IMG/VR virus record: IMGVR_UViG_3300009148_000002
Span: 1 to 64,000 of that record
DNA length: 64,000 nucleotides
From: a virus
Taxonomy: Duplodnaviria > Caudoviricetes
Strand: one strand, 5' to 3'
This document shows, one piece after another, positions 1 through 64,000 of the stretch; positions within the stretch are counted from its first letter, which is position 1; every line of letters starts with the position of its first letter. The notes under the pieces were generated by a model that saw nothing but the letters and a program-made list of their open reading frames with translations, did no database searches and was not told the DNA's origin. A program made the position numbers and the translations under genes.

Positions 1-424
1 CGCCACGCTCACGGCTCCGGCTCTAGTGAAGGCTGGCAACATCTACGTGAGGGAAAACGCCACGCTCACGGCTCCGGCTCTAGCTGAAGTGGCTGGCTAC
101 ATCTACGTGATGGAAAACGCCACGCTCACGGCTCCGGCTCTAGTGAAGGCTGGCAACATCTACGTGAGGGAAAACGCCACGCTCACGGCTCCGGCTCTAG
201 CTGAAGTGGCTGGCTACATCGACGTGATGAAAAACGCCACGCTCACGGCTCCGGCTCTAGTGAAGGCTGGCAACATCTACGTGATGGAAAACGCCACGCT
301 CACGGCTCCGGCTCTAGCTGAAGTGGCTGGCTACATCGACGTGATGAAAAACGCCACGCTCACGGCTCCGGCTCTAGTGAAGGCTGGCTACATCTACGTG
401 AGGGAAAACGCCACGCTCACGGCT
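1..424. repeat. Tandem repeat of alternating 57/60-bp units (117-bp higher-order period)
   Basis: CGCCACGCTCACGGCTCC starts at 1, 58, 118, 175, 235, 292, 352 and 409. Confidence 0.95.
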
Positions 425-448
425 CCTAAACTAAAACGCAAACTTTAA
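2..448 (+). CDS. 5'-truncated tandem-repeat (beta-solenoid/LRR-like) protein
   Basis: Frame is open from base 2; alternating 19/20-aa repeats ATLTAPAL(VK|AEV)AG(N|Y)I(Y|D)V(R|M)(E|K)N. Confidence 0.8.
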   Translation, partial: ATLTAPALVKAGNIYVRENATLTAPALAEVAGYIYVMENATLTAPALVKAGNIYVRENATLTAPALAEVAGYIDVMKNATLTAPALVKAGNIYVMENATLTAPALAEVAGYIDVMKNATLTAPALVKAGYIYVRENATLTAPKLKRKL

Positions 449-514
449 CGGCGGTTTTGATCGTCCGCCGTGCGGGGAGGGTACTAACCCGCGAATTTTA
501 ACTAAGAAATCCAG

Positions 515-715
515 ATGACAACTCATTGCGGAGAATGCGGATCAGAAAAGTGTAATCACGGAAACTGTCCAGAGTGCAATCCATGCCGCCATTGTTACGG
601 CGGCGACCGATCCAACAAATACTTTGGCGAAGATGACAAGCGGCAGCAAAAATCCGGGTCGGATATTGACCATTACCTTGACCGCCATCCACTGGCAGAA
701 TTTGGAGACGAATGA
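515..715 (+). CDS. Small Cys-rich hypothetical protein
   Basis: CxxC motifs; ATGA overlap with next ORF. Confidence 0.6.
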   Translation: MTTHCGECGSEKCNHGNCPECNPCRHCYGGDRSNKYFGEDDKRQQKSGSDIDHYLDRHPLAEFGDE

Positions 716-822
716 TAACCGACATCAAACCACCGCGCTTTGATTGGATCGGCGCAATCGTAATCGCTCTAGCCGTCGCGCCGTTCGCGTGGTTTGTTCT
801 GGCGCTGCTGCTCTCGTTGTGA
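712..822 (+). CDS. 36-aa single-TM peptide
   Basis: MITDIKPPRFDWIGAIVIALAVAPFAWFVLALLLSL; ATGA coupling; below ORF-track cutoff. Confidence 0.5.
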   Translation: MITDIKPPRFDWIGAIVIALAVAPFAWFVLALLLSL

Positions 823-871
823 GAGCGAAATATAGCTTGACGCGAAGTAAAACAACTGGCTTAATCGTCAA

Positions 872-1633
872 ATGAACAAAGAGCTTGAACTGATGCCGGC
901 GAATCGAAGTGCGCCAGTGGTCGCCATTGAGACTAAGAAACCACAGCGCAGCGTCGGCGACCTGCTAGAGATGGTGGTTGAGCGCGGACTAACAGCGGAG
1001 AATGTTGCTGCATTCAAAGACCTTGTTCAGCTACACCGCGAAGAAGTGAAGCTGAATGCCGAGCGGGAATTTGCATCCGCGTTTATTGTTTTGTTAAAGG
1101 AACTGCCAACGATTGTTGGTGTTAGGCCGATACCTGACAAGCATGGCAATGTGAAGTTCCGGTATGCCAACTTCGAGGACATAGACGAAATTGTGAGGCC
1201 GATTTGTCTAAGAAACGGGTTTAGCTACGCCTTCCGAGAAACCGGAATGGAAGCTGGCCGGGTAACGGTCACTATGACTTTGCAACACTCTGGAGGTCAC
1301 TCGCGGGAAATACCTTACACTGTTAGAATCGGATCAGGTCCACCGGGGGCCAACGAGTCTCAAGCGGACGGTTCTGGACACACCTACGGTAAGCGAGGGG
1401 CCATTGAGAGCGGGCTGTCGCTTCGCATCGTTGGAGCGCGTGAGGATGCCACGATGGAAGGTGATTTTATATCAAAAGAGCAAGCCTTTGAATTAGAGCG
1501 TCGGGTTGCTGAAACCAATTCCAACAAGGAAGCGTTCCTTAAATTCGCCGGCGCTGCTAAGTTTGAAGAAATCCGCGCTGGCAAATACGACACGCTTGAT
1601 TCATTTCTGCGCCGGAAAGAAAATCCAAAATGA
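872..1633 (+). CDS. erf: ERF-family ssDNA-annealing protein
   Basis: FRYANFEDIDEIVRPI, LQHSGGHS and GSGHTYGKRGAI match ERF core motifs; next to a YqaJ-like exonuclease. Confidence 0.8.
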   Translation: MNKELELMPANRSAPVVAIETKKPQRSVGDLLEMVVERGLTAENVAAFKDLVQLHREEVKLNAEREFASAFIVLLKELPTIVGVRPIPDKHGNVKFRYANFEDIDEIVRPICLRNGFSYAFRETGMEAGRVTVTMTLQHSGGHSREIPYTVRIGSGPPGANESQADGSGHTYGKRGAIESGLSLRIVGAREDATMEGDFISKEQAFELERRVAETNSNKEAFLKFAGAAKFEEIRAGKYDTLDSFLRRKENPK

Positions 1634-2319
1634 TTATCTCTCCGCACGCGCAAGGATCGGTCGAGTGGCAGCTAGCCCGCTCTGGCATTCCAACGGCTTC
1701 CGAATTCGACAACATCGTGACATCGAAAATGGTGTTGCGAGATAGTCAAATGCTGGAAACCTACTTGGCTCGCAAGCTGGCGGAAAAATGGCTTGGCGGG
1801 CCTGTGGCGAGTCTAAACGTGTTTGACGCCGACCAAGGTAAGATTTTAGAAGAAGAAGCTATTCCGTGGTACGAACTCGAATTTAGTGAAGCAATCCAGC
1901 GCGTTGGTCTAATCACGACCGATGACGGTCGCATTGGCTGCTCACCTGACGGGCTTCTTGGCGATAACTGTGGAGTAGAATTTAAGTGTCCGAAGATTGA
2001 AACGCATATCGGCTACTTGCTGGCCGGCGAGGTTCCTAAAGATTACCTGCCACAAGTGTATGGTGCGTTGCTGGTGACTGGTCGTCCATCGTGGAAGTTT
2101 GTCAGCTATCGCCGACGCTTGCCAGCGCTGGTGAAAGTCGTTGAGCGAGACGAGTCTATTCTAGCACGACTGCAAGACGCGCTGGATAAATTTCTGAAAA
2201 GGTTCGATGAGGGCTACGCCCGCCTCTGCGACATGAACGGTGGGCCACCTAAGCATTTAACGCCGCCGATTCCAAAACCCGAACAACACGAACCAAACGA
2301 CGACGTGCCGACTCCATGA
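1630..2319 (+). CDS. YqaJ/lambda-exonuclease-like viral recombinase
   Basis: QGSVEWQLARSGIPTASEF, GCSPDGL, VEFKCP, YLPQV motifs. Confidence 0.9.
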   Translation: MIISPHAQGSVEWQLARSGIPTASEFDNIVTSKMVLRDSQMLETYLARKLAEKWLGGPVASLNVFDADQGKILEEEAIPWYELEFSEAIQRVGLITTDDGRIGCSPDGLLGDNCGVEFKCPKIETHIGYLLAGEVPKDYLPQVYGALLVTGRPSWKFVSYRRRLPALVKVVERDESILARLQDALDKFLKRFDEGYARLCDMNGGPPKHLTPPIPKPEQHEPNDDVPTP

Positions 2320-2759
2320 ATATCGCCGACTCAATCAAGCAGGTTCGCCAGCGCATCGAGCGCGACGAAAAGATTATCGAAGCCCTGAACCTCATCGCCG
2401 AGCGGCTGCCATCGCTTGAATGTAGTCATTCGGTGCAAATAGCTGGCATTGACTTTGATCGTCCAACCCGCGAACAGACACTTGAAATCATTCGTGGTCT
2501 GGCCGCTGGCAAATGGGTGAAGTCGGTTAATTATGATGGCGACAAACTTAATTACGTGAACGACACGATGTTTGCTGGCTTGAGTCTTCGGATTTGGGCA
2601 TCACCGCCGCCACCGTCATGCCGGATTATTGAGATCGAGGAAGACGTTCCTGAACAAATCGTTGCCGCACATAAGAAAAAGGTGCGCAAGCTCGTTTGCA
2701 GCGAGGTCGGTCACGAGCCTCCAAAGCTAGTCGAGGAAATGGTTGAGGCTGCACCATGA
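2316..2759 (+). CDS. Hypothetical protein
   Basis: ATGA-coupled ORF in early operon. Confidence 0.7.
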   Translation: MNIADSIKQVRQRIERDEKIIEALNLIAERLPSLECSHSVQIAGIDFDRPTREQTLEIIRGLAAGKWVKSVNYDGDKLNYVNDTMFAGLSLRIWASPPPPSCRIIEIEEDVPEQIVAAHKKKVRKLVCSEVGHEPPKLVEEMVEAAP

Positions 2760-2932
2760 AAATGATTGTCAAAACCGGAAAGGTTATTTTCCAGAGCCAA
2801 GACGGGAAAATAGAAATCGAAGTCAAGGCGTCCAAAGATGGATTAGAAGTGACATCGGACTCGCAATTGTTCATGGGGCGACGCGGGAGAAATCACGTAA
2901 CAATCCAATGGCTTAACGGAACGGAAAAATGA
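2756..2932 (+). CDS. 58-aa hypothetical protein
   Basis: MKMIVKTGKVIFQSQDGK...; ATGA overlaps on both sides; not in ORF track. Confidence 0.65.
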   Translation: MKMIVKTGKVIFQSQDGKIEIEVKASKDGLEVTSDSQLFMGRRGRNHVTIQWLNGTEK

Positions 2933-3198
2933 AAATAGAAAACCAATTGCGGATAATGGCTCGCGAAGACAACTGCTGCGTGCGGCTAGCGGACGGCGAG
3001 AAAATATTCATTGGCTCAATCACGATTGGCCAAGATGAGTGCGGCGATTTTATTAACGCTTTGTCCAAGTGTCTGTACAAATTAAAGAAGGCAAAACAAG
3101 CTGTTCCAGCAGACGCTTCTGGCGCGACGATTCCGGCAGATTCAACACCGCCAGAATTGTTGCAGGCAGCGTTGGTTGAAAAAGCGAATCTCACATGA
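2929..3198 (+). CDS. Hypothetical protein
   Basis: ATGA-coupled ORF. Confidence 0.65.
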   Translation: MKIENQLRIMAREDNCCVRLADGEKIFIGSITIGQDECGDFINALSKCLYKLKKAKQAVPADASGATIPADSTPPELLQAALVEKANLT

Positions 3199-3521
3199 CC
3201 CTGCTCGAATTCTTGGACAGGCTGCCACCGAGAGCGTGCCGATTGCTGGCGCGGGTGAATGGCCGTGCGATGACGGCTAGGCAGATTGGCAAGGCTGGCG
3301 GGTTGCATCCGTCCACGGTGCATATCCTATCCGAGATGGACAGCTTTGCACACGTTACTATAAGCACAGCGTCAAAGTATCTCGTCGGCTGCGGGATCGA
3401 CGTTTTTCATCTGCGTCGCCAGTGGGAGTTCATCAAGCGGCAGGAGAAAAACAAGCGCGGTATGGCGCACATTAGGCGAGCGAAGCGGCCTAGTTATTTC
3501 AAGAGATTGGCTAAAACATGA
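3195..3521 (+). CDS. Basic, possibly HTH DNA-binding protein
   Basis: MTARQIGKAGGLHPSTVHIL is HTH-like; directly upstream of the integrase. Confidence 0.5.
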   Translation: MTLLEFLDRLPPRACRLLARVNGRAMTARQIGKAGGLHPSTVHILSEMDSFAHVTISTASKYLVGCGIDVFHLRRQWEFIKRQEKNKRGMAHIRRAKRPSYFKRLAKT

Positions 3522-4465
3522 ACGAGCTAGTCCCATACGTCTCACCGCCGCAGTTGGCCAAAGCGAACACGCTGGCGAACCGCGTCGGTGAATACCTCAA
3601 AGACTTGCAGGATCGTAAGTGTTCTGAGTTCTCGGTTCGCAACATGAGGGTTGTGTTGGAACACTTCGAGTTGTTCTGTGCGGGCCGGCACGTTATTCCG
3701 CAAACGGTTCGCGAATGGTGCGACGCGGTTGGCACGTCTGGCCGAAAGCCTGGCACGGTTGACTTGTATCAGCGGCACTTGAAGTCATTCTTGATTTGGA
3801 TGGACAGGCGCGACTATATCACGGGCTTGCGTGAGCTAGTGCGCGTGTTCAATCGAGTCACAATTCCGAAACGCCCGGTGACAACTATCACGCTGGAAGA
3901 ATACGAAAGGCTACGCGATGCTTCCGTTGGCACACCGATGTATTACCTTGTTGTGATGGGTTATTGGACCGGCTTGCGTGGCGTTGGTGCCTGCCTACTC
4001 CAGTGGGTCAATGTCGATTTAGAGCGTTTTCACATTCGGGTTGTTGAACGGAAGGTTTCCAAGTGGGGCATCACATCGACCCCGCCGATCCCGCCCGGTG
4101 GTGAGCTTCATGCGATGTTGGTTGAGATGCAGAGGAATCCATCTGACGAGTGGCCTGGCCGCGCCTACGTGCACCCGTACTGGGCCAATGAATACATGAA
4201 GGGCTACTTGCCTGATTCTAAATTTAGCGCCCTGTGTAAAAAGGTTGGAGTAAAGAAAAGCTATCACGATTTTCGGCGCGGTTATACGTCAACGCTTCTC
4301 GACGCTGGCGTATCGCCGGCTCTGGTTGCTAAAATGACTGGACATTCAAACATTCAGGAATTGATGACGTATTACAAAGCAGACGAAGCCGCCATGCACG
4401 CGGCCATGAACTCAGCTTTCGCGAAACAGAAACAACAAACAGGAAGCGTCACGCTAACACAATGA
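3518..4465 (+). CDS. Tyrosine recombinase (phage integrase-like)
   Basis: TGLRG (R), HDFRR (HxxR), GHSN (H) and LMTYY (Y); lacks the IntI-specific insertion. Confidence 0.9.
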   Translation: MNELVPYVSPPQLAKANTLANRVGEYLKDLQDRKCSEFSVRNMRVVLEHFELFCAGRHVIPQTVREWCDAVGTSGRKPGTVDLYQRHLKSFLIWMDRRDYITGLRELVRVFNRVTIPKRPVTTITLEEYERLRDASVGTPMYYLVVMGYWTGLRGVGACLLQWVNVDLERFHIRVVERKVSKWGITSTPPIPPGGELHAMLVEMQRNPSDEWPGRAYVHPYWANEYMKGYLPDSKFSALCKKVGVKKSYHDFRRGYTSTLLDAGVSPALVAKMTGHSNIQELMTYYKADEAAMHAAMNSAFAKQKQQTGSVTLTQ

Positions 4466-4671
4466 GCGCAAAAGCAATGACTGCACAACAGGAAAAGCAT
4501 ATCGTGGATTTATTAAATATCGTGCAACTCTACAGCCATCTCGGCAAACAAATCGAGCTTGGTCAGTGGTCCGGAGCGGTGGTGATCTCCGAGGCGCTGT
4601 CGCAGAACATCCGTCAGCAGGTTGTGGTGCAATTCGAGAACGAGGAAACCGAGATTTCGATGCCGGCATGA
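4462..4671 (+). CDS. Hypothetical protein
   Basis: ATGA-coupled ORF. Confidence 0.6.
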   Translation: MSAKAMTAQQEKHIVDLLNIVQLYSHLGKQIELGQWSGAVVISEALSQNIRQQVVVQFENEETEISMPA

Positions 4672-5039
4672 AACCAACCACCTACAACCCGAAGATCGTG
4701 ATTGCTTACTTCAGGGCGTGCGGCGTGCCGTTGCCGCTGGTTGAATACCCGTTTAACAAGCCAGAAAGCCGTCACAGGTTTGATTTTGCGTGGCCATTTT
4801 CTTCTCCCACGCCGCTCGCCTTGGAAATCAACGGAGCGATTCACGGGATCGGAAAGCCGTGCCCTGTTTGCCATCGTCGCCAGACGGGCGGGCATACATC
4901 TGGAACAGGCGCGAGGCGAGACATGGACAAAATGAACTTCGCAGCGGCCAAGGGCTACAGGGTTATCTACTGCGAACCAAGAGAACTGATGACTCAGAAA
5001 ACCGTTGACCTAATCAAGCGGTGCCTTGGGATTGGATAA
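4668..5039 (+). CDS. PD-(D/E)xK nuclease, Vsr/DUF559-like
   Basis: RHRFDFAWP...LALEING...RDMDKMNFAAAKGYRVI; start moved to ATG 4668; stop lies in the attC R' core. Confidence 0.75.
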   Translation: MKPTTYNPKIVIAYFRACGVPLPLVEYPFNKPESRHRFDFAWPFSSPTPLALEINGAIHGIGKPCPVCHRRQTGGHTSGTGARRDMDKMNFAAAKGYRVIYCEPRELMTQKTVDLIKRCLGIG

Positions 5040-5166
5040 CGACGAGGCCAGCAATGCGTCTGGTCGAACCTAAAACAACCGTGAATATGCTGACGAATCT
5101 CGAACAAGAAAAGAGCCAGTCCGAAGCCAATCGTAAAGACGCATTGGCTGCGCCGACTGGTTCGGA
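5034..5166 (-). other. attC site (133 bp)
   Basis: Minus strand: TCCGAAC-CAGTC-GGC[G]CAG[C]CAATGCGTCT...AGACGCATTGCTGGCC-TCGTC-GTTATCC; brackets are extrahelical bases. Confidence 0.85.
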
Positions 5167-5458
5167 AAAAACGTGGACAGACGAACAACTCAACTGGCTG
5201 CTCCGAGAAATCGAACTCAACGCCAAGCTCAAAGAGGCTGATAACAAAAAGCTCCTATGGCTGGCGATGAACACCGCCCCGTGGAAGTCGCTCGATGTGA
5301 TGGGCGTCGAAGCGGAAATCTTTGGTGAGATAGAAAACCGCCTCTATCCAGAATACGACGGCGAAACTGTGACGTTCGAGGAATGGGGATGGCGAACACC
5401 AACCGGCGACATACGATATTTGCCGAACGTCCGCATGAGCGAAGGCGCGGACAAGTGA
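5054..5458 (+). CDS. Cassette-borne hypothetical protein, antisense to its attC
   Basis: ATG lies inside attC 5034-5166 and the stop inside attC 5422-5515; cassette cores GTTCGGAAAAA (5160) and ATTTGCCGAAC (5418) match 9/11 as inverted repeats. Confidence 0.7.
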   Translation: MRLVEPKTTVNMLTNLEQEKSQSEANRKDALAAPTGSEKTWTDEQLNWLLREIELNAKLKEADNKKLLWLAMNTAPWKSLDVMGVEAEIFGEIENRLYPEYDGETVTFEEWGWRTPTGDIRYLPNVRMSEGADK

Positions 5459-5515
5459 AGGTCGAATTTGCGAGAGGCGTGCGCCCGCGCCTTTCGCTCC
5501 ATGCGGTGGTTGGGC
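5422..5515 (-). other. attC site (94 bp)
   Basis: Minus strand: GCCCAAC-CACCGCAT[G]GAGCGAA[A]GGCGCGG...CCGCGCCTTCGCTCATGCGGAC-GTTCGGC. Confidence 0.9.
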
Positions 5516-5540
5516 GGCACGGTCGAACTGAAAACACACT

Positions 5541-5699
5541 ATGAAAACAGGACAATGCTACTGGCGCTTTCGAGGCGAGAAAGCCTACCGCTATGGCTAC
5601 GCAACCGAAGCCGGACAAGGACTCTATCGCATGGGACTGTGGAACGGCGACACAAGCCACGGGCCAATCGTTGACCCGCACGACATCGAGGTGCGCTAG
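5541..5699 (+). CDS. 52-aa cassette-borne protein (first cassette, antisense)
   Basis: MKTGQCYWRFRGEKAYRYG...IEVR fills the cassette bounded by the perfect 11-bp inverted repeat GTTGGGCGGCA (5509) / TGCCGCCCAAC (5700). Confidence 0.7.
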   Translation: MKTGQCYWRFRGEKAYRYGYATEAGQGLYRMGLWNGDTSHGPIVDPHDIEVR

Positions 5700-5703
5700 T
5701 GCC

Positions 5704-5720
5704 GCCCAACAAGGATTATC
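5704..5720 (-). other. attI-like site
   Basis: Minus strand GATAATCCTT-GTTGGGC, 18 bp from the intI start; no attC hairpin follows; position is canonical for attI. Confidence 0.7.
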
Positions 5721-5738
5721 AAGCTCCAGTCGTGTAAT

Positions 5739-6692
5739 ATGAAAATCACAATCGCCATCAGTAATATGCGCGACATTATCAGGCGCAAGCATTTGTCTAT
5801 TGAGACTGAGCGTTCTTACTGCCAGTGGCTTGATAGGTTCTCTCGTTTTGTGGTAGAGCGGTGCCGCGACGGTAAGCCTGAACAAAAGATGGAAGCTTTT
5901 CTGACCCAACTCGCCAGACAGGATGTTTCGGCATCTACTCAAAACCAAGCTTTCTGCGCATTGCTATTTTTCTACAGAGAAGTGCTTAAATTGGAAATCG
6001 GAAAGGTGGATTCGTTGCGCGCTAAGAAGCCTGTGCATCTGCGTTATGCGCCGGAGGTTCACGATGTTAGGGCTTTGATCGCTAGGATTCAGGACGTAGG
6101 CGGATACCCGACGCGGCTGATCGTGAAACTGATTTACGGGTGCGGGATGCGCGTCACTGAGCCGCTGAATCTGCGCGTGAAGGATGTTCTCTTGTCCGAG
6201 TCGAAGCTGATTTTGCGCGGTGCCAAGGGTGGAAAGGACAGGTTTGTTTCAATCCCGTGTTCACTGGCCGGCGAGCTAGCGGCGCAACTCACTTTGGCGA
6301 AGTCCATCGGCGAACGCGACCGCTTGAATCGTCTGCCAGTCGCCTTGCCGGGCTTGCTGGTAACGAAATATCCGCATTGGCAATTCTTGGAAAAGTGGGC
6401 ATGGCTCTTTCCGGCGCACACGTCTTGCGTCCACCCGCGCACGGGAGTCACCGTGAGGTGGCGATGCCATGAGGCGAATGTGCAACGGTGCGTGCGCTCC
6501 GCCGCAAGGCCGATGGGCCTCGACATCACGCCACACCACCTGCGCCACGCCTACGCGACGCATTGCTTGAATGGCGGACAGAATCCGCGCGCGATTCAAC
6601 AAGCAATGGGACACTCACAACTGGAGACTACGATGGGGTATCTACACACAGAAGCATTAAGTGTTAGGAGTCCTATTGACGCAATATTATGA
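5739..6692 (+). CDS. intI: Integron integrase
   Basis: IIRRKHLSIETERSYCQW N-terminus; catalytic R, K, HxxR, H, Y (GMRVTE, AKGGKDR, HHLRH, GHS, GY); IntI-specific insertion ALPGLLVTKYP...WAWLFPA...HPRTG...HEANVQR. Confidence 0.93.
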   Translation: MKITIAISNMRDIIRRKHLSIETERSYCQWLDRFSRFVVERCRDGKPEQKMEAFLTQLARQDVSASTQNQAFCALLFFYREVLKLEIGKVDSLRAKKPVHLRYAPEVHDVRALIARIQDVGGYPTRLIVKLIYGCGMRVTEPLNLRVKDVLLSESKLILRGAKGGKDRFVSIPCSLAGELAAQLTLAKSIGERDRLNRLPVALPGLLVTKYPHWQFLEKWAWLFPAHTSCVHPRTGVTVRWRCHEANVQRCVRSAARPMGLDITPHHLRHAYATHCLNGGQNPRAIQQAMGHSQLETTMGYLHTEALSVRSPIDAIL

Positions 6693-7060
6693 ACGACGAA
6701 TCGACAACCCAGCCTCCAGTAGCGCCAAAGCCAAGGCGTCCACGCCAGCCAAAACACATCGTCATCGACGACACGGCGACACTCGAAAAATACGACGTGA
6801 TTCAGACATTCGGTACGAACGCGGGAATGCTTGGAATCGTCGTCGAGGTGCGCGAGTCCGACGTGAAGTGTTTTCATAAAACTCTGTCAGGCGAAGGCAA
6901 TCACTTCACCGTCGCGAAGGATAAATGCAAGAAGATCGGCACGAGCTTCATCCGCTGGAAGTCAATCGACAGCGGGCAGAAGCCATCAATTGGCCAGAGC
7001 AATGGCCAGCCGAGGATGCTTGCAAAAGCGCCAGCCTTCCCGCCCGATGTGGTTTCGTAG
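6689..7060 (+). CDS. Hypothetical protein
   Basis: ATGA-coupled to intI; C-terminus may run through a decayed attC. Confidence 0.7.
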   Translation: MNDESTTQPPVAPKPRRPRQPKHIVIDDTATLEKYDVIQTFGTNAGMLGIVVEVRESDVKCFHKTLSGEGNHFTVAKDKCKKIGTSFIRWKSIDSGQKPSIGQSNGQPRMLAKAPAFPPDVVS

Positions 7061-7065
7061 CCAAT

Positions 7066-7524
7066 ATGGAAAACAACGATAAGGCGCTGAGGTTGAAAAT
7101 TGCGGAGCTAGAGGCCGCTCGCTCTCAAGCTCTTGAACTGCTGGAGCAGCTATTACCAATAACATGGTCGGAAGATTGGGATGCTGATTTCGTGCGTGAC
7201 AAGCTGGAATGCGCCATCAGGTTTTGTGGTGGCATGGTTGAGAAGCCGAACATAACTGCCAGTCGCAAGGCGTCCGCAACTGCCAAGCGAAGCGGCAGTT
7301 GCGCTCCAGTGAATGGTTCTGAGGCGTCAAAGTGGAGATCCTGTTCTCGCTGGCCTGTCACTCTCGGCTTCCTCGAAAACCAACTGACGACCGACACGCA
7401 CGATACCCGCGAGCAAGCGGACGCCGTGTGCCAAATGCTCAAACGCGATGGCCTCGGCGGTGAAGGCCGAATCTTTCCAGAAGAAACATGGATTGAGGAG
7501 GTCAAGCCTCAGAAAAATTCTTAA
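7066..7524 (+). CDS. Hypothetical protein, probable in-frame fusion across an attC
   Basis: Start reassigned to ATG 7066; PNITASRK...PVNGS is encoded by attC 7245-7322. Confidence 0.65.
   Translation: MENNDKALRLKIAELEAARSQALELLEQLLPITWSEDWDADFVRDKLECAIRFCGGMVEKPNITASRKASATAKRSGSCAPVNGSEASKWRSCSRWPVTLGFLENQLTTDTHDTREQADAVCQMLKRDGLGGEGRIFPEETWIEEVKPQKNS
7245..7322 (-). other. Degenerate attC site
   Basis: Minus strand TCAGAAC-CATTC-ACT[G]GAGCGCAACTGCC...GGCAGTTGCG...AGT-TAT-GTTCGGC; L'-side pairing is imperfect. Confidence 0.6.
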
Positions 7525-7526
7525 AC
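7509..7526 (-). other. attI-like site with mutated core
   Basis: Plus strand AAA-AATTC-TTAAAC; GCCTCAGAAA (7506) matches the inverse of GTTCTGAGGC (7316) at 9/10. Confidence 0.5.
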
Positions 7527-7600
7527 CGACTCTGTAGCTTATCCATGACCACGGTTCAGACCATGAAAACCCCGCGCAAAGAAAAAGCCATCCGAATCAC

Positions 7601-7690
7601 CTGCAACCGCAGAAGTCAGCGAGGCCGGGCCGCTGACGCAACCAAAACATGAAGGCGAATCCCGGCCTTCGCTGGACTGAATTGTTCGAC
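7601..7690 (-). other. attC site (90 bp)
   Basis: Minus strand GTCGAAC-AATTC-AGT[C]CAGCGA[A]GGCCGGG...CCCGGCCTCGCTGACT-TCTGCG-GTTGCAG. Confidence 0.85.
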
Positions 7691-7692
7691 TT

Positions 7693-7917
7693 ATGGCTAT
7701 ACTGAAAGGCATCGGAAAACCCGGATCAGGGGCATACCTGCCTGTGAAACTGTATCGTGAATGGATCGCCAAAGTGCGCCGTCACGATCAACTCGAAGCG
7801 GCGCTTGAACGCATCGCAAAGGGTGAAACCGAAGTGCCCGGCCTCGCGCCGGAGTTTTACGGCCACGCCAAAGCCATCGCCGAGAAGGCTCTACGTGTTA
7901 AGTCGAACAATGATTAA
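7693..7917 (+). CDS. 74-aa cassette-borne protein (antisense)
   Basis: Bounded by the perfect 10-bp inverted repeat GTTCGACTTA (7684) / TAAGTCGAAC (7899). Confidence 0.7.
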   Translation: MAILKGIGKPGSGAYLPVKLYREWIAKVRRHDQLEAALERIAKGETEVPGLAPEFYGHAKAIAEKALRVKSNND

Positions 7918-7919
7918 AC
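7902..7919 (-). other. attI-like site
   Basis: Plus strand AAC-AATGA-TTAAAC has the same spacing as AAC-AAGGA-TTATC next to intI. Confidence 0.55.
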
Positions 7920-7980
7920 GAACGCCTGTTCGTTTATTTAAGAAAACAATGCCAACCTTTAGACATGCGGGTGATTTGAC

Positions 7981-8766
7981 GTGAGCGCAGCCTTATCTCC
8001 AATCACGACCAACATTCTTCGCGCTTCCTACGAGCACAAGAAGTTCGCCTTCGGCAACCCGCAGGCGACACAGATCATGTGCCTGATTGGAAGCTGCCGC
8101 ATTGTGCCAATGCTGAACTTCATGCGCGTTTACAACGCGATGCACGGACATCCGTTTGAACTGCTATGTTTCAATCCCGTTGAAATGTGGGACGGTCCAG
8201 GGTGTGAAGTATCGGCTGGCGTGAACAGGATTCTGCAAGGCTTCAAATTCGGCAAGGTGGATTACCTCGTCTGTGAGCACGTCCAGTACTGCGGCGTGCT
8301 AAACACCGTGCGATCCTCAGCGGAGAACGTCTTTGACTCGCTCGCGTGCTCGCCAGGCATGGAGATTCGTTTGCCCAACTGGAATAATCTTCACGTGTTC
8401 GATGCCGAGACGGCCCTGAACGACAAGACGGGTTACGCCAAGCTGGGTCACGCCGAGCGCGTTGCATATCTGCGAGAACAGACGGCCATCCATAAGGCTC
8501 GGTTCCTGTCGCATTGCCGAGAAAGCAGCTTCCAGGAGCTTGAGTCATGGGTTGAGGAACGCTGGCTGACGACGCGGTTGGGTTGGTCGAGTTCTCATCC
8601 GAGCCATCCGCTGATCTGGAAGATGATTGAATGCGTGGCTGGAAAGATTGGCTTGACAATCTCTACTGAAATAGCCAACCATCCACTGTGCGCAATCGAC
8701 ATCTACAAGTCCACGGGCATACCATTGACTAGTGTTGACTACGAATCGAATGGCTGGAAATTCTGA
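7981..8766 (+). CDS. Hypothetical polysaccharide-modifying protein (WcbI-like?)
   Basis: IGSCRIVP N-terminal motif; opens the glycan-enzyme cluster. Confidence 0.4.
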   Translation: MSAALSPITTNILRASYEHKKFAFGNPQATQIMCLIGSCRIVPMLNFMRVYNAMHGHPFELLCFNPVEMWDGPGCEVSAGVNRILQGFKFGKVDYLVCEHVQYCGVLNTVRSSAENVFDSLACSPGMEIRLPNWNNLHVFDAETALNDKTGYAKLGHAERVAYLREQTAIHKARFLSHCRESSFQELESWVEERWLTTRLGWSSSHPSHPLIWKMIECVAGKIGLTISTEIANHPLCAIDIYKSTGIPLTSVDYESNGWKF

Positions 8767-8768
8767 AT

Positions 8769-9083
8769 ATGAATACATGCGATAAGGCGGCGGTCTGCGA
8801 GGAATTGTTAGGCGGATTCGTCGCCACACAAAGGCAGTATCCAAGCGGCCTAGAATATCTGGAAGTGACGCATGGACAAACCAGAATCGGAACGTGCTGC
8901 ATCCAACCTTCTGGTGGCTTCATTGTCATGGGCAAGCGCAAGCCCGTGCCGACGATACGTGCGGCTGTGCTGCAAATGATCGGCGACGAACTGAACAAGT
9001 GCCGCAAGGAAGAAATGCGGTGGCGGAAAAAGCTGACGCACTTCACATCCACTAATCCTCCAAACAAACGAACACCAACATGA
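8769..9083 (+). CDS. Hypothetical protein
   Basis: Operonic ORF. Confidence 0.6.
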   Translation: MNTCDKAAVCEELLGGFVATQRQYPSGLEYLEVTHGQTRIGTCCIQPSGGFIVMGKRKPVPTIRAAVLQMIGDELNKCRKEEMRWRKKLTHFTSTNPPNKRTPT

Positions 9084-9568
9084 TCGAAACGTTAAATTAT
9101 GGCAGCCACCTGCCAGCGCTAATGGCCTGCACGGCTGTATGCGGTGGCCCAGTATTGGAGATCGGGTGCGGAAATTTTTCGACGCCGTGCCTTCACTCGC
9201 TGTGCGCCGTTCTTGGACTTCCTCTCGTCACGACCGAGTTTGATGATAGCTGGCGCAATCAGTTTACGAGCTACATCACCCCGACGCACCAAGTCTTGAA
9301 GCAAACGGACGCACTGTTGAAGGAGTTAGCCACACGGCAATGGGGACTCGTGCTTGTGGATGACCAACCTCAGACTCGAATTGATCGGCTCAATATGTTC
9401 TTCGATTCAGCGCGGTTCGTCCTATTCCATGATTTTAACTTCCCCGACTACAAGGAGAATCTGGAGACGTGGGTTTCGGCCCGCCAATGCTACCATCGGG
9501 TTTACACGCGGGTCGGCCCTTGGACGCTCGGCGTGTCCAAAACCCACCCGATACCAGAGTTCGATTAA
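9080..9568 (+). CDS. Class I SAM-dependent methyltransferase-like protein
   Basis: VLEIGCG motif I; LVLVDD; LFHD. Confidence 0.7.
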   Translation: MIETLNYGSHLPALMACTAVCGGPVLEIGCGNFSTPCLHSLCAVLGLPLVTTEFDDSWRNQFTSYITPTHQVLKQTDALLKELATRQWGLVLVDDQPQTRIDRLNMFFDSARFVLFHDFNFPDYKENLETWVSARQCYHRVYTRVGPWTLGVSKTHPIPEFD

Positions 9569-9571
9569 CCC

Positions 9572-10036
9572 ATGAGTAAAACACTCCCCATTTTAAACGG
9601 TTCATTCGCTATAATCGACGATGATGATTTCGAGCGAGCGATCAAGTTTAGGTGGTATCTTGATAGCAAGGGGTATGCAAAGCGGAACATCAGAAGGAGC
9701 GATGGATATAAGACTATTCAATTTCTCAGCAGGTTCATTATGGATGCCGCTGTCGGTATTCAAGTCGATCACATCAACGGAAACAAGTTAGACAACCGCA
9801 AATCCGAACTGCGATTATGCACGCATCAGCAAAACAACTGAAATAAAGGAAAACAGCGTAATAATAAATCTGGATTCAAAGGCGTAACGTGGAGCAGGCG
9901 GGCGTCGAAGTGGAAGGCTACAATACAGCTTAATGGTAAAAGTATTCATCTCGGCTATTTCACCGACATCCTAAAAGCTGCCGCCGCTTACGCCGCCGCA
10001 TCCCGAAAATACCACGGAGAATTTGCGAGAACTTAA
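9572..10036 (+). pseudogene. HNH-AP2 homing endonuclease with in-frame TGA
   Basis: VDHINGNKLDNRKSELR HNH, TGA at 9839-9841, then the same frame gives an AP2 domain (SGFKGVTW...IHLGYF...AAAAY...YHGEFA) to TAA 10036. Confidence 0.85.
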
Positions 10037-10039
10037 AAT

Positions 10040-10810
10040 ATGAACATCGACAGAGTTTTACTGGTGTGGGATGGGAACGAATTTTATCGTGGATTTTATG
10101 AGATGCACCAAAGGCTCTGGCCAAGGCTCGGCATCAAGACCGGCCTCGTCTTCGTCTCCAACGGCAGCAACGCACACGCCATTCCAAAGACGGGCGACGT
10201 GCGCGTAGTCGAGGATCGCAGCAAGGTCCCGTTTACGCCACCTCCAGGAAGAAACTGGCGTGCGACTATGGGGATAATTCACGGGCCGACGCTGTTCCCC
10301 GGCGAGGTTGTCATGGTCACAGGTTTAGACCAATTTCCCGCGAGCCGAATGTTCATCGACGCAGTGGCGGAAGTCCCTGACAACGAACTGGCGACCGCTA
10401 TAGGAAGCCGCGACCACGTTACCACAAACCATATTTTAGCCCATCACAACGTATGGTCGAAGATCATGGCTCCTGCTCCGATGGACTTCACCGAGCTAAT
10501 CGAATGGGCATGGGCGAAGGGCCTGAACATTGATGGCCACCGGGACGCCAACCAAAAGCCAATCGCAATTGGATGGGGAATAGATGAAGTGCTATTCGCG
10601 CAACTTGTGCGCGAGTCGGGCGTCACCGTCCGAACACTGTTCAAAGACCCTTGGGAGCAATGGCTGAACCGGGTGCTCGGAATCACACAGATAGTGCCAG
10701 ACCCAAAGAAGCTGGCCGAAGGATTTTACTCGGAGCTTCACATCAGACTGCCCATGACGGAACTAGACAGGAAAACATTCAACACGTTGCTGGAAATTCT
10801 CGAACCATGA
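10040..10810 (+). CDS. Putative glycosyltransferase-like protein
   Basis: TGLDQFP (DxD-like) and WGIDEVLF; cluster context. Confidence 0.45.
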   Translation: MNIDRVLLVWDGNEFYRGFYEMHQRLWPRLGIKTGLVFVSNGSNAHAIPKTGDVRVVEDRSKVPFTPPPGRNWRATMGIIHGPTLFPGEVVMVTGLDQFPASRMFIDAVAEVPDNELATAIGSRDHVTTNHILAHHNVWSKIMAPAPMDFTELIEWAWAKGLNIDGHRDANQKPIAIGWGIDEVLFAQLVRESGVTVRTLFKDPWEQWLNRVLGITQIVPDPKKLAEGFYSELHIRLPMTELDRKTFNTLLEILEP

Positions 10811-11001
10811 AAGTGAAAAGCGATTGCTGTCCAAAATGCGGAAAGCAAATGAACTTGGTAATGATGGCTCTCAAGCAACCCGATGGATGTGTTGACGTAT
10901 TGGAATCCTCATCGGTTGGCGCAGTCACATATTGTACCGAATGCGGCACACAATTGATGATAAACGACGAGAAGTCATTCGCAATTGTCGAATACCTGTG
11001 A
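10807..11001 (+). CDS. Zn-ribbon protein
   Basis: CPKC...CTEC; ATGA/GTGA overlaps. Confidence 0.65.
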   Translation: MKVKSDCCPKCGKQMNLVMMALKQPDGCVDVLESSSVGAVTYCTECGTQLMINDEKSFAIVEYL

Positions 11002-11792
11002 GCAACGTTGGCACCATCGTTTACATTCCTCCGCCACGTTACGGCCACGGTGAGGCGTTCCTGACAAATCTCAGGGCGTGGAAAACGAAATATCCACTTG
11101 TCACGTTCTCAGACCACGCCGAATGGACACCGGATCGCGTCATCCAAAGCCCTGATCTAATCAAAACCAAGCAGCGGCCTTGGGCTGTGAACAACTTCGT
11201 GTTTCTGATGGCGCTGTCGATTGCGGAAGACAGTGGATTCACGGATTTCCTATATCTTGAAGAAGATTGCCGCGTGCATGGCCACGAATGGGACGAGAGA
11301 ATAATTGGTGAATATCGTCGCTGGCCGCAAGCCGTTGTGGGCGGCAGTCCGGTGTGCTGGAATTCTATGTCAGCCGGCCCCGTGATGCTCGCTGGGTTTC
11401 AAATCTACGCGGCGAGTTACGTCAGGAAATGCAAACTACCTGTGCCGATATACGGCCTTCAAATTCCAAACCGACCGCGAGTGGAGCGGTTCACACTTTA
11501 CCCAAACGGAGCGATTGCCGTTTACAACGTCGCGTTTTTGAGAGACTTGTTCAAACAAGGCAGCATGGCTAAGCAAGCTTTAGATCGTGGCGCGTTTGAT
11601 ATGGAAGTGGGTTGGGAGTTGGTAAACAAATTCGGACTTGGGTTGTTTAACAAATGCGCGTGGCTGTCTTCGGCTTTTTCGGGCTATGGTGACAACGTGC
11701 TCAATTACAAACAGCGCTGCGCACGGCTGATTGACGGGACGTTTGCCGCCGTGCATCAGATTAAAACTGATGATACATTGCTGCCCGCATGA
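10998..11792 (+). CDS. Putative GT-A-fold glycosyltransferase
   Basis: FLYLEEDCRV DxD-like motif; GTG start at 10998. Confidence 0.55.
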   Translation: MSNVGTIVYIPPPRYGHGEAFLTNLRAWKTKYPLVTFSDHAEWTPDRVIQSPDLIKTKQRPWAVNNFVFLMALSIAEDSGFTDFLYLEEDCRVHGHEWDERIIGEYRRWPQAVVGGSPVCWNSMSAGPVMLAGFQIYAASYVRKCKLPVPIYGLQIPNRPRVERFTLYPNGAIAVYNVAFLRDLFKQGSMAKQALDRGAFDMEVGWELVNKFGLGLFNKCAWLSSAFSGYGDNVLNYKQRCARLIDGTFAAVHQIKTDDTLLPA

Positions 11793-12442
11793 AAACCAAA
11801 CTTCTAAACAACGGCATCATGGTTTTGGACGCTGACTCTCACATTAGTAAGTGGGTAGAGGAAACCGGCAAGTTGGACCACGACGAAGGTATAAAGAAAA
11901 TCTGTTCGCTTATCAAGCCGGGAGACGTTGTGATTGATGTTGGAGCAAACATTGGTAGTCATACAACGGCCTATTTGAAGGCTGTGGGAGATGGCTTAGT
12001 TTACGCAATTGAACCAAACAAAGACCCTCTGGCATGTCTGATTCATAATTGCCCACGGGCTGTAATTATTTCCGGCGCGGCGATGGATTTTTTCGGTCTG
12101 ATTCGGCTTCAGAGGTCCGTTAATGTGGGAGCAACATGCTTAGATAGTCTGCCGGGTTATGACGCAATCTGCTTTCCGATTTCTGATGTTGTCCATGCCT
12201 CTAAAGTAGCCCTGATTAAATTTGACGTTGAGGGTTGCGAAAGGTTCGCCATCCGTGGGGCTTCTCGCATTATCAGTCGCGACCATCCAGTAATGATCGT
12301 CGAGGTTGCGCCCGGACATTTGGCTAGGTATGGCGTAACTACTGAAGCCCTATTGAGGACCATCGAAGATTTAGGATACAAAACAGAACCGCTGCACGCT
12401 TTCGACCCACATCAATACGACCTGCTCTGCACACCAAAATGA
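11789..12442 (+). CDS. FkbM-family methyltransferase
   Basis: VIDVGANIGSHT, AIEPN, LIKFDVEGCE. Confidence 0.92.
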   Translation: MKTKLLNNGIMVLDADSHISKWVEETGKLDHDEGIKKICSLIKPGDVVIDVGANIGSHTTAYLKAVGDGLVYAIEPNKDPLACLIHNCPRAVIISGAAMDFFGLIRLQRSVNVGATCLDSLPGYDAICFPISDVVHASKVALIKFDVEGCERFAIRGASRIISRDHPVMIVEVAPGHLARYGVTTEALLRTIEDLGYKTEPLHAFDPHQYDLLCTPK

Positions 12443-13176
12443 AAACCTCCATCCTGTGCGTTTCGTATCGCGGCGATTTCGACTGGCTGCCGTATTTGCT
12501 GAAGTCATATCGCCAATTCTGCTCAGGGTTTCACGAGTTTGTGATGTCCGTGCCGCAAGCCGATGAATCGCTGTTGAGGCAAATGGACCTAGCTGGCGTG
12601 CGCGTAGTTGTGCGCCATCCAAAGATGACTGGCTATTTCGACCAGCAACTAGAGAAGTGCTGCGCCGATCTCTTGTGTCCAGAGGCCGATTGCGTTTGCC
12701 ATGTGGATTCCGATTGTGTATTTCTGCGTCCAACTACGCCGGATTCTTTATTCGTGGCCAACAAGCCGTTCTTGCTCATCACTCCATTCGCCGAGCTTGG
12801 AAGCGCCGTGCCGTGGAAACCAAGCACCGAACTGGCTCTTGGAATTCCGGTCGAGTTTGAAGGAATGCGTCGGCATGGGTTAACTTATTGGAGAGACACC
12901 TATCAATTGCTGAGAGAGAGAATCGAGACACTGCACGGCGTTGGATTGGACACGTATCTATCGACAAAGCGCAATTCGGCGGACCACACCAAGCTGTTCT
13001 CTGAGTTCAATTGCCTGACAGGGGCGGCGTTTGCGTGGCAGCACGACAAGTATCACTGGATCGACACAAGTAAAGAGACGTTTCCGCCGCCGATTGTTCG
13101 GCAGTTCTGGTCGCACCATAGGGCCAGTCATCCAGACGTTCAAAAAGAGATCGCTGACATTTTGAAAACGGCATAA
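12439..13176 (+). CDS. Putative glycosyltransferase (DUF6492-like)
   Basis: CHVDSDCVF DxD motif; GYFDQQLEK; FSEFN. Confidence 0.6.
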   Translation: MKTSILCVSYRGDFDWLPYLLKSYRQFCSGFHEFVMSVPQADESLLRQMDLAGVRVVVRHPKMTGYFDQQLEKCCADLLCPEADCVCHVDSDCVFLRPTTPDSLFVANKPFLLITPFAELGSAVPWKPSTELALGIPVEFEGMRRHGLTYWRDTYQLLRERIETLHGVGLDTYLSTKRNSADHTKLFSEFNCLTGAAFAWQHDKYHWIDTSKETFPPPIVRQFWSHHRASHPDVQKEIADILKTA

Positions 13177-13352
13177 TTTATGAACAAAAACCTAATACTG
13201 GTTGGAGTTCGGAAGTGGGCAGATGACGCAAGTTTGCCCAGCCCTGCAACGTGGGTGAGAAATCAAGACATTGCGCGAGTCGGCGGCGCTCGGCCAGCTT
13301 TGTCTTGAATAATGAATCGCCGGGCGTGCGTTGCCACGCCCGGCAAACCTTT

Positions 13353-13730
13353 ATGAGCGCGAACAACGGCAACAGCAAAGCACCAAACTTCCAAGCCCTG
13401 CAACATTTCGTCGGGCAGTTGGTCGAGCAGCAAAAGAAAAGTCAGTTTTCGCTTGGGCCGATTCAGCAGCCGAAGCCGCTCATCATTCGCAAGTGTTTGG
13501 TCTGCGGATCGGGCGACAAGCTTCGCCGAACGAAGACTCCGAACGGTTCTGTCTTTCTGTGTCCGGGTTGCCGGACGGATTTGGAATCTGGCGGCACAGC
13601 GTTCGTGTGTCGAGATGGCCGCTCGCTAATGGCCAAGTCCGGCGCTCCGATTAAGGACAGCATGATCGGCAAGATAGTCGAGGTTTCGGTGGCCACGATG
13701 GATGAGCTTGTAAAGAAAGCTGCAATATGA
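13353..13730 (+). CDS. Zn-finger hypothetical protein
   Basis: CLVC...CPGC; start at ATG 13353. Confidence 0.6.
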   Translation: MSANNGNSKAPNFQALQHFVGQLVEQQKKSQFSLGPIQQPKPLIIRKCLVCGSGDKLRRTKTPNGSVFLCPGCRTDLESGGTAFVCRDGRSLMAKSGAPIKDSMIGKIVEVSVATMDELVKKAAI

Positions 13731-14008
13731 AATCCGAGACACCTAGGACTGATTCAGAAACTCCGTGCTTTGGAGACACTCCGGTATCGAGAGACTTCGC
13801 ACGGCAGTTGGAGCGAGAGTTGCACCACGCAAACCATCTTCTCGATTGGGCAGAGAGTATAATTTGTAACGGAATGCCGATGAAGCATTGCTCGCAATCA
13901 GATTGGGATGGATTTGTTCGTAAGTGGAGAGACGCAAAGCACGGCGTCATCACGCCATCGGCCTCACCAGATATTTCGGCTCCAGCTTCCGCCACTCCGA
14001 CGTGCTAA
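13727..14008 (+). CDS. Hypothetical phage protein
   Basis: ETPRTD...FARQLEREL motif common in phage early genes. Confidence 0.65.
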   Translation: MKSETPRTDSETPCFGDTPVSRDFARQLERELHHANHLLDWAESIICNGMPMKHCSQSDWDGFVRKWRDAKHGVITPSASPDISAPASATPTC

Positions 14009-14702
14009 AGTGGCCGGTTAATCCAACGCGCTCCGCTACCCGCTTGTAATCATCCGGCGTGTTCATGTAGCGCCTCAGAAACCTAAACGGCTTGCCAGCC
14101 TCATGCGCCGTGATTTCGTTGAATAAGGTGTGCTTATCTTTCCACTGTTCTTGCATCAGTTTGGCTACTGATATTTCAACCAGTAGTTCGTGCCACTTGG
14201 TTGCCGTTTTCCAGCAGGTGTCGTAGAAGTTTTTGATGAACGAGGCTTCGATTCGTTGCGGCGCGAAGAACATTACGTCGGTCAGATAGGGATAGTGCGC
14301 GAAGCCCTTGTGGCCTTTGATCTGAGCGGGCGGCACGCGGCCCGGCAGTGCGCAGAATATCTTCTCGCCGGCGAATATCTGCTCTGCCTTGGATTTGATG
14401 TCTGGCGATAGGATCAAGAACCTCTGGCTGATTTTGATTGATATGTCCGCGCCGGTTTGCTGGCCGAATGTGATAGCGTTGACGATGGCCTGAACATCGC
14501 CGCCGAAGTGCCCGCGCCGCTCGCGTGATTGGTAGTATGAACAGCCGTGCGCAGCGGTTACGGCTTTGATCTTGGCCGACTCGTAGGATTTGTCATCACT
14601 GACGAGGATCGGGATGTTGCCGAAGACGGCCTTGAGCCAGCGTATGTTGAGATCGACGAAGTGCGGTAACGCATAGCTTCCAAGGCAGGCTGCGAATTTC
14701 AT
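13950..14702 (-). CDS. Putative glycosyltransferase-like protein
   Basis: PILVSDDKS, HFGGDVQAI; GT2-like N-terminus. Confidence 0.5.
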   Translation of the reverse strand: MKFAACLGSYALPHFVDLNIRWLKAVFGNIPILVSDDKSYESAKIKAVTAAHGCSYYQSRERRGHFGGDVQAIVNAITFGQQTGADISIKISQRFLILSPDIKSKAEQIFAGEKIFCALPGRVPPAQIKGHKGFAHYPYLTDVMFFAPQRIEASFIKNFYDTCWKTATKWHELLVEISVAKLMQEQWKDKHTLFNEITAHEAGKPFRFLRRYMNTPDDYKRVAERVGLTGHFSTSEWRKLEPKYLVRPMA

Positions 14703-14872
14703 TCAGGCGCATTGTCTTCAAAAATCATTGCCTGAGAAAAAATTGGCGGGGCGAATTCGGTGTCGCGAACAACACTCACACCACCGCACGGCCTCCATCC
14801 ATCGGAGAGCAATCTATTAACTTCGTCTTCGAGCACAAGCGGTTCTGATTCACTGAGGATTTTGTATTTCAT
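14699..14872 (-). CDS. 57-aa DUF1737-like protein
   Basis: MKYKILSE...LEDEVNRLLSDGWRPCGGVSV...QAM; ATGA-coupled; not in ORF track. Confidence 0.7.
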   Translation of the reverse strand: MKYKILSESEPLVLEDEVNRLLSDGWRPCGGVSVVRDTEFAPPIFSQAMIFEDNAPE

Positions 14873-15140
14873 CTGTCGCTCGTCTCTTTCGTTTTTTAGG
14901 ATTCAGCAATGCGCGAGCGTCGTTGATCGTGCTCCAGTTTAAGTCCTGATGAACCGGGATGCGTGCTGCTGCGACCTCGGCCCATGCGATTGTTCTCTGC
15001 AACATGCTACGTAATTGCCGCTTGTCTTTAGCAAGCGATTTTATTTCGCAGCGGCAAGCAGGACACGCCAAGCAAACGCATTTGCCGTGTGATATTTTCT
15101 CGAAGTGTTTTATTGGAGAATTTCTTGGTGCCGGTGTCAT
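14850..15140 (-). CDS. Hypothetical protein
   Basis: Operonic ORF with CxC-CxxC. Confidence 0.55.
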   Translation of the reverse strand: MTPAPRNSPIKHFEKISHGKCVCLACPACRCEIKSLAKDKRQLRSMLQRTIAWAEVAAARIPVHQDLNWSTINDARALLNPKKRKRRATDEIQNPQ

Positions 15141-15328
15141 AAAAGTTTCATTCCCTCTCTCATCGCCGCGAAGTCCTGTCGATATTCCGGCGTGACGTTC
15201 TCAACGTCCTCGATGCTGTCCGCTTCAAGATCGCGCTTCGTCGATTCGTCCACCCATCTCAACGCGGCATCGAGCGCGGATTTGAGAACCGCGTTCTGCG
15301 CACGAAGCTCTGAGTGGTCAGGATTCAT
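15137..15328 (-). CDS. Hypothetical protein
   Basis: Coupled ORF. Confidence 0.6.
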   Translation of the reverse strand: MNPDHSELRAQNAVLKSALDAALRWVDESTKRDLEADSIEDVENVTPEYRQDFAAMREGMKLL

Positions 15329-15594
15329 TTACACGGCACGATCATTACGTGGAACAATTCGCCCTGAATGCTGTTCGCAATGTGATGCCGCCGCAACTCC
15401 GTCAGCAATCGCGCTTCGCACATCGGCATAGACTCGGATGAGTCGATAGCGAACTCTGCCATGATGACCACTCGCCTTGAAGCCGGCTTGGCAAACCACG
15501 GGTCTGGCGTCGGCAGTGTCCAAGGTTGAGGTTGAGGCGTTGTGGAGCAGCCGCAGAGAAGCATGACCGACATGGCGATTAGGATTCGTTGCAC
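15325..15594 (-). CDS. Putative lipoprotein
   Basis: Hydrophobic N-terminus with lipobox LLCGC; start uncertain. Confidence 0.5.
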   Translation of the reverse strand: MQRILIAMSVMLLCGCSTTPQPQPWTLPTPDPWFAKPASRRVVIMAEFAIDSSESMPMCEARLLTELRRHHIANSIQGELFHVMIVPCK

Positions 15595-16499
15595 GTCATC
15601 TTTCCGAACTCGCGTCGCCATTCGTCGGCAAACTCGCAGTTCTCGTAGCCCGGAATGTTAGGAGTCCCAAGAGTCATGTGTACAAGTTTAGGTCGCTCAA
15701 TCTTCGGACTAACGCCAACGAGATAATTCCACTCCAACGGAAGCTCTCCGATTTCATCGTCCTTCAGCCACTTGAAAGCGTGCAGGTCGCGTCCCGGCCA
15801 TGTGTTCAAGGCTTCGAGCGTGAGGTGCTGGTTGGCTGGGTGGGTAACATTCCACAAGACTACGCTGCTCCAATTCTTTCTGGAGTAGAAAGTCTGAAGC
15901 TGGTTATCCATCTTTTTGATCTCGTCTGGAAATACAGCCTTGCCTGTTTTCTCCACGGCTTGCGGGCCATGCTTCTCGCACTTGATTACCGAAGCTCCCG
16001 CGACGCTTTCCTTGATGAATTTGATCTTGCACCCGCATTTGAGCCAGCCCTCTACGTATCCATACTGGTCGCAATTGTGCTTAACCACTAACACGGCGTA
16101 TTTGTCATCGGCGAGGGCGAACAAGTCGTTGACATCTGCCAAAAGTAAAACGTCGCAATCCACGAACAACGCCCACGCATCGGTCGTGAACGGCTGACGA
16201 AACTTGCTGCCGTCAACGCGACTGAATTCAATATCGTGCAGTTCCGGCTTGTGGATGAAAGGCACGCAGAATCGCGAGATGGCGAACTCAGTGGCCATTG
16301 GCGCTTGGCTTATCGGGCAGTACAGCCGCCCATCTTTCTTCTCAATCGGTCGGGTTAGGATTCCCGCATTGCGCACTTCATCGAGTTTCAGAGGGCGAAT
16401 ATCGACCGACCGACAGGCGCGAGCGCGAATCGAATACTCCGCCACGTCGTAAGCGACTTTCTCCCTAGGATCGTAGCCGATGTAGATGGTGTTGATCAT
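15579..16499 (-). CDS. Glycosyltransferase (GT8-like phage family)
   Basis: IYIGYDPRE, TEFAISRF, LFVDCD (DxD), RKNWSSVVLWN, LHAFKWL, LVHMTLG. Confidence 0.85.
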   Translation of the reverse strand: MINTIYIGYDPREKVAYDVAEYSIRARACRSVDIRPLKLDEVRNAGILTRPIEKKDGRLYCPISQAPMATEFAISRFCVPFIHKPELHDIEFSRVDGSKFRQPFTTDAWALFVDCDVLLLADVNDLFALADDKYAVLVVKHNCDQYGYVEGWLKCGCKIKFIKESVAGASVIKCEKHGPQAVEKTGKAVFPDEIKKMDNQLQTFYSRKNWSSVVLWNVTHPANQHLTLEALNTWPGRDLHAFKWLKDDEIGELPLEWNYLVGVSPKIERPKLVHMTLGTPNIPGYENCEFADEWRREFGKMTCNES

Positions 16500-16645
16500 T
16501 TCCTCATGTAGTCGTGCGATGTCCTGACGATGTGAGATACCGCATTGGCGCTTAATCCGAGCTTGGCTCCGATCTCGCGATTAAGCTTGCCAGCATTTTT
16601 AAGCCTCCAAAGGAGCTTGAATTCCTTAGTCGTTAGTTTCTTCAT
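16496..16645 (-). CDS. 49-aa HTH protein
   Basis: MKKLTTKEFKLLWRLKNAGKLNREIGAKLGLSANAVSHIVR; ATGA-coupled. Confidence 0.65.
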   Translation of the reverse strand: MKKLTTKEFKLLWRLKNAGKLNREIGAKLGLSANAVSHIVRTSHDYMRK

Positions 16646-16692
16646 TCCGGCTAACCTGACTCAACGCCAACCAAAGTCAAGCCGCAATTGTG

Positions 16693-18066
16693 TCAGGCTG
16701 GAGCCGTCTGCTTCACTGACGCAACCGCCTTGGCAACGACGGCCTTCTTCACCTTCTGCCGTGCCGCAACAATAACGTGAATCATCGGTGCTCTCACTAT
16801 CATGGCATCGCTCGCCACGATGAAGTATTTCGAGAGTTCGGCCCTCCACCATTCGGCATCTTTCTGAATCAGGTGCGCGTTTCGCCCATCCGCTAGGAAT
16901 TTCTTGGACGGAGCCATGTTGATGATGAAGTAGCCGACGCGCTTGACGCAGCGTTTCAAGTCGGACAGCACGTATTCGAGTTTGTCTGGCTCAATGTGTT
17001 CGAGCACGTCGCTGCAAACCACAAGATCGGCAGGGCGCGGCGGTTCTTCCTTGCCGGGGATACATGGGTCGAATTCCCAAATTGGCCAGGGTAATGCCTT
17101 AGCGAGCATTCCTTTTCCGCAACCAAAATCAAGGACACTTAACACCGGACACTCATCCGTCTTCAGCTTCTCAACGAGCTTGATAACCGTCTCCGCATGT
17201 CGCCCGCCGCCAATGCCGTAGCAAATGTCATCCGCGTGGAGCTTCTTGTTGAGTTCGCAATAGTCAGAGGAAATCAGCGTCGGCTTGCTGAAGCTCACGA
17301 AGCCTTTCTTGTCATTCTTGCGAACGTAGTTGCGGGCGAGATGTTGAACCAACCCTTCGCCGTAAAACTTCACCGTCACGTCCGGCATCATGTCCAGTTC
17401 GTGAAACGTGTTCTTGGCAGGCTCCAACATGGCGGGCGTGGTGATGTATTCCTTGCCGTCGTATTCGAGCTTGTAAGAATCCTTCGGCTGGTTCGGATGC
17501 TCGGCGGCGTGCTTACCGTATTTCTCACTCTGGTTGCCGTCCATGCCAAAGACATGCAGATCGGTGAATCCAAGGAAGCGGGCCATCGTCAGCGTGCGAA
17601 CGCCTGCGCTACAGCCTCCAGTTAGCGCGTGCTCTCCGTGAGGCAACAAGCGCAACCCATCTTCACTTGTGTCGAAGATGTGCCAGAGCTTCACGTTGTA
17701 ACCAGACAGATGCTCGATGAGCTTGGGTGAGCACGTCGAGGCGATGAGATATTCGGTTTCCTTTTGCGGCTGCCCAATGAGCTTGATTTTGTGTTCTCGC
17801 GGGTCAACGTCGATGTGCCACGTCGGAATGATTCCACGATCCACAAGAAACTTGTGAGCACCGGAACAGGTCAGCACGTACTTGAACTTCTTGATTTCCT
17901 CCCAAGTGTCGTTGAGCGATGGCCCGAAGTTGACGAGCGCAATCGGATCGGTGCGTTTTTCCAAGTGCGGCGTGACGCGCTCTTTGACGCGGGCGGTGTT
18001 CGATTTTATCTGTAAATCACGAAAATCGTGGGACACGCAGTAACCGATCTTTAGCGGTTCTTCCAT
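16693..18066 (-). CDS. DUF115/MptE-like domain fused to a class I methyltransferase
   Basis: NFGPSL...TCSGAH...DVDPR...GGCSAG...FGMD in the N-half; VLDFGCGKG and CSDVLEHIEP in the C-half. Confidence 0.8.
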   Translation of the reverse strand: MEEPLKIGYCVSHDFRDLQIKSNTARVKERVTPHLEKRTDPIALVNFGPSLNDTWEEIKKFKYVLTCSGAHKFLVDRGIIPTWHIDVDPREHKIKLIGQPQKETEYLIASTCSPKLIEHLSGYNVKLWHIFDTSEDGLRLLPHGEHALTGGCSAGVRTLTMARFLGFTDLHVFGMDGNQSEKYGKHAAEHPNQPKDSYKLEYDGKEYITTPAMLEPAKNTFHELDMMPDVTVKFYGEGLVQHLARNYVRKNDKKGFVSFSKPTLISSDYCELNKKLHADDICYGIGGGRHAETVIKLVEKLKTDECPVLSVLDFGCGKGMLAKALPWPIWEFDPCIPGKEEPPRPADLVVCSDVLEHIEPDKLEYVLSDLKRCVKRVGYFIINMAPSKKFLADGRNAHLIQKDAEWWRAELSKYFIVASDAMIVRAPMIHVIVAARQKVKKAVVAKAVASVKQTAPA

Positions 18067-18095
18067 CGTCAGCCGCTTATCTTTAGTTGTTTCGC

Positions 18096-19271
18096 TCACG
18101 ATATTATGGTTCCCCAAGAACGGGCTTTGACGGGAACGGCTGCAACCTCAGCGAATTCCGCCTCAATCATAGTGCACATAAGGCTCTTGTCTGGATTGGC
18201 GTCCGTGGCGAAGCCGTAGCGAAAGCGGATGTTGTTGAAGTTGCCCGCGCCGGAAAGCGTCCACGCTCCGCCAGTCGGGGCGAGAGCGTAATGCTTGCGC
18301 TTGTAAATGCCTGTCGTCGTTCCAGCCACGGCAGTCCCATCGTAAACAGTATCCACCGTGCCATTGTCGTTTAATTTGAAAATCTCATCGGATGCGCCCG
18401 TGCCTGCGGCGAAGAATTCTGCTATCACTTCCACACCCCTAGGCGCAACAGTCGGCGTGCTGATGCCGGATGCCGGCCCGTACACGCACTCGACGTAATC
18501 GGTGACGTTCGGCGGGGCCACGATCCGAATGTGATCGTCCGTGTCAGGCGTCGTATCATCGAGCGGAACTTCATCAACGAGTTGATAGGCTGTGGTGGTG
18601 GCATTGGTGATGTCCGTGGTGGTATCGCCTCGCCGGAAGTCCGCCGCGCTAGCCACATTGTGCGTGCCGTCGGATGTGGGCACGAAATGGTTCACGTAAC
18701 CCGCGCCGATTGGATAGTCAGCGGCGGTGCCGGACAAAACAAAATCATCAATAAAATAATCCGCCGTTATGTTGTTGCACAAGAATGCCAGCGAGGCTGC
18801 CGCAATGCTAACTGAAGTCGTCTGCCCTAAATCCGTGCCATCAACTTTTGCATCGAATGCTTTTACACCGGCTGTCATATCGAACTTGAAATCAATCCGA
18901 TACCACACGCCGGTCGTAACGCTCACTCCTGACGCACCAAACGAAGCGGGGTTGCTACCAGTACCGCAGTAGAGTTTTGTATCCGATTGATTAAATGCCA
19001 ACCCGCCAATGAGAGATTGACCGAACAAGTAAGTATTCGCGCTGGGGAGTGTGGCAAAGCGGATGTAAAACCGCCCAACTGAAACTGTCGGAACAGTAAT
19101 GTTAACATTTGCTGTTTTGGAAGAGCCGGAAGGATTGACACGCAGGGATCGGTTGCCCGTGCGAACGGTCGTCGTAGATATAGCGCAGTCAGTCGCCCAA
19201 TGTTGGCCTACAGCCCCGCCAACCGAACCAAGCTGGCCGCATTCAAATCCGCAACACAGGACAGAATTCAC
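18096..19271 (-). CDS. Putative virion/tail protein, beta-sandwich (lectin-like)
   Basis: CGFE N-terminus, WYRIDFK...VDG, YFIDDFVL; GTG start at the edge of the HNH insertion. Confidence 0.55.
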   Translation of the reverse strand: MNSVLCCGFECGQLGSVGGAVGQHWATDCAISTTTVRTGNRSLRVNPSGSSKTANVNITVPTVSVGRFYIRFATLPSANTYLFGQSLIGGLAFNQSDTKLYCGTGSNPASFGASGVSVTTGVWYRIDFKFDMTAGVKAFDAKVDGTDLGQTTSVSIAAASLAFLCNNITADYFIDDFVLSGTAADYPIGAGYVNHFVPTSDGTHNVASAADFRRGDTTTDITNATTTAYQLVDEVPLDDTTPDTDDHIRIVAPPNVTDYVECVYGPASGISTPTVAPRGVEVIAEFFAAGTGASDEIFKLNDNGTVDTVYDGTAVAGTTTGIYKRKHYALAPTGGAWTLSGAGNFNNIRFRYGFATDANPDKSLMCTMIEAEFAEVAAVPVKARSWGTIIS

Positions 19272-19301
19272 TTGACAATATGTCGCGTCATGGTTTAGGC
19301 T
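19272..19301 (+). promoter_or_regulatory. sigma70-type promoter of the HNH gene
   Basis: TTGACA-18-TAGGCT, 7 nt before GTG 19309. Confidence 0.55.
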
Positions 19302-19308
19302 GTGATTC

Positions 19309-19878
19309 GTGATGACGATACACGAACAACGAGAGGCGTGGCGCAAGGCCACAAAGGCTTATCGGCAAAGAAACAAAACAAATCCTGAATGGCTCGAAAG
19401 ACGTAGAGCTAAATGGCGCACCGGAAAACCACTCGGAAGACCTCCGATTCCTCTCTCGGTGCGAATCTGGAAACATGTGCAAAAGACGGATGGTTGCTGG
19501 ATTTGGACAGGTGCAATTGATCGAAACGGCTATGGGCAAACCTCCAGCGAAAGGCCGCGTAAAAGCTTGAAATCCCACCGAGCGATGTACGAACTTTTGG
19601 TTGGCCCAATTCCAGACGGTCTTCAACTGGATCACATTTGCCACAACATTGACAAATCTTGCCAAGGCGGCTCTACATGCCTTCATCGCCGTTGCGTAAA
19701 TCCGGCGCACTTGGAACCAGTAACAAGCCAAACCAATATTATTCGCGGCCTCGGTCCTAACATCTCCGGCCTCCGTAATGCAATTAAGACCCACTGTCCT
19801 CATGGCCATCCGTACGATGCGATCAATACCCGCGTCGATAAGGTTGGCCGGCGTCATTGCAAGGCGTGCCACGGTTGA
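19309..19878 (+). CDS. HNH homing endonuclease inserted against the virion operon
   Basis: GCWIWTGA, HRAMYELLVGPIPDGLQLDHIC, CVNPAHLEPVT, THCPHGH. Confidence 0.92.
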   Translation: MMTIHEQREAWRKATKAYRQRNKTNPEWLERRRAKWRTGKPLGRPPIPLSVRIWKHVQKTDGCWIWTGAIDRNGYGQTSSERPRKSLKSHRAMYELLVGPIPDGLQLDHICHNIDKSCQGGSTCLHRRCVNPAHLEPVTSQTNIIRGLGPNISGLRNAIKTHCPHGHPYDAINTRVDKVGRRHCKACHG

Positions 19879-19886
19879 GTAATTCA

Positions 19887-22175
19887 TCATTGCGTCCTCA
19901 CCACATCCAGCGCAACCAACACACGGATGCAGCTTGCGTTGCTGTTTACGTTATAGGCCAGCACATCGCCAGCGGCCATGCCTCTCGTCCAACCAGTCAG
20001 TGTGGTATCCGAATAAGTCTGCGCTGCGGTGAGTGAAAGCAGACGTGACGCGGTGATTGTGTCCGCAACCGTTGGCGGGAAATTCGCCGTGGTGTCCTTC
20101 CATAGATCAATAACCAGCGTGCCGCTTTGATCGGCGTAGAGATACGCGCCGACGATTGAGCAGGCGAACGGGATGCGAAGATGGCCCTTTTGGCCAGATG
20201 TGATAGCCGCACTGGTGCCGTCGTAAATGACGAACTCAATTCCAGCAGTCAGATGCGTGCTGATCCGGTTTGACAGAGCATCGACAACGCTTTGCAGGCC
20301 GTGAGTTGAGACGTTGCCGATGGAGCGAGATGAGATTGCGCTCAGTGCGGTGTTCACGCTCGTCACCCGGCTGTTGACACTCGTTGCGGCGGCGCTGGCT
20401 ATCTGAACGAGCGAGCCTAATTCCGCGCTGATTGAAACCGCTCGCGCACTTACAGTATTCGCGTGCCCGTCTGCGGACGTAGCAGCGGCACTTGCGATTT
20501 GAACCAAAGATGCGAGTTCGGCGCTAATGCTGACTGCCCGTGCGCTCACCGTGTTCGCGTGGCCATCTGCGCTGGTTGCCGCTGCTGAGGCGATTTGAAC
20601 AAGTGACGCCAGTTCAGCGGAGATGCTAACAGCCCGCGCCGATACGGTGTTGGCATGTCCATCCGCTGATGTAGCCGCCGCACTCGCCGTCTGAACGGAA
20701 ACGAGCCGGATGGATTGCTCGTTGGAAATCTGCGTGGAGAGCGTATTGACGACGCTCTGCAAGCCTTTGATCGACGTTGCGCCGCCAACCGATGTTCTGG
20801 CGGAAACGTTGTTGACGAAGTTCAGGACGCTTGTTGCGGCAGCGCTGGCAGTATTGGCATGGCCATCGGCACTCGTGGCAGCCGCAGAAGCGATCTGCAC
20901 CAAGCTTCCTAATTCAGCGGATATGGAAACGGCTCTTGCTGAGACTGTATTTGCGTGGCCGTCTGCACTAGTCGCTGCGGCGCTCGCTATCTGCACCAAG
21001 GACGCCAATTCAGCACTGATCGACACAGCCCTCGCGCTCACCACGTTGATTGCGCTTGCGGCTTGTGCACTGATCGCTTGCGCTTCCGCACTCGTCACGC
21101 TTCCAGAACCACCTGTCACCGCCGAGATGCGGTTGCTCAACGCATTGATAATGCTCTGCATCCCGTGAGTCGAAACGTTACCCACCGAACGCGCCGACAA
21201 GCTGGCGAGCGTGGCTGAGATGGTGTCCACCCGCGCATCCACCACGACGACCGCCGCCGAAACGATGTCGATGAGCGACAACGTTTGTAGGCGGACAGAC
21301 GTGACAGCATCGCTTAGAACGTAAATGGCAGAAGCGGCTTGGGCACTGACGGCTGAGAGTTCGTCACTGGTGACGCTGCCGGTGCCTCCAACAACGGCTG
21401 AGATGCGGTTGGATAGCGCGTCGATGACGGACTGAAGACCATGCGTGGACACGTCACCGATTGATCGGGCGGAGAGTGCGCTCAGGGCAGCGTTGACGGA
21501 AGTAACTCGGCTGTTTACGGATGTCGCTGCGGCTGACGCGATCTGAACCAAACTGGCTAGTTCCGCTGAGATTGAAACTGCGCGGGCACTGACGGCGTTG
21601 GCGTGTCCGTCTGCTGAGGTCGCAGCCGCGCTGGCTATTTGCACCAATGAGGCAAGCTCGGCAGAGATTGACACTGCACGGGCCGAAACCGTATTCGCAT
21701 GAGCATCGGCGGAAGTCGCCGCTGCGGATGCAATCTGCACCAGACTGCCAAGCTCGGCACTAATGCTGGCCGCTCTGGCTGACACGACGTTAATCGCGCT
21801 GGCTGCCTGTGCGCTAATCGCCTGTGCTTCGGCACTGGTAACACTTCCGCTGCCGCCCGTAACCGTGGAAATCCGATTCGAGAGCGCGTTGATAATGCTC
21901 TGCAATCCATGCGTTGAGACATCACCAACGGAACGAGCAGACAACGCGGACAGCGCCGCATTCACGCTCGTCACACGCGAATTGACACTGGTAGCGGCTG
22001 CCGAGGCAATTTGAACGAGCGATCCCAACTCAGCCGAAATGGACGCGGCCCGTGCCGAGACGACATTGACCGCCGACGCAGCCTGAGCCGACACGGCAGA
22101 CAACTCCGTGCTCGTGACGCTCGCGGCGTTCGGATCAGTAACCAGCAACTCGCCTTTTTCGGTGAATAGTTTCAT
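19887..22175 (-). CDS. Ser/Ala-rich repeat tail-fibre-like protein
   Basis: Repeats SARAVSISAELASLVQIASAAATSADGHANTV and SVGDVSTHGLQSxxxALSNRIS; globular C-terminal domain; start at ATG 22175 (ATGA overlap). Confidence 0.7.
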   Translation of the reverse strand: MKLFTEKGELLVTDPNAASVTSTELSAVSAQAASAVNVVSARAASISAELGSLVQIASAAATSVNSRVTSVNAALSALSARSVGDVSTHGLQSIINALSNRISTVTGGSGSVTSAEAQAISAQAASAINVVSARAASISAELGSLVQIASAAATSADAHANTVSARAVSISAELASLVQIASAAATSADGHANAVSARAVSISAELASLVQIASAAATSVNSRVTSVNAALSALSARSIGDVSTHGLQSVIDALSNRISAVVGGTGSVTSDELSAVSAQAASAIYVLSDAVTSVRLQTLSLIDIVSAAVVVVDARVDTISATLASLSARSVGNVSTHGMQSIINALSNRISAVTGGSGSVTSAEAQAISAQAASAINVVSARAVSISAELASLVQIASAAATSADGHANTVSARAVSISAELGSLVQIASAAATSADGHANTASAAATSVLNFVNNVSARTSVGGATSIKGLQSVVNTLSTQISNEQSIRLVSVQTASAAATSADGHANTVSARAVSISAELASLVQIASAAATSADGHANTVSARAVSISAELASLVQIASAAATSADGHANTVSARAVSISAELGSLVQIASAAATSVNSRVTSVNTALSAISSRSIGNVSTHGLQSVVDALSNRISTHLTAGIEFVIYDGTSAAITSGQKGHLRIPFACSIVGAYLYADQSGTLVIDLWKDTTANFPPTVADTITASRLLSLTAAQTYSDTTLTGWTRGMAAGDVLAYNVNSNASCIRVLVALDVVRTQ

Positions 22176-22684
22176 GGGTAGCGCCACTGCTCAAACCATT
22201 TGCTGGTACCGCCACCAATCCAAATCAATTGCAACGTTTCACCGGCCACGACAGGCACCCAATCGGCGCTCAACTGTACATTGCCGGTATTTACAAGCTT
22301 GGCCGCTCCGGTTCCCTCCAACATCACCTTTTTCTCAACAAAGAACTGTTGTCCATCTTGTAGTGTAAAAATGCGATTTGTTGGTGTGGCATCGTCTGAC
22401 TCAATCCTGCACAACCCGGTCGTTGGGCCAACAATCGTGTTGTTGGAATCAAGCAGGGTGTAACTGTTTTCTAAAACTATCGCAGAAGGCTTAATTATCC
22501 CAGCCACATAAATAGTTTCGTCAAATAATCCAGCGCCAGGGTTGACATCGTGAATGATCGAATCTACAAAAGTTGTAGCATTCTGTCGGATTGGCAGATA
22601 ATTGTTTGTGGTGTTGATTGTCGTGCCGCCAGCGCCACTTGTTCTCGCCACCAACAACCGGCCTTGTTCGTCAAACATCTTCAT
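22172..22684 (-). CDS. Putative virion protein
   Basis: Beta-rich; lies in tail module. Confidence 0.5.
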   Translation of the reverse strand: MKMFDEQGRLLVARTSGAGGTTINTTNNYLPIRQNATTFVDSIIHDVNPGAGLFDETIYVAGIIKPSAIVLENSYTLLDSNNTIVGPTTGLCRIESDDATPTNRIFTLQDGQQFFVEKKVMLEGTGAAKLVNTGNVQLSADWVPVVAGETLQLIWIGGGTSKWFEQWRYP

Positions 22685-22995
22685 GGCCTGATCGCTCCTG
22701 TGATGATGTAGTCCACCACCGTTGCGGCGTCGGCGTCGCCTTCGATTAGGTCGCCAACCTCAAGACAGATTGGATCGTCGAATTCAGCCTTGTAGCGCGT
22801 GGGCATTGATAAATTCTTAGGGCTGATTAGACGCGAAGTACCACTCGTGTTCAGGTAGAGGTTGCACAGCCGAGTCACCGTGTCCGTGTTCACGAACGAA
22901 ATCGTTTTGACGATTGTGATTTTCGCCGCCGTGTAGAGCGTGCCTTTCGAGTTAGGCAACTGCCCGTCTGCTAATACTGTTGGGTCTAATGCCAT
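22681..22995 (-). CDS. Small putative virion protein
   Basis: GQLPNSKGTLYTA...VDYIITG; small beta protein beside fibre genes. Confidence 0.55.
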   Translation of the reverse strand: MALDPTVLADGQLPNSKGTLYTAAKITIVKTISFVNTDTVTRLCNLYLNTSGTSRLISPKNLSMPTRYKAEFDDPICLEVGDLIEGDADAATVVDYIITGAIRP

Positions 22996-23009
22996 AATTC
23001 ATCTTTCGT

Positions 23010-24338
23010 TTACAAACCGAGCCACGCGACGACCAATGCCTCGCCGTCCGCGCTGACGGCCACGACTGAAATGCGGTTCGATAATGCGTTCACCACACTC
23101 TGCAATCCATGAGTGGACACGTCGCCCACTGAACGCGCTGAGATCGCACTTAACGCAGCATTCACGGATGTCACTCGGCTATTCACACTCGTTGCCGCCG
23201 CACTGGCTATTTGCACAAGTGAGCCAAGTTCCGCGCTGATGCTGGCAGCACGGGCGCTCACAACGTTAATTGCTGACGCCGCCTGCGCACTTATGATCGA
23301 AGCCTCATTGCTCGTGACACTGGCGAATCCGGCAATTGAGATTCGATTCGATAGCGCATCAATCACACTCTGCAATCCATGAACCGATGTGCCGCTTGAG
23401 AGCGCCGAAATTCCATCGAGCCTCGTTTCAAGACTGGCCAGTTCAGCCGATACGACATTGATGGCGGATGCGGCTTGGGCGCTCGTCACTGAAAGCTCCG
23501 TGCTGGTAACGCTGACGGTAGTTGCTCCGGTGTCACCCTTATCGCCCGCCGCACAGAACGAGATGAAAATGCGGTCACTATTCGCGAACGAACCGGAACT
23601 TGTCACGTAAGCCACGCGGACTTTCGTGTAACCACCGGGATAGGAGTTGCCAGCTATAATGCTGAAGATGACAAACTGCGATGAATCGTCCGTCTTGCAC
23701 AAACGCAATCGTCCGCGAATCGAATTCGTGGCATTGTTATCGAGCGCCTGAATCCAAGGAGTTTGATCGGTGCCATTCTCGTCAAAATCGCTGATGAGGA
23801 TTTTAGTTACCGAACCGAGCGTGCCGTTATCAAACCTCAGCCTGGTTGCGCCCGGATCAGCGTCAACTGGCGTTGAGTCAAATATGTAGGCGAGTGAGTC
23901 ACCGCCAAAGATGCCGTCTTGGCCAGTCGCTCCAGTCGCACCAGTGGGTCCAGTGCCTTTGATTGCTCCAGTGGAGTCCATCACGCGCCAGCCCTCACCG
24001 TCGTTGTATTGGAGCGTGTCCCCGGTCTGAAGCGTGACGACCGGCACGTCGCGAGCCGTGCCATTGTCGTCATACCGGCAATTCACCTCAGCCGGAAATG
24101 AGTCGTGGTTGTGAATCGCAAGGTGTTTAACATGCCGACGAAAGCCGGCAGCGGGAGCGGCCACCCACGTCACAGCCACCGTGTCTGACGTTGTGCCGTT
24201 GCTGCTGCCGGGATTGTAATTCAGCGAGACAGAATCGTTGTAGTCAACGTAGTGCGCAGTGAACGGCAGTTGCTGCGTCGTTACTGCGCCACTCAGCAAC
24301 ACCTGCAACCGTCGATTGACTGTATCGAGAATTATCAC
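23010..24338 (-). CDS. Tail-fibre-like protein with short collagen stretch and the same Ser/Ala repeats
   Basis: GPTGATGATGQDG; C-terminal repeats shared with 19887-22175. Confidence 0.65.
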   Translation of the reverse strand: MIILDTVNRRLQVLLSGAVTTQQLPFTAHYVDYNDSVSLNYNPGSSNGTTSDTVAVTWVAAPAAGFRRHVKHLAIHNHDSFPAEVNCRYDDNGTARDVPVVTLQTGDTLQYNDGEGWRVMDSTGAIKGTGPTGATGATGQDGIFGGDSLAYIFDSTPVDADPGATRLRFDNGTLGSVTKILISDFDENGTDQTPWIQALDNNATNSIRGRLRLCKTDDSSQFVIFSIIAGNSYPGGYTKVRVAYVTSSGSFANSDRIFISFCAAGDKGDTGATTVSVTSTELSVTSAQAASAINVVSAELASLETRLDGISALSSGTSVHGLQSVIDALSNRISIAGFASVTSNEASIISAQAASAINVVSARAASISAELGSLVQIASAAATSVNSRVTSVNAALSAISARSVGDVSTHGLQSVVNALSNRISVVAVSADGEALVVAWLGL

Positions 24339-24556
24339 GCGAATTTCTGCCTTTTGCCTTTGTCCTTCTCAGCTTTCTCACCTTCCGCCAGAGCGGATTT
24401 GCGCGTGAGTTCAAGCAATTCCGTCAATCGGCTGTTCACCGCGAGATGCACTTCGTTGACCGCTTTGCCGACGGCGTTGGCTTTGAACAACGCAAAGGCC
24501 GACATGACAGTCGGCGGCACGCTGGTTATCAAAGCTGCAAGAATTGCGTCGCTCAT
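24335..24556 (-). CDS. Small membrane protein (holin-like?)
   Basis: Hydrophobic N-terminus, VNEVHLAVNSRL, charged tail. Confidence 0.4.
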   Translation of the reverse strand: MSDAILAALITSVPPTVMSAFALFKANAVGKAVNEVHLAVNSRLTELLELTRKSALAEGEKAEKDKGKRQKFA

Positions 24557-24585
24557 AAAGCAATGGGTTATATTAGCGAAACTGA

Positions 24586-24834
24586 TTAGCCACGTAAAGA
24601 AATGCGTTTCATTATTTCCGCCATGAAAAGGTCGGCCCCGTCCCCTTTATCGCCCTTGTCCCCTTTCGGTCCAGTTATGGATGCTCCGGGATCACCGACT
24701 GCTCCTGGTGGCCCCGGTATCAGGCTGGGTCCGGGGCCGGAAAGTGATTGCTCGACAAGCTCGGTGCCTGTACGCGGCGGCAGGCCGTGTCCGAGCCGGG
24801 CGATGTTCTTGCCTTTTTGTGTGAGTCGATCCAT
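24586..24834 (-). CDS. Short collagen-like protein
   Basis: GPPGAVGDPG...GPKGDKGDKGD. Confidence 0.6.
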   Translation of the reverse strand: MDRLTQKGKNIARLGHGLPPRTGTELVEQSLSGPGPSLIPGPPGAVGDPGASITGPKGDKGDKGDGADLFMAEIMKRISLRG

Positions 24835-24874
24835 TGAAATACTAATTCGTCAGTGTTTAGTAGCTCGTTAGTAG

Positions 24875-27800
24875 TTAGGCGAAAATCCTTCTGCGCCGCC
24901 TGCGTCTGATCGTAGCGAGCCTGCTACCGCGCCGCAGCGACGAACGCGGGCGTATGCGCCGACTTCGACCGAGCAGGCTACGCCCACGCGAAAGAACGCG
25001 GATGCCGCCAGCGGCCACGCCTGAGCCAAGGCTGATCCTTTGCGATGGTCCTAGCGAAAGGCTTGGAAAGCTCGTGCCAGACGCGACGGGCGTTGCGCCT
25101 ACGGAGGCCAGCGCCGTATTGCTGGCATTGCGATACGCCTGCTGGACAACTTTCCGCGCTTCCGCTTCAGGCAATCCAGACACATCGACGTTTTGCAATG
25201 CCGCCTTGAAAGCTTGCCCTCGCGCCACGACGTATTTCTCAAGTTCTTCCGGTTTCATTGGCCGGATCGTGCCGTTGAAATCGTAGCCTTTGTTTCGTCC
25301 CACTTCCGGCGTCGAGTAGTTCGCCATGAAGATTTGCTGATAGGCATGATTGGCTTTCAGATCGTCTTCTGAACCAAAACCTACACCGCCAGTCAACACC
25401 TGCAAAACCCGCGTGGCCGCATTCGGATTCACCAACGGATCACCGAGCGAATTAACGCGCTGATGCGGACTCCACGGATTTGGTGTGAGCAGTTCAAGCA
25501 CCGTCGCAGTGCGCGTGTCCATGCTCGTGCCTAACATGCGCGAGACTTCCTGCCATGCCGGTATGCCGGGCAGATACGGCGCGGCGAGCGAGGCAACCGC
25601 CTTGTTCAGCTTGAAATCACCGTAATCAGAGAATGACTGAATCGCTCCCGTGGCCGTCCGACCGCCTGTGAACGCACCGTAGATGCCTTGGGCGATGACG
25701 CCAAGCATGTCACCCAACCCGACCGGCTTAACCTTTCCGGCGATTGTTCCTTTGCGCTTTGCCTCGGCGTCGAGTCGCGCCTGTTCGCGAGCTTGGTTGG
25801 AATAGAGGCGCTGAATCCCGCCAATCATGTAGAGCGGCGAGGCGACGAAGCTAAACGGCGACATCTGGATCGGATACGCAGCCCACTGCTTGCCGTCATC
25901 GGACAGAAACTCAACCGTGTTCAGCTTGTGACCACCCGCAATGAACTTTTCCTTTTCCTCTTTGTCCTTCGGATATTGCGTGTGAACGATCAGCTTGCCA
26001 GCCGCCGCTAGCGCAGTCAGGACGCCGATTGCCGCCAAGCCTTCGATAGCCTCGATGCGCCGCTGCCGGATATTGCGTTCGCCTTGATACCACGGTGAGT
26101 CGCCGAAGCCCCAACCGCCGAACAGCCCGCCGCCCATAAACGTCAGCATCCGGTTGGTTGCCGTGCCCATTGCGTTACCGAACGAGAACAGTCCGCCAAG
26201 CGGCACGCCACGCTCCTGAGCCGCCTTGCGGATACCTCCAATAGTCGAAGCAATGATACCTCCGACACCACCTGTCTCTGGTAAATTCCAACCGTAAAGC
26301 TCGCGCAACATCTGATTCTCAGCACGGAAATCCGTGGCGCTGCCGGTCGCCTTCTGCATTTGATCGTAAGTCGTGTTCAGCAGAATTGCCCAAGCATTCT
26401 TCTCAAGCTCTTTCTTGTCCGTTGGCAAGCCACGTTCCTCAGCACTGAGTCTGGCTTCTTCAATCGCCTGAGTCATGGCCACGCGAATGTTGCCGAAGAT
26501 TTCGTCCTCTACCATTTTGATCTGCGCTGCGTTCTTGCCTTGCGCACGCAATTCCGTAACAAGTTGCTGGCGCATCTCCTGCCACTCCGCACCGACGGCC
26601 TGTGCCACGTCCAGCGTAGCAGCCACGCGATAGCCAGCGCGAAGGATTGTAGCCGTTCGGATGGCTCGCGCTGCGGCCATGTTGCCTTTCGCCTCCAATT
26701 CATCCGCCTTGGCCAGCATTCTGTCGAAGATGCCGATGCTTTGTTTCATGCGGTCGAGTGTCTTTTGATCCGCCGCACCGTGGAGCGTTGCCTTCATTGC
26801 CCGCCACGTTTCCTTGAACGATTCGACGCTCGCCTTGGACATTTCCGTGAGAGATGCGTGTAAATCAGCCAGCGTTTGCCGGCTGAATCCACCATCCGCC
26901 GCCGCTCTTTCGAGAACGTGAGCAAGCGCACGGTTGGCACGGTTCAACGGGATGGAAACAATCCCGGCGTCCATGAACTGACGGACAAGGAAACCGAACT
27001 TGAAAAGCAGGTTCGCTGCCGCCACTTCATCGGCAGCCTTCGCGTTATTCTTGGCCACGGTCGGATTCGTCAACCATTGCGACCACTTGATCGGCATGGA
27101 CCAGCGCGACCAATTGGCCTGAATCTTCTTGATAAGCTCTAAGCGTTGAGTTTGGGTTGCTGCCTCTGCCGCGCTGGTTGCCTTGGCCACATCACCGCCC
27201 GCATCGGCGAGTTGACGTGGTGATGGTGTTCGCAGCCTGATTTCTTCCTCAGCCCAAGCTTTAAGTTGCGCCTTCTGCTCCGGCGTCGGCACGGTCCACT
27301 TGTTCGCACGGGCGTTTTCTTCCAAGGCGCTCTCGGCGTCGAAATATCCCGCACGCACACCGCGCTCAATCGCCTGCCAGAGCGTCTTGCCTTTCTTGAT
27401 CTCGCGCTTCTGCTGCGGGCCAAGCTCGGCCTTCACCTTATCCAGAGCTTTCGTCCGCGCCCTGAGCAGCGGCCCCGGAGATTCCTTGGTTCCTTCAAGT
27501 GATTTGTAGATGAGGTTCGCCAGTTCATCCGCTTGATCGCCGGTTAACCCAAGGCGCTTCACCAGTGCATCAGAAATGTCCTGTTTGATCTCGTTGAGAT
27601 TGTAGCGCGGCGATTCCAGAATCGTGTTCATCAATTCCGTCATCGAAGGCAGGAGCTTTCGGATGGATGAATTCTCGGCAGCGCGTTGGAGTAGTTCTGG
27701 ATCGCTCAGGCGAGGATCGTCGAGTAATCCGGCGTTAATCTTCTCACGCAAGGAACGCAGTTTGTCCGGGTCTGTGACGCTCGCGGCCCTCTCAGCGAAC

Positions 27801-30800
27801 ACAGCATCGCGAATGTCCTGCCGTCTGTTCGCCAGTTGTTCGCCGATTTGATCTCTCACCAATCTGTTAACCCGCTCAATCGTTTCCGGCGTGGCGTTCT
27901 TCAGGTTCATGTTCGCCGCCAAGTCGGCTGAGTAGGCGTCAAACACGCGCTGCACTTCCGAATCTGGAGACTTGGCAAGCTCGCGGAGATTGATTCTCGT
28001 CTCGGCTGGCTTCGCGATTGGCTTGCCGAATTGCAAACCTTGAAAATCAGCGGCGAGCAATCGCTGAGTCAGCTTCAAAGTGATGGGTGAATAACCGAGA
28101 GCGATGTCGTCTCGAATACGTTTCCAATGCGCGAACTCAGGCAAGAGCAAGCCGCGCTCAATTTGCTCCAAGGAAGGCTCAACATCGCCACGGCCAATCA
28201 TCGCCTTGTCGTCTTCGCTAACTTGAGGATCAGCCAGCGCCACTTTTCGGCCAGCATTCAGTTCGGCTTCCTCAACCGCACGCGCAATCATGTCTGTCAG
28301 CCGCGCATCGGCACCCGGCGTCACCATGCGTAGCACCTTTTCTAAAGGCGTCATTTTATCAGATGGCTTCAGTGTCGGATTGCCCAACTCAGCAAGAATC
28401 TTGTTGAACGCTTCTTCGACATCGGCGGTGCGGCCAAGCTTCTCCAACGTCGGCTTAATCTTCGGCTTTAACGCCTGCTGAATCTTGCGGTAAAGCCGTC
28501 CACCTTGATCGCGCTCGTTCGCCTGAAGCAAACGCTGAACGGTTTCTTGAAGATGCAACGGATTCAGCGCCGTCTCGATTTCTTTGGCCGTGAAGAACTC
28601 TCGGAATGCGGTGACGATCTTTTGGAGAGTTTCCGAAATCACTTCGCCGCCTAGATTGTCATGCCAGATGCTTCGCAAGTGGATGTCCAGATTCATCGCG
28701 ATTTCTGACAGGCTGGCGCTGAACTGATTAAGCTCGCCTAGTTGTGTGCCGCGTCGGCTTGCTTCGCTCTGAGCGAGTCGGAACAGGCGGTAGCGAGTCG
28801 GTGTCGCCATGTCCACAAGTGCGCTGTTCGGATTCTTGAAGTTCTCGCGAATCGTGTTGAGCAACATGCCGACTGGCCTCTCCGTAGCAGTGCCTTGCTG
28901 CTTCAACTGCTGCTCAAAGGCATCGGCCAGACGGTTGCCTTCCGCCGTCATGTCGAAGCCCGTGCGCGGCAGAAAGTAAATGCTCTGCTGTTGCCCGCCT
29001 TCTTCCTTCGGCTTGGTGTAAGTCTCAAGCCTAATGTCTTTGAAGCCCGCAGCACGCAAGGCTTCATCTGCGTTCGAGATGTTCTGAGCGGTTCGCTCTG
29101 GCGTGATGCCTTCCTTGCTAGCGACTGTGAATACACTGTTAAGAACTTTGGTTTCGACACCCGGCTTCGCTGCTTCCACAACAGGCTCAGGCTCGGCAGG
29201 AGGCGGCGGAGGCGCGGCGGGTGGAACGGCAGCCGGTTGAGCCTCAGCCGTGGTGGGCAAAGCTGCTGTCGCGGGTGGTGGTGTTTCGGCTTGAGGTTTT
29301 GGTGCGAGAGTTATGTCGTCAGCGCCAGAGGCGTACTCAGTTCTCCCAAACTTAGTTTTAACCTCAAGCTCTCTTTGCCCCGTGCTCGGATTTAACTTAT
29401 CACCAACAACGGTTCCGACGATTCTGTGTCTTATAGTGCCCGGTTCGGTAAATTCAATAACCGTTCCGACTGGCATAAGCTCAATCAGTTCGCGAACCTT
29501 CGGCGCAGCTTGGGAAGCGGGCGGTTCGACGGGCGTGCGCTCGCCTGAGATGCTTGCTTGAACTGACTCACCTTCAGCAAGGATGTTGTTTCCGGTGCGT
29601 CTCGCCTCTCGCTGAACTGCCAGATATTTGCGCCTGATCGAATCAGAAATCTTTTGCTTCAACGCGAAGTGCGCCGCATCGAAAGCGGCTTGTTTATCTC
29701 CACGTTGGGCAACCCATTCCTTCGCGCTGAAATCTTTCGAGCGTGCGGCATCCGCAAGCTGATTCACGCCAGTTGTCCATTTTGGTTCGTAGCCAGTCGT
29801 CTTCGCCTGCTCCGTCTTCCCAAGCTTCTCCAAGTCCGTGCCCAACCATTCGCGGAGCTTGGTTTCGTCGATTTTGTCGAAATCCTCAACGTTGCCGCGC
29901 AGATGTGCTATGACATTCGCAATAGCAGTCGATATTCCACGGCCTTTCAACAAGAGATCAATTCCGATTTGAAGTGCGCTGTTCCATGTGTCCGTCGCAA
30001 TCGACTTGAAAATCTCCGGGTGCGGAAACGAATACGTCCCCGGCTTGTCATCCTTCTTCACCTTCCAGCTTTCCAGCTTGGCGATGAGTGAATCAATTGT
30101 CCCTGACTGTTCAGTTAATGCACCAGCCGACCATCGCTCCCTTTCAGACGCAGACATTTCTTCAATGTTTCTTGCCTGCCGCTCTCCAACCACGCCGACA
30201 GTTTCTTCTGGTGTTAAAAATTTGCCAGCTTTAGTCGCGAAACCGGATTCCAAATCGCGAGAGCCAGCGTTCGGGATTGTGTCCAAAACCAAACCGTGAG
30301 TCGGCTGTCCGTACCAAACCTCTCCTGTTTTTTTATCCCTCATTGCAGCCGATGTCGGCGCTGTTTCTTTCTGCTCCGCCGCTGGATTTCGTAGGATGCC
30401 GCGACGCCCGACGCTACCGCGTTCTTCCGCCCCTTGGCCTTGAAGCTGTGTATCAGTTCCGCCGCGTTGGCGTTCCGTGCTTTGTTCGACGTTCCTTTGC
30501 TGAGTGGCATTGTATTGCTCCTGTGTGGGTATGGCTGGCAGTTTGAAGCCGAGAGATTCCAGCGTGTTGCCCGTGAGTGTCGAGTCCTTCGTGAACTTGT
30601 CCACGTCCTGAGTGAGATTGAACAACGGCAATGCTTTTCCATCCGCCGTCTCCTGATAGCCGATGAATTTCGCCGGAGCCTCTTGCCGGGCTTCGTACTG
30701 CTTCGCGCTGGAAATATCACTCGCCGCCCGTGTGGCCGAGCTGAAGAATGGCGAACTCACCGCCGCCATCACGCCCGCTTCCAACACTCGCGGCCAGTTC

Positions 30801-31720
30801 TTGCTGAACGTAGCGTCGTAGGTTTTGTCCGTGAACTTGTTCGCCGCGATGTCGAGGATTTCCTGAATCGCTTCCGTCGATCCTTCCCATCCCGCCGCCT
30901 TGGGCACTTCGCGAAACGCCCGTTTCACCACTTGGCCCCACACCAGCTTCTTCATCGGTGCTTCCGCCGCGTCCAACACGCTCCCGAATATCTTGAATCC
31001 AGACAGCGTATCCAGCGCCGCCTTGGCACCGCCAAACGCCAGCGCAGTCCACGGCGCATCTTGGCCGGTTTCTTCCTGAATGCCGCCGTATGTCTCGCCG
31101 ACGTTCTGCGCTGCACCCGATGCCGACACCGTGCCGACGGTGAGCAGATTCGCCAGACGCGGCCCCCAACCAAGCGCCGTAGCGCCCACTCGCGCCGCCC
31201 CACCCGGCCCGATCATCGAAAGCATGTTCGGCACCTGTTGCGCCGTCCGCGTGGCCACGTAGTTCAGGAAGTTCGACGGCGACTCGACAGCTTCACCGAA
31301 GTTTTCCACCTTCTCATCCGGGATAGCCTTGGCGATGTCATCAAACTTCTGGCCTTGATCGTGCAGATATTTCTTGAATGAATCCAAGCCGGTGAGTGTC
31401 GCAGCAAGTTCGCCTGCCTTGAGCAGCGTCTTATCCAGATTCGCCGCCCCGCGCACGAACGAACGGCCAACTTCCGTGCTGGTAATCGCTCCAATAACCG
31501 GATTCTGCTGCGCTTGGAAGGATTGTATCTGTGCCTGACGCCGACGCTCGCGTTCCGCACGGCTGATGGTAGGAAAAAGCGGCGCATCGACTCTGGCCGG
31601 CTGCGGAAGCTCGGAAGAACTCAGTAGATTCGGCCCGCCATCGTCTCCGTCACCCTCAACACCAAACGCCGATGGCGGTTTCAACGCCAGCAATTCGTCA
31701 TCGGTTAAAGTCAAGGCCAC
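24875..31720 (-). CDS. 2281-aa protein, probable internal virion/DNA-ejection protein
   Basis: Size, helical Ala/Gly-rich composition and position after other ejection-like genes; no family assigned. Confidence 0.6.
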   Translation of the reverse strand: MALTLTDDELLALKPPSAFGVEGDGDDGGPNLLSSSELPQPARVDAPLFPTISRAERERRRQAQIQSFQAQQNPVIGAITSTEVGRSFVRGAANLDKTLLKAGELAATLTGLDSFKKYLHDQGQKFDDIAKAIPDEKVENFGEAVESPSNFLNYVATRTAQQVPNMLSMIGPGGAARVGATALGWGPRLANLLTVGTVSASGAAQNVGETYGGIQEETGQDAPWTALAFGGAKAALDTLSGFKIFGSVLDAAEAPMKKLVWGQVVKRAFREVPKAAGWEGSTEAIQEILDIAANKFTDKTYDATFSKNWPRVLEAGVMAAVSSPFFSSATRAASDISSAKQYEARQEAPAKFIGYQETADGKALPLFNLTQDVDKFTKDSTLTGNTLESLGFKLPAIPTQEQYNATQQRNVEQSTERQRGGTDTQLQGQGAEERGSVGRRGILRNPAAEQKETAPTSAAMRDKKTGEVWYGQPTHGLVLDTIPNAGSRDLESGFATKAGKFLTPEETVGVVGERQARNIEEMSASERERWSAGALTEQSGTIDSLIAKLESWKVKKDDKPGTYSFPHPEIFKSIATDTWNSALQIGIDLLLKGRGISTAIANVIAHLRGNVEDFDKIDETKLREWLGTDLEKLGKTEQAKTTGYEPKWTTGVNQLADAARSKDFSAKEWVAQRGDKQAAFDAAHFALKQKISDSIRRKYLAVQREARRTGNNILAEGESVQASISGERTPVEPPASQAAPKVRELIELMPVGTVIEFTEPGTIRHRIVGTVVGDKLNPSTGQRELEVKTKFGRTEYASGADDITLAPKPQAETPPPATAALPTTAEAQPAAVPPAAPPPPPAEPEPVVEAAKPGVETKVLNSVFTVASKEGITPERTAQNISNADEALRAAGFKDIRLETYTKPKEEGGQQQSIYFLPRTGFDMTAEGNRLADAFEQQLKQQGTATERPVGMLLNTIRENFKNPNSALVDMATPTRYRLFRLAQSEASRRGTQLGELNQFSASLSEIAMNLDIHLRSIWHDNLGGEVISETLQKIVTAFREFFTAKEIETALNPLHLQETVQRLLQANERDQGGRLYRKIQQALKPKIKPTLEKLGRTADVEEAFNKILAELGNPTLKPSDKMTPLEKVLRMVTPGADARLTDMIARAVEEAELNAGRKVALADPQVSEDDKAMIGRGDVEPSLEQIERGLLLPEFAHWKRIRDDIALGYSPITLKLTQRLLAADFQGLQFGKPIAKPAETRINLRELAKSPDSEVQRVFDAYSADLAANMNLKNATPETIERVNRLVRDQIGEQLANRRQDIRDAVFAERAASVTDPDKLRSLREKINAGLLDDPRLSDPELLQRAAENSSIRKLLPSMTELMNTILESPRYNLNEIKQDISDALVKRLGLTGDQADELANLIYKSLEGTKESPGPLLRARTKALDKVKAELGPQQKREIKKGKTLWQAIERGVRAGYFDAESALEENARANKWTVPTPEQKAQLKAWAEEEIRLRTPSPRQLADAGGDVAKATSAAEAATQTQRLELIKKIQANWSRWSMPIKWSQWLTNPTVAKNNAKAADEVAAANLLFKFGFLVRQFMDAGIVSIPLNRANRALAHVLERAAADGGFSRQTLADLHASLTEMSKASVESFKETWRAMKATLHGAADQKTLDRMKQSIGIFDRMLAKADELEAKGNMAAARAIRTATILRAGYRVAATLDVAQAVGAEWQEMRQQLVTELRAQGKNAAQIKMVEDEIFGNIRVAMTQAIEEARLSAEERGLPTDKKELEKNAWAILLNTTYDQMQKATGSATDFRAENQMLRELYGWNLPETGGVGGIIASTIGGIRKAAQERGVPLGGLFSFGNAMGTATNRMLTFMGGGLFGGWGFGDSPWYQGERNIRQRRIEAIEGLAAIGVLTALAAAGKLIVHTQYPKDKEEKEKFIAGGHKLNTVEFLSDDGKQWAAYPIQMSPFSFVASPLYMIGGIQRLYSNQAREQARLDAEAKRKGTIAGKVKPVGLGDMLGVIAQGIYGAFTGGRTATGAIQSFSDYGDFKLNKAVASLAAPYLPGIPAWQEVSRMLGTSMDTRTATVLELLTPNPWSPHQRVNSLGDPLVNPNAATRVLQVLTGGVGFGSEDDLKANHAYQQIFMANYSTPEVGRNKGYDFNGTIRPMKPEELEKYVVARGQAFKAALQNVDVSGLPEAEARKVVQQAYRNASNTALASVGATPVASGTSFPSLSLGPSQRISLGSGVAAGGIRVLSRGRSLLGRSRRIRPRSSLRRGSRLATIRRRRRRRIFA

Positions 31721-31786
31721 GTAGGTATTATGTGGCCTAATGCAATAGATAAGTCAATAAAAGTGATGGCGCTGTGAAACTTTTTG

Positions 31787-31814
31787 TTGACAAGCAATCG
31801 TATGATGGTATGCT
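31787..31814 (+). promoter_or_regulatory. sigma70-type promoter with extended -10
   Basis: TTGACA-16-TATGCT with TG at the extended -10 position; predicted +1 near 31821. Confidence 0.7.
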
Positions 31815-31820
31815 GCGCGA

Positions 31821-31952
31821 GTTCTTTGAGAGCGGGGGAGTCAATTGCTTGCATGAACGTGATGCAGGTCGGAGTGCAAGACGCCGACGGCAAAATTGTC
31901 ACGGCTGCATTAAAAACAGCCAGCTTGAGTAACCGCCCCGCTCTCAGGGAAC
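31821..31952 (+). ncRNA. Candidate structured ncRNA, unit 1
   Basis: 17-bp closing stem GTTCTTTGAGAGCGGGG / CCCCGCTCTCAGGGAAC around three hairpins. Confidence 0.6.
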
Positions 31953-31961
31953 ACCTGAGAT

Positions 31962-32052
31962 GTTCTTTGAGTGCTGGTGGCTAAGTTGCTACTCCATCGC
32001 GGTAGGTTCGTCTCAATGCCTCCAACGCGATAGCCGCCAGCGCTCAGAGAAT
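31962..32052 (+). ncRNA. Candidate structured ncRNA, unit 2
   Basis: 22-bp closing stem GTTCTTTGAGTGCTGGTGGCTA / TAGCCGCCAGCGCTCAGAGAAT with G-U pairs. Confidence 0.6.
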
Positions 32053-32054
32053 AA

Positions 32055-32249
32055 ATGAAAACATTTGAAATCATCGCGGCTAACGGCAACCGCTACAAAA
32101 TTGTTGCCGACCACTATGTTGTTGGAGGCAGTAAAGAATTCGTCACAAATCGTGACACAATTTATTTCTACGCGGAGGACGGCACCGTTGCGGCCACGGC
32201 TGTCACAAGGAATGTTGTGCTTATAGCACCACTCGGCGAAATAACATGA
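32055..32249 (+). CDS. Hypothetical protein (moron-like island)
   Basis: First ORF after the ncRNA units. Confidence 0.65.
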   Translation: MKTFEIIAANGNRYKIVADHYVVGGSKEFVTNRDTIYFYAEDGTVAATAVTRNVVLIAPLGEIT

Positions 32250-32440
32250 ACTCCTACCGCTGCAACGTGTGCAAGAAAGTCGTGAAGCGAGATAGCACCA
32301 AGCTGTGGATTAAATCGGTGTGCGCTAGCGGCGGCACATGCGGGTGGTCGAGGCTCTACCGGCTCGCGCCCAATGCCGCGAGACTATGGAAAAGGAATGA
32401 TGCCGCGATAGCCAAAAAGTTTAACGCGGTCGCTTTTTGA
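32246..32440 (+). CDS. Cys-containing basic hypothetical protein
   Basis: ATGA-coupled. Confidence 0.6.
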   Translation: MNSYRCNVCKKVVKRDSTKLWIKSVCASGGTCGWSRLYRLAPNAARLWKRNDAAIAKKFNAVAF

Positions 32441-32441
32441 A

Positions 32442-32780
32442 ATGAAGAAGCACAACTTAAAAAATCTCGCGCCGAAGATCGCCACAAATATCAAGCAGTG
32501 CGGAAACGTTACCGCCTGCTCACCAAATCAGCCAAGCGCGGCGATACTGGCAAATGTGTTTGGCATTAACTGGAAGAAGATGAACGAGGCGAACGCAAGG
32601 CGTCGAAAAAGGCGACCTATCGGCGCACTTGGGTTGTATGATTTTCTGACATGGAGTGGGCGTTGTGAAGATGTGAAGAAAGCTATGAAGGCTCTCAGGC
32701 AATTCAAGAAACCGACAGCGGAAATCCACTTCGACAAAGACGTCTATCCCGACGGCGTGATCTGCCGGTGGAAGTATTGA
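32442..32780 (+). CDS. Hypothetical protein
   Basis: Operonic ORF. Confidence 0.6.
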   Translation: MKKHNLKNLAPKIATNIKQCGNVTACSPNQPSAAILANVFGINWKKMNEANARRRKRRPIGALGLYDFLTWSGRCEDVKKAMKALRQFKKPTAEIHFDKDVYPDGVICRWKY

Positions 32781-32781
32781 A

Positions 32782-32982
32782 ATGAACATCCGAATCCAAC
32801 ACGAATACGCCATGTACTTGGTTCGTGAATTAAACTACGGAATGAACTGGAAGTTTCAACCGAGTTATTACGCGAAGCTAAATGCGAGACGCGAGCGCCG
32901 CAATCCAAACCGTCGCCAGCCGTGGTTTGGCGACAAGCGCAACGCCGCGTGGAAGTCGCGATTCTATTTCAAATACGCTTGA
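32782..32982 (+). CDS. Basic aromatic-rich hypothetical protein
   Basis: Operonic ORF. Confidence 0.55.
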   Translation: MNIRIQHEYAMYLVRELNYGMNWKFQPSYYAKLNARRERRNPNRRQPWFGDKRNAAWKSRFYFKYA

Positions 32983-33029
32983 CGGATGTGCCGGTTTTGA
33001 GCAAGACAAAGCAACAGTAAGGCTGAATA

Positions 33030-33551
33030 ATGAGAAGTGAAAGAGTCAGACTGGCTATCGTAGCAGCCATTGAAGACGGATTAAAATACAAGGATGGAAA
33101 GGTTATTTCTCCATTTGGCAGGGTGCTTTCACCGTATCTAATGCGTAATGGTTATTACGGCATTAACATCTGTTCCCGTCTTGTAAAGGTGCGTATTCCA
33201 TTTGGAAGACTTGTGTGTTGGTTGGTTCACGGGCCTCCGCCTTCTGATAAGCACGATGTCGATCACATTGACAGGAACAGTGCGAATAATGCGCCTTCAA
33301 ATCTCCGATGGTTACTTCACCGAGACAACCTTGAGAATATGCGAAACAAAGATGCTCACAGGGAAGCTATGCGCCATGTCGGTGAGAAAAATCACAGCGC
33401 CAAACTGACCGATGTATCTGTGTTGGCTATTCGCACGTCCTTCAACAAAGGCGATAGAATTAAGGACTTAGCCATCGCGCATAATGCGTCACCGCAAGCC
33501 ATCATCGGTGTCGTTTATGGACGCGCATGGAAGCATGTGGTGAGCGCATGA
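33030..33551 (+). CDS. HNH endonuclease with C-terminal HTH (NUMOD-type)
   Basis: VDHIDRNSANNAPSNLRWL; GEKNHSAKLT. Confidence 0.9.
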   Translation: MRSERVRLAIVAAIEDGLKYKDGKVISPFGRVLSPYLMRNGYYGINICSRLVKVRIPFGRLVCWLVHGPPPSDKHDVDHIDRNSANNAPSNLRWLLHRDNLENMRNKDAHREAMRHVGEKNHSAKLTDVSVLAIRTSFNKGDRIKDLAIAHNASPQAIIGVVYGRAWKHVVSA

Positions 33552-33595
33552 CGACGATTGCGGTGCTGTTTGGACACTGACTCGCGAGGTTGGAA

Positions 33596-34438
33596 CTACC
33601 TCCACAAACCCGGAAAACCAGCACCGCCTTGGAACTGAGCTTTCCAGATGTCGAATATTGTCGGGCCGGCTTGTTGTAGATTTGGCTGGACGGCAGATGT
33701 GGGCGGCAGCACTGGTGCGTCAGAATACAGGTCGTTTGACTTCAAAGCAGCCGGACCGGAAAGTATTGGAGGTAAACCTATCTGATTTTGTGGTGTGGTC
33801 GCAGTGACGCCTGTGGCCGGCGTGGTAACTGCACCAGAAGCAGGAGGCATCTGATTCTTCAACGGATTGAACTCAATGCCAAAATTCTTCGCCGCTTTAT
33901 CCAATGCGTCCAGCTTGGCTTTCTTTTCCGCAAAAGCTTCCGACAACGCGTACCATTTCTTGTTCAAAACCGGGTCTGCATTTATCCGAGCGCGTCCAGT
34001 TGTGGTCTGAGAAAGTGCAGCGATTGGCGTCAATTCTCGACGGATTACATCAAGCTCACCTTCAAGGATCGGTTTCTGAATGTGATACTGATTGTTGAAA
34101 TCCTCGCGCTGGCTCATCCAAGTGAGATTGTCCACGTCACGCGCCGTCGGCCTCTCAGCCTGCTTTCTCAAGATGTCCAGTTGCGTGTCGCGCTGCCGGT
34201 TCTCAACCACGGCCTGAGCCTGCCGATCCGCCCTGTCGCGTTCAGACAGCGATAGCTGCGTCATCAGGCGTTGGTTCTCAGCATCGAGGCGCTGTTTCTC
34301 AAGGCGATTACGCGCCAGCAAGCTAAGGAATTGCTGTTCCGATTGGCTTCTTGCGTCACGAGCAGCCCGCGTGCGTTCCGCGTCAGAATTGACGAGCGGA
34401 ATCGAACCACCGTTCGGGCCTGTGTAAAAGTAATCCAT
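33596..34438 (-). CDS. Putative ejection/internal virion protein
   Basis: Gln/Arg-rich coiled coil; position. Confidence 0.45.
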   Translation of the reverse strand: MDYFYTGPNGGSIPLVNSDAERTRAARDARSQSEQQFLSLLARNRLEKQRLDAENQRLMTQLSLSERDRADRQAQAVVENRQRDTQLDILRKQAERPTARDVDNLTWMSQREDFNNQYHIQKPILEGELDVIRRELTPIAALSQTTTGRARINADPVLNKKWYALSEAFAEKKAKLDALDKAAKNFGIEFNPLKNQMPPASGAVTTPATGVTATTPQNQIGLPPILSGPAALKSNDLYSDAPVLPPTSAVQPNLQQAGPTIFDIWKAQFQGGAGFPGLWR

Positions 34439-34440
34439 GC

Positions 34441-35421
34441 TTAGAATACGGGCGTTGAATTAGCCCACGGATAGGATGCCGGAGCGCCGCCACCACCATT
34501 GTTCCGAGAAAGCATCGCCGCGAGCATCTGCATTAGTTGTGCGTTGTTCCCTCCGCCTCCTGCACCTCCGCCTCCGCCCATGCCGCCGAGCAGGCTACCG
34601 ATTCCTCCACCTCCACCGCCTCCACCACCCATCATTCCATAAAGACTCATCCCTGTGTCCACGGCGGAATTTAGGCTGGTATCCACCGCCTTGAGCGCAC
34701 CCGACCACCGCTCGCCAGCACCCTTCGGTTGCACCCAACTGAGCAGGTTGTTTTTGTTGACGTTCACAATTCTGTCGAGGTTCGCCAACTTGTTCGCCAA
34801 GCTTTGATCCGTGACTTGCATCGGCATCAGAGTTCTGCCGGCCAACGCATTCAGGATTTCTGTCGGCTGGCCGATAGTGGATTTCTTCAACAGCAAGTCG
34901 GATAGCCGGTTGGCCTGCCCTGTGCCGTAGGAAGTGTTGATGGCGTTCGTCAGGTAAGGCGCAAGCTCACTGGAAAGCCGGTTGGCAGCATTGCCTTCAA
35001 GGATCGTCTCGTAACTGCCAGGAGGCGCTGCCGGTATGCCTAGGTTGGCGTAGGAGATTTTGCGAGCGCGTTCGCGTGCGGCGGCTGCCGGGCCTTGGAT
35101 GTCCGTCGAAAACAGATTGCGCCAAAGCTCGATGTTCTTTCCGAGTTCAGCCGTGGGATCGTAGCCCGCATTGCGCAGGCTTGTCAGCCAGCTAATGTCC
35201 GATTGCGCCAGATCGCCAGCTTGGCCAGCCGTGTTTCCGATGGCTGAACGGTACGCGCCAAGATCAGCCGTCCGTTGCGCTAGCTCATCGCGGAAAGTCG
35301 GGTGAATCTGTCGAAGCGTGTCGCTGGCCAGCGGATCAATCCAATGGCGAATCGGGTCTTTCTCGCCCGGCCTGTCCACCAGCGATCCGATTACCTCGCC
35401 AAGATTGAAAATCTGTGACAT
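34441..35421 (-). CDS. Putative pilot/ejection protein with Gly-rich C-terminus
   Basis: GMMGGGGGGGGG membrane-like tail; position. Confidence 0.5.
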   Translation of the reverse strand: MSQIFNLGEVIGSLVDRPGEKDPIRHWIDPLASDTLRQIHPTFRDELAQRTADLGAYRSAIGNTAGQAGDLAQSDISWLTSLRNAGYDPTAELGKNIELWRNLFSTDIQGPAAAARERARKISYANLGIPAAPPGSYETILEGNAANRLSSELAPYLTNAINTSYGTGQANRLSDLLLKKSTIGQPTEILNALAGRTLMPMQVTDQSLANKLANLDRIVNVNKNNLLSWVQPKGAGERWSGALKAVDTSLNSAVDTGMSLYGMMGGGGGGGGGIGSLLGGMGGGGGAGGGGNNAQLMQMLAAMLSRNNGGGGAPASYPWANSTPVF

Positions 35422-35432
35422 ATCAGATCATC

Positions 35433-35660
35433 TTATGACCTTCCTTCGCGCAATGCAAGCAACCATTGTTGCAACAATTCCTGCGTGTTATCGCGCACTC
35501 GTTTCTGTTCGGCGTTGAATTCGTCCACGGTTTGTTGCAGTCCAGCAAAGCGATCCGTCATGGAACGCGGAAATTTTAGGATCGGCGCTGGCGGCAGGTT
35601 GAACTCGCGCAAGTTTTCCTTGCTCACCGTTAGCCGCCGCATGTTGAGTGGGAGAGGCAT
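35433..35660 (-). CDS. Hypothetical protein
   Basis: Operonic ORF. Confidence 0.6.
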   Translation of the reverse strand: MPLPLNMRRLTVSKENLREFNLPPAPILKFPRSMTDRFAGLQQTVDEFNAEQKRVRDNTQELLQQWLLALREGRS

Positions 35661-35662
35661 AG

Positions 35663-35929
35663 TTAGCAGGTGCCTGAGTCATCTTTGTGCACTGCGTATA
35701 TTTCTTTGAACAAGCTGCGAATTTCTTCCTCAGTAAATTCGTATCTCGAAACTGTAAAGCCAGAAGCGGAGTCCCATCCAACAATTGGGTCTGATTCGTT
35801 GGAGTACAAAACCTCGTAAACCCAATGATTCCATTTGATTGGTTTAACATGGTTCGCCGCAAACACACCGCCAACGGCAGCCGCAGCGCCTCCGAACAGT
35901 TTGGTGAAGAAGTTACGACGGGTTAGCAT
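35663..35929 (-). CDS. Small protein with twin-arginine (Tat)-like signal
   Basis: MLTRRNFFTKLFGGAAAAVGG. Confidence 0.6.
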   Translation of the reverse strand: MLTRRNFFTKLFGGAAAAVGGVFAANHVKPIKWNHWVYEVLYSNESDPIVGWDSASGFTVSRYEFTEEEIRSLFKEIYAVHKDDSGTC

Positions 35930-36165
35930 TTGTCTCTTTCAGCCACAAGGCGATTAAATCTAATACGCAAATACTCCTGAGCTACTCGGTTCATAGCCAT
36001 GTCAAACCTAGCAAGTGGTGAAGCTCCGCAAGCCCACACATTTGCATCAGGCCGGTAAACCGGAACGGCTTGAGCAACAGGCGCGGCATCCGGCCACGCA
36101 ATCGGCAGAGTTACAACGGACGCAGCAGCAACGGCTGACTTTTTGATGAATGCTCGGCGGTTCAT
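35923..36165 (-). CDS. Small protein with twin-arginine (Tat)-like signal
   Basis: MNRRAFIKKSAVAAASVVTLP. Confidence 0.6.
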   Translation of the reverse strand: MNRRAFIKKSAVAAASVVTLPIAWPDAAPVAQAVPVYRPDANVWACGASPLARFDMAMNRVAQEYLRIRFNRLVAERDKC

Positions 36166-36479
36166 TTCCTCTCCATTGTCACCTTGTAAGCAAGGTCGAG
36201 CAATTCATCACTATCGAGTTTCGGCTCAACCGGCTCCACGGCGAACGAATTGGGGTCGTGCGTGTTGCTTATTTCTATGGGAGGCATTTCAAACATTCCG
36301 CCCATTGCAAGATGCCGGCACAGCTTGTCGAAATCTTCGCCTATTCGAGTGCACGCCTCTCTCTGTATTCGTTCGCCTATCACATGATCCGTGGAACTAA
36401 ACGCCCGACCTTTGCCCGTCTCAAATTCCGCAATGAGCCGCCTCGCTTTGTCGAGTTGAGCCTGTAGGCCGTCTTTCAT
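36162..36479 (-). CDS. Hypothetical protein
   Basis: ATGA-coupled. Confidence 0.6.
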   Translation of the reverse strand: MKDGLQAQLDKARRLIAEFETGKGRAFSSTDHVIGERIQREACTRIGEDFDKLCRHLAMGGMFEMPPIEISNTHDPNSFAVEPVEPKLDSDELLDLAYKVTMERK

Positions 36480-36480
36480 T

Positions 36481-36765
36481 TTAGCGCGGGATGAAAATAA
36501 CAGCGCTGTCGTGATCCTGCATCACCACAACAAGCGCAACCCACTCTCCGTAGGTAAGGTGCTTTGGATTGTCTGTTTGCTTACACCAAGCCGCATATCC
36601 AGCCCTTAGATTCGCATTGTATTCCTCCGTGAAAGAGTGAAACAGGTAGAAGAAAACACAGACCATCACAACCAGTCCGGCTACAACGATGACCTCAATC
36701 TCCTTCCCACGCCACCAGCTTCTTTTATCTCGCAAGCGATTGAATAATATGTCTTGATAAGTCAT
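36481..36765 (-). CDS. Membrane protein
   Basis: TM segment IEVIVVAGLVVMVCVFFYLF. Confidence 0.6.
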   Translation of the reverse strand: MTYQDILFNRLRDKRSWWRGKEIEVIVVAGLVVMVCVFFYLFHSFTEEYNANLRAGYAAWCKQTDNPKHLTYGEWVALVVVMQDHDSAVIFIPR

Positions 36766-36795
36766 AGCGCAATTAAGAGCCTGCTGTAGTTGTTG

Positions 36796-37260
36796 TCAAG
36801 TCCATTCTCCCTGCGCTCGCCTCGCGTTAATCACCATCTTAGACAAGCACGCATTCCCGCCCGTGATTTCAGACTGGCCTTCTACGGTGTCGATCCAGAT
36901 TCGGACAGCCAAATACCGCCCGCGATAGAATGTGTTGTAACGCGCCGTCAGATTTGGGCGCGTGTTGTTCGCTGCGTGTTCGGCGGCGGATTGCTCGGTC
37001 AGGCACGTCAACTCCTGTTCGCCAATGTCCTTCCATGTAACGCAGCGCGGTTGTGCGCCGTAAGCCATCTGAGCGAGCAACCGATTCGGCGTGGTTTGTT
37101 CCGCCGCCTCGAAATCCACCAGCACTTTGTTGATCGTCTTCTCAACATTCGTGCCGTAATCGTTCATATCTTGCTGAATCATCGACGAATAACCGTCGAG
37201 CACGTAACGAGCACCATCCGGCCCGCGTGTCCAGTCTGTGCAGATCATACGGCCCTCCAT
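36796..37260 (-). CDS. Putative tail protein
   Basis: Beta-rich; RGRYLAVRIWI resembles C-termini of tail-tubular/stabilisation proteins. Confidence 0.45.
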   Translation of the reverse strand: MEGRMICTDWTRGPDGARYVLDGYSSMIQQDMNDYGTNVEKTINKVLVDFEAAEQTTPNRLLAQMAYGAQPRCVTWKDIGEQELTCLTEQSAAEHAANNTRPNLTARYNTFYRGRYLAVRIWIDTVEGQSEITGGNACLSKMVINARRAQGEWT

Positions 37261-38525
37261 TGCGTTGCGGTCGCGCTCTCGCGCAGATAAAGCGTAGTGC
37301 TGGTGCCGCCGCTGGTATTCAGGTAGCTGGTTCCAACCGGCGCTGAGACTACACCATCCGGTGAGCCAGCCCCGCGCATCGGTGAACCATCAATGTGTGT
37401 TATCGCTCCGGTTGTTGGATTTGTTTTCTTGCCGTCGTAAGCGCATCCCTTCACGTCAACCAATCCTCCAACTTGGCTTGTTTTGATGTCGTAACCACTC
37501 GACACAACTCGCGTTATCTTGCATCCATCCAACGTGAGCTTGCCAGACTCGCCGTGACAGATTCCGTCAATGGTGCCACCAAAGTAATTGTGAATCCGCG
37601 CTCCGCGAACCGTGAGGTTGGTTGTGCCGGAAACAACCGTGCAGTCGTCGGAGCCATGAATCTCTTTGTAATCCAGAAACATTCGATCTGAAGCGCCCGA
37701 CAACCATACCGTCCATCCCCATGAATCCATGAAGTCGCCTGTCAGGTGCAATGTGCTGGAAGAATTAACCGTTCCGAAAAGCGCCGAAATGCCGTTGGCT
37801 CCTGTGTAACTCTGGTACAGCCTTCCGATCCTTCCGCGCAAGCTCCCACCGTCGAATTCAACGGCTGGATTGTTGTCATCTTCGGACCAGCATTCATCAA
37901 TATCCACTGTCACGGTTGCGCCGGAATCGACGTAGAGCGCGATATGTCCAACAGACCAGCAGCGTGCAATCTTCAGAGTGGCTGTCGCATTCACTATCGA
38001 GATGGCCTCTCCAGACGTTGACCACGCCGTTTGCGATTCCCATTTGAGATTACTGCTCGCGTTTTGAAGATAAATAACTTTGGCGTCTCCTATGAACCTC
38101 CATCCCGGCGCGATTATCGTGTTAGCTGAAGCAACATTGTTGTCACGGAAGATTGCAAGTGTCTGCGCTCCACTCTGGCGCACGATTCCGTAGCCGATGA
38201 AATCGAAATTGACACCCGTCTTCAAAATCATCGGAGCCTCAGTGTAATCACCCGGAGCAACTGTAACAGTGTCTCCTGAAGTGGCGGCAGCCTGTGCGGC
38301 CTCAACGGTGAGAAACGGCTTGTCGATATGTTCGCGTGCGCCGGTGGAATCATTTCCGTCTTTGGAAACAAAGACTCGATTCCCGCCGTGCTTGATTAGC
38401 GCGAGCAGCGTGGCCGAGGAAAGCTTGCTGGTGGTAAACACGCCGGGAGATGTCTCGTTGTAAATGAGAACCCAATGATCCAAATTGGCCGTGGTGATTG
38501 TCGGATAGTCGATTGCTCTTGGCAT
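37245..38525 (-). CDS. Right-handed beta-helix tailspike-like protein
   Basis: VFVSKDGNDSTG...KPFLTVEAAQAAATSGDTVTVAPGDY pectate-lyase-like N-terminus; GAGSPDGVVSAPVGTSY C-terminus. Confidence 0.75.
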   Translation of the reverse strand: MPRAIDYPTITTANLDHWVLIYNETSPGVFTTSKLSSATLLALIKHGGNRVFVSKDGNDSTGAREHIDKPFLTVEAAQAAATSGDTVTVAPGDYTEAPMILKTGVNFDFIGYGIVRQSGAQTLAIFRDNNVASANTIIAPGWRFIGDAKVIYLQNASSNLKWESQTAWSTSGEAISIVNATATLKIARCWSVGHIALYVDSGATVTVDIDECWSEDDNNPAVEFDGGSLRGRIGRLYQSYTGANGISALFGTVNSSSTLHLTGDFMDSWGWTVWLSGASDRMFLDYKEIHGSDDCTVVSGTTNLTVRGARIHNYFGGTIDGICHGESGKLTLDGCKITRVVSSGYDIKTSQVGGLVDVKGCAYDGKKTNPTTGAITHIDGSPMRGAGSPDGVVSAPVGTSYLNTSGGTSTTLYLRESATATQWRAV

Positions 38526-38527
38526 AT

Positions 38528-41044
38528 TTATTCCGTTTCTATTGGCAGATTGTTTTCGTCGTTGGTCGTTTCGTTATTCTCGTCCTGAAGTAAATTCGCT
38601 GAGGCGCAATAATCCCGCCAGAGAGTCCAATCACCGGCAAATCCAACCACCACATCGCCAGTCGGATCATTCGGCGTGCAGACGCCACTTCCCCATTTGG
38701 CTTGCATCGACTTCATAAATCGAGACGTGCTGGTGTACACCCAATAAAACTGGCTGCTGTGCGACACGAAAAGTCCGCTTGTGGCGTTGGTGAATTCGAT
38801 CTCAGCCGTGGCGATGTGGCAGGCAATTTGATCGGCGGTCAACACTTCGTTCGGATTCACGTCCTCCGATAGCCCCCACACGTAGGCGCTTTCAAATGAG
38901 TAGAGCGTTCCGGTGTCACAACTTCCCGTCCACGGGCTTTGATCCGGCCCCGGCCCCGGTGGAATCGGAGCCGGCCCTGATCCTTCCGGGTCTTGGAACG
39001 TCGGCAGTGTCGCGCCAGTTTCTTCTTCAAATTCTTCCTGACACTCTTGCAAGAATTCTTCCTCGGTCACGTAACGCTCGCGATAAAACTGATCGGGTGT
39101 GAATTGCTTCAGCGTGTAGTCCAACGCGCTGGCCATAACGAACACTTGGCCGGTGTCGCACGTCTCGCAGATGTCGCGGATGGTCAAGTCGCCGAGTTGA
39201 GCGCAGAGTGACTGCGGATGATGCGGCAGGTTCGGGTCTTCTTCTTCGTTGAATAAGTACAGTGGCGGGTTATCAAACTCGTCGTCGTAAGCGGCGTAAG
39301 GGATGCCCTCCTTGACGAAACTATCCGTGAAGAAATCGAAGTGGCAGACTTGGTGTTCGTGCAGGAAGTCGCGCACGTTTGGCCGCGTGTCGGATACGTA
39401 ATTCGTGAACGCCGTAAACCCGTGATCCACCAGATGAGCCGAGGAATAGTAGAGGTTGTAAACCAGCGACATATTCGGGCACACGTTGTCGTCCGTAGGC
39501 CACGAGAACCAAAGCTCTTTGGTCAAATCATTAAATCCGCCGATGACTTGGTTGCAGTGGTTTTTGTTGACTGGTCCGAACGGATCAAGATGTGGAAAGT
39601 CGGAAAGGTGTTCTGATCCGATGCCTTTGAAGATTGCGGCGCTGGAGCGGTGCATCCATTCGAGACGTTGCGGCCTTGAATCGGTTAGCGTCATGCTAAA
39701 GCAGCCTGCCTCGCTTAGATAGGCGTGCGCCTCACCCAAGTTCACCAAACTGTATTTGTATTTTAAGGCGTCTGATCCCGTGTAAAGCGTCAGTGAAGTG
39801 AAAAGCTTTGGATCGTCAACGAAGGATAGCTGGATAATTGAGCGGTTTGTGTAAATAAACAGATAGTCGCCCATCACTTCCAGCCTGAGAATGTGTTGGC
39901 CTGATCCGAAATCTTGAAATCCTGCGGCGCTATTGTCTGCCGGAATCCACGACAACGGCCTATTGAAATCGCTCCACACCAACCTGTCGTTGTGCAGCTT
40001 CCCATCCTGCCACACCGATCCCATCCAAATAATACCCTTCCACTCCACAATGCACCCGGCGCGGTCGATGTTCAGCGCGGCCAGTTCAGGAATCGGATTC
40101 GCAGCCCATAGATTGCAGCCTGTGTTCGGGCCGTCGAACTGCCAGAACAAAGGCCGGTCGAAATCGTTTACGAACAGGATGTAGTTGCCGATGACTGCCG
40201 ATGAAAACCGCGTGTCGGAACATTCGCATTTGCTGGTGGTCGAGCAGGCTGTGTCCGCAACCTCTCCGCCAAGTCCGTCGGCCAGCAATCGCCAGTTGCC
40301 GGTACGTTCGTTCAGCGCATAGATGCGAGTGGCTGTAGCCGCAATGAGCTTGCGAGCGCCTTGAAAGTTTTTGAACTCGCGCAGATGCGTGATGGCTTCC
40401 CGGCATCCGCTGCGCGTGTATGGATACGTGCCGCAGTACAGATAGTCGTAGGAAAAATAGTCGGCGTGTTCCGGCACGGCATCGCCGTAAGGATAGCCCT
40501 CGTCGATGACATCCGGTGCGTGGAACAGCGTGGCCACAGTGTAATGCGATCCGGGATAGTAGAATGGATAGCCAGTACCACATTCGTCGTCGTAATCAGG
40601 ATCGCCAAACGCCCACGGATAACCCACATCAAAACTTGAGAAGTACGAATCCTCGCCAATCGTGACATCATTGATGTAGCCGCAGTGCTCCGTCTCGTCA
40701 TTCGTGATGTAATCGTATCCCGGTGTCAGCCGATCCGGCACGAAGAACGGATACGAAAGCCCGGTCACTTCACCGCCGCCTGTGATGTTTTCCTCGAAGC
40801 TTTGGTAGTAAGTCTGGTAGCAAAGAAGCTGGTCGTGCAGGTCTTGGTTTTGGAAGCCATAGATGCTATCTGAGAAAAGCTTCTTCCAACCTCCAAACCG
40901 GCAGCGTTTGCCAGCCTCGTTCATGGACAGATTGAGAACGATTCGGAAGTTCTGATAACCGACTTGGCCGTTGATGGATCGAAGATCGAATACCCCGCTT
41001 AGAGGCTCGATGTCGATGTCTTTGAAGCAGCCAAGTTTCTTCAA
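38528..41044 (-). CDS. Tail tubular B / DNA-stabilisation (gp10-like) beta-propeller protein
   Basis: Size, RLVWSDF...W, KELWFSWP, LVYN repeats; follows adaptor and collar genes. Confidence 0.6.
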   Translation of the reverse strand: MKKLGCFKDIDIEPLSGVFDLRSINGQVGYQNFRIVLNLSMNEAGKRCRFGGWKKLFSDSIYGFQNQDLHDQLLCYQTYYQSFEENITGGGEVTGLSYPFFVPDRLTPGYDYITNDETEHCGYINDVTIGEDSYFSSFDVGYPWAFGDPDYDDECGTGYPFYYPGSHYTVATLFHAPDVIDEGYPYGDAVPEHADYFSYDYLYCGTYPYTRSGCREAITHLREFKNFQGARKLIAATATRIYALNERTGNWRLLADGLGGEVADTACSTTSKCECSDTRFSSAVIGNYILFVNDFDRPLFWQFDGPNTGCNLWAANPIPELAALNIDRAGCIVEWKGIIWMGSVWQDGKLHNDRLVWSDFNRPLSWIPADNSAAGFQDFGSGQHILRLEVMGDYLFIYTNRSIIQLSFVDDPKLFTSLTLYTGSDALKYKYSLVNLGEAHAYLSEAGCFSMTLTDSRPQRLEWMHRSSAAIFKGIGSEHLSDFPHLDPFGPVNKNHCNQVIGGFNDLTKELWFSWPTDDNVCPNMSLVYNLYYSSAHLVDHGFTAFTNYVSDTRPNVRDFLHEHQVCHFDFFTDSFVKEGIPYAAYDDEFDNPPLYLFNEEEDPNLPHHPQSLCAQLGDLTIRDICETCDTGQVFVMASALDYTLKQFTPDQFYRERYVTEEEFLQECQEEFEEETGATLPTFQDPEGSGPAPIPPGPGPDQSPWTGSCDTGTLYSFESAYVWGLSEDVNPNEVLTADQIACHIATAEIEFTNATSGLFVSHSSQFYWVYTSTSRFMKSMQAKWGSGVCTPNDPTGDVVVGFAGDWTLWRDYCASANLLQDENNETTNDENNLPIETE

Positions 41045-41051
41045 TCGTTAA

Positions 41052-41669
41052 TCAGTTTGTGGTCACGGTTGCGCCCCGACCTTCGAGTGTGGCAACGTCA
41101 ACGATGCCTTGGCCGGATGGTCCAGAGCTTGTTCCTCCTTGGATGTTAAGTGTCGATCCAGCACCCCATCCGCTTGAGACTAAATCAGACAAAATCTGAT
41201 TTACGTGCGTCACCCCCAACGCAAGCCCCGACAAATTTATTGAAGGACAGGTCTGGAGTTTTGGAAGCCGCAATTTTATTAGGGCCGGCGCGTTGACTAT
41301 TTGCAACGTGCCAGAGACGCTCGAAAGTTCTGGAAATTGAACATCGACAAGGAAATCGCTGTTTTTAACAACAATATCACTTGCGTCTTGAAGCCGCTGA
41401 AATGAAACAGATTGCAGTGCGTCGCCAATCACCGACACATAATTGTCTCCCGTCACACCAAGAAGGTTTGGCGCTGAGAACTTGATAAGTGTGCTGTTAA
41501 TGTTGACATCCAGACCACCCTCGTCTTCCAAGAACACCAACTCAGTAAACTGAGCCGGCACATCGCCGTTGTAGAGCGCATACGTGACACACGCCCGAAG
41601 CGTTGGCTCATCCGGCAAGCCGGACGCAATGTTTGGAATAATCGGATAACCGACAAATACTGGTTTCAT
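41052..41669 (-). CDS. Leucine-rich beta-solenoid (receptor-L-like) protein
   Basis: FPELSSVSGTLQIVNAPALIKLRLPKL repeats. Confidence 0.55.
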   Translation of the reverse strand: MKPVFVGYPIIPNIASGLPDEPTLRACVTYALYNGDVPAQFTELVFLEDEGGLDVNINSTLIKFSAPNLLGVTGDNYVSVIGDALQSVSFQRLQDASDIVVKNSDFLVDVQFPELSSVSGTLQIVNAPALIKLRLPKLQTCPSINLSGLALGVTHVNQILSDLVSSGWGAGSTLNIQGGTSSGPSGQGIVDVATLEGRGATVTTN

Positions 41670-41681
41670 ATAGTTCTTTCG

Positions 41682-42335
41682 TTATAGTGCTTTGATAAGC
41701 CATAATCCGCTCTTAAACGGCGGCATGTTGTTGTGCGGCTCGTCGCCACCGGCGCTGCCGATTGCAAGCGAACCATACAAAGGACCGCTTCCAAGAGTTC
41801 CGCCGTACAGCGTCGGCCCAGCCACGTCACCGCTGCCAGTGTCTTCGATCTTTTCCGGCGTTGGTGTGTGGGTGTGACTGGCCAACTGCGCTGCCGTCAG
41901 TGTGACGTTTTCCTCGCCGTCAGCCTCACCGACCGGATGCCCGGCGCTCGATCCAAGCAGGAATCGTCCTTGCAAATCTGGCACGTTGAACGTCGTGGTT
42001 CCGTTGCCCGACCCGAACGTAGTGCCGTACACGGAAAACAGCGATGCGTATGTCGTCCGGCTGACAGTTTGCCCGTTCGCAATCAGCCATCCGGTTGGCA
42101 CGCTCGACACCGGACGCCATTCGATGTTGCCGACTGGAGTGCCGATGCCAGCACTGGTTAGAAAAGCGATGAACTCCGCGCTTGGGTTTCCGTTTGGATC
42201 GGCGAACCAGTTGCGGAATGCGCAGAATGCTTTCTGGCTGGCGTTTTGAGCGGCAAGAGTCTCACACACTTGTCCCGTGCCGCCTTCTGGTGGAAGCGTG
42301 TCACAAACGTTTAGAAATGATTCAGGGAGCGCCAT
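41682..42335 (-). CDS. Phage tail-collar domain protein
   Basis: PTGWLIANGQTVSRTTYASLF...FNVPDLQGRF; PHNNMPPF. Confidence 0.9.
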   Translation of the reverse strand: MALPESFLNVCDTLPPEGGTGQVCETLAAQNASQKAFCAFRNWFADPNGNPSAEFIAFLTSAGIGTPVGNIEWRPVSSVPTGWLIANGQTVSRTTYASLFSVYGTTFGSGNGTTTFNVPDLQGRFLLGSSAGHPVGEADGEENVTLTAAQLASHTHTPTPEKIEDTGSGDVAGPTLYGGTLGSGPLYGSLAIGSAGGDEPHNNMPPFKSGLWLIKAL

Positions 42336-42336
42336 A

Positions 42337-42861
42337 TCAAGATGCTTTCAGTTGTTGAACAAACGGGCACAGGTGATGGACGAAAGCCGTCTCAGTGTCT
42401 TTGACCTGCTGGTTTAGTTTTTGACTGAGGCGCGAGTTTGAAATCGCGTAGCGAATTGACCGAGCCAGAATATCCGGCACCATCAACTGCCGCTTGTCCA
42501 GAAAGTCAATCGCACCGGCTTTCAGCGCCCTTTCCTCGTCGCCCGACTCGATCAGTCCAGTGAACACTATGAATGGCCCGCCGTGTCCACGCTCAATGGC
42601 TCGCTGCACTAGCTCGATTCCGTCTCCGGGCTTTAACCGCACGTCCACGAGGTACACGTCATGGACTTTTTTCATAATGCGATCCAATCGGAAGTCTGGC
42701 TGCCATTCCATCTCGGCATTAAACTCCGCTTCCTGCAATCGGTCGCGCATCAAGACGCAATCGTTCTCGTCATCGTCCACAACTAGGGCACGCACGAACG
42801 ACGGGTAACGAAAGAATGAAGCTCTCGTCACCTGATTCGCCATTTTGCAAAAGTCGTTCAT
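42337..42861 (-). CDS. Orphan response-regulator receiver (CheY-like) protein
   Basis: LVVDDD, YLVDVRL (phospho-acceptor Asp), DGIELV, VFTG, GAIDFLDK. Confidence 0.9.
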   Translation of the reverse strand: MNDFCKMANQVTRASFFRYPSFVRALVVDDDENDCVLMRDRLQEAEFNAEMEWQPDFRLDRIMKKVHDVYLVDVRLKPGDGIELVQRAIERGHGGPFIVFTGLIESGDEERALKAGAIDFLDKRQLMVPDILARSIRYAISNSRLSQKLNQQVKDTETAFVHHLCPFVQQLKAS

Positions 42862-43205
42862 TATTTGCCTTGACGATAGTTCAGCCAGAACTGGATTAAG
42901 TATCCGATGACGGTGATCCCGCCAATGATACCCGCGAGCTTCATGTTGAAATTCCCAAGGTGATTGGCGTTGGAGTCTGTTTTTTCAGAAACGCGGGTCA
43001 ATCGCTCCATGAATTCGCTGCGCATGTTATCCACCTGAGCGCGGAACAAATCCATTTCGCGCTTCATCTGACGATGTTGCTCGAAGAAGCCTGGCTCGTC
43101 AGGTTTTGAGTTGTCTCCCATGAGAGCTTTCCAAACGTCCTTCATCGAACTGGTCATCTGATTCAGTTCTTCCTCGATGCGTTGCTTTTCCTTGTCTGTG
43201 CCCAT
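42861..43205 (-). CDS. Coiled-coil protein with C-terminal TM (holin-like?)
   Basis: Start at ATG 43205; KLAGIIGGITVIGYLIQFWL. Confidence 0.5.
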   Translation of the reverse strand: MGTDKEKQRIEEELNQMTSSMKDVWKALMGDNSKPDEPGFFEQHRQMKREMDLFRAQVDNMRSEFMERLTRVSEKTDSNANHLGNFNMKLAGIIGGITVIGYLIQFWLNYRQGK

Positions 43206-43207
43206 AA

Positions 43208-43981
43208 TTAACAAGTGAAACAGGGTTGAGGACGCGGCATCCGAAGCTCTCGCTCCGCCAGCCACATCATGTCCGCCACTTTGATTTGATAGAGTCCAGG
43301 ATTGTTCATGCTCTCGTTGTAAAACTTCTCAGCTTTTTCCTTGTCGCAATCCTCGCGCAACGCAGCCATGCCGATCAGGTAATACTCAACGGCCTGCTGC
43401 ACGCTCCTGTCATCCGTGACTATATCGGTATCGGAATACTCACGCTTGATGCCGTCCCATTCCACAAAGAGCGATTCATCGGATTGCAAATGCGGCACAA
43501 CCCAAAATTGCTGTCGGTGCAGCGTCACGCTACCAGAGTCCGCTCGGCAGGTTTTGTCGATGGTCGCGTCGGGCGTTTCGTCGCAGTAGCCGAGATCGGA
43601 ATAGGCGTAGTATTCATCTCCGTAAAAGTAAGTGCCAGTCGGATGCTCGATGTCGCACTGCTCTATCTCCTGCAACTGACAGTCGATTTCGTCCTTGGTG
43701 ACAGGATCGTAGTAAACCTTCGCGCAACAGGCGTCAGAGGTTTCCGTCCAGATGCGTTGGATGAAACCGCGTGGTGCTGTGAACAGACTCGCGCCGCAGT
43801 GGAAATGGCTCTCGCTCGCCGGCATCGAATCCAAGTGATTGACCTGAAGGTTTTTCACCTTCATCTGCAAATCAATCAGCGCGTCCACCACGAAGTTTCG
43901 ATGGTTGGCCAATAGGTTCTCGGCTTCACCATCTGGAAAAGCGGCGCGTCGGACGTTGGATAGAAAGGCGGCGAATGTCAC
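43208..43981 (-). CDS. Head-tail adaptor / tail tubular A-like protein
   Basis: Position after the capsid genes; conserved-looking N- and C-terminal helices. Confidence 0.5.
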   Translation of the reverse strand: MTFAAFLSNVRRAAFPDGEAENLLANHRNFVVDALIDLQMKVKNLQVNHLDSMPASESHFHCGASLFTAPRGFIQRIWTETSDACCAKVYYDPVTKDEIDCQLQEIEQCDIEHPTGTYFYGDEYYAYSDLGYCDETPDATIDKTCRADSGSVTLHRQQFWVVPHLQSDESLFVEWDGIKREYSDTDIVTDDRSVQQAVEYYLIGMAALREDCDKEKAEKFYNESMNNPGLYQIKVADMMWLAERELRMPRPQPCFTC

Positions 43982-44157
43982 GCGGGCTTCACTTGCTGAA
44001 GCTGGCGAATCGCAGCTTCAATGTTGTCGGCCTCTTTAGTTATCTGTGGCGTCTTGGGATAATCCTCTTTGCCAACGATGTCGAAATAGCGGCGTTTGAG
44101 GGATTGAATCACGATGTCGTCGCCAACTGGAAAGCTAGATGGAGTGGTTGCGTTCAT
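43978..44157 (-). CDS. 59-aa hypothetical protein
   Basis: MNATTPSSFPVGDDIVIQSLKRRY...; overlaps on both sides; not in ORF track. Confidence 0.6.
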   Translation of the reverse strand: MNATTPSSFPVGDDIVIQSLKRRYFDIVGKEDYPKTPQITKEADNIEAAIRQLQQVKPA

Positions 44158-44609
44158 TTAGATACAGGCGTGGGTGAACCGAGCTTGGGAAACCGGCTGA
44201 CAACTTCGATGGGATCAGGACGCGGAACTGCGGTGATCTGGCCGGACGGCGATTTGAGCAGGACTTTATTTCCATCCGCCGCAACAGCCCCCGCCGATTG
44301 CGAAGGGTGATTTCGCAGCATTCCGAGCGTTTGTGCGCTCAGATTCTCTCGACCGTTGGATGAGTGTGGCTGCGACTGCCACTCTTTTTTTTTAGCCTGA
44401 AACTCGGTGTACTCAGCTTCGTTTGACACACGCACGCCGCCGACACGCCGACGAATGGCGTTCTCGCACTGCTCTATAATGAAGGCGTCCTCAGTCTTGA
44501 TGAATCCGAAATCATTCGGATCGGTCATCTCAAAAACCAATGCTTTGCCGTTGGGAAGATTGAGACGGTTGTTCGGAATTTCTTTCTTGTAATAACGGGC
44601 TTCTGACAT
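44154..44609 (-). CDS. Hypothetical protein
   Basis: Own promoter directly upstream. Confidence 0.7.
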   Translation of the reverse strand: MSEARYYKKEIPNNRLNLPNGKALVFEMTDPNDFGFIKTEDAFIIEQCENAIRRRVGGVRVSNEAEYTEFQAKKKEWQSQPHSSNGRENLSAQTLGMLRNHPSQSAGAVAADGNKVLLKSPSGQITAVPRPDPIEVVSRFPKLGSPTPVSK

Positions 44610-44615
44610 TGGGCA

Positions 44616-44644
44616 AGATTAACTTGCCTAATGTTAGGTATCAA
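44616..44644 (-). promoter_or_regulatory. sigma70-type promoter with palindromic operator in the spacer
   Basis: TTGATA-CCTAACATTAGGCAAGT-TAATCT, 6 nt before ATG 44609. Confidence 0.55.
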
Positions 44645-45105
44645 GAAGTTTTACTGTCTGGAACGCGGTGCCCAATGTTAAACAAAACGATTGACTTGAG
44701 CGGGTCGTCCATCTCTGGACTAACGCAAAGAATGCACTGCCCTGTAAACGGAGAAAATTGAGATGTCACGCAATCAGACGAACGGGCAGTGATTACTAGA
44801 GCGCCATCTCCCATCGGAACGTGGTATTTATCGAACCCGCATAGGTAGAACGGATCGGATGGCTGGACTGGCTTTAAGTCGAGCAACGCTCCAAACGTGT
44901 GTTTGTAATACTCGATCATGCCATCGGCGAAAAGCGGCTTGAACTCTGGCGACATAATCAATTCAACTGGCAGATTGTCACTGCGAAGCCTTTGAATTCT
45001 CCAAAGCTCCGGCAGGAAATAATCGAGGTTGAGCGTGTTTCCACGTAGGTCAAAAACTCTGCCAGCCTTCTCCAGAACATCGGAAGCGTATTTGAGTAGG
45101 CTCAT
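44641..45105 (-). CDS. Partial paralogue of the major capsid protein
   Basis: KAGRVFDLRGNTLNL...RLRSDN and GFDKYHV align with MCP ECGRVFDLQGNTLNL...RSRSDN and TYDRYHL; start at ATG 45105. Confidence 0.75.
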   Translation of the reverse strand: MSLLKYASDVLEKAGRVFDLRGNTLNLDYFLPELWRIQRLRSDNLPVELIMSPEFKPLFADGMIEYYKHTFGALLDLKPVQPSDPFYLCGFDKYHVPMGDGALVITARSSDCVTSQFSPFTGQCILCVSPEMDDPLKSIVLFNIGHRVPDSKTS

Positions 45106-45138
45106 TGCCAATTCATAGTTGACACCGAACTCAATGTC

Positions 45139-45178
45139 AAAAAGAAAACCGCCAGCCCTATGACAAGCTGGCGGTTTC
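45139..45178 (-). terminator. Rho-independent terminator after MCP
   Basis: AAACCGCCAGC-loop-GCTGGCGGTTT followed by TCTTTTT on the minus strand. Confidence 0.8.
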
Positions 45179-45199
45179 GCGAGAGGACTGGCAGGAAAA

Positions 45200-46873
45200 T
45201 TAGACTGCCGTGTAGTAATCGTCGTAGCTGCCGGATTTGCCGGTGTGGTCCGGCACTTCATCATTGAAGCCTTCCAAGATGACGGAGTTGGCCGGGCATT
45301 CCACTATGGCCGTCCACGTCACCGAGTTCATCTGGACGGTTTGAATCGCATTCTTCATCACGCACGCCCATCCGGTGCTGATCTTCGACAGGTCTTTGAT
45401 GTCGCCCGTTCGGCTCTCCACGCGGTTGGAGTCAATCAGCCCAAGATACATCGTGTTGAAGTCGAGGAACCACAGGACGTTGCCGGCTCGGTCCACGCCG
45501 CCCGCCTGCGCGGTCGCCTTCATGTCGTCGAAGAAGTGATGAGTGACGACGTTGAGCGTCACACCAGCCGGATTGATGAGATGATAGCGGTCGTAGGTGA
45601 ATCCGAGATCGCCCTTGAGGGCGAATTCGGTGTTCATCCGCATTGTGTCGATGGATTCGTTCTTGAAGTAAGCGATGAACGCCCGCTGCAAGTTCGCCCG
45701 CGTGGTGCGGTCGGTGAACACGTCGATGGTTTCGCCATTGCCGCCGTTGTCCGAACGCGACCGGCTCAGTGAGTAGATCAGTTCAAACAATTCGTGCAGG
45801 TTGAGCGTGTTGCCTTGCAGGTCGAATACGCGACCGCATTCGGCCAACTGCTCGTACCAGCCGATTGCGTTGGCGCGTTTGCCAACGCAGCGGCCTTCGT
45901 TCGGCAGATACAAGTCGCCGGACGACGCCGTTTCGATGTTGTCGAGCGAACGATACAGATTGAGGGTTTGATTGCTGGAAATCCGCTTGTTCCAGAACAA
46001 CGCTTCCATCTGAGTGCGCTGGAAATCTGTGTAGATTTGCGCGTTGAGCTTGGCGAGCGGGATGTCGCCGAACTTGGCAAAGAACGCATTGCTCTTTTGC
46101 AGGTCGGCGAAGTATCCGCCATAAAACTCATCCCAACAGGTCGTGTAGCGGCTGGTTTGAATGTAGAACGGAACGGATTTAAGTCCGTTCAATCCCGGAA
46201 TCTGTTCGCAGAACGAGTCAAAATCACTGACGTTGTTCGCGCCGCGAGTCATAAACCCTTCCGTCGGGTTTTCCACCTTGGCCGCAGCCGTGAAGCTGCT
46301 GTTCATGGCAGCCAGCGAGAGCCGGACGCGAGCGCCCACAACCTCTGCTCCAAGCACACGATACATCGTGCGCGTCACGCTACCACCAGAACTCACGCCG
46401 TTCGCAAACACGACCGTCTTGGTGTTGAACCAGCGGATGTCAAGCGGAATGCCCTGATTCGAGTAAGCGTCAACCTGCCAATCGGGCGTGCCGCCCGGAT
46501 CAGACCCATTATCGAACAGCCAATAGTTCGTGTTGATGACGGATTGCTGGTCGGCCATGATGAACGGCTCCACGTTGAACTTCGTCTGGAAATCGTCCAT
46601 CGGCAGCTTGCGCAAGCTCTTGGTCTTGACGCGGCTGTTGGCCATGAGGAATTCCCACAGGCCGTTGACGCGCGTACCGCACGCCTTCAACTCGAATTGC
46701 GAAACGAGCAACGACTGCATGTTGCGAAAATCGCCGTCATCGTTGGTGAAGATGTCGGCGAGCGTGTCCGCTGTTGCCGTTGCGATGTTACAGGCTGTGA
46801 CGGTGCCACAGCGCTTGATGTCAGTCCCGATTGCCGGGACGCACTTCTCAAATAGGTTGGTTGCAATTGCCAT
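45200..46873 (-). CDS. Major capsid protein (probable)
   Basis: Follows portal and scaffold and precedes a strong terminator; 557 aa; fold not verified. Confidence 0.65.
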   Translation of the reverse strand: MAIATNLFEKCVPAIGTDIKRCGTVTACNIATATADTLADIFTNDDGDFRNMQSLLVSQFELKACGTRVNGLWEFLMANSRVKTKSLRKLPMDDFQTKFNVEPFIMADQQSVINTNYWLFDNGSDPGGTPDWQVDAYSNQGIPLDIRWFNTKTVVFANGVSSGGSVTRTMYRVLGAEVVGARVRLSLAAMNSSFTAAAKVENPTEGFMTRGANNVSDFDSFCEQIPGLNGLKSVPFYIQTSRYTTCWDEFYGGYFADLQKSNAFFAKFGDIPLAKLNAQIYTDFQRTQMEALFWNKRISSNQTLNLYRSLDNIETASSGDLYLPNEGRCVGKRANAIGWYEQLAECGRVFDLQGNTLNLHELFELIYSLSRSRSDNGGNGETIDVFTDRTTRANLQRAFIAYFKNESIDTMRMNTEFALKGDLGFTYDRYHLINPAGVTLNVVTHHFFDDMKATAQAGGVDRAGNVLWFLDFNTMYLGLIDSNRVESRTGDIKDLSKISTGWACVMKNAIQTVQMNSVTWTAIVECPANSVILEGFNDEVPDHTGKSGSYDDYYTAV

Positions 46874-46924
46874 AATGTTGTTCGTGCGCGGCTGACTTCA
46901 TATCAGCTTTTCTAATGAACAACA

Positions 46925-48388
46925 TTATCTACCCTGCATTCTCGTTTGAAAGACGTCTTCCCAAGTTTTTGCTTTTTCGGTGTTCGGCTTTTGAAGTGCG
47001 TCGATCTGCGTTCTTCCTGTAACCGGAGAAGGCGACTGCTGCCTTGCTGGCGCTGGCGTTTCTTTATGTTCGCCGTTTCCGTTCTGCGTCGTTTGTGTCG
47101 CAGGTTTCTTTTCCCATCCTCGCGCTTTTGCCATTGACTCGATCTGTTTCTCGGTTTCCGACACGTAATCCTTCAGATTGTTGGCGAGTTTTTCAGGAAT
47201 GGCGTCGAGCAGTTTGTCGCGATCCAAGAACCAGTATTTCGCCTTGTTCGCAGGATTTTCACCCATCAGCCTGTGGTATTCTTCCCATGTCGCGAACCTT
47301 CTGCCAGCGTTGTCGAGTTGCTGTTCGGCGGGCAAAGACTTGAGTTGACTCTCAATGTCGGCGACTTGTTTTTGAAACTGTTGAAACGACTCGGATTTAA
47401 CATCAGCGTGGCCTTCAAAAACCTTGATGATTTCCTGAGCCATCTGGCCGGCAAATTTGCTTGTGGCTATTTTCAACCCGACGATTACCGGGTCGGCGGC
47501 GTGCTTCTCGCGCACTTTGGCCTCATCGGCAGCGACCTCGAATAACTCAGGGTCAATTAGATTTAGGGTTTTAGCAGCGGCATTATTTGCGGCCTCTTTC
47601 AGTGCTGGCTCCAATTCGGCGCGTGTTGATTTCTTCTTGAGTTCGTCAACATCCGCCAGCTTCGCCCTGGTTTCTTCCAACTCTTTTTTGAGTGGCTTTT
47701 CGCGTAGCGCGGCGCGGGCGTCATCGTAATCGTCATCGTCGTAACGAGGCTCGATGCTGTCGAAAAATTCAGCGTGTTCGTCGGCATCTGGATCGTACGT
47801 CTTTCCAGGATTCTCTTTGACCCATTGCTTGCGGTGAGTCTCCGCTTCCTTCACGGCGTCGAGATACTTGGCGGACAGCCCGGCGTTGCGCTGCGGAGAA
47901 AGAGCTTCCATCTCTTTGAAGATGTCGAAGCGTCGGCGTTGCGCGGACGTGAGCGAGTCTTCCGGCTTTGGCGCATCGGCGGTTTTCTTCTCGTCGGCCT
48001 TCGTCGTTCGGTCGGTGATCGCGGCAGCGGTTTCGGCGGCGACGCGAGAGGCGATTCCTTCAACGTCAATCTCAGGTTTCTTCTTGGCTTTCGCGGCAGG
48101 CTTGGCCGGTTCATCTGGCTTTTTCTCAGGCTCGGCTTCCGCCTTTGTTTCCAGTTTTTCCGCCTCAGCCTTCTCTGGCTCAACCTTCGCCTTTTCCGGC
48201 TCCGCCTTCTCTTTCTTGGATGGCCGCTTGCCGGCAATCATCGCCAGCAGGTTTTCCGTCACTTCCTTGGAAATCTCCTGTGGCGCGAGCTTCTTTTCAG
48301 GCTCTTTAACGGTAGCGGTAGCATCCGTTTTTGCGGGCACGGCGGCTGTTTGTGTCTTGGCTAGTTCTTTCTCGATAACGGCGGGCAT
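46925..48388 (-). CDS. Scaffolding protein (probable)
   Basis: Highly charged Glu/Lys/Pro/Ala coiled coil directly upstream of MCP. Confidence 0.6.
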   Translation of the reverse strand: MPAVIEKELAKTQTAAVPAKTDATATVKEPEKKLAPQEISKEVTENLLAMIAGKRPSKKEKAEPEKAKVEPEKAEAEKLETKAEAEPEKKPDEPAKPAAKAKKKPEIDVEGIASRVAAETAAAITDRTTKADEKKTADAPKPEDSLTSAQRRRFDIFKEMEALSPQRNAGLSAKYLDAVKEAETHRKQWVKENPGKTYDPDADEHAEFFDSIEPRYDDDDYDDARAALREKPLKKELEETRAKLADVDELKKKSTRAELEPALKEAANNAAAKTLNLIDPELFEVAADEAKVREKHAADPVIVGLKIATSKFAGQMAQEIIKVFEGHADVKSESFQQFQKQVADIESQLKSLPAEQQLDNAGRRFATWEEYHRLMGENPANKAKYWFLDRDKLLDAIPEKLANNLKDYVSETEKQIESMAKARGWEKKPATQTTQNGNGEHKETPAPARQQSPSPVTGRTQIDALQKPNTEKAKTWEDVFQTRMQGR

Positions 48389-48407
48389 AGGTTGGTTGTT
48401 TGATGGT

Positions 48408-48713
48408 TTAACTGGTCACGGACACGGAAGTTGTCTGAATCTTTATCGTTCCAGCCGTCATCTCACTCAGCACCTCAAGGCAGATTTTGAGACGGGATGA
48501 CGCGATGAGTTTTTGTGCCGAAGATGTCGGAATATTCTGCTCTTGCAGCGTCTTGATCGGATCGGTCAACGCTAGATGAGACGCCTCGTGGTTTAGGCGC
48601 ACGATTTCCGACTCCAACACAGCCACAAGCTCGGCTTTTGATGGATGATTGAGCCATTGGTTGAGTGCAATGGCCCGACCGCTATCCAACGGTTCTGAGG
48701 TGACGGAAATCAT
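48408..48713 (-). CDS. Hypothetical protein
   Basis: Start at ATG 48713 (TGATG overlap). Confidence 0.55.
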   Translation of the reverse strand: MISVTSEPLDSGRAIALNQWLNHPSKAELVAVLESEIVRLNHEASHLALTDPIKTLQEQNIPTSSAQKLIASSRLKICLEVLSEMTAGTIKIQTTSVSVTS

Positions 48714-48883
48714 CAATTGTGAAGCGCCGGGCCGAAGCATTTCCAACCCACAAGTGCGAGCAGTATGAACAGGAACAATCCGTGGCCTCCCCACATCACT
48801 CTTGGATTTGGGTTGTTACGGATCACGATTCCAAATACTAACCAAAGCAGCATGAGAATCCAAAAAGCTAATCCAGTTGACAT
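48713..48883 (-). CDS. 56-aa two-TM protein
   Basis: MSTGLAFWILMLLWLVFG...LFLFILLALVGWKCFGPALHN; not in ORF track. Confidence 0.65.
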   Translation of the reverse strand: MSTGLAFWILMLLWLVFGIVIRNNPNPRVMWGGHGLFLFILLALVGWKCFGPALHN

Positions 48884-48908
48884 AATTTACCTTTCTATTT
48901 TGTTGTTT

Positions 48909-49292
48909 TCACTTGAAACGGTTTCTGAGTTCGGCACGTTCTTTCATTATGCCTTCGATCCACTGCGGCAAGGTGTCGATTGTTTGTCGCGGAGCGTCGA
49001 TGGCGTCACTAACCGGCTGGCCGCTTACGTTTTGAATGGAGCGCAGGATATTAAACATCTCCGCGATTTGGTTATTGAGAAACCCATTCGCCTTCACCTG
49101 ATCGGCCAGCTTGTCCTTCAACGAGGTGATTTCAACCGACTCTTGAATCGTAGTCGTGTGCGGCGGTGGTAACGGAGATGGACCGCCAGCGATCAACTGC
49201 TCCTGCTTGCTCTTGATCCACACAGATATTTTCGGCAGCAAGTCCAGTGAGGTTTGAAGCAGCTCCATTTCTTCGTGTTGGGTCATTTTCAT
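48909..49292 (-). CDS. Hypothetical coiled-coil protein
   Basis: Operonic ORF. Confidence 0.6.
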   Translation of the reverse strand: MKMTQHEEMELLQTSLDLLPKISVWIKSKQEQLIAGGPSPLPPPHTTTIQESVEITSLKDKLADQVKANGFLNNQIAEMFNILRSIQNVSGQPVSDAIDAPRQTIDTLPQWIEGIMKERAELRNRFK

Positions 49293-49297
49293 ACGGA

Positions 49298-51763
49298 TTA
49301 AGCGATTGGTTGTGCGGCAGCAAGCTCAGTCGGCGCAATCGCTCCCTGCATTCCCACAATGTTTGGAATCTGCGGCTGCGGCGCGATCATGCCCGCCAGA
49401 ATCTCACGGATAGCCAACACAGCCGCCTCGGTTTGCTGGCCCTTCTGCGCCAGTGCTTGCTGGCCTTCCGCAATCTGGGTCTGGCTGGTGACAATATTAT
49501 CAATCACAGGCCCAACTTGCGCCTGTCCTTCGGCGAGTTGTTGCTGGCCTTGGCCAAGCTGCTGAATCGCCTGCTGCATTGGCCCAAACACCTGCTCCTT
49601 CAGCGTGGTCGCCATCGCCGTCAGATTCTTGTCCACGATCTGCTGCGAGATTTGAGCGATCTGTTTCGCGGACTCTTGCGCCTGTTCGTCCGGCGTGGCG
49701 TTGTTGACCACCGTGACTTTCTGATCGCGTGGCACGCCGGCAAACTCAGCAATCGTATTCCACCAATCGACGATCTGCTTCACACCGATAGCCGAGCGCA
49801 CTTCCGGCAGCGCGAGCATCGACTGAGTGATCTGCGCCATCGCAGCGGCGATCTGAGGATTATTGATGCGATCCTTGTTATCGCGTGTGCTGGCGATGCC
49901 TTCCACCGTCAGCGATGCCTTTTTACCGCGCACGCCAGCGTGTGATTCGCCGGCCACAGGTTCTTCCTCGATTTTGAAGCCGAGTTCTTCCAGCGCCTTT
50001 TTGCTGACATCGTTCAGATTCGCCACTTGCGCAAACATCTCGTCGTCGGAGTACGCCATGATGCCGTCGTAAAGCTGGCGCTTCCACGCATACAAACCGT
50101 CGTCGATAAAGCCAGCCGTCAACGCGAGTCGCGTGCTGACGTTCTGAGCAACGACTTGGGTTTCTGTGGCGGACTGCTCGTGCGATGCCGCCTGACCGAC
50201 TTCCTGTGGCGACACGCCAAGAGTGCGCTCCATGATGTCGATGAGCATTTTGATGGCGTTGGCCATCTGCGACGTGTCCTGCTCTGGGAAGTTAACTGGC
50301 CAGAAGGCTTGCTTCTGCGCGTCCGGTTGTTGCGCCCAACCGCGCTCTTTCATCGAAAACGGAATGAACGCCGTGTCCGTAATCATCTTGTCGCCAAGGT
50401 TCTGAATCTTGTCGATTTCCGTCTGCGTGAGCGGGCCGTCAGAATTCCAGAACACCGCACTGCGAAGGTTCTTTTTAACCGTGTAGAGATACTGCGTGAG
50501 ATAATTCCACAGCATGTCTTGCGTGGGCAGAATCTCCATGCCCATGCCAGCGTTCAGGGAACGATTGCCGTCCGCGTCGTAGCCGTAGTAGATACCGGGC
50601 GTGTAGGCGTACGGCTTGCAATAAAGCACGGTGCGCTCGTTGCCCATTACGAAGTGGAACCACACCGGGTACTCGTAGTCGCCCAAGTCATAGTCCTTCG
50701 GAATGAGGCGGGCGAATTGATTCGTCACCATGACGGCCTGTTGGTCGGCCTCTTTGGTGTTGTATCGGTAAATGGACTTTTCTCGGTCGAGATCGCCGCT
50801 CCCGGTTCCGACGGTTTCTACTGTTGGGAAATTTGCCGTGCATGGGAATAACTGCCGATAGGCGTCGTAGGCTGATCCGGTTGCCGCCGTGCCGAGCCAA
50901 TCACTTCCGAATGTTATCTCGTCGAGATTCCAGAAATCCTTGTTCGCCCGGAGTTCACGCGCCCGCACGATGTTCCAGTAACCATAGTAATTACAGCCGG
51001 TGTCCGAATTGATCGTATCGGGCCGGTGCGCCATGTCGTAGAACGTCTTCGACGGGTGAGGAATGAAATAGCGGATGCCTTCCTTGGTGATGACTGTCTT
51101 GCCGCCAACATCCTTCTGCTTCTCGGTGTACCAATCTTCCATCGGGAATTGAAGGCAAATGCCGTAGAGCAGATTGTCGAAGATCACCTTGCGCTTGATT
51201 TCGCGATAGCCCATCTGCGCACTCACCTTCTGCCCGCGATCCGTGAGGATTTCACAGCGCAATCGCTCCTTGGTGGTGAGCTTCAGCGGTTCAAACTTAA
51301 AGACGGGATACAGGTCGCGGTCGTCAAAGATTTTCGCCCAGCGAATCTTCACATATGACATCACGAGAGGATAAAAAATCTGCGTGAACACCGGAACATC
51401 AAGCAGCTTTTGCTTCTTGGGATGCTTGCAATCGCTGTCGCCACAAGTGCACGGAATATCGGTCAGCATGTGGGTCAACCCAAGGTTGTTGACCATGCTC
51501 AACACTTTTTCAGTGGAAAACTTTTTATCCACCAACCCGCGCATCATCGTGGCGCTGGTCTGATAGAACGGAACATCGTAAGCGCGGTCAACGGCCCAAT
51601 AAACGCGAGCGTTATCCCATGTGAACTGAACGCCATCCTGCGTATTGCTGCTAAGTCGATTGAGTAGGGCTTCGATCTTCTCGCTCTTTTTCTCAGCCGT
51701 GAACTTCGCCTTATATTTCTCCGGCGTCATCCCGGCATTCTCGAATACTTTCGGATCAATCAT
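49298..51763 (-). CDS. Portal protein (probable)
   Basis: 821 aa; GQAASHEQSATETQ motif typical of podovirus-like portals; Gln-rich barrel-like C-terminus; position. Confidence 0.7.
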   Translation of the reverse strand: MIDPKVFENAGMTPEKYKAKFTAEKKSEKIEALLNRLSSNTQDGVQFTWDNARVYWAVDRAYDVPFYQTSATMMRGLVDKKFSTEKVLSMVNNLGLTHMLTDIPCTCGDSDCKHPKKQKLLDVPVFTQIFYPLVMSYVKIRWAKIFDDRDLYPVFKFEPLKLTTKERLRCEILTDRGQKVSAQMGYREIKRKVIFDNLLYGICLQFPMEDWYTEKQKDVGGKTVITKEGIRYFIPHPSKTFYDMAHRPDTINSDTGCNYYGYWNIVRARELRANKDFWNLDEITFGSDWLGTAATGSAYDAYRQLFPCTANFPTVETVGTGSGDLDREKSIYRYNTKEADQQAVMVTNQFARLIPKDYDLGDYEYPVWFHFVMGNERTVLYCKPYAYTPGIYYGYDADGNRSLNAGMGMEILPTQDMLWNYLTQYLYTVKKNLRSAVFWNSDGPLTQTEIDKIQNLGDKMITDTAFIPFSMKERGWAQQPDAQKQAFWPVNFPEQDTSQMANAIKMLIDIMERTLGVSPQEVGQAASHEQSATETQVVAQNVSTRLALTAGFIDDGLYAWKRQLYDGIMAYSDDEMFAQVANLNDVSKKALEELGFKIEEEPVAGESHAGVRGKKASLTVEGIASTRDNKDRINNPQIAAAMAQITQSMLALPEVRSAIGVKQIVDWWNTIAEFAGVPRDQKVTVVNNATPDEQAQESAKQIAQISQQIVDKNLTAMATTLKEQVFGPMQQAIQQLGQGQQQLAEGQAQVGPVIDNIVTSQTQIAEGQQALAQKGQQTEAAVLAIREILAGMIAPQPQIPNIVGMQGAIAPTELAAAQPIA

Positions 51764-52056
51764 AGCAGGATTGGTGATCCAGCCCGCGCAGCCGCGAGCG
51801 CCTGAGCCTTGCGCACACGTTTGAAGACCGATTGAGGAATTTTAATGTAGGCTTTCAACACAACCTTTGGTTTTAACGGCACGCCAAAGCAGTCGATGGT
51901 TTGTGGAAGCTCGCGTTCGTAGTCCAAAAGATGATACACGCGGCCATTGGGCGATGGGCGGCGAACCACTGGACCGATTCTCGCGTATAGGTAAAACTGG
52001 CCATCGCATTCCTCGATTCTGACTATTTTTGGTCTGGCCTTTTGGATTGCCGCCAT
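51760..52056 (-). CDS. Hypothetical protein
   Basis: ATGA-coupled to portal. Confidence 0.6.
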   Translation of the reverse strand: MAAIQKARPKIVRIEECDGQFYLYARIGPVVRRPSPNGRVYHLLDYERELPQTIDCFGVPLKPKVVLKAYIKIPQSVFKRVRKAQALAAARAGSPILL

Positions 52057-52307
52057 TACTTCTTCGCGCCTACCACAATCATCAGCCCTTTCGGCATCTT
52101 GCCCTTGCCGCCGTATTCCTTTTCCTCGGCTTCCGGTTCCTCGTCGGATGTCTCGTCGTATTCTGCGGAATTCACCGTGCCGCTTATCGTTCCGCCCTCG
52201 TGTGAATCGGTGGTGACGCGGACAATTATTTCGTCACCCGGCTTGCACTCCGCAAGGAACGCCTGCACGTCAGGATCGCTCGTATCGAGAGAGAGTTCGC
52301 TTTTCAT
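52056..52307 (-). CDS. Acidic hypothetical protein
   Basis: Coupled ORF. Confidence 0.6.
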   Translation of the reverse strand: MKSELSLDTSDPDVQAFLAECKPGDEIIVRVTTDSHEGGTISGTVNSAEYDETSDEEPEAEEKEYGGKGKMPKGLMIVVGAKK

Positions 52308-52362
52308 GCAGGTTAGTTTAACTTGACCAAGACATAACGCAATCTAATAGTTAACCTCAAAT

Positions 52363-53871
52363 ATGCCCCTGCATCCCGACGGCTACTGGATACCCAATCT
52401 CTCACCCAAGCAGATAGCCATTCAAAACAACCGAGCGCGTTATCAGTTGGTTTCTGGCCCGCGTTTGAGCGGCAAGTCGTGGGGTGTTGAGCACGCCGTC
52501 GTGAAGCACCTGTGGATTACGAAGAATGCTCGCATGGGCGCGTTCGCTCGCACGATCAAGAGTGCAAAAGTGGGTGGTTCTTACGACGATCTAACAAAGC
52601 TCATCATTCCAGAGTGGCTATCTGCGAATTTAACCGGCGTGAACGCGAGCATCCGCTTCGAGTACTCGATTCCACCAAAACAGATGGGTGATACGCGGAC
52701 GAACTACTTCAAAATACGCAATTATTGGGGCGGCGAATCTGAGTTCTACCTTTTCTCGTTGGATTACGACGACGACATTGAAGAAAAGGTGAAAAACACG
52801 CGGTTCTCCGGCTTCTGGTTTATCGAGCTAACGAACTTCGACAAGCGGGAAGTGTTTTCCGCAACCGTCCAGCAGTTGCGTATGCCTGGATTGCCGTGGA
52901 AAGAGCACCTGTGGATAGCGGACACGAATCCCGACTACATACTCGGAGAGGATAGCTGGATTTACAAGCTGTTCTACGAAAAACAGGGCTACGATCCGGT
53001 GGTGGACAAAGAGGAAATCGAAAATCTGAGCGTCATCGAAGTGATGATTGACGATAACCCGTTCCTTGAGCCACAGGCCATCAGGAGCCTCAAGGCTAAC
53101 TACGCGTACAGCCCGGAAAAGACGGCGGCTTACATCTTTGGCAAGTGGGTTAAGGGAATGCGCGATGGACATTTCTCAGATGTGCTCTTGCCGAACATCC
53201 ATTTTCAAGGTGACGTGAGCAGCAACGATTCAGCGAAGTGGCAAATCATCGTGCCCACAGAGCAGACTATGGAACTAATGACAGGTTGGGACTTGGGCGA
53301 TGTCAACCACTCGGCACACATCGCTCAGAAGCGCCCGATTGATAACGACGAATACGCTTACGATTTCATCGACGAACTGTTCTGCATTGATCGGCAAGTC
53401 AGCATTCGAGAATTCACCGAGGCGTTCTTGGAGCGCATGGATCATTGGGAAAAATTCATGCGCGAGGCGTTTGGGCGAACAGTGTTTCGATGGCGGCACT
53501 GGTCTGACACGTCGGCGTTCAGCTACAAAAGCGCGGTTGGCGGCGATGAAGAAAAGATCGTGCGCAATGTTTCAAAAGGGCGGATCACTCTGTTGGGAAT
53601 CGACAAGCGAAGTGTCACTGGCCGCGTGGATCAAGTGAGACGGCTGCTACACGAGCAGCGCATATTTGTGTCTGCCAACCTAACGCACACAACCGTCATG
53701 CTGAAGACTCTCTACAAAGGCAAAAGCAAGTTGGACTTTATTCTGCCGGCCACGCTGAAGCATTCGTTTGACTCGTTCAGCTACCTGCTTCGCGGCGAGG
53801 AACCTCACGATCTTGAGCGCGGCCTTCCTCAGACGGAGCAGCCGGCGAGGTTGGTGCTGGTGCCGGCGTAA
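52363..53871 (+). CDS. terL: Terminase large subunit
   Basis: Walker A GPRLSGKS, Walker B FWFIELT, coupling motif DTNPD, nuclease GWDLG and KHSFDSFSY. Confidence 0.9.
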   Translation: MPLHPDGYWIPNLSPKQIAIQNNRARYQLVSGPRLSGKSWGVEHAVVKHLWITKNARMGAFARTIKSAKVGGSYDDLTKLIIPEWLSANLTGVNASIRFEYSIPPKQMGDTRTNYFKIRNYWGGESEFYLFSLDYDDDIEEKVKNTRFSGFWFIELTNFDKREVFSATVQQLRMPGLPWKEHLWIADTNPDYILGEDSWIYKLFYEKQGYDPVVDKEEIENLSVIEVMIDDNPFLEPQAIRSLKANYAYSPEKTAAYIFGKWVKGMRDGHFSDVLLPNIHFQGDVSSNDSAKWQIIVPTEQTMELMTGWDLGDVNHSAHIAQKRPIDNDEYAYDFIDELFCIDRQVSIREFTEAFLERMDHWEKFMREAFGRTVFRWRHWSDTSAFSYKSAVGGDEEKIVRNVSKGRITLLGIDKRSVTGRVDQVRRLLHEQRIFVSANLTHTTVMLKTLYKGKSKLDFILPATLKHSFDSFSYLLRGEEPHDLERGLPQTEQPARLVLVPA

Positions 53872-53877
53872 ACAGCA

Positions 53878-53909
53878 AACCCGCCGCACGGTGATTCGCA
53901 CGACGGGTT
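53878..53909. terminator. Hairpin between convergent genes
   Basis: AACCCGCCG...CGACGGGTT. Confidence 0.4.
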
Positions 53910-53928
53910 AAATGTTCAACCGAGCGGG

Positions 53929-54288
53929 TTACGCCGGAGTTGTCGGATTCGGATTCGGAACGATGTCGGCCAAAGCTTGCGCGTCCACGCCCAATGCTTT
54001 GAGATCGGCCTCAAACGTTTCATCCGTCACTGACGGGTCAACGTTCGCCTCGATGAGATCGGCAATCTGCTTTTGCAGGTCGGCGATTCGAGTTCCAAGC
54101 TCACCAAATGCCTCGCGGTTATTCTTCGCAGCCAAGGCTACGGCTGCTTTGATTTCAGATACTTTTACCATGATGTTGTTCTCCATTTCTTCCATCCTTT
54201 TAAGGACGGATTTGTTGTTTGTGTTTTCACTTAACCCGTGCACGGCACGGGCTAGGGATGAAATTGCTGCAATAAGTTCTCGGAACAT
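53929..54288 (-). CDS. Coiled-coil hypothetical protein
   Basis: Clean amphipathic ORF. Confidence 0.6.
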   Translation of the reverse strand: MFRELIAAISSLARAVHGLSENTNNKSVLKRMEEMENNIMVKVSEIKAAVALAAKNNREAFGELGTRIADLQKQIADLIEANVDPSVTDETFEADLKALGVDAQALADIVPNPNPTTPA

Positions 54289-54489
54289 AGTTGCCTTGCG
54301 CCCTAGCTGGCGGGATTGGTTTCTGTGGCCATTGCAATAAGCAAATACGCCGAATAGGTGTAGGCCATCAAAATGACGACGGTTATCAAGATTCTAAACA
54401 TAATTGTCGCTTTTACGACGACTCACACTAGTTTCTCCTTACTGCACCAACAATGGGTAGTTTACCCCACGGCACCAGTCACCGCTCAT

Positions 54490-54699
54490 TTATGGCAGAA
54501 CCAAAACGGCCTTCCGAACATCCATGAGCATGTGCCGCGCATTGTGCCCTGAGTATTCGACAAACACCGGAGTCATTCTTTGCTTTATTAGGTCGATTTC
54601 CTCTTTTGTCAGAAAGTCGGTGTCCAGAAACACTACCACACCTCCACTCACCGACACGGCTTGAGGGTGCTTACGAAACAGATTGCGAAGCCAGTTCAC
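54490..54699 (-). CDS. Hypothetical protein
   Basis: ATGA-coupled. Confidence 0.55.
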   Translation of the reverse strand: MNWLRNLFRKHPQAVSVSGGVVVFLDTDFLTKEEIDLIKQRMTPVFVEYSGHNARHMLMDVRKAVLVLP

Positions 54700-55169
54700 G
54701 CCTTGCCATTCTTTCGATATTTGATTCCCGCCCGATCCAGATACTTCTTCAGTTGCCAGTCGGATAGCCGCATACGCACTTGGCGTCGGATTTGGTCAAG
54801 GCTCTGGCCGCTTAGTTCGGCTTTCATCTTCCTGAACCTATCCGTCATCTTGGTCGTCTTCACCGGCCTGTGGAAGTTCACCGATTGCGGTTTGCCCATC
54901 GCCTCTCGAATCTGCCCGGCACGCTCGCGTGAAACGCCGAGTTGCTTGCCAATGTCCGCATCGTTCCGCCTCAGCCAATCCACGTCCGCCCACTTCTGCT
55001 TCGACACCTTCCAGCACGAGCGCCCGCGTCCGTCCGTGAATTTGTAGCCAGCCTCGCGCAAAATTGGCCTTCCTTCACGATAACCCACTCCGAGCGCAAA
55101 CAGAGCGTCTCCAATCAGCTTCCCCGGAGGCAATGCCTTGGCTTTTTCCAGCAACTCAGATTTTTGCAT
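54696..55169 (-). CDS. Basic HTH DNA-binding protein
   Basis: NDADIGKQLGVSRERAGQIR; start reassigned to ATG 55169. Confidence 0.7.
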   Translation of the reverse strand: MQKSELLEKAKALPPGKLIGDALFALGVGYREGRPILREAGYKFTDGRGRSCWKVSKQKWADVDWLRRNDADIGKQLGVSRERAGQIREAMGKPQSVNFHRPVKTTKMTDRFRKMKAELSGQSLDQIRRQVRMRLSDWQLKKYLDRAGIKYRKNGKA

Positions 55170-55204
55170 TGACGTTAGTTTGCCTAATGTTAGGCTTGCG
55201 TCAA
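55169..55204. promoter_or_regulatory. Back-to-back promoters with palindromic operator
   Basis: TTGACG...CGTCAA inverted ends; GCCTAA-TG-TTAGGC palindrome; plus-strand TTGACG-16-TAGGCT. Confidence 0.55.
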
Positions 55205-55750
55205 GTGAAATTCTCAAGAACATGGGCAATGCCGAACGGTGACACCTTCAGCGTGCCTCCAATCAATGACTTCGTGCAGTCGTATCTGACCAACTCGAAA
55301 GTCTCAATAGACCCGTTCGCACGAAACAAGCGATGGGCAACGCACACCAACGACCTGAATCCCGCGACGGAAGCCGAGCACCATATGGATGCCGAAAAGT
55401 TCCTGCTGATGCTAGGTTCACAAGGCGTGAAAGCCGACCTGATAATCTTCGACCCGCCATACAGCCCGCGCCAGATCAGCGAGTGCTATAAAAGCATCGG
55501 TATGGAGGTTGGCATGAAGGAAACACAATCTGCGCTGCTATATCAGCGCGTTCGCGACGCAATCGTGCCAGTGGCAACCGAAGACGCAATCGTTTTGTCA
55601 TTTGGATGGAACACGGTCGGTATGGGTAAGCGCCACGCATTTGAACAAATCGAAATAATGCTCTGCTGTCATGGCGGTGCACACAATGACACGATCTGCC
55701 TCGCGGAGCGAAGACTGCCGCAACTCCAATCGGCGATTGATTTGCCTTAG
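55205..55750 (+). CDS. Phage adenine-specific DNA methyltransferase-like protein
   Basis: MKFSRTWAMPN N-terminus (GTG start), IDPFARN, catalytic FDPPYS. Confidence 0.8.
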   Translation: MKFSRTWAMPNGDTFSVPPINDFVQSYLTNSKVSIDPFARNKRWATHTNDLNPATEAEHHMDAEKFLLMLGSQGVKADLIIFDPPYSPRQISECYKSIGMEVGMKETQSALLYQRVRDAIVPVATEDAIVLSFGWNTVGMGKRHAFEQIEIMLCCHGGAHNDTICLAERRLPQLQSAIDLP

Positions 55751-55753
55751 TCA

Positions 55754-56917
55754 ATGCCTAAGCACCAACCAACCAGCCGAGTCACCACATTCACATCCGA
55801 CGGCTGCCGGGAACTCTGGCTCATCAACGGCGAGGACTACTGCCTGCCGGTGTATGCCACGCCGATGAAGATGCCCGGATTCGAGCAACGTTACGCATGG
55901 GTTCAATCCGCCTCCAGCACGCTCTCACCCATGCAGCACATGAAGATTCTGGCCACATTCGCGCCGCACAAGCAAAACTCGGAACCAGAATTCCACTACC
56001 TGTTTTGGGACAAGCTCGAAAAGCTCTGCGTCAAGGCACCCGGCGTCGAGCCGGATTACTACAAACGCTGGCCGAACGACGCACCACAACTGGCGGACAA
56101 ACCGATTGATGTCGCGCTGGACGGCGAAGTGATCCCAACCGACGCGGCCAACTGGATCAAGTTCATGGCATCGCGCACGTCCATCGCCGATTACTCAACG
56201 CTCAAAGCCTTCTGGAAAGAACAGAATCGTTGTGCATTAGAGTATCTAATAAACGAGCAAAAGCCTTTGCACCTTGGGTTTTGTCAGATATTCCAGATGC
56301 CGTATCGCAACAACTGGCTGGCGATCCTCACCGCTCGGTTTTCCAGCCTTGCGGCCAATCTGGACAAAGTTAAGCGTGAGTTGATTGATCCTTACCTGAT
56401 CGAGAACGGATTCACTCAGGAATTGAACAAGACTTGGTTTGCTGCCATCGACCGAAAGAAGCATTTCATCTACTGGTCGCTGTGCATCCTGCCGGCGAAA
56501 GCGTGGTATTATCACAGCATCACAACGGAACAGCGGCGCAGGGCGTCAATGAGCGCGTCCAAGTACTGCGAACGATGGATGGGTTATGTTAAGCGCAACT
56601 ACAAATACATTCTGGCGGCGTTTCGGCACTATGGCAATGAAGCGAGCAGGCCGGGCGCTCGCATTGGCGAAAGCCAGGATGGTCGTCTGCCGGTGCTTAT
56701 TCCAGATATACGGCGTGGCCGAGTTATGCCGTACTGCCCTAAAGGTTATGACGTTGAAGTTTGCATCGAAGGCGAACCGAGCGAGCCGCCGCTTATGGTT
56801 CCGTCGGTTGAAGACGTGCCGCAGTTGCCAGATGTTCCATGTGGAACATTGGACGTGCGGGAAGCCGGGCGACTTGGCGATGGACCCGGAGACGAACAAA
56901 CCGTTTCTCAATCCTGA
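55754..56917 (+). CDS. Hypothetical protein
   Basis: 387-aa ORF; last ~95 codons overlap another plausible gene. Confidence 0.65.
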   Translation: MPKHQPTSRVTTFTSDGCRELWLINGEDYCLPVYATPMKMPGFEQRYAWVQSASSTLSPMQHMKILATFAPHKQNSEPEFHYLFWDKLEKLCVKAPGVEPDYYKRWPNDAPQLADKPIDVALDGEVIPTDAANWIKFMASRTSIADYSTLKAFWKEQNRCALEYLINEQKPLHLGFCQIFQMPYRNNWLAILTARFSSLAANLDKVKRELIDPYLIENGFTQELNKTWFAAIDRKKHFIYWSLCILPAKAWYYHSITTEQRRRASMSASKYCERWMGYVKRNYKYILAAFRHYGNEASRPGARIGESQDGRLPVLIPDIRRGRVMPYCPKGYDVEVCIEGEPSEPPLMVPSVEDVPQLPDVPCGTLDVREAGRLGDGPGDEQTVSQS

Positions 56918-57032
56918 GACTGGTCGGCCAATGTCGCTTGGGTGCTGGTGTCCGGTTTACGAGAAGGCGCGTTACAAGCGGGCGCAGTGTTGGGCGCGTG
57001 AAAATGGACTTGACTTTGGGTGGGTGGAATAA
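56631..57032 (+). CDS. Cys-rich protein overlapping the preceding gene
   Basis: RRLKTCRSC...WTCG...GCWCP...KA...CW pattern. Confidence 0.6.
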   Translation: MAMKRAGRALALAKARMVVCRCLFQIYGVAELCRTALKVMTLKFASKANRASRRLWFRRLKTCRSCQMFHVEHWTCGKPGDLAMDPETNKPFLNPETGRPMSLGCWCPVYEKARYKRAQCWARENGLDFGWVE

Positions 57033-57046
57033 TAGTCTGATCTGCC

Positions 57047-57526
57047 GTGACCGACGCCATCGAAATCTCAACCTCGCAGCCGGTGTTCAAAACCGACCGC
57101 GAGGCGCGTGCGGTGTGTCGCAAGCTTGGGCTTGGGTTCTTCAAGGCTGAGAATGCGAAGTCGCTCAAGCGATACGGTGAATATTTGGACTCATTGGGAG
57201 CGGCCCACGTTGGTCGCGGCATTGTGTTCCTGACTCTGGATCAAGCTCACCAGCTTCGTAAGAGGATCGAAGAAGAAGACTTTGATTCCATGCCGGCTGG
57301 CAGTGAAATTCGCATGGTCGCCGCCAAACATTGCATCGACCTTCTGAAGCTTCAGTCGGAACTCGCCAACCAACTCGCCGAACGCACGCCTGCGCCCAAG
57401 CCTAACGACGGCAAGATGCCGGTGCCGTCCTTCGCTCCCGGCACCACCATCACGCCGATCTCAGGCAACCAGCAAGTCAACCTCATCGTCCAAGGCCAGC
57501 AACCCGAAACAAAGGCAATCCAATGA
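57047..57526 (+). CDS. Hypothetical protein, possible terminase small subunit
   Basis: Helical core and extended C-terminal strand (QQVNLIVQ); inference only. Confidence 0.35.
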   Translation: MTDAIEISTSQPVFKTDREARAVCRKLGLGFFKAENAKSLKRYGEYLDSLGAAHVGRGIVFLTLDQAHQLRKRIEEEDFDSMPAGSEIRMVAAKHCIDLLKLQSELANQLAERTPAPKPNDGKMPVPSFAPGTTITPISGNQQVNLIVQGQQPETKAIQ

Positions 57527-57735
57527 CAACATTTGAAATCTACAAAGACCGAAAGAAGGAGTGGCGCTGGAGGGCCAAGCGCAAAGGCAGGATCGTGGCA
57601 GATAGCGGCGAAGGATATAAACGTCGAAACGCCTGCGTGACCGCGCTTCGCCATCTCGCGGTTGACATCTTGAATGGCAATCAGAGCGTGATTATTGGTG
57701 GAGTTCGTCAAGGAGACGATTTCCTCTACGAATGA
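57523..57735 (+). CDS. DUF1508 (YegP-like) protein
   Basis: FEIYKDRKKEWRWR...NG/GRIVADSGEGYKRRNAC. Confidence 0.85.
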   Translation: MTTFEIYKDRKKEWRWRAKRKGRIVADSGEGYKRRNACVTALRHLAVDILNGNQSVIIGGVRQGDDFLYE

Positions 57736-58292
57736 AATCACTGTCATTAGCACTTCTAATCCTTCTCTGCGGCTGCCTCGGCGGCGTCCAAGAGCGCTCT
57801 GGCGGAACATCGGTTGCTGCCGCTGAAAAGCTGGCATCGCAAAACAATGCCCTGTTAAATCGCACCATTGACGGACAGAAGACGCCGCCCGCGCCGAACG
57901 TCACTGTGACAGGTTCGAGCAATTCAATCGCCGTGGCGGTCAATCCGCAGCCAACGAACACGTATCGGGAAACCATCACGCTCAACACCGCGTCGAATCA
58001 GTCCGCCTCTCAGGAATTGGAAAGCGCGTCGTTCTTCAAAAAGAAGCTGCCGATGTCCGTTGCGCTGGTCCTGTTCGGTGTTGGGTTTCTGATCCTGTTC
58101 GTAGTGATTTGGCTCTGGAGACGAAGCAGCGTTGCCGTCAACGAAGCCTACAAACTGGCGGATGAAACCTTTGCGTCAATCATACGAGAGCGGCGTAATC
58201 GCGCTATGGTGTCCACAGACGCGGCTGAGATGTCTCGGCTGAATGCCGACGTGGCAGAGCTTGAATCGCATCGCGGAAGGCTGGCCCGCTAA
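57732..58292 (+). CDS. Lipoprotein with internal TM (spanin-like?)
   Basis: Lipobox LLCGC; TM VALVLFGVGFLILFVVIWLW. Confidence 0.55.
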   Translation: MKSLSLALLILLCGCLGGVQERSGGTSVAAAEKLASQNNALLNRTIDGQKTPPAPNVTVTGSSNSIAVAVNPQPTNTYRETITLNTASNQSASQELESASFFKKKLPMSVALVLFGVGFLILFVVIWLWRRSSVAVNEAYKLADETFASIIRERRNRAMVSTDAAEMSRLNADVAELESHRGRLAR

Positions 58293-58492
58293 TGTACACC
58301 GTCACCGTAAATTACGACAAGAACTGCACCAGATGTGGCGATGTCGGCGCAACGGCAAGCGGACTGTGTTTGCGGTGCGTTACTGACAGCTTGACGAAGA
58401 AAGGCTTCTCTCGCCCTCTGCCAGTCGAAACCACAACCAAGAAAGTCCTCTCACATGAGCTACCTCCAAAAGAAAGCCGTACTGGTAACTGA
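58292..58492 (+). CDS. Zn-finger hypothetical protein
   Basis: CTRC...CLRC. Confidence 0.55.
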   Translation: MYTVTVNYDKNCTRCGDVGATASGLCLRCVTDSLTKKGFSRPLPVETTTKKVLSHELPPKESRTGN

Positions 58493-58850
58493 CATGGTTG
58501 GATTCGGGCGTCGCATCCGCGCGCACGGCCCGCTGAAAACCAAGCAACACATTCACAACCTGCGTTGGAAGATCGGGCCAATCATCCGTCGCAACGGCGG
58601 GCGGGTCGTGAAATACGACGGTGACGATTCGTTCAGCGTGTTTGACCGCATTGGCGACGCCTACGCTGCCGCGCTCGAATTGCGCGATCAACTCGGCCCT
58701 ATCTCTATCGGCATCGGCTACGGCAAGCTGCTCGTTTTGAAGCGCGACGCATGGGGTTACGAACTCAACCTTGCATCGAAGCTTGGCGAGGACAAGGCCG
58801 GCCCGAACGACATCCTACTCACCGTCGCTGCAAAAAAGGCGATGAGGTAA
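58455..58850 (+). CDS. Minimal class III nucleotide (adenylate) cyclase
   Basis: TDMVGF, VKYDGDD, ISIGIGYG, RDAWGYELNLASKL. Confidence 0.85.
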   Translation: MSYLQKKAVLVTDMVGFGRRIRAHGPLKTKQHIHNLRWKIGPIIRRNGGRVVKYDGDDSFSVFDRIGDAYAAALELRDQLGPISIGIGYGKLLVLKRDAWGYELNLASKLGEDKAGPNDILLTVAAKKAMR

Positions 58851-58934
58851 TTTCCGCCGCCGTGTTCTCGTTCGACTCCGCTGGTTTTTCTGATTGAGCC
58901 AGTGACGTGAATTAGACGCTGGCGGCGGACTTTT

Positions 58935-59117
58935 ATGAACTCTCTTGAGCGGTTTATCCAAGCAGCCGAATCCGATGAGTGTGAGGCTATGAACTGGCTT
59001 CAGTCGAATGGAGTAATTAGCGACAACTGCGTTACTGCGAAAGATGTTTGCGAATCCGACTGTCGGAAGGCCATTGAAGCGCTAACCCAAGGCGATCAAA
59101 AAACACTGATCCTGTAA
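58935..59117 (+). CDS. Hypothetical protein
   Basis: 60-aa ORF after a GC-rich hairpin. Confidence 0.55.
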   Translation: MNSLERFIQAAESDECEAMNWLQSNGVISDNCVTAKDVCESDCRKAIEALTQGDQKTLIL

Positions 59118-59353
59118 AACTCGCGTGCGTCAATCATAGGAACCTCCACGCCTTTGTCATACTTCTCGCCGTAGTAAATCTTCCACGTTATTTTATACCA
59201 AGTCACCAAGTCGGTCGAGCCTTCCAAAAGATACACGCGGTTGATCTTGATGTTGGACGGCCTGATAACGTTCGCGTCGCCAGCGCGGATGATTTCAATG
59301 CGCGGCGGGCCGACCGGAGCCGCCAGCAACATCGCGATGATAAAAACAGGCAT
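59096..59353 (-). CDS. Small secreted-type protein
   Basis: Hydrophobic N-terminus; YLLEGSTDLVTW motif. Confidence 0.55.
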   Translation of the reverse strand: MPVFIIAMLLAAPVGPPRIEIIRAGDANVIRPSNIKINRVYLLEGSTDLVTWYKITWKIYYGEKYDKGVEVPMIDAREFYRISVF

Positions 59354-59422
59354 CGGTTTTATATGCAGACAGTTACAGAGAGTTCTTTTTCATTTTTACG
59401 GGCTGTTGGTGGGCTTGTCGTT

Positions 59423-59659
59423 CTACAGCACCCGCTCGCTGTGTTTGATTTCGACGCATCGGATTTTGGGTTTTTCCAGCCAGTCCTTAAAGAACCATCT
59501 GGCATATTCAAGTGCCTGCGATTGGTTGTCGCGCTGCCCGACGAGGCATTCCCATTTGGCGTTCGGTTTCTGCCACTCGACCGCGTATGCTGTAGAACAC
59601 TTCATGGAGCGAACGGCGACCCGCGCCGTTCGAGAGTTGGTCTTGGATTTCTTGCTCAT
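59423..59659 (-). CDS. Cassette-borne hypothetical protein (antisense to its attC)
   Basis: ATG lies in the attC loop; cassette cores GTTCTACAGCA (59420) / TGCTGTAGAAC (59588) are a perfect 11-bp inverted repeat. Confidence 0.7.
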   Translation of the reverse strand: MSKKSKTNSRTARVAVRSMKCSTAYAVEWQKPNAKWECLVGQRDNQSQALEYARWFFKDWLEKPKIRCVEIKHSERVL

Positions 59660-59695
59660 ACATTTTTCTCGCCGTCGCTCATGGCGGCGTTGTAA
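59592..59695 (+). other. attC site (104 bp)
   Basis: GTAGAAC-ACTTC-ATG[G]AGCGA[A]CGGCGA...TCGCCGTCGCTCAT-GGCGGC-GTTGTAA. Confidence 0.88.
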
Positions 59696-59765
59696 AACTT
59701 CATTGACAAAGGCTATCACCGTCGGCGGCGGAGTCAAACATTTTTCGCGCAAATGATTTTGTTGC

Positions 59766-59793
59766 TTGACAATCACTGCGGCGTTGATACCTT
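59766..59793 (+). promoter_or_regulatory. sigma70-type promoter with extended -10
   Basis: TTGACA-16-TACCTT with TG at the extended -10 position, 7 nt before ATG 59801. Confidence 0.6.
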
Positions 59794-59800
59794 CGCGTGA

Positions 59801-60088
59801 ATGACAGCAGCCGAAAAGAGAATCGAGATCGCAGAGTTGGATGAATGGGTCAGAGGTTCTGTTGACTCTGTGTGGTGGTCGAAGCTCTGGAAAGACAGTC
59901 TCAGTTACACTCACGCAACGCAGCACGATCTTCCAGACTACCTCAACTCCCGCGACGCGATTGTGCCGGTGCTTGAGAAGCAGCCATTGGGCATCCGCTT
60001 GTGGTTTATCGAGAACACGGACATTTTCACAACGCCCGAAGAACTGTGCGACGCGCTGATTCGTGAAACCGGCAAGTGGAAAGACTAA
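59801..60088 (+). CDS. Hypothetical phage protein (ABA-sandwich-like?)
   Basis: RIEIAEL...LPDYLNSRDAI motif. Confidence 0.5.
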   Translation: MTAAEKRIEIAELDEWVRGSVDSVWWSKLWKDSLSYTHATQHDLPDYLNSRDAIVPVLEKQPLGIRLWFIENTDIFTTPEELCDALIRETGKWKD

Positions 60089-60099
60089 CAAAATGAGAT

Positions 60100-60295
60100 G
60101 TTCTTTGAATGTGAATCGGACGGAGTATTCAACGGCCAGAAATGGCGGTAAACTTTTCCGTGAGTTTGTCACGGACAACAACGGGCTTGCTAGCTACCTG
60201 CCCGTTTGGACAAAGCCAACAAGTTGCGCTGATTCGATTTCAGCGGGGCGGAATTGCTCAGAGGTACGACGAACTCCGATTCACATTCAGCGAAC
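60100..60295 (+). ncRNA. Candidate structured ncRNA, unit 3
   Basis: 21-bp closing stem GTTCTTTGAATGTGAATCGGA / TCCGATTCACATTCAGCGAAC; internal GCCA-GAAA-TGGC, CCGTGA/TCACGG, AACGGGC/GCCCGTT, GCTGA-TTCGATT-TCAGC. Confidence 0.65.
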
Positions 60296-60401
60296 ACCAA
60301 ACAAAATGGTTGACTCCAAAATCAGGTTGGGTATGTTGGTTGCGTTCGGATGCTGGAGTGAAAACCAGCTAACTGTAAGTCTCGAACGTAAGACCACTTT
60401 T

Positions 60402-60468
60402 GGCCGTTCAGTCATGCGAAGCCGCGAGGCTCGCACCGCAGTTAGCGGTTTTTCACGACTGAGCGGCC
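60402..60468 (+). ncRNA. Candidate three-way-junction RNA domain
   Basis: GGCCGTTCAGTC / GACTGAGCGGCC closing two hairpins, one with a GCGA tetraloop. Confidence 0.5.
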
Positions 60469-60628
60469 TTTCCATTTTTAAGGCACCGAACCGTGAAACG
60501 GCTTCATGCCATACGGTCGCCGGAACATGCGCGGCTCCTTCGCGAAGGATGCTGCGGCTAGGGCACGCGAGGAAACAAACATCTCACCGGCCAACGTGGA
60601 AGGAAAACGACAGTGCTTTGAACTGCTG

Positions 60629-60807
60629 GGCCTCGTGGTGCAATGTAAAGACACGGGCTAGTGTAAAGATACGGGTGTCGGCGTGCTGCTGCCCCGGCTT
60701 GCGGACATTTCGCCGCAAGACTCATCGTTGTGATGAGGTTTCCAGCCTGCCAAACGGGACACAACACCGATGCGGCTTGCGAGTTCAAATCCCGCCGAAG
60801 GCCGCCA
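60629..60807 (+). ncRNA. tRNA-like RNA with large structured insertion (not a canonical tRNA)
   Basis: 5' GGCCTCG-TG-GTG...CAC; T-arm GCGAG-TTCAAAT-CCCGC; 3' CGAAGGCC-G-CCA; no 7-nt anticodon loop. Confidence 0.6.
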
Positions 60808-60914
60808 GTTCAGAGCATTGCGGTTTTCCTTTGCTCTCTGACTTCTTTCGATACCCCTACTCTAAGGGGTTGGGGTTTCTTTCTTCTCTCGTTTCGTTTT
60901 AATTATTATCCAGC

Positions 60915-61343
60915 ATGAAGCGCCTGACAAACAAACAACCTATGAAATCCATATACCTAAACGTAAAGAAACAACACATCGACGAGTCAACTAAAAAGGA
61001 CTCGAAACACTGCATGATCGCCGACGCCATTCGTTCGCGATTTGAACAGGCGAAGTACATCAAAGTGGACACGCAATCCATTCGGTTCACTGACTTAAAA
61101 ACCGGCAAGCGTTATCAGTTCTTCACTCCGACGAAAGCACAGGCTGCGATTCTGGCGTTTGATCGCGGCGACGCAGTTAAGCCGTTCCACTTTCAACTTG
61201 TGGACGGCACACAGAGGCCGATGGGTTGGCAGGCAACGCACCCAAATTGTAATCGCAAAGGCAAGAAATACCGCAAGACAGGATTGAAGCGAATCGTGGC
61301 GAAACGCGAACGCGAGTTTGGGCTTAGAATGCTAACCGCGTGA
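60915..61343 (+). CDS. Basic hypothetical protein
   Basis: Clean 142-aa ORF after the ncRNA cluster. Confidence 0.7.
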   Translation: MKRLTNKQPMKSIYLNVKKQHIDESTKKDSKHCMIADAIRSRFEQAKYIKVDTQSIRFTDLKTGKRYQFFTPTKAQAAILAFDRGDAVKPFHFQLVDGTQRPMGWQATHPNCNRKGKKYRKTGLKRIVAKREREFGLRMLTA

Positions 61344-61427
61344 TCCACCCATTCTCTTTGGGCGGTAAGGTGCTGTTTCGTTTCCGTGTCCTTACCGTCC
61401 GACAATGATGAAAAGCATTAAGACTGT

Positions 61428-61673
61428 ATGAAATTAAACGCAGAGCAGATCAATAGAGTTTCACACATTCCTACAACGGAGGTTGAATCTGACTTATTGG
61501 ACGCAAAGATTGAGTTGCGCGGCTATCAAATAGAAAAAGAAGCCATTGAAAGTGTTGGAATAAACCCAACAAACAAGGTTCGTCATTATATGCTTTCCGC
61601 CAAATGCGACAAGGGCACTGAGTTTATTGACGAACTAAATCAAATTCTTGAAGCTAGAAAGTTGCTTGTATGA
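61428..61673 (+). CDS. Hypothetical protein
   Basis: Follows 13-bp hairpin 61358-61402. Confidence 0.6.
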   Translation: MKLNAEQINRVSHIPTTEVESDLLDAKIELRGYQIEKEAIESVGINPTNKVRHYMLSAKCDKGTEFIDELNQILEARKLLV

Positions 61674-61885
61674 CAACACCAAGTCCAATACACATCCTCT
61701 CACTTGGCGCTCATTCGATGCAAGGGCTGCTTAGGGCGATCTGGTGTCGCCTTCGCCATAAAAGCCATTGGCATGAACAAGTCTATACGGACAGGGTGCG
61801 ATACACACAACGGACTGAGTGCTGGAAATGCGGATCGGTCCAATCGCCATACCGAGTTTGTAATGACCAGAATAATCCGCCATAA
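61670..61885 (+). CDS. Hypothetical, probable chimera across an attC remnant
   Basis: MTTPSPIHILSLGA joined to HSMQGLLRA encoded by an attC half-site. Confidence 0.5.
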   Translation: MTTPSPIHILSLGAHSMQGLLRAIWCRLRHKSHWHEQVYTDRVRYTQRTECWKCGSVQSPYRVCNDQNNPP

Positions 61886-61891
61886 CAAAGT

Positions 61892-62236
61892 ATGACAACC
61901 ACTCTCCAATCCAATGATAGTGGCCGAGTCGAGCAGCGCAAACACAGCCAATGGCTCAACCGACAACCTTTTATTCTGTCCGCTGAAACGCACCAAGGCT
62001 TCAAGAACATCAAGAAGTTGCTCAACTGCAAACTGTGCGGGCACATTCTACAGGTAGGCGACAAAGCTCGCTGGGTTTACGCGAATGGCACACCGGGTAT
62101 GGTCACAGGAAATTTCTTCGTGTGCGGCGACTGTGACGACGAAGATGCCGCCGTGCTCGCCAAAGCAAAGGATCAATTCACAACGGCTGTAACACTCGCA
62201 AAACGATGGGGAATCTATGGACCAGATTGGCAATAA
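61892..62236 (+). CDS. Zn-finger hypothetical protein
   Basis: CKLC...CGDC. Confidence 0.6.
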   Translation: MTTTLQSNDSGRVEQRKHSQWLNRQPFILSAETHQGFKNIKKLLNCKLCGHILQVGDKARWVYANGTPGMVTGNFFVCGDCDDEDAAVLAKAKDQFTTAVTLAKRWGIYGPDWQ

Positions 62237-62441
62237 CGACCTTTTACCGTGTCCATTCTGCGGCGGCAAGCCAGAGATGATTTTCAAAGGCAATGACAGG
62301 ACAGCAAAACGATCCGTAATAATCAAATGTCCTGATTGCCGATGCCAGCGCACGGATGCGGGAATACTCTCGCCGCTAACTACGCTAGCGCGTGGAGCGG
62401 TCGAACTGTGGAATAAGCGAGTCTCAGACACGCCTCACTAA
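62217..62441 (+). CDS. Lar-family restriction-alleviation-like protein
   Basis: LLPCPFCGG...CPDC...AVELWNKR. Confidence 0.8.
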   Translation: MDQIGNNDLLPCPFCGGKPEMIFKGNDRTAKRSVIIKCPDCRCQRTDAGILSPLTTLARGAVELWNKRVSDTPH

Positions 62442-62457
62442 ACGTTAAAATAAGATT

Positions 62458-62757
62458 ATGGCAACACAAAACAAAACGATGCTGTGGCCGCCGCGCAATT
62501 TCCAATGGCGTGCCGAGTTTGAATGGAAGATCCAAGACTTCTGGGTTGGGGCATTCTGGAAACGCCAAGGGCACTGTATAGACCTGTGGGTCTGCCTGAT
62601 TCCCTGTGTGCCTCTGCATATCTCATGGTGGTGGACTCGTGAACCGATGATGCGGTCGGACTTCCTGAAGCTCCCAATGCACCAGCGCAGGAAGATTCTC
62701 GAAAGCTGCTGCACTGAGGAAATGGTGAAGCATTACGAGGGAGGCGATGATGTCTAA
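62458..62757 (+). CDS. Trp-rich hypothetical protein
   Basis: EWKIQDFWVGAFW...LWVCLIPCVPLHI motif. Confidence 0.65.
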   Translation: MATQNKTMLWPPRNFQWRAEFEWKIQDFWVGAFWKRQGHCIDLWVCLIPCVPLHISWWWTREPMMRSDFLKLPMHQRRKILESCCTEEMVKHYEGGDDV

Positions 62758-62938
62758 CGTGCGGGTCATCGACGAACTGCGAGTGTGGCTCAAAATCGAA
62801 ATCCTAGAAGATGAAGGCGCGATGATAAACGCTCGCGACCACGGTGAATGGGACAGATACCACCGACTCGACGGCCACAGGAGCGCACTCGTACAGGTGA
62901 TTCACCACTTACGCTCCATACGCCAGAACGATAAATAG
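62747..62938 (+). CDS. Hypothetical protein
   Basis: Overlapping operonic ORF. Confidence 0.5.
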   Translation: MMSNVRVIDELRVWLKIEILEDEGAMINARDHGEWDRYHRLDGHRSALVQVIHHLRSIRQNDK

Positions 62939-62946
62939 GAGACAAC

Positions 62947-63186
62947 ATGGGAATAATAACACATGAAGTAATAGCGGTGGTGAAAAACACCGGACGAGGA
63001 ATGGAAATCGAGACATATCAAAGCCCACTGGCATTGGTAAAGTCGATTATGAACAGCGGTTCTCTCGGCGGCGGATGCTGCTACGGTGACGAGCAGCACG
63101 AGGCAGCCTTGGACACAATTGAAAAGCATCTGGCCTATGTGCGCAGAATGATCGAGCAACACAACGCAGCGGGAGGTGTAGAGTGA
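62947..63186 (+). CDS. Hypothetical protein
   Basis: GGAG RBS-like sequence upstream; GTGA overlap with next ORF. Confidence 0.6.
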   Translation: MGIITHEVIAVVKNTGRGMEIETYQSPLALVKSIMNSGSLGGGCCYGDEQHEAALDTIEKHLAYVRRMIEQHNAAGGVE

Positions 63187-63764
63187 CACCAAAGGAAGCA
63201 ATCAATTGGGTGAACTCACTGGAGTGCCAAGAAATCCACTTCAAGCACGTTTATCATGGAGTGGCCAATGTGATCCTAAATCTCGAAGACGTGCGAATAG
63301 CTGCTCTCGCCGAGGTCGCTCGCATTACTGAGGCAATTCAAGATGACTCTCCGCTTTGCAAACATGCGCTGCGCGCTCACCGAATACTTGCTTGCTCCAA
63401 GACGAGTGGGGAGAACGATGCGCCTACAATCAACTCTATTAAAACCCAAGATCGAGCCATGAGTGAAAGAATACCAAGGACCGGAAAATGTCCGCACGCG
63501 CTACCTTATGAGGAATGCGACGAATGCCGGTCGCCAAGCTCATTGTCTGAACCGACTGGCTCGGCTCATTACGCAATTGTTCTTAGGACGGGTAAAGTTC
63601 CAATTAAGAAAAGATTACAACGCAACGCTGCCGAACAAGTGCCAATGCTATCGGAACTCCGCACTCTGTATCCTGATGGTCTGCTGGCCTTGGTGGATGC
63701 GTGCGGCGGTGAGATAGCAGTTTGGCATCCAAAGGACGTGGAAGCGATGGTGGCGGCAGGATGA
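63183..63764 (+). CDS. Hypothetical, probable in-frame fusion across a decayed attC
   Basis: Internal ATG (63459) lies in the attC L' arm; SLSEPTGSA is encoded by the R''/L'' arm. Confidence 0.55.
   Translation: MTPKEAINWVNSLECQEIHFKHVYHGVANVILNLEDVRIAALAEVARITEAIQDDSPLCKHALRAHRILACSKTSGENDAPTINSIKTQDRAMSERIPRTGKCPHALPYEECDECRSPSSLSEPTGSAHYAIVLRTGKVPIKKRLQRNAAEQVPMLSELRTLYPDGLLALVDACGGEIAVWHPKDVEAMVAAG
63439..63565 (-). other. Degenerate attC site (127 bp)
   Basis: Minus strand GCCGAGC-CAGTC-GGTTCAGACAATGAG...CTCATGGCTCGATC-TTGG-GTTTTAA; R''/L'' arm closely resembles attC 5034-5166. Confidence 0.55.
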
Positions 63765-64000
63765 CCACAAACATGACAAACATATCTGACAAACTAAAAG
63801 CACTCCACGCCGAATGGTGTCGGATCACCGGACAGAATCCAGCCGACTTGAAATATCAAGCCGTCGAAAGATACCTGTGGGATTTCTTCAACAACGGATT
63901 TGTGCAAGATGATCTTAGGTGCGTGTTGGTATTCATCATTCACCAGAACTCGAAGCGCAAACCAGAATTCAGGCAGCGGCTTAACATTCACAATTTGCTT

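Follow-up and report, generated by a model that had tools for sequence, protein, structure and literature searches.

A tRNA-like shell at the variable helix tip of a predicted phage RNA of about 550 nt beneath a conserved open reading frame

A stretch of soil phage DNA at positions 60629–60807 has the two ends and the T-arm of a tRNA, with a series of hairpins in the place of the anticodon region. The question raised by this locus is whether such a tRNA-like shell is a free-standing RNA, either a tRNA mimic or a mini-tmRNA-like tagger as in the original prediction, or a part of something larger. The source phage is an IMG/VR record of 74,992 bp that is rated complete, and the window analyzed here, to which all coordinates refer unless a contig is named, is its first 64 kb (64,000 nt). 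The phage is tailed and carries its large terminase gene at 52363–53871. Identical DNA is present as fragments in four DNA runs from soil and rhizosphere metagenomes, and these four runs, being identical in sequence, contain no natural variants for pairing tests. The runs listed as holding the window DNA include no RNA run; the RNA described below, its ends, and its CCA-ended product are predictions. The tRNA-like element sits in an 826-nt stretch (60089–60914) between two plus-strand genes. Over the whole window, ARAGORN called neither tRNAs nor tmRNAs. Comparison of the window with the 4,227 models of Rfam 15 gave no hit at the gathering score and nothing relevant around the site at E values up to 10, and when the 826-nt gap was compared by blastn with 50,697 phage records, nothing matched. 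The ARAGORN and Rfam searches agree with the earlier statement that the element does not qualify as a canonical tRNA or as a tmRNA.

We assigned the parts of the shell on the plus strand from the sequence and its predicted folds. The acceptor-like 5′ strand (60629–60635) pairs with a 3′ strand containing one bulged A (60796–60803), which is followed by G 60804 and CCA 60805–60807. The shell possesses a 7-bp acceptor stem, a base 73, and a CCA in the order found in a tRNA; of this CCA, the final two bases form pairs within the long helix described below. The hairpin at the D position (60638–60654) has a 3-bp stem and an 11-nt loop without GG. The T-arm (60779–60795) consists of a 5-bp stem (60779–60783/60791–60795) with one A·C mismatch and a 7-nt loop (60784–60790) that fits the T-loop consensus. 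The place of the anticodon and variable arms (60655–60778) is occupied by a lineage-specific filling that shows no similarity to the interior of any homologue. This filling comprises a 14-nt direct duplication, with copies at 60644 and 60662, and hairpins at 60698–60719 and 60721–60737, with loops of 8 and 5 nt, respectively, which were found both in the sequence and in the folds. An anticodon arm with a 7-nt loop is absent from the window copy, as is the GG of the D-loop. A short internal frame ends in TGA TGA at 60731 and 60734, and the pair corresponding to G3–U70 is absent, the window having C3–G70 and G73. The original prediction had listed the acceptor-like ends with their encoded CCA and bulged A, the D-arm-like start, the T-arm, the duplication, the internal hairpins, the short frame, and the missing G3–U70 pair, and every one of these is present in the sequence.

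The 179-nt shell alone folded no better than its shuffles (z 0.05), and 29 T-arm-like hairpins occur on the two strands of the 75-kb genome; a single sequence alone therefore leaves chance as a possible origin. The T-arm and the acceptor 3′ strand are found together at the same tip in four other contigs with covarying stems, which indicates that the shell is not a product of chance. Exact searches for the T-arm with the acceptor 3′ strand returned no match in IMG/VR or in the genome collection. We also considered an attP copy of the 3′ end of a host tRNA and rejected it, because the 21-mer covering the T-loop and the acceptor 3′ strand did not occur in the genomes searched, one for each of 185,579 species, and the phage itself carries the corresponding 5′ strand.

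The four contigs belong to a larger set of homologues. An exhaustive search with the translation of a 269-codon ORF lying over the element returned 18 patchy "protein" hits, which represented the same DNA called as ORFs in metagenomic phage contigs, and one further locus (L013) was obtained from IMG/VR by a DNA pattern search independent of ORF calls. RNA homologues are present in eight other soil-phage contigs (L010, L011, L013, L014, L015, L017, L018, and L020). Their core (window 60488–60622) is 73–87% identical across the eight contigs and occurs in one copy per genome. A 32-nt degenerate pattern of the core matched only L013 in IMG/VR and had no match when one genome was searched for each of 185,579 species. 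The homologous loci gave no ARAGORN hit and no relevant Rfam hit (seven loci for Rfam, at gathering and permissive thresholds). The consulted passages of a published IMG/VR structured-RNA screen contain no description of this RNA (PMC10690425), and screens of intergenic regions are expected to skip an RNA that is annotated as a gene.

Self-comparison and a repeat finder revealed an imperfect inverted repeat (60600–60635/60796–60831), of which the acceptor-like helix is the inner end. The tRNA-like shell is carried by the remaining 26-bp helix, which is formed by a 5′ arm at 60600–60625 and a 3′ arm at 60806–60831 on the plus strand and varies between 22 and 26 bp in the family. The final two CCA bases fall within the 3′ arm. 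At the junction of the long helix and the acceptor-like helix, sequence and manual pairing place 60626–60628 as the 5′ side of an internal loop opposite 60804–60805, and a mismatch or loop occurs at this junction in all five sequences that bear a tRNA-like fold. The long helix is kept in all nine sequences, with compensatory changes at six positions, an invariant 2×2 internal loop, and G·U pairs that are specific to the strand: the conserved G·U pairs correspond to A·C mismatches on the other strand. The shell together with the long helix folded with a z of −3.5, and the whole gap with a z of −4.9. An RNA from the minus strand folds about equally well (z −5.3), and was ruled out by the G·U pairs, the promoter, and the direction of the genes. 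The CCA is located at the foot of a 26-bp helix with its last two bases paired, which contradicts the treatment of the element as an independent unit. The claim of a tRNA-like RNA holds to the extent that a tRNA-derived shell without a usable anticodon arm is present, and it fails in that the shell is not free-standing. The shell is not a discrete RNA gene but the predicted variable tip of a larger conserved RNA.

We then delimited this larger RNA. A promoter-like site on the plus strand (60310–60337; −35 at 60310–60315, 16-nt spacer, −10 at 60332–60337) was identified by a consensus scan and in the homologues; in each of the nine sequences, a sigma-70-like arrangement of −35 and −10 elements separated by 16–18 nt precedes the conserved 5′ end of the RNA by 5–7 nt (by script; L010 by eye). 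Based on the promoter position, the 5′ end of the RNA is predicted to be near 60343. A contig of another rhizosphere run has only a 67-nt promoter piece (60299–60365) in common with the window, with 4 differences and unrelated flanks. The 5′ domain occurs in two types in the family, and that of the window (60343–60487, plus strand, "type A") is shared with L010 and L017. It contains two interleaved helices (60358–60375/60439–60456 and 60402–60413/60457–60468), both of which vary in sequence with the pairing kept in L010 and L017. This conservation supports a genuine pseudoknot, as opposed to two mutually exclusive folds, in the predicted RNA. The 5′ domain is followed by the conserved core (60488–60599, plus strand), in which RNAalifold found compensatory changes in 12 of 31 pairs. 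On the 3′ side of the long helix is a pyrimidine-rich tail (60832–60899, plus strand) with a short G/C hairpin (60854–60857/60866–60869), recognized by alignment to a terminator-bearing sRNA model, and a G-run and T-rich tail resembling those of the window are also kept in the homologues. A consensus scan detected no intrinsic terminator, and the 3′ end of the RNA (about 60895) is approximate. Homologue covariation, which had been proposed at the outset as a check, is present in the stems of the core, the long helix, and the T-stem among nine sequences, some of which are related. The acceptor strands of the five tRNA-like modules were not aligned by MAFFT, and their covariation was obtained from per-sequence folds and manual pairing. 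The best reading of these features is that the region from about 60343 to 60895 specifies a putative structured phage RNA of about 550 nt on the plus strand with its own sigma-70-type promoter.

A separate and very stable stem-enclosed module (60099–60296, z −6.6) lies upstream of the RNA promoter. The module is closed by a 22-bp helix, the base of which resembles the base of the long helix at 60600/60831, and it contains a perfect T-arm-like hairpin (60228–60244). Another contig, L012, carries the upstream module only. The L012 copy is 83% identical, keeps the T-arm-like hairpin via a compensatory change, and lies in a different context, namely a longer promoter-driven RNA.

The conserved parts of the RNA enclose a tip that differs greatly among the relatives. 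The length of the tip between the arms of the long helix is 187 nt in the window, about 150 nt in L013, about 140 nt in L010, about 135 nt in L014, about 130 nt in L017, about 120 nt in L018, about 110 nt in L011, 52 nt in L015, and about 46 nt in L020. Independent single-sequence folds of the window, L010, L011, L013, and L014 gave a common plan: the junction mismatch or loop, an acceptor-like helix of 7–9 bp, a hairpin 2–3 nt further on, lineage-specific hairpins, and, immediately before the acceptor 3′ strand, a T-arm with a 5-bp stem and a 7-nt loop. The stem sequences of the five modules all differ, including those of the acceptor-like 5′ strands, which still pair, while the T-stem is closed by the same G–C pair in all five and the T-loop is identical at positions 1 and 5. 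RNAalifold recovered the T-arm from the five sequences with compensatory changes in 2 of the 5 stem pairs; one relative has a variant T-loop, and L011 has part of the loop sequence of the D-position hairpin in common with the window. The CCA after position 73 is present in the window, L013, and L014, as well as in the deleted form L020, and is absent from L010 and L011. No tRNA-like fold was obtained for L015, L017, and L018. L020, in which the core starts at 418 and the module at about 530, is near-identical to L014 (compared at L014:740–910) and lacks about 89 nt, a loss that begins with the 5′ acceptor strand and takes in the anticodon-like arm; the deleted form was found in contigs from three runs. 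The reading frame is open in both L014 and L020, with 208 and 184 codons, respectively.

For each module, we generated all variants lacking one internal segment and submitted them to ARAGORN. This deletion scan gave 350 tRNA calls for L010, among which Met-CAU was the commonest (206), 507 calls for L014 (Leu-AAG, 251; Met-CAU, 173), and 81 calls without a dominant type for L013. No call was obtained for the window (15,695 single-deletion variants), L011, L015, L017, and L018, and the scan of shuffled controls likewise gave none. Among the five tRNA-like copies, that of the window shows the most erosion, with its acceptor bulge, its A·C mismatch in the T-stem, and a D-loop without GG. Judging from these sequences, the tip is a slot that has held a tRNA-type element, now variously elaborated or eroded according to the phage, and the window copy is an apparent degenerate tRNA "top half" without a usable anticodon arm. 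The original prediction had named a decayed tRNA as its own counter-reading, and this is largely what was found: better copies exist in relatives, one truncation is fresh, and three relatives have no tRNA-like fold. In regards to L010 and L014, their tips combine a CAU anticodon-type loop with G3·U70 and A73, the alanine identity set. These two elements, if charged and used, would be mis-decoding tRNAs, and their insertions of 40–60 nt make a normal function doubtful.

The RNA is surrounded by small early-type genes, and ARAGORN found no tRNA island near it in the window. Within 59766–59803, the end of a strong −35/−10 promoter-like site is separated by about 7 nt from the ATG that starts a 95-aa gene (59801–60088), and the position of the site suggests that the mRNA of this gene may be leaderless or nearly so. 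The gene downstream of the RNA (60915–61343) encodes a 142-aa protein of PHROG 19191, to which PHROG assigns no function. Relatives of this protein with 38–57% identity are present in the soil phage contigs P0003, P0004, and L004–L009. An alignment-based metagenome scan gave the six loci L004–L009, with homologues 38–45% identical, and none of the six has the RNA upstream; the RNA is absent from L003 as well. Judging from the loci that could be read, the RNA and the 142-aa gene are not a fixed pair. Single-sequence searches of IMG/VR with the 142-aa protein or TerL found no close relatives. In L015, an Acb2/Tad1 hairpin-domain gene (L015:2001–2318), belonging to the anti-CBASS/anti-Thoeris sponge family, is located directly upstream of the RNA, which hints at a possible anti-defence neighbourhood.

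We compared the RNA with known systems. To our knowledge, large "ornate" phage RNAs such as GOLLD and ROOL are few, and their functions are still unknown. GOLLD (Rfam RF01998) is a large phage RNA with a linker region that sometimes contains phage tRNAs. The new RNA resembles GOLLD, and more loosely ROOL, as a large and elaborate phage RNA in which a well-conserved part is joined to less conserved parts. It differs from both in that it gives no covariance-model match at E values up to 10 (window and seven homologous loci), is shorter at about 550 nt, is overlain by a conserved open frame, and has no tRNA island near it. It further differs from GOLLD in that the tRNA embedded in it is non-canonical or eroded and is carried on the tip of a conserved helix. 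GOLLD is the closest system in kind, and the new RNA, which its models do not match, is not a member. YrlA (Rfam RF02553) likewise has a long helix formed by distant segments and a tRNA-like domain without a free CCA end. The long helix of YrlA continues from the side of the anticodon stem, whereas that of the new RNA continues from the acceptor stem. YrlA is reportedly also known from phages. We rejected a YrlA or Y RNA, as RF02553 gave no hit at E values up to 10 in the whole phage genome, and the 74,992-bp genome contains no match to TROVE (Ro60) or RtcB genes, a search that covers phage-encoded Ro60 only. The stable RNAs C and D of phage T4 have tRNA-like paired ends with CCA. They are small RNAs of unassigned role made alongside tRNAs (PMC3014915). 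Compared by description, RNAs C and D are free-standing products of a tRNA cluster, while the present element is the tip of a larger conserved RNA. Finally, L010, L013, and L014 resemble tRNAs with insertions (non-canonical introns), since removal of one segment turns them into ARAGORN tRNAs, whereas no single deletion rescues the window copy.

Gene callers place an ORF of 269 codons over the RNA (60093–60902, plus strand), and it is open in all of the homologues with unconstrained amino acids. Between the promoter and the 3′ arm, eight non-redundant homologues (3,750 nt) contain 0 stops in one frame and 56 and 56 in the other two. The stop-free frame is present in all nine sequences, including L013, which was found via DNA and not via an ORF. 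The ORFs abut the neighbouring genes, with a 4-nt overlap with the next gene in L015 and L018. A plain protein-coding gene for 269 aa with incidental RNA features would explain the open frame and its snug fit between the neighbours, and its start context, which has no Shine-Dalgarno site, is like that of other genes of the phage. Such a gene is nevertheless very improbable in view of the remaining parameters. The codon-usage score is negative in all frames, the substitutions are spread evenly over the codon positions (21/23/21), and the pN/pS value of the open frame is 0.87, compared with 0.74 and 0.96 for the two closed frames. AlphaFold2, supplied with a 13-sequence alignment, returned a product with a pLDDT of 46, a pTM of 0.18, and no secondary structure, and the product had no match in PHROG. 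The conservation tracks helices with compensatory changes, and five homologues place the ATG of the ORF within the promoter spacer. The amino acids are apparently not under selection and the ability to be read through apparently is. A picture of the locus as RNA only leaves the always-open frame unaccounted for. Most genes of the phage have A-rich upstream regions without Shine-Dalgarno sites; from this and the always-open frame, we infer that ribosomes pass through the locus. They appear to traverse it in one frame, and this passage may maintain the coupling of the downstream genes or shield the transcript against termination.

We regard a GOLLD-like phage RNA, about 550 nt long and carrying a tRNA-derived module at a helix tip, as the leading explanation, held with a little more belief than doubt and with a proposed role for the module. 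The family would comprise the 5′ domain, the strongly conserved core, the helix of 22–26 bp, and the pyrimidine-rich tail, and the helix tip would serve as a variable slot that was filled by a tRNA-derived element in several lineages. The slot of the window would keep the acceptor helix stacked on the T-arm, the G-CCA, and the D-position hairpin; with hairpins in place of the anticodon and variable regions, this copy would be unable to decode. The retained top half is presumably the part read by RNase P, by 3′ trimming and CCA-adding enzymes, and by T-loop modifiers, and the loop or mismatch at the junction would leave position 73 and the following C unpaired. Because the top half is retained and the junction is unpaired, the module would most likely be cut out of the scaffold at its ends or be used as an attached tRNA-like handle, for which the tRNAs in the GOLLD linker region provide a model of covalent attachment. 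The main competitor, which we consider possible though clearly less probable, is that the module is a relic, that is, the remains of an embedded or inserted tRNA gene that acts at most as helical filling on a scaffold that alone is functional. The tip content is unrelated between lineages and ranges from about 46 to 187 nt, L020 has lost half of the element compared with the near-identical L014 in a form found in three runs, a tRNA-like fold is missing from L015, L017, and L018, and even the deletion scan fails to detect the window copy. The shell alone is moreover no more stable than its shuffles. The dispensability of the tip in L015, L017, L018, and L020 fits a relic and a functional module equally. 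However, five lineages hold one geometry of acceptor helix, D-position hairpin, and abutting T-arm, the closing G–C pair of the T-arm and loop positions 1 and 5 are invariant while the stems covary, and three of the five have the CCA that follows position 73, which plain decay would not be expected to preserve. Processing together with a handle or decoy is placed slightly above the relic.

A decoy or sponge, in which the module mimics a tRNA towards a host factor with affinity for the tops or ends of tRNAs, such as a defence nuclease or a sensor of CCA or uncharged tRNA, would make use of the retained top half and CCA and would suit an RNA among small early-type genes, with an Acb2/Tad1-type gene just upstream in L015. 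We judge this improbable: without an anticodon loop the window copy offers no target for an anticodon nuclease, the CCA is partly paired, the module is absent in related phages, the phage has no Ro60 or RtcB gene, and no partner was found. The mini-tmRNA-like tagger of the original prediction, in which a charged shell would add the short internal frame to stalled proteins, has become hardly credible. The topology is superficially that of the tRNA-like domain of tmRNA, with an acceptor helix on a T-arm, the anticodon arm missing, and the two halves separated by a large insert, and two relatives (L010 and L014) have G3·U70 and A73. Against the tagger, ARAGORN and Rfam gave no tmRNA hit, the window has C3–G70 and G73 in place of G3·U70 and A73, and the shell is internal to a longer RNA and not made by the ends of the transcript. 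The tag frame lies within hairpins and is not conserved, having no counterpart in the homologues, whose interiors are unrelated; tmRNA-type pseudoknots are also absent.

Returning to the embedded-module explanation, a broader version of it, which we hold as a rather unlikely possibility, is a new class of large phage RNAs that would display a tRNA "top half" on a stalk, released or presented to the translation or tRNA-processing machinery, and would also be kept readable by ribosomes with a meaningless peptide. Some lineages of such a class would carry a near-complete tRNA with a CAU anticodon, G3·U70, and A73 on the helical stalk, and translation or its arrest could control the folding of the RNA, or translation could keep the downstream genes coupled in a phage without Shine-Dalgarno sites.

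The shell of the window is best regarded as an eroded member of a series and not as a new tRNA mimic of demonstrated function. Because an ORF is called over the RNA in every genome, the family is hidden from searches of intergenic regions. The always-open frame, the pN/pS value of 0.87, and the unfoldable product would together represent selection for translatability and not for a protein. If the embedded-module explanation is true, the RNA would form a new family beside GOLLD and ROOL in which tRNA-type modules are again embedded, and the link between big phage RNAs and tRNAs would perhaps be general.
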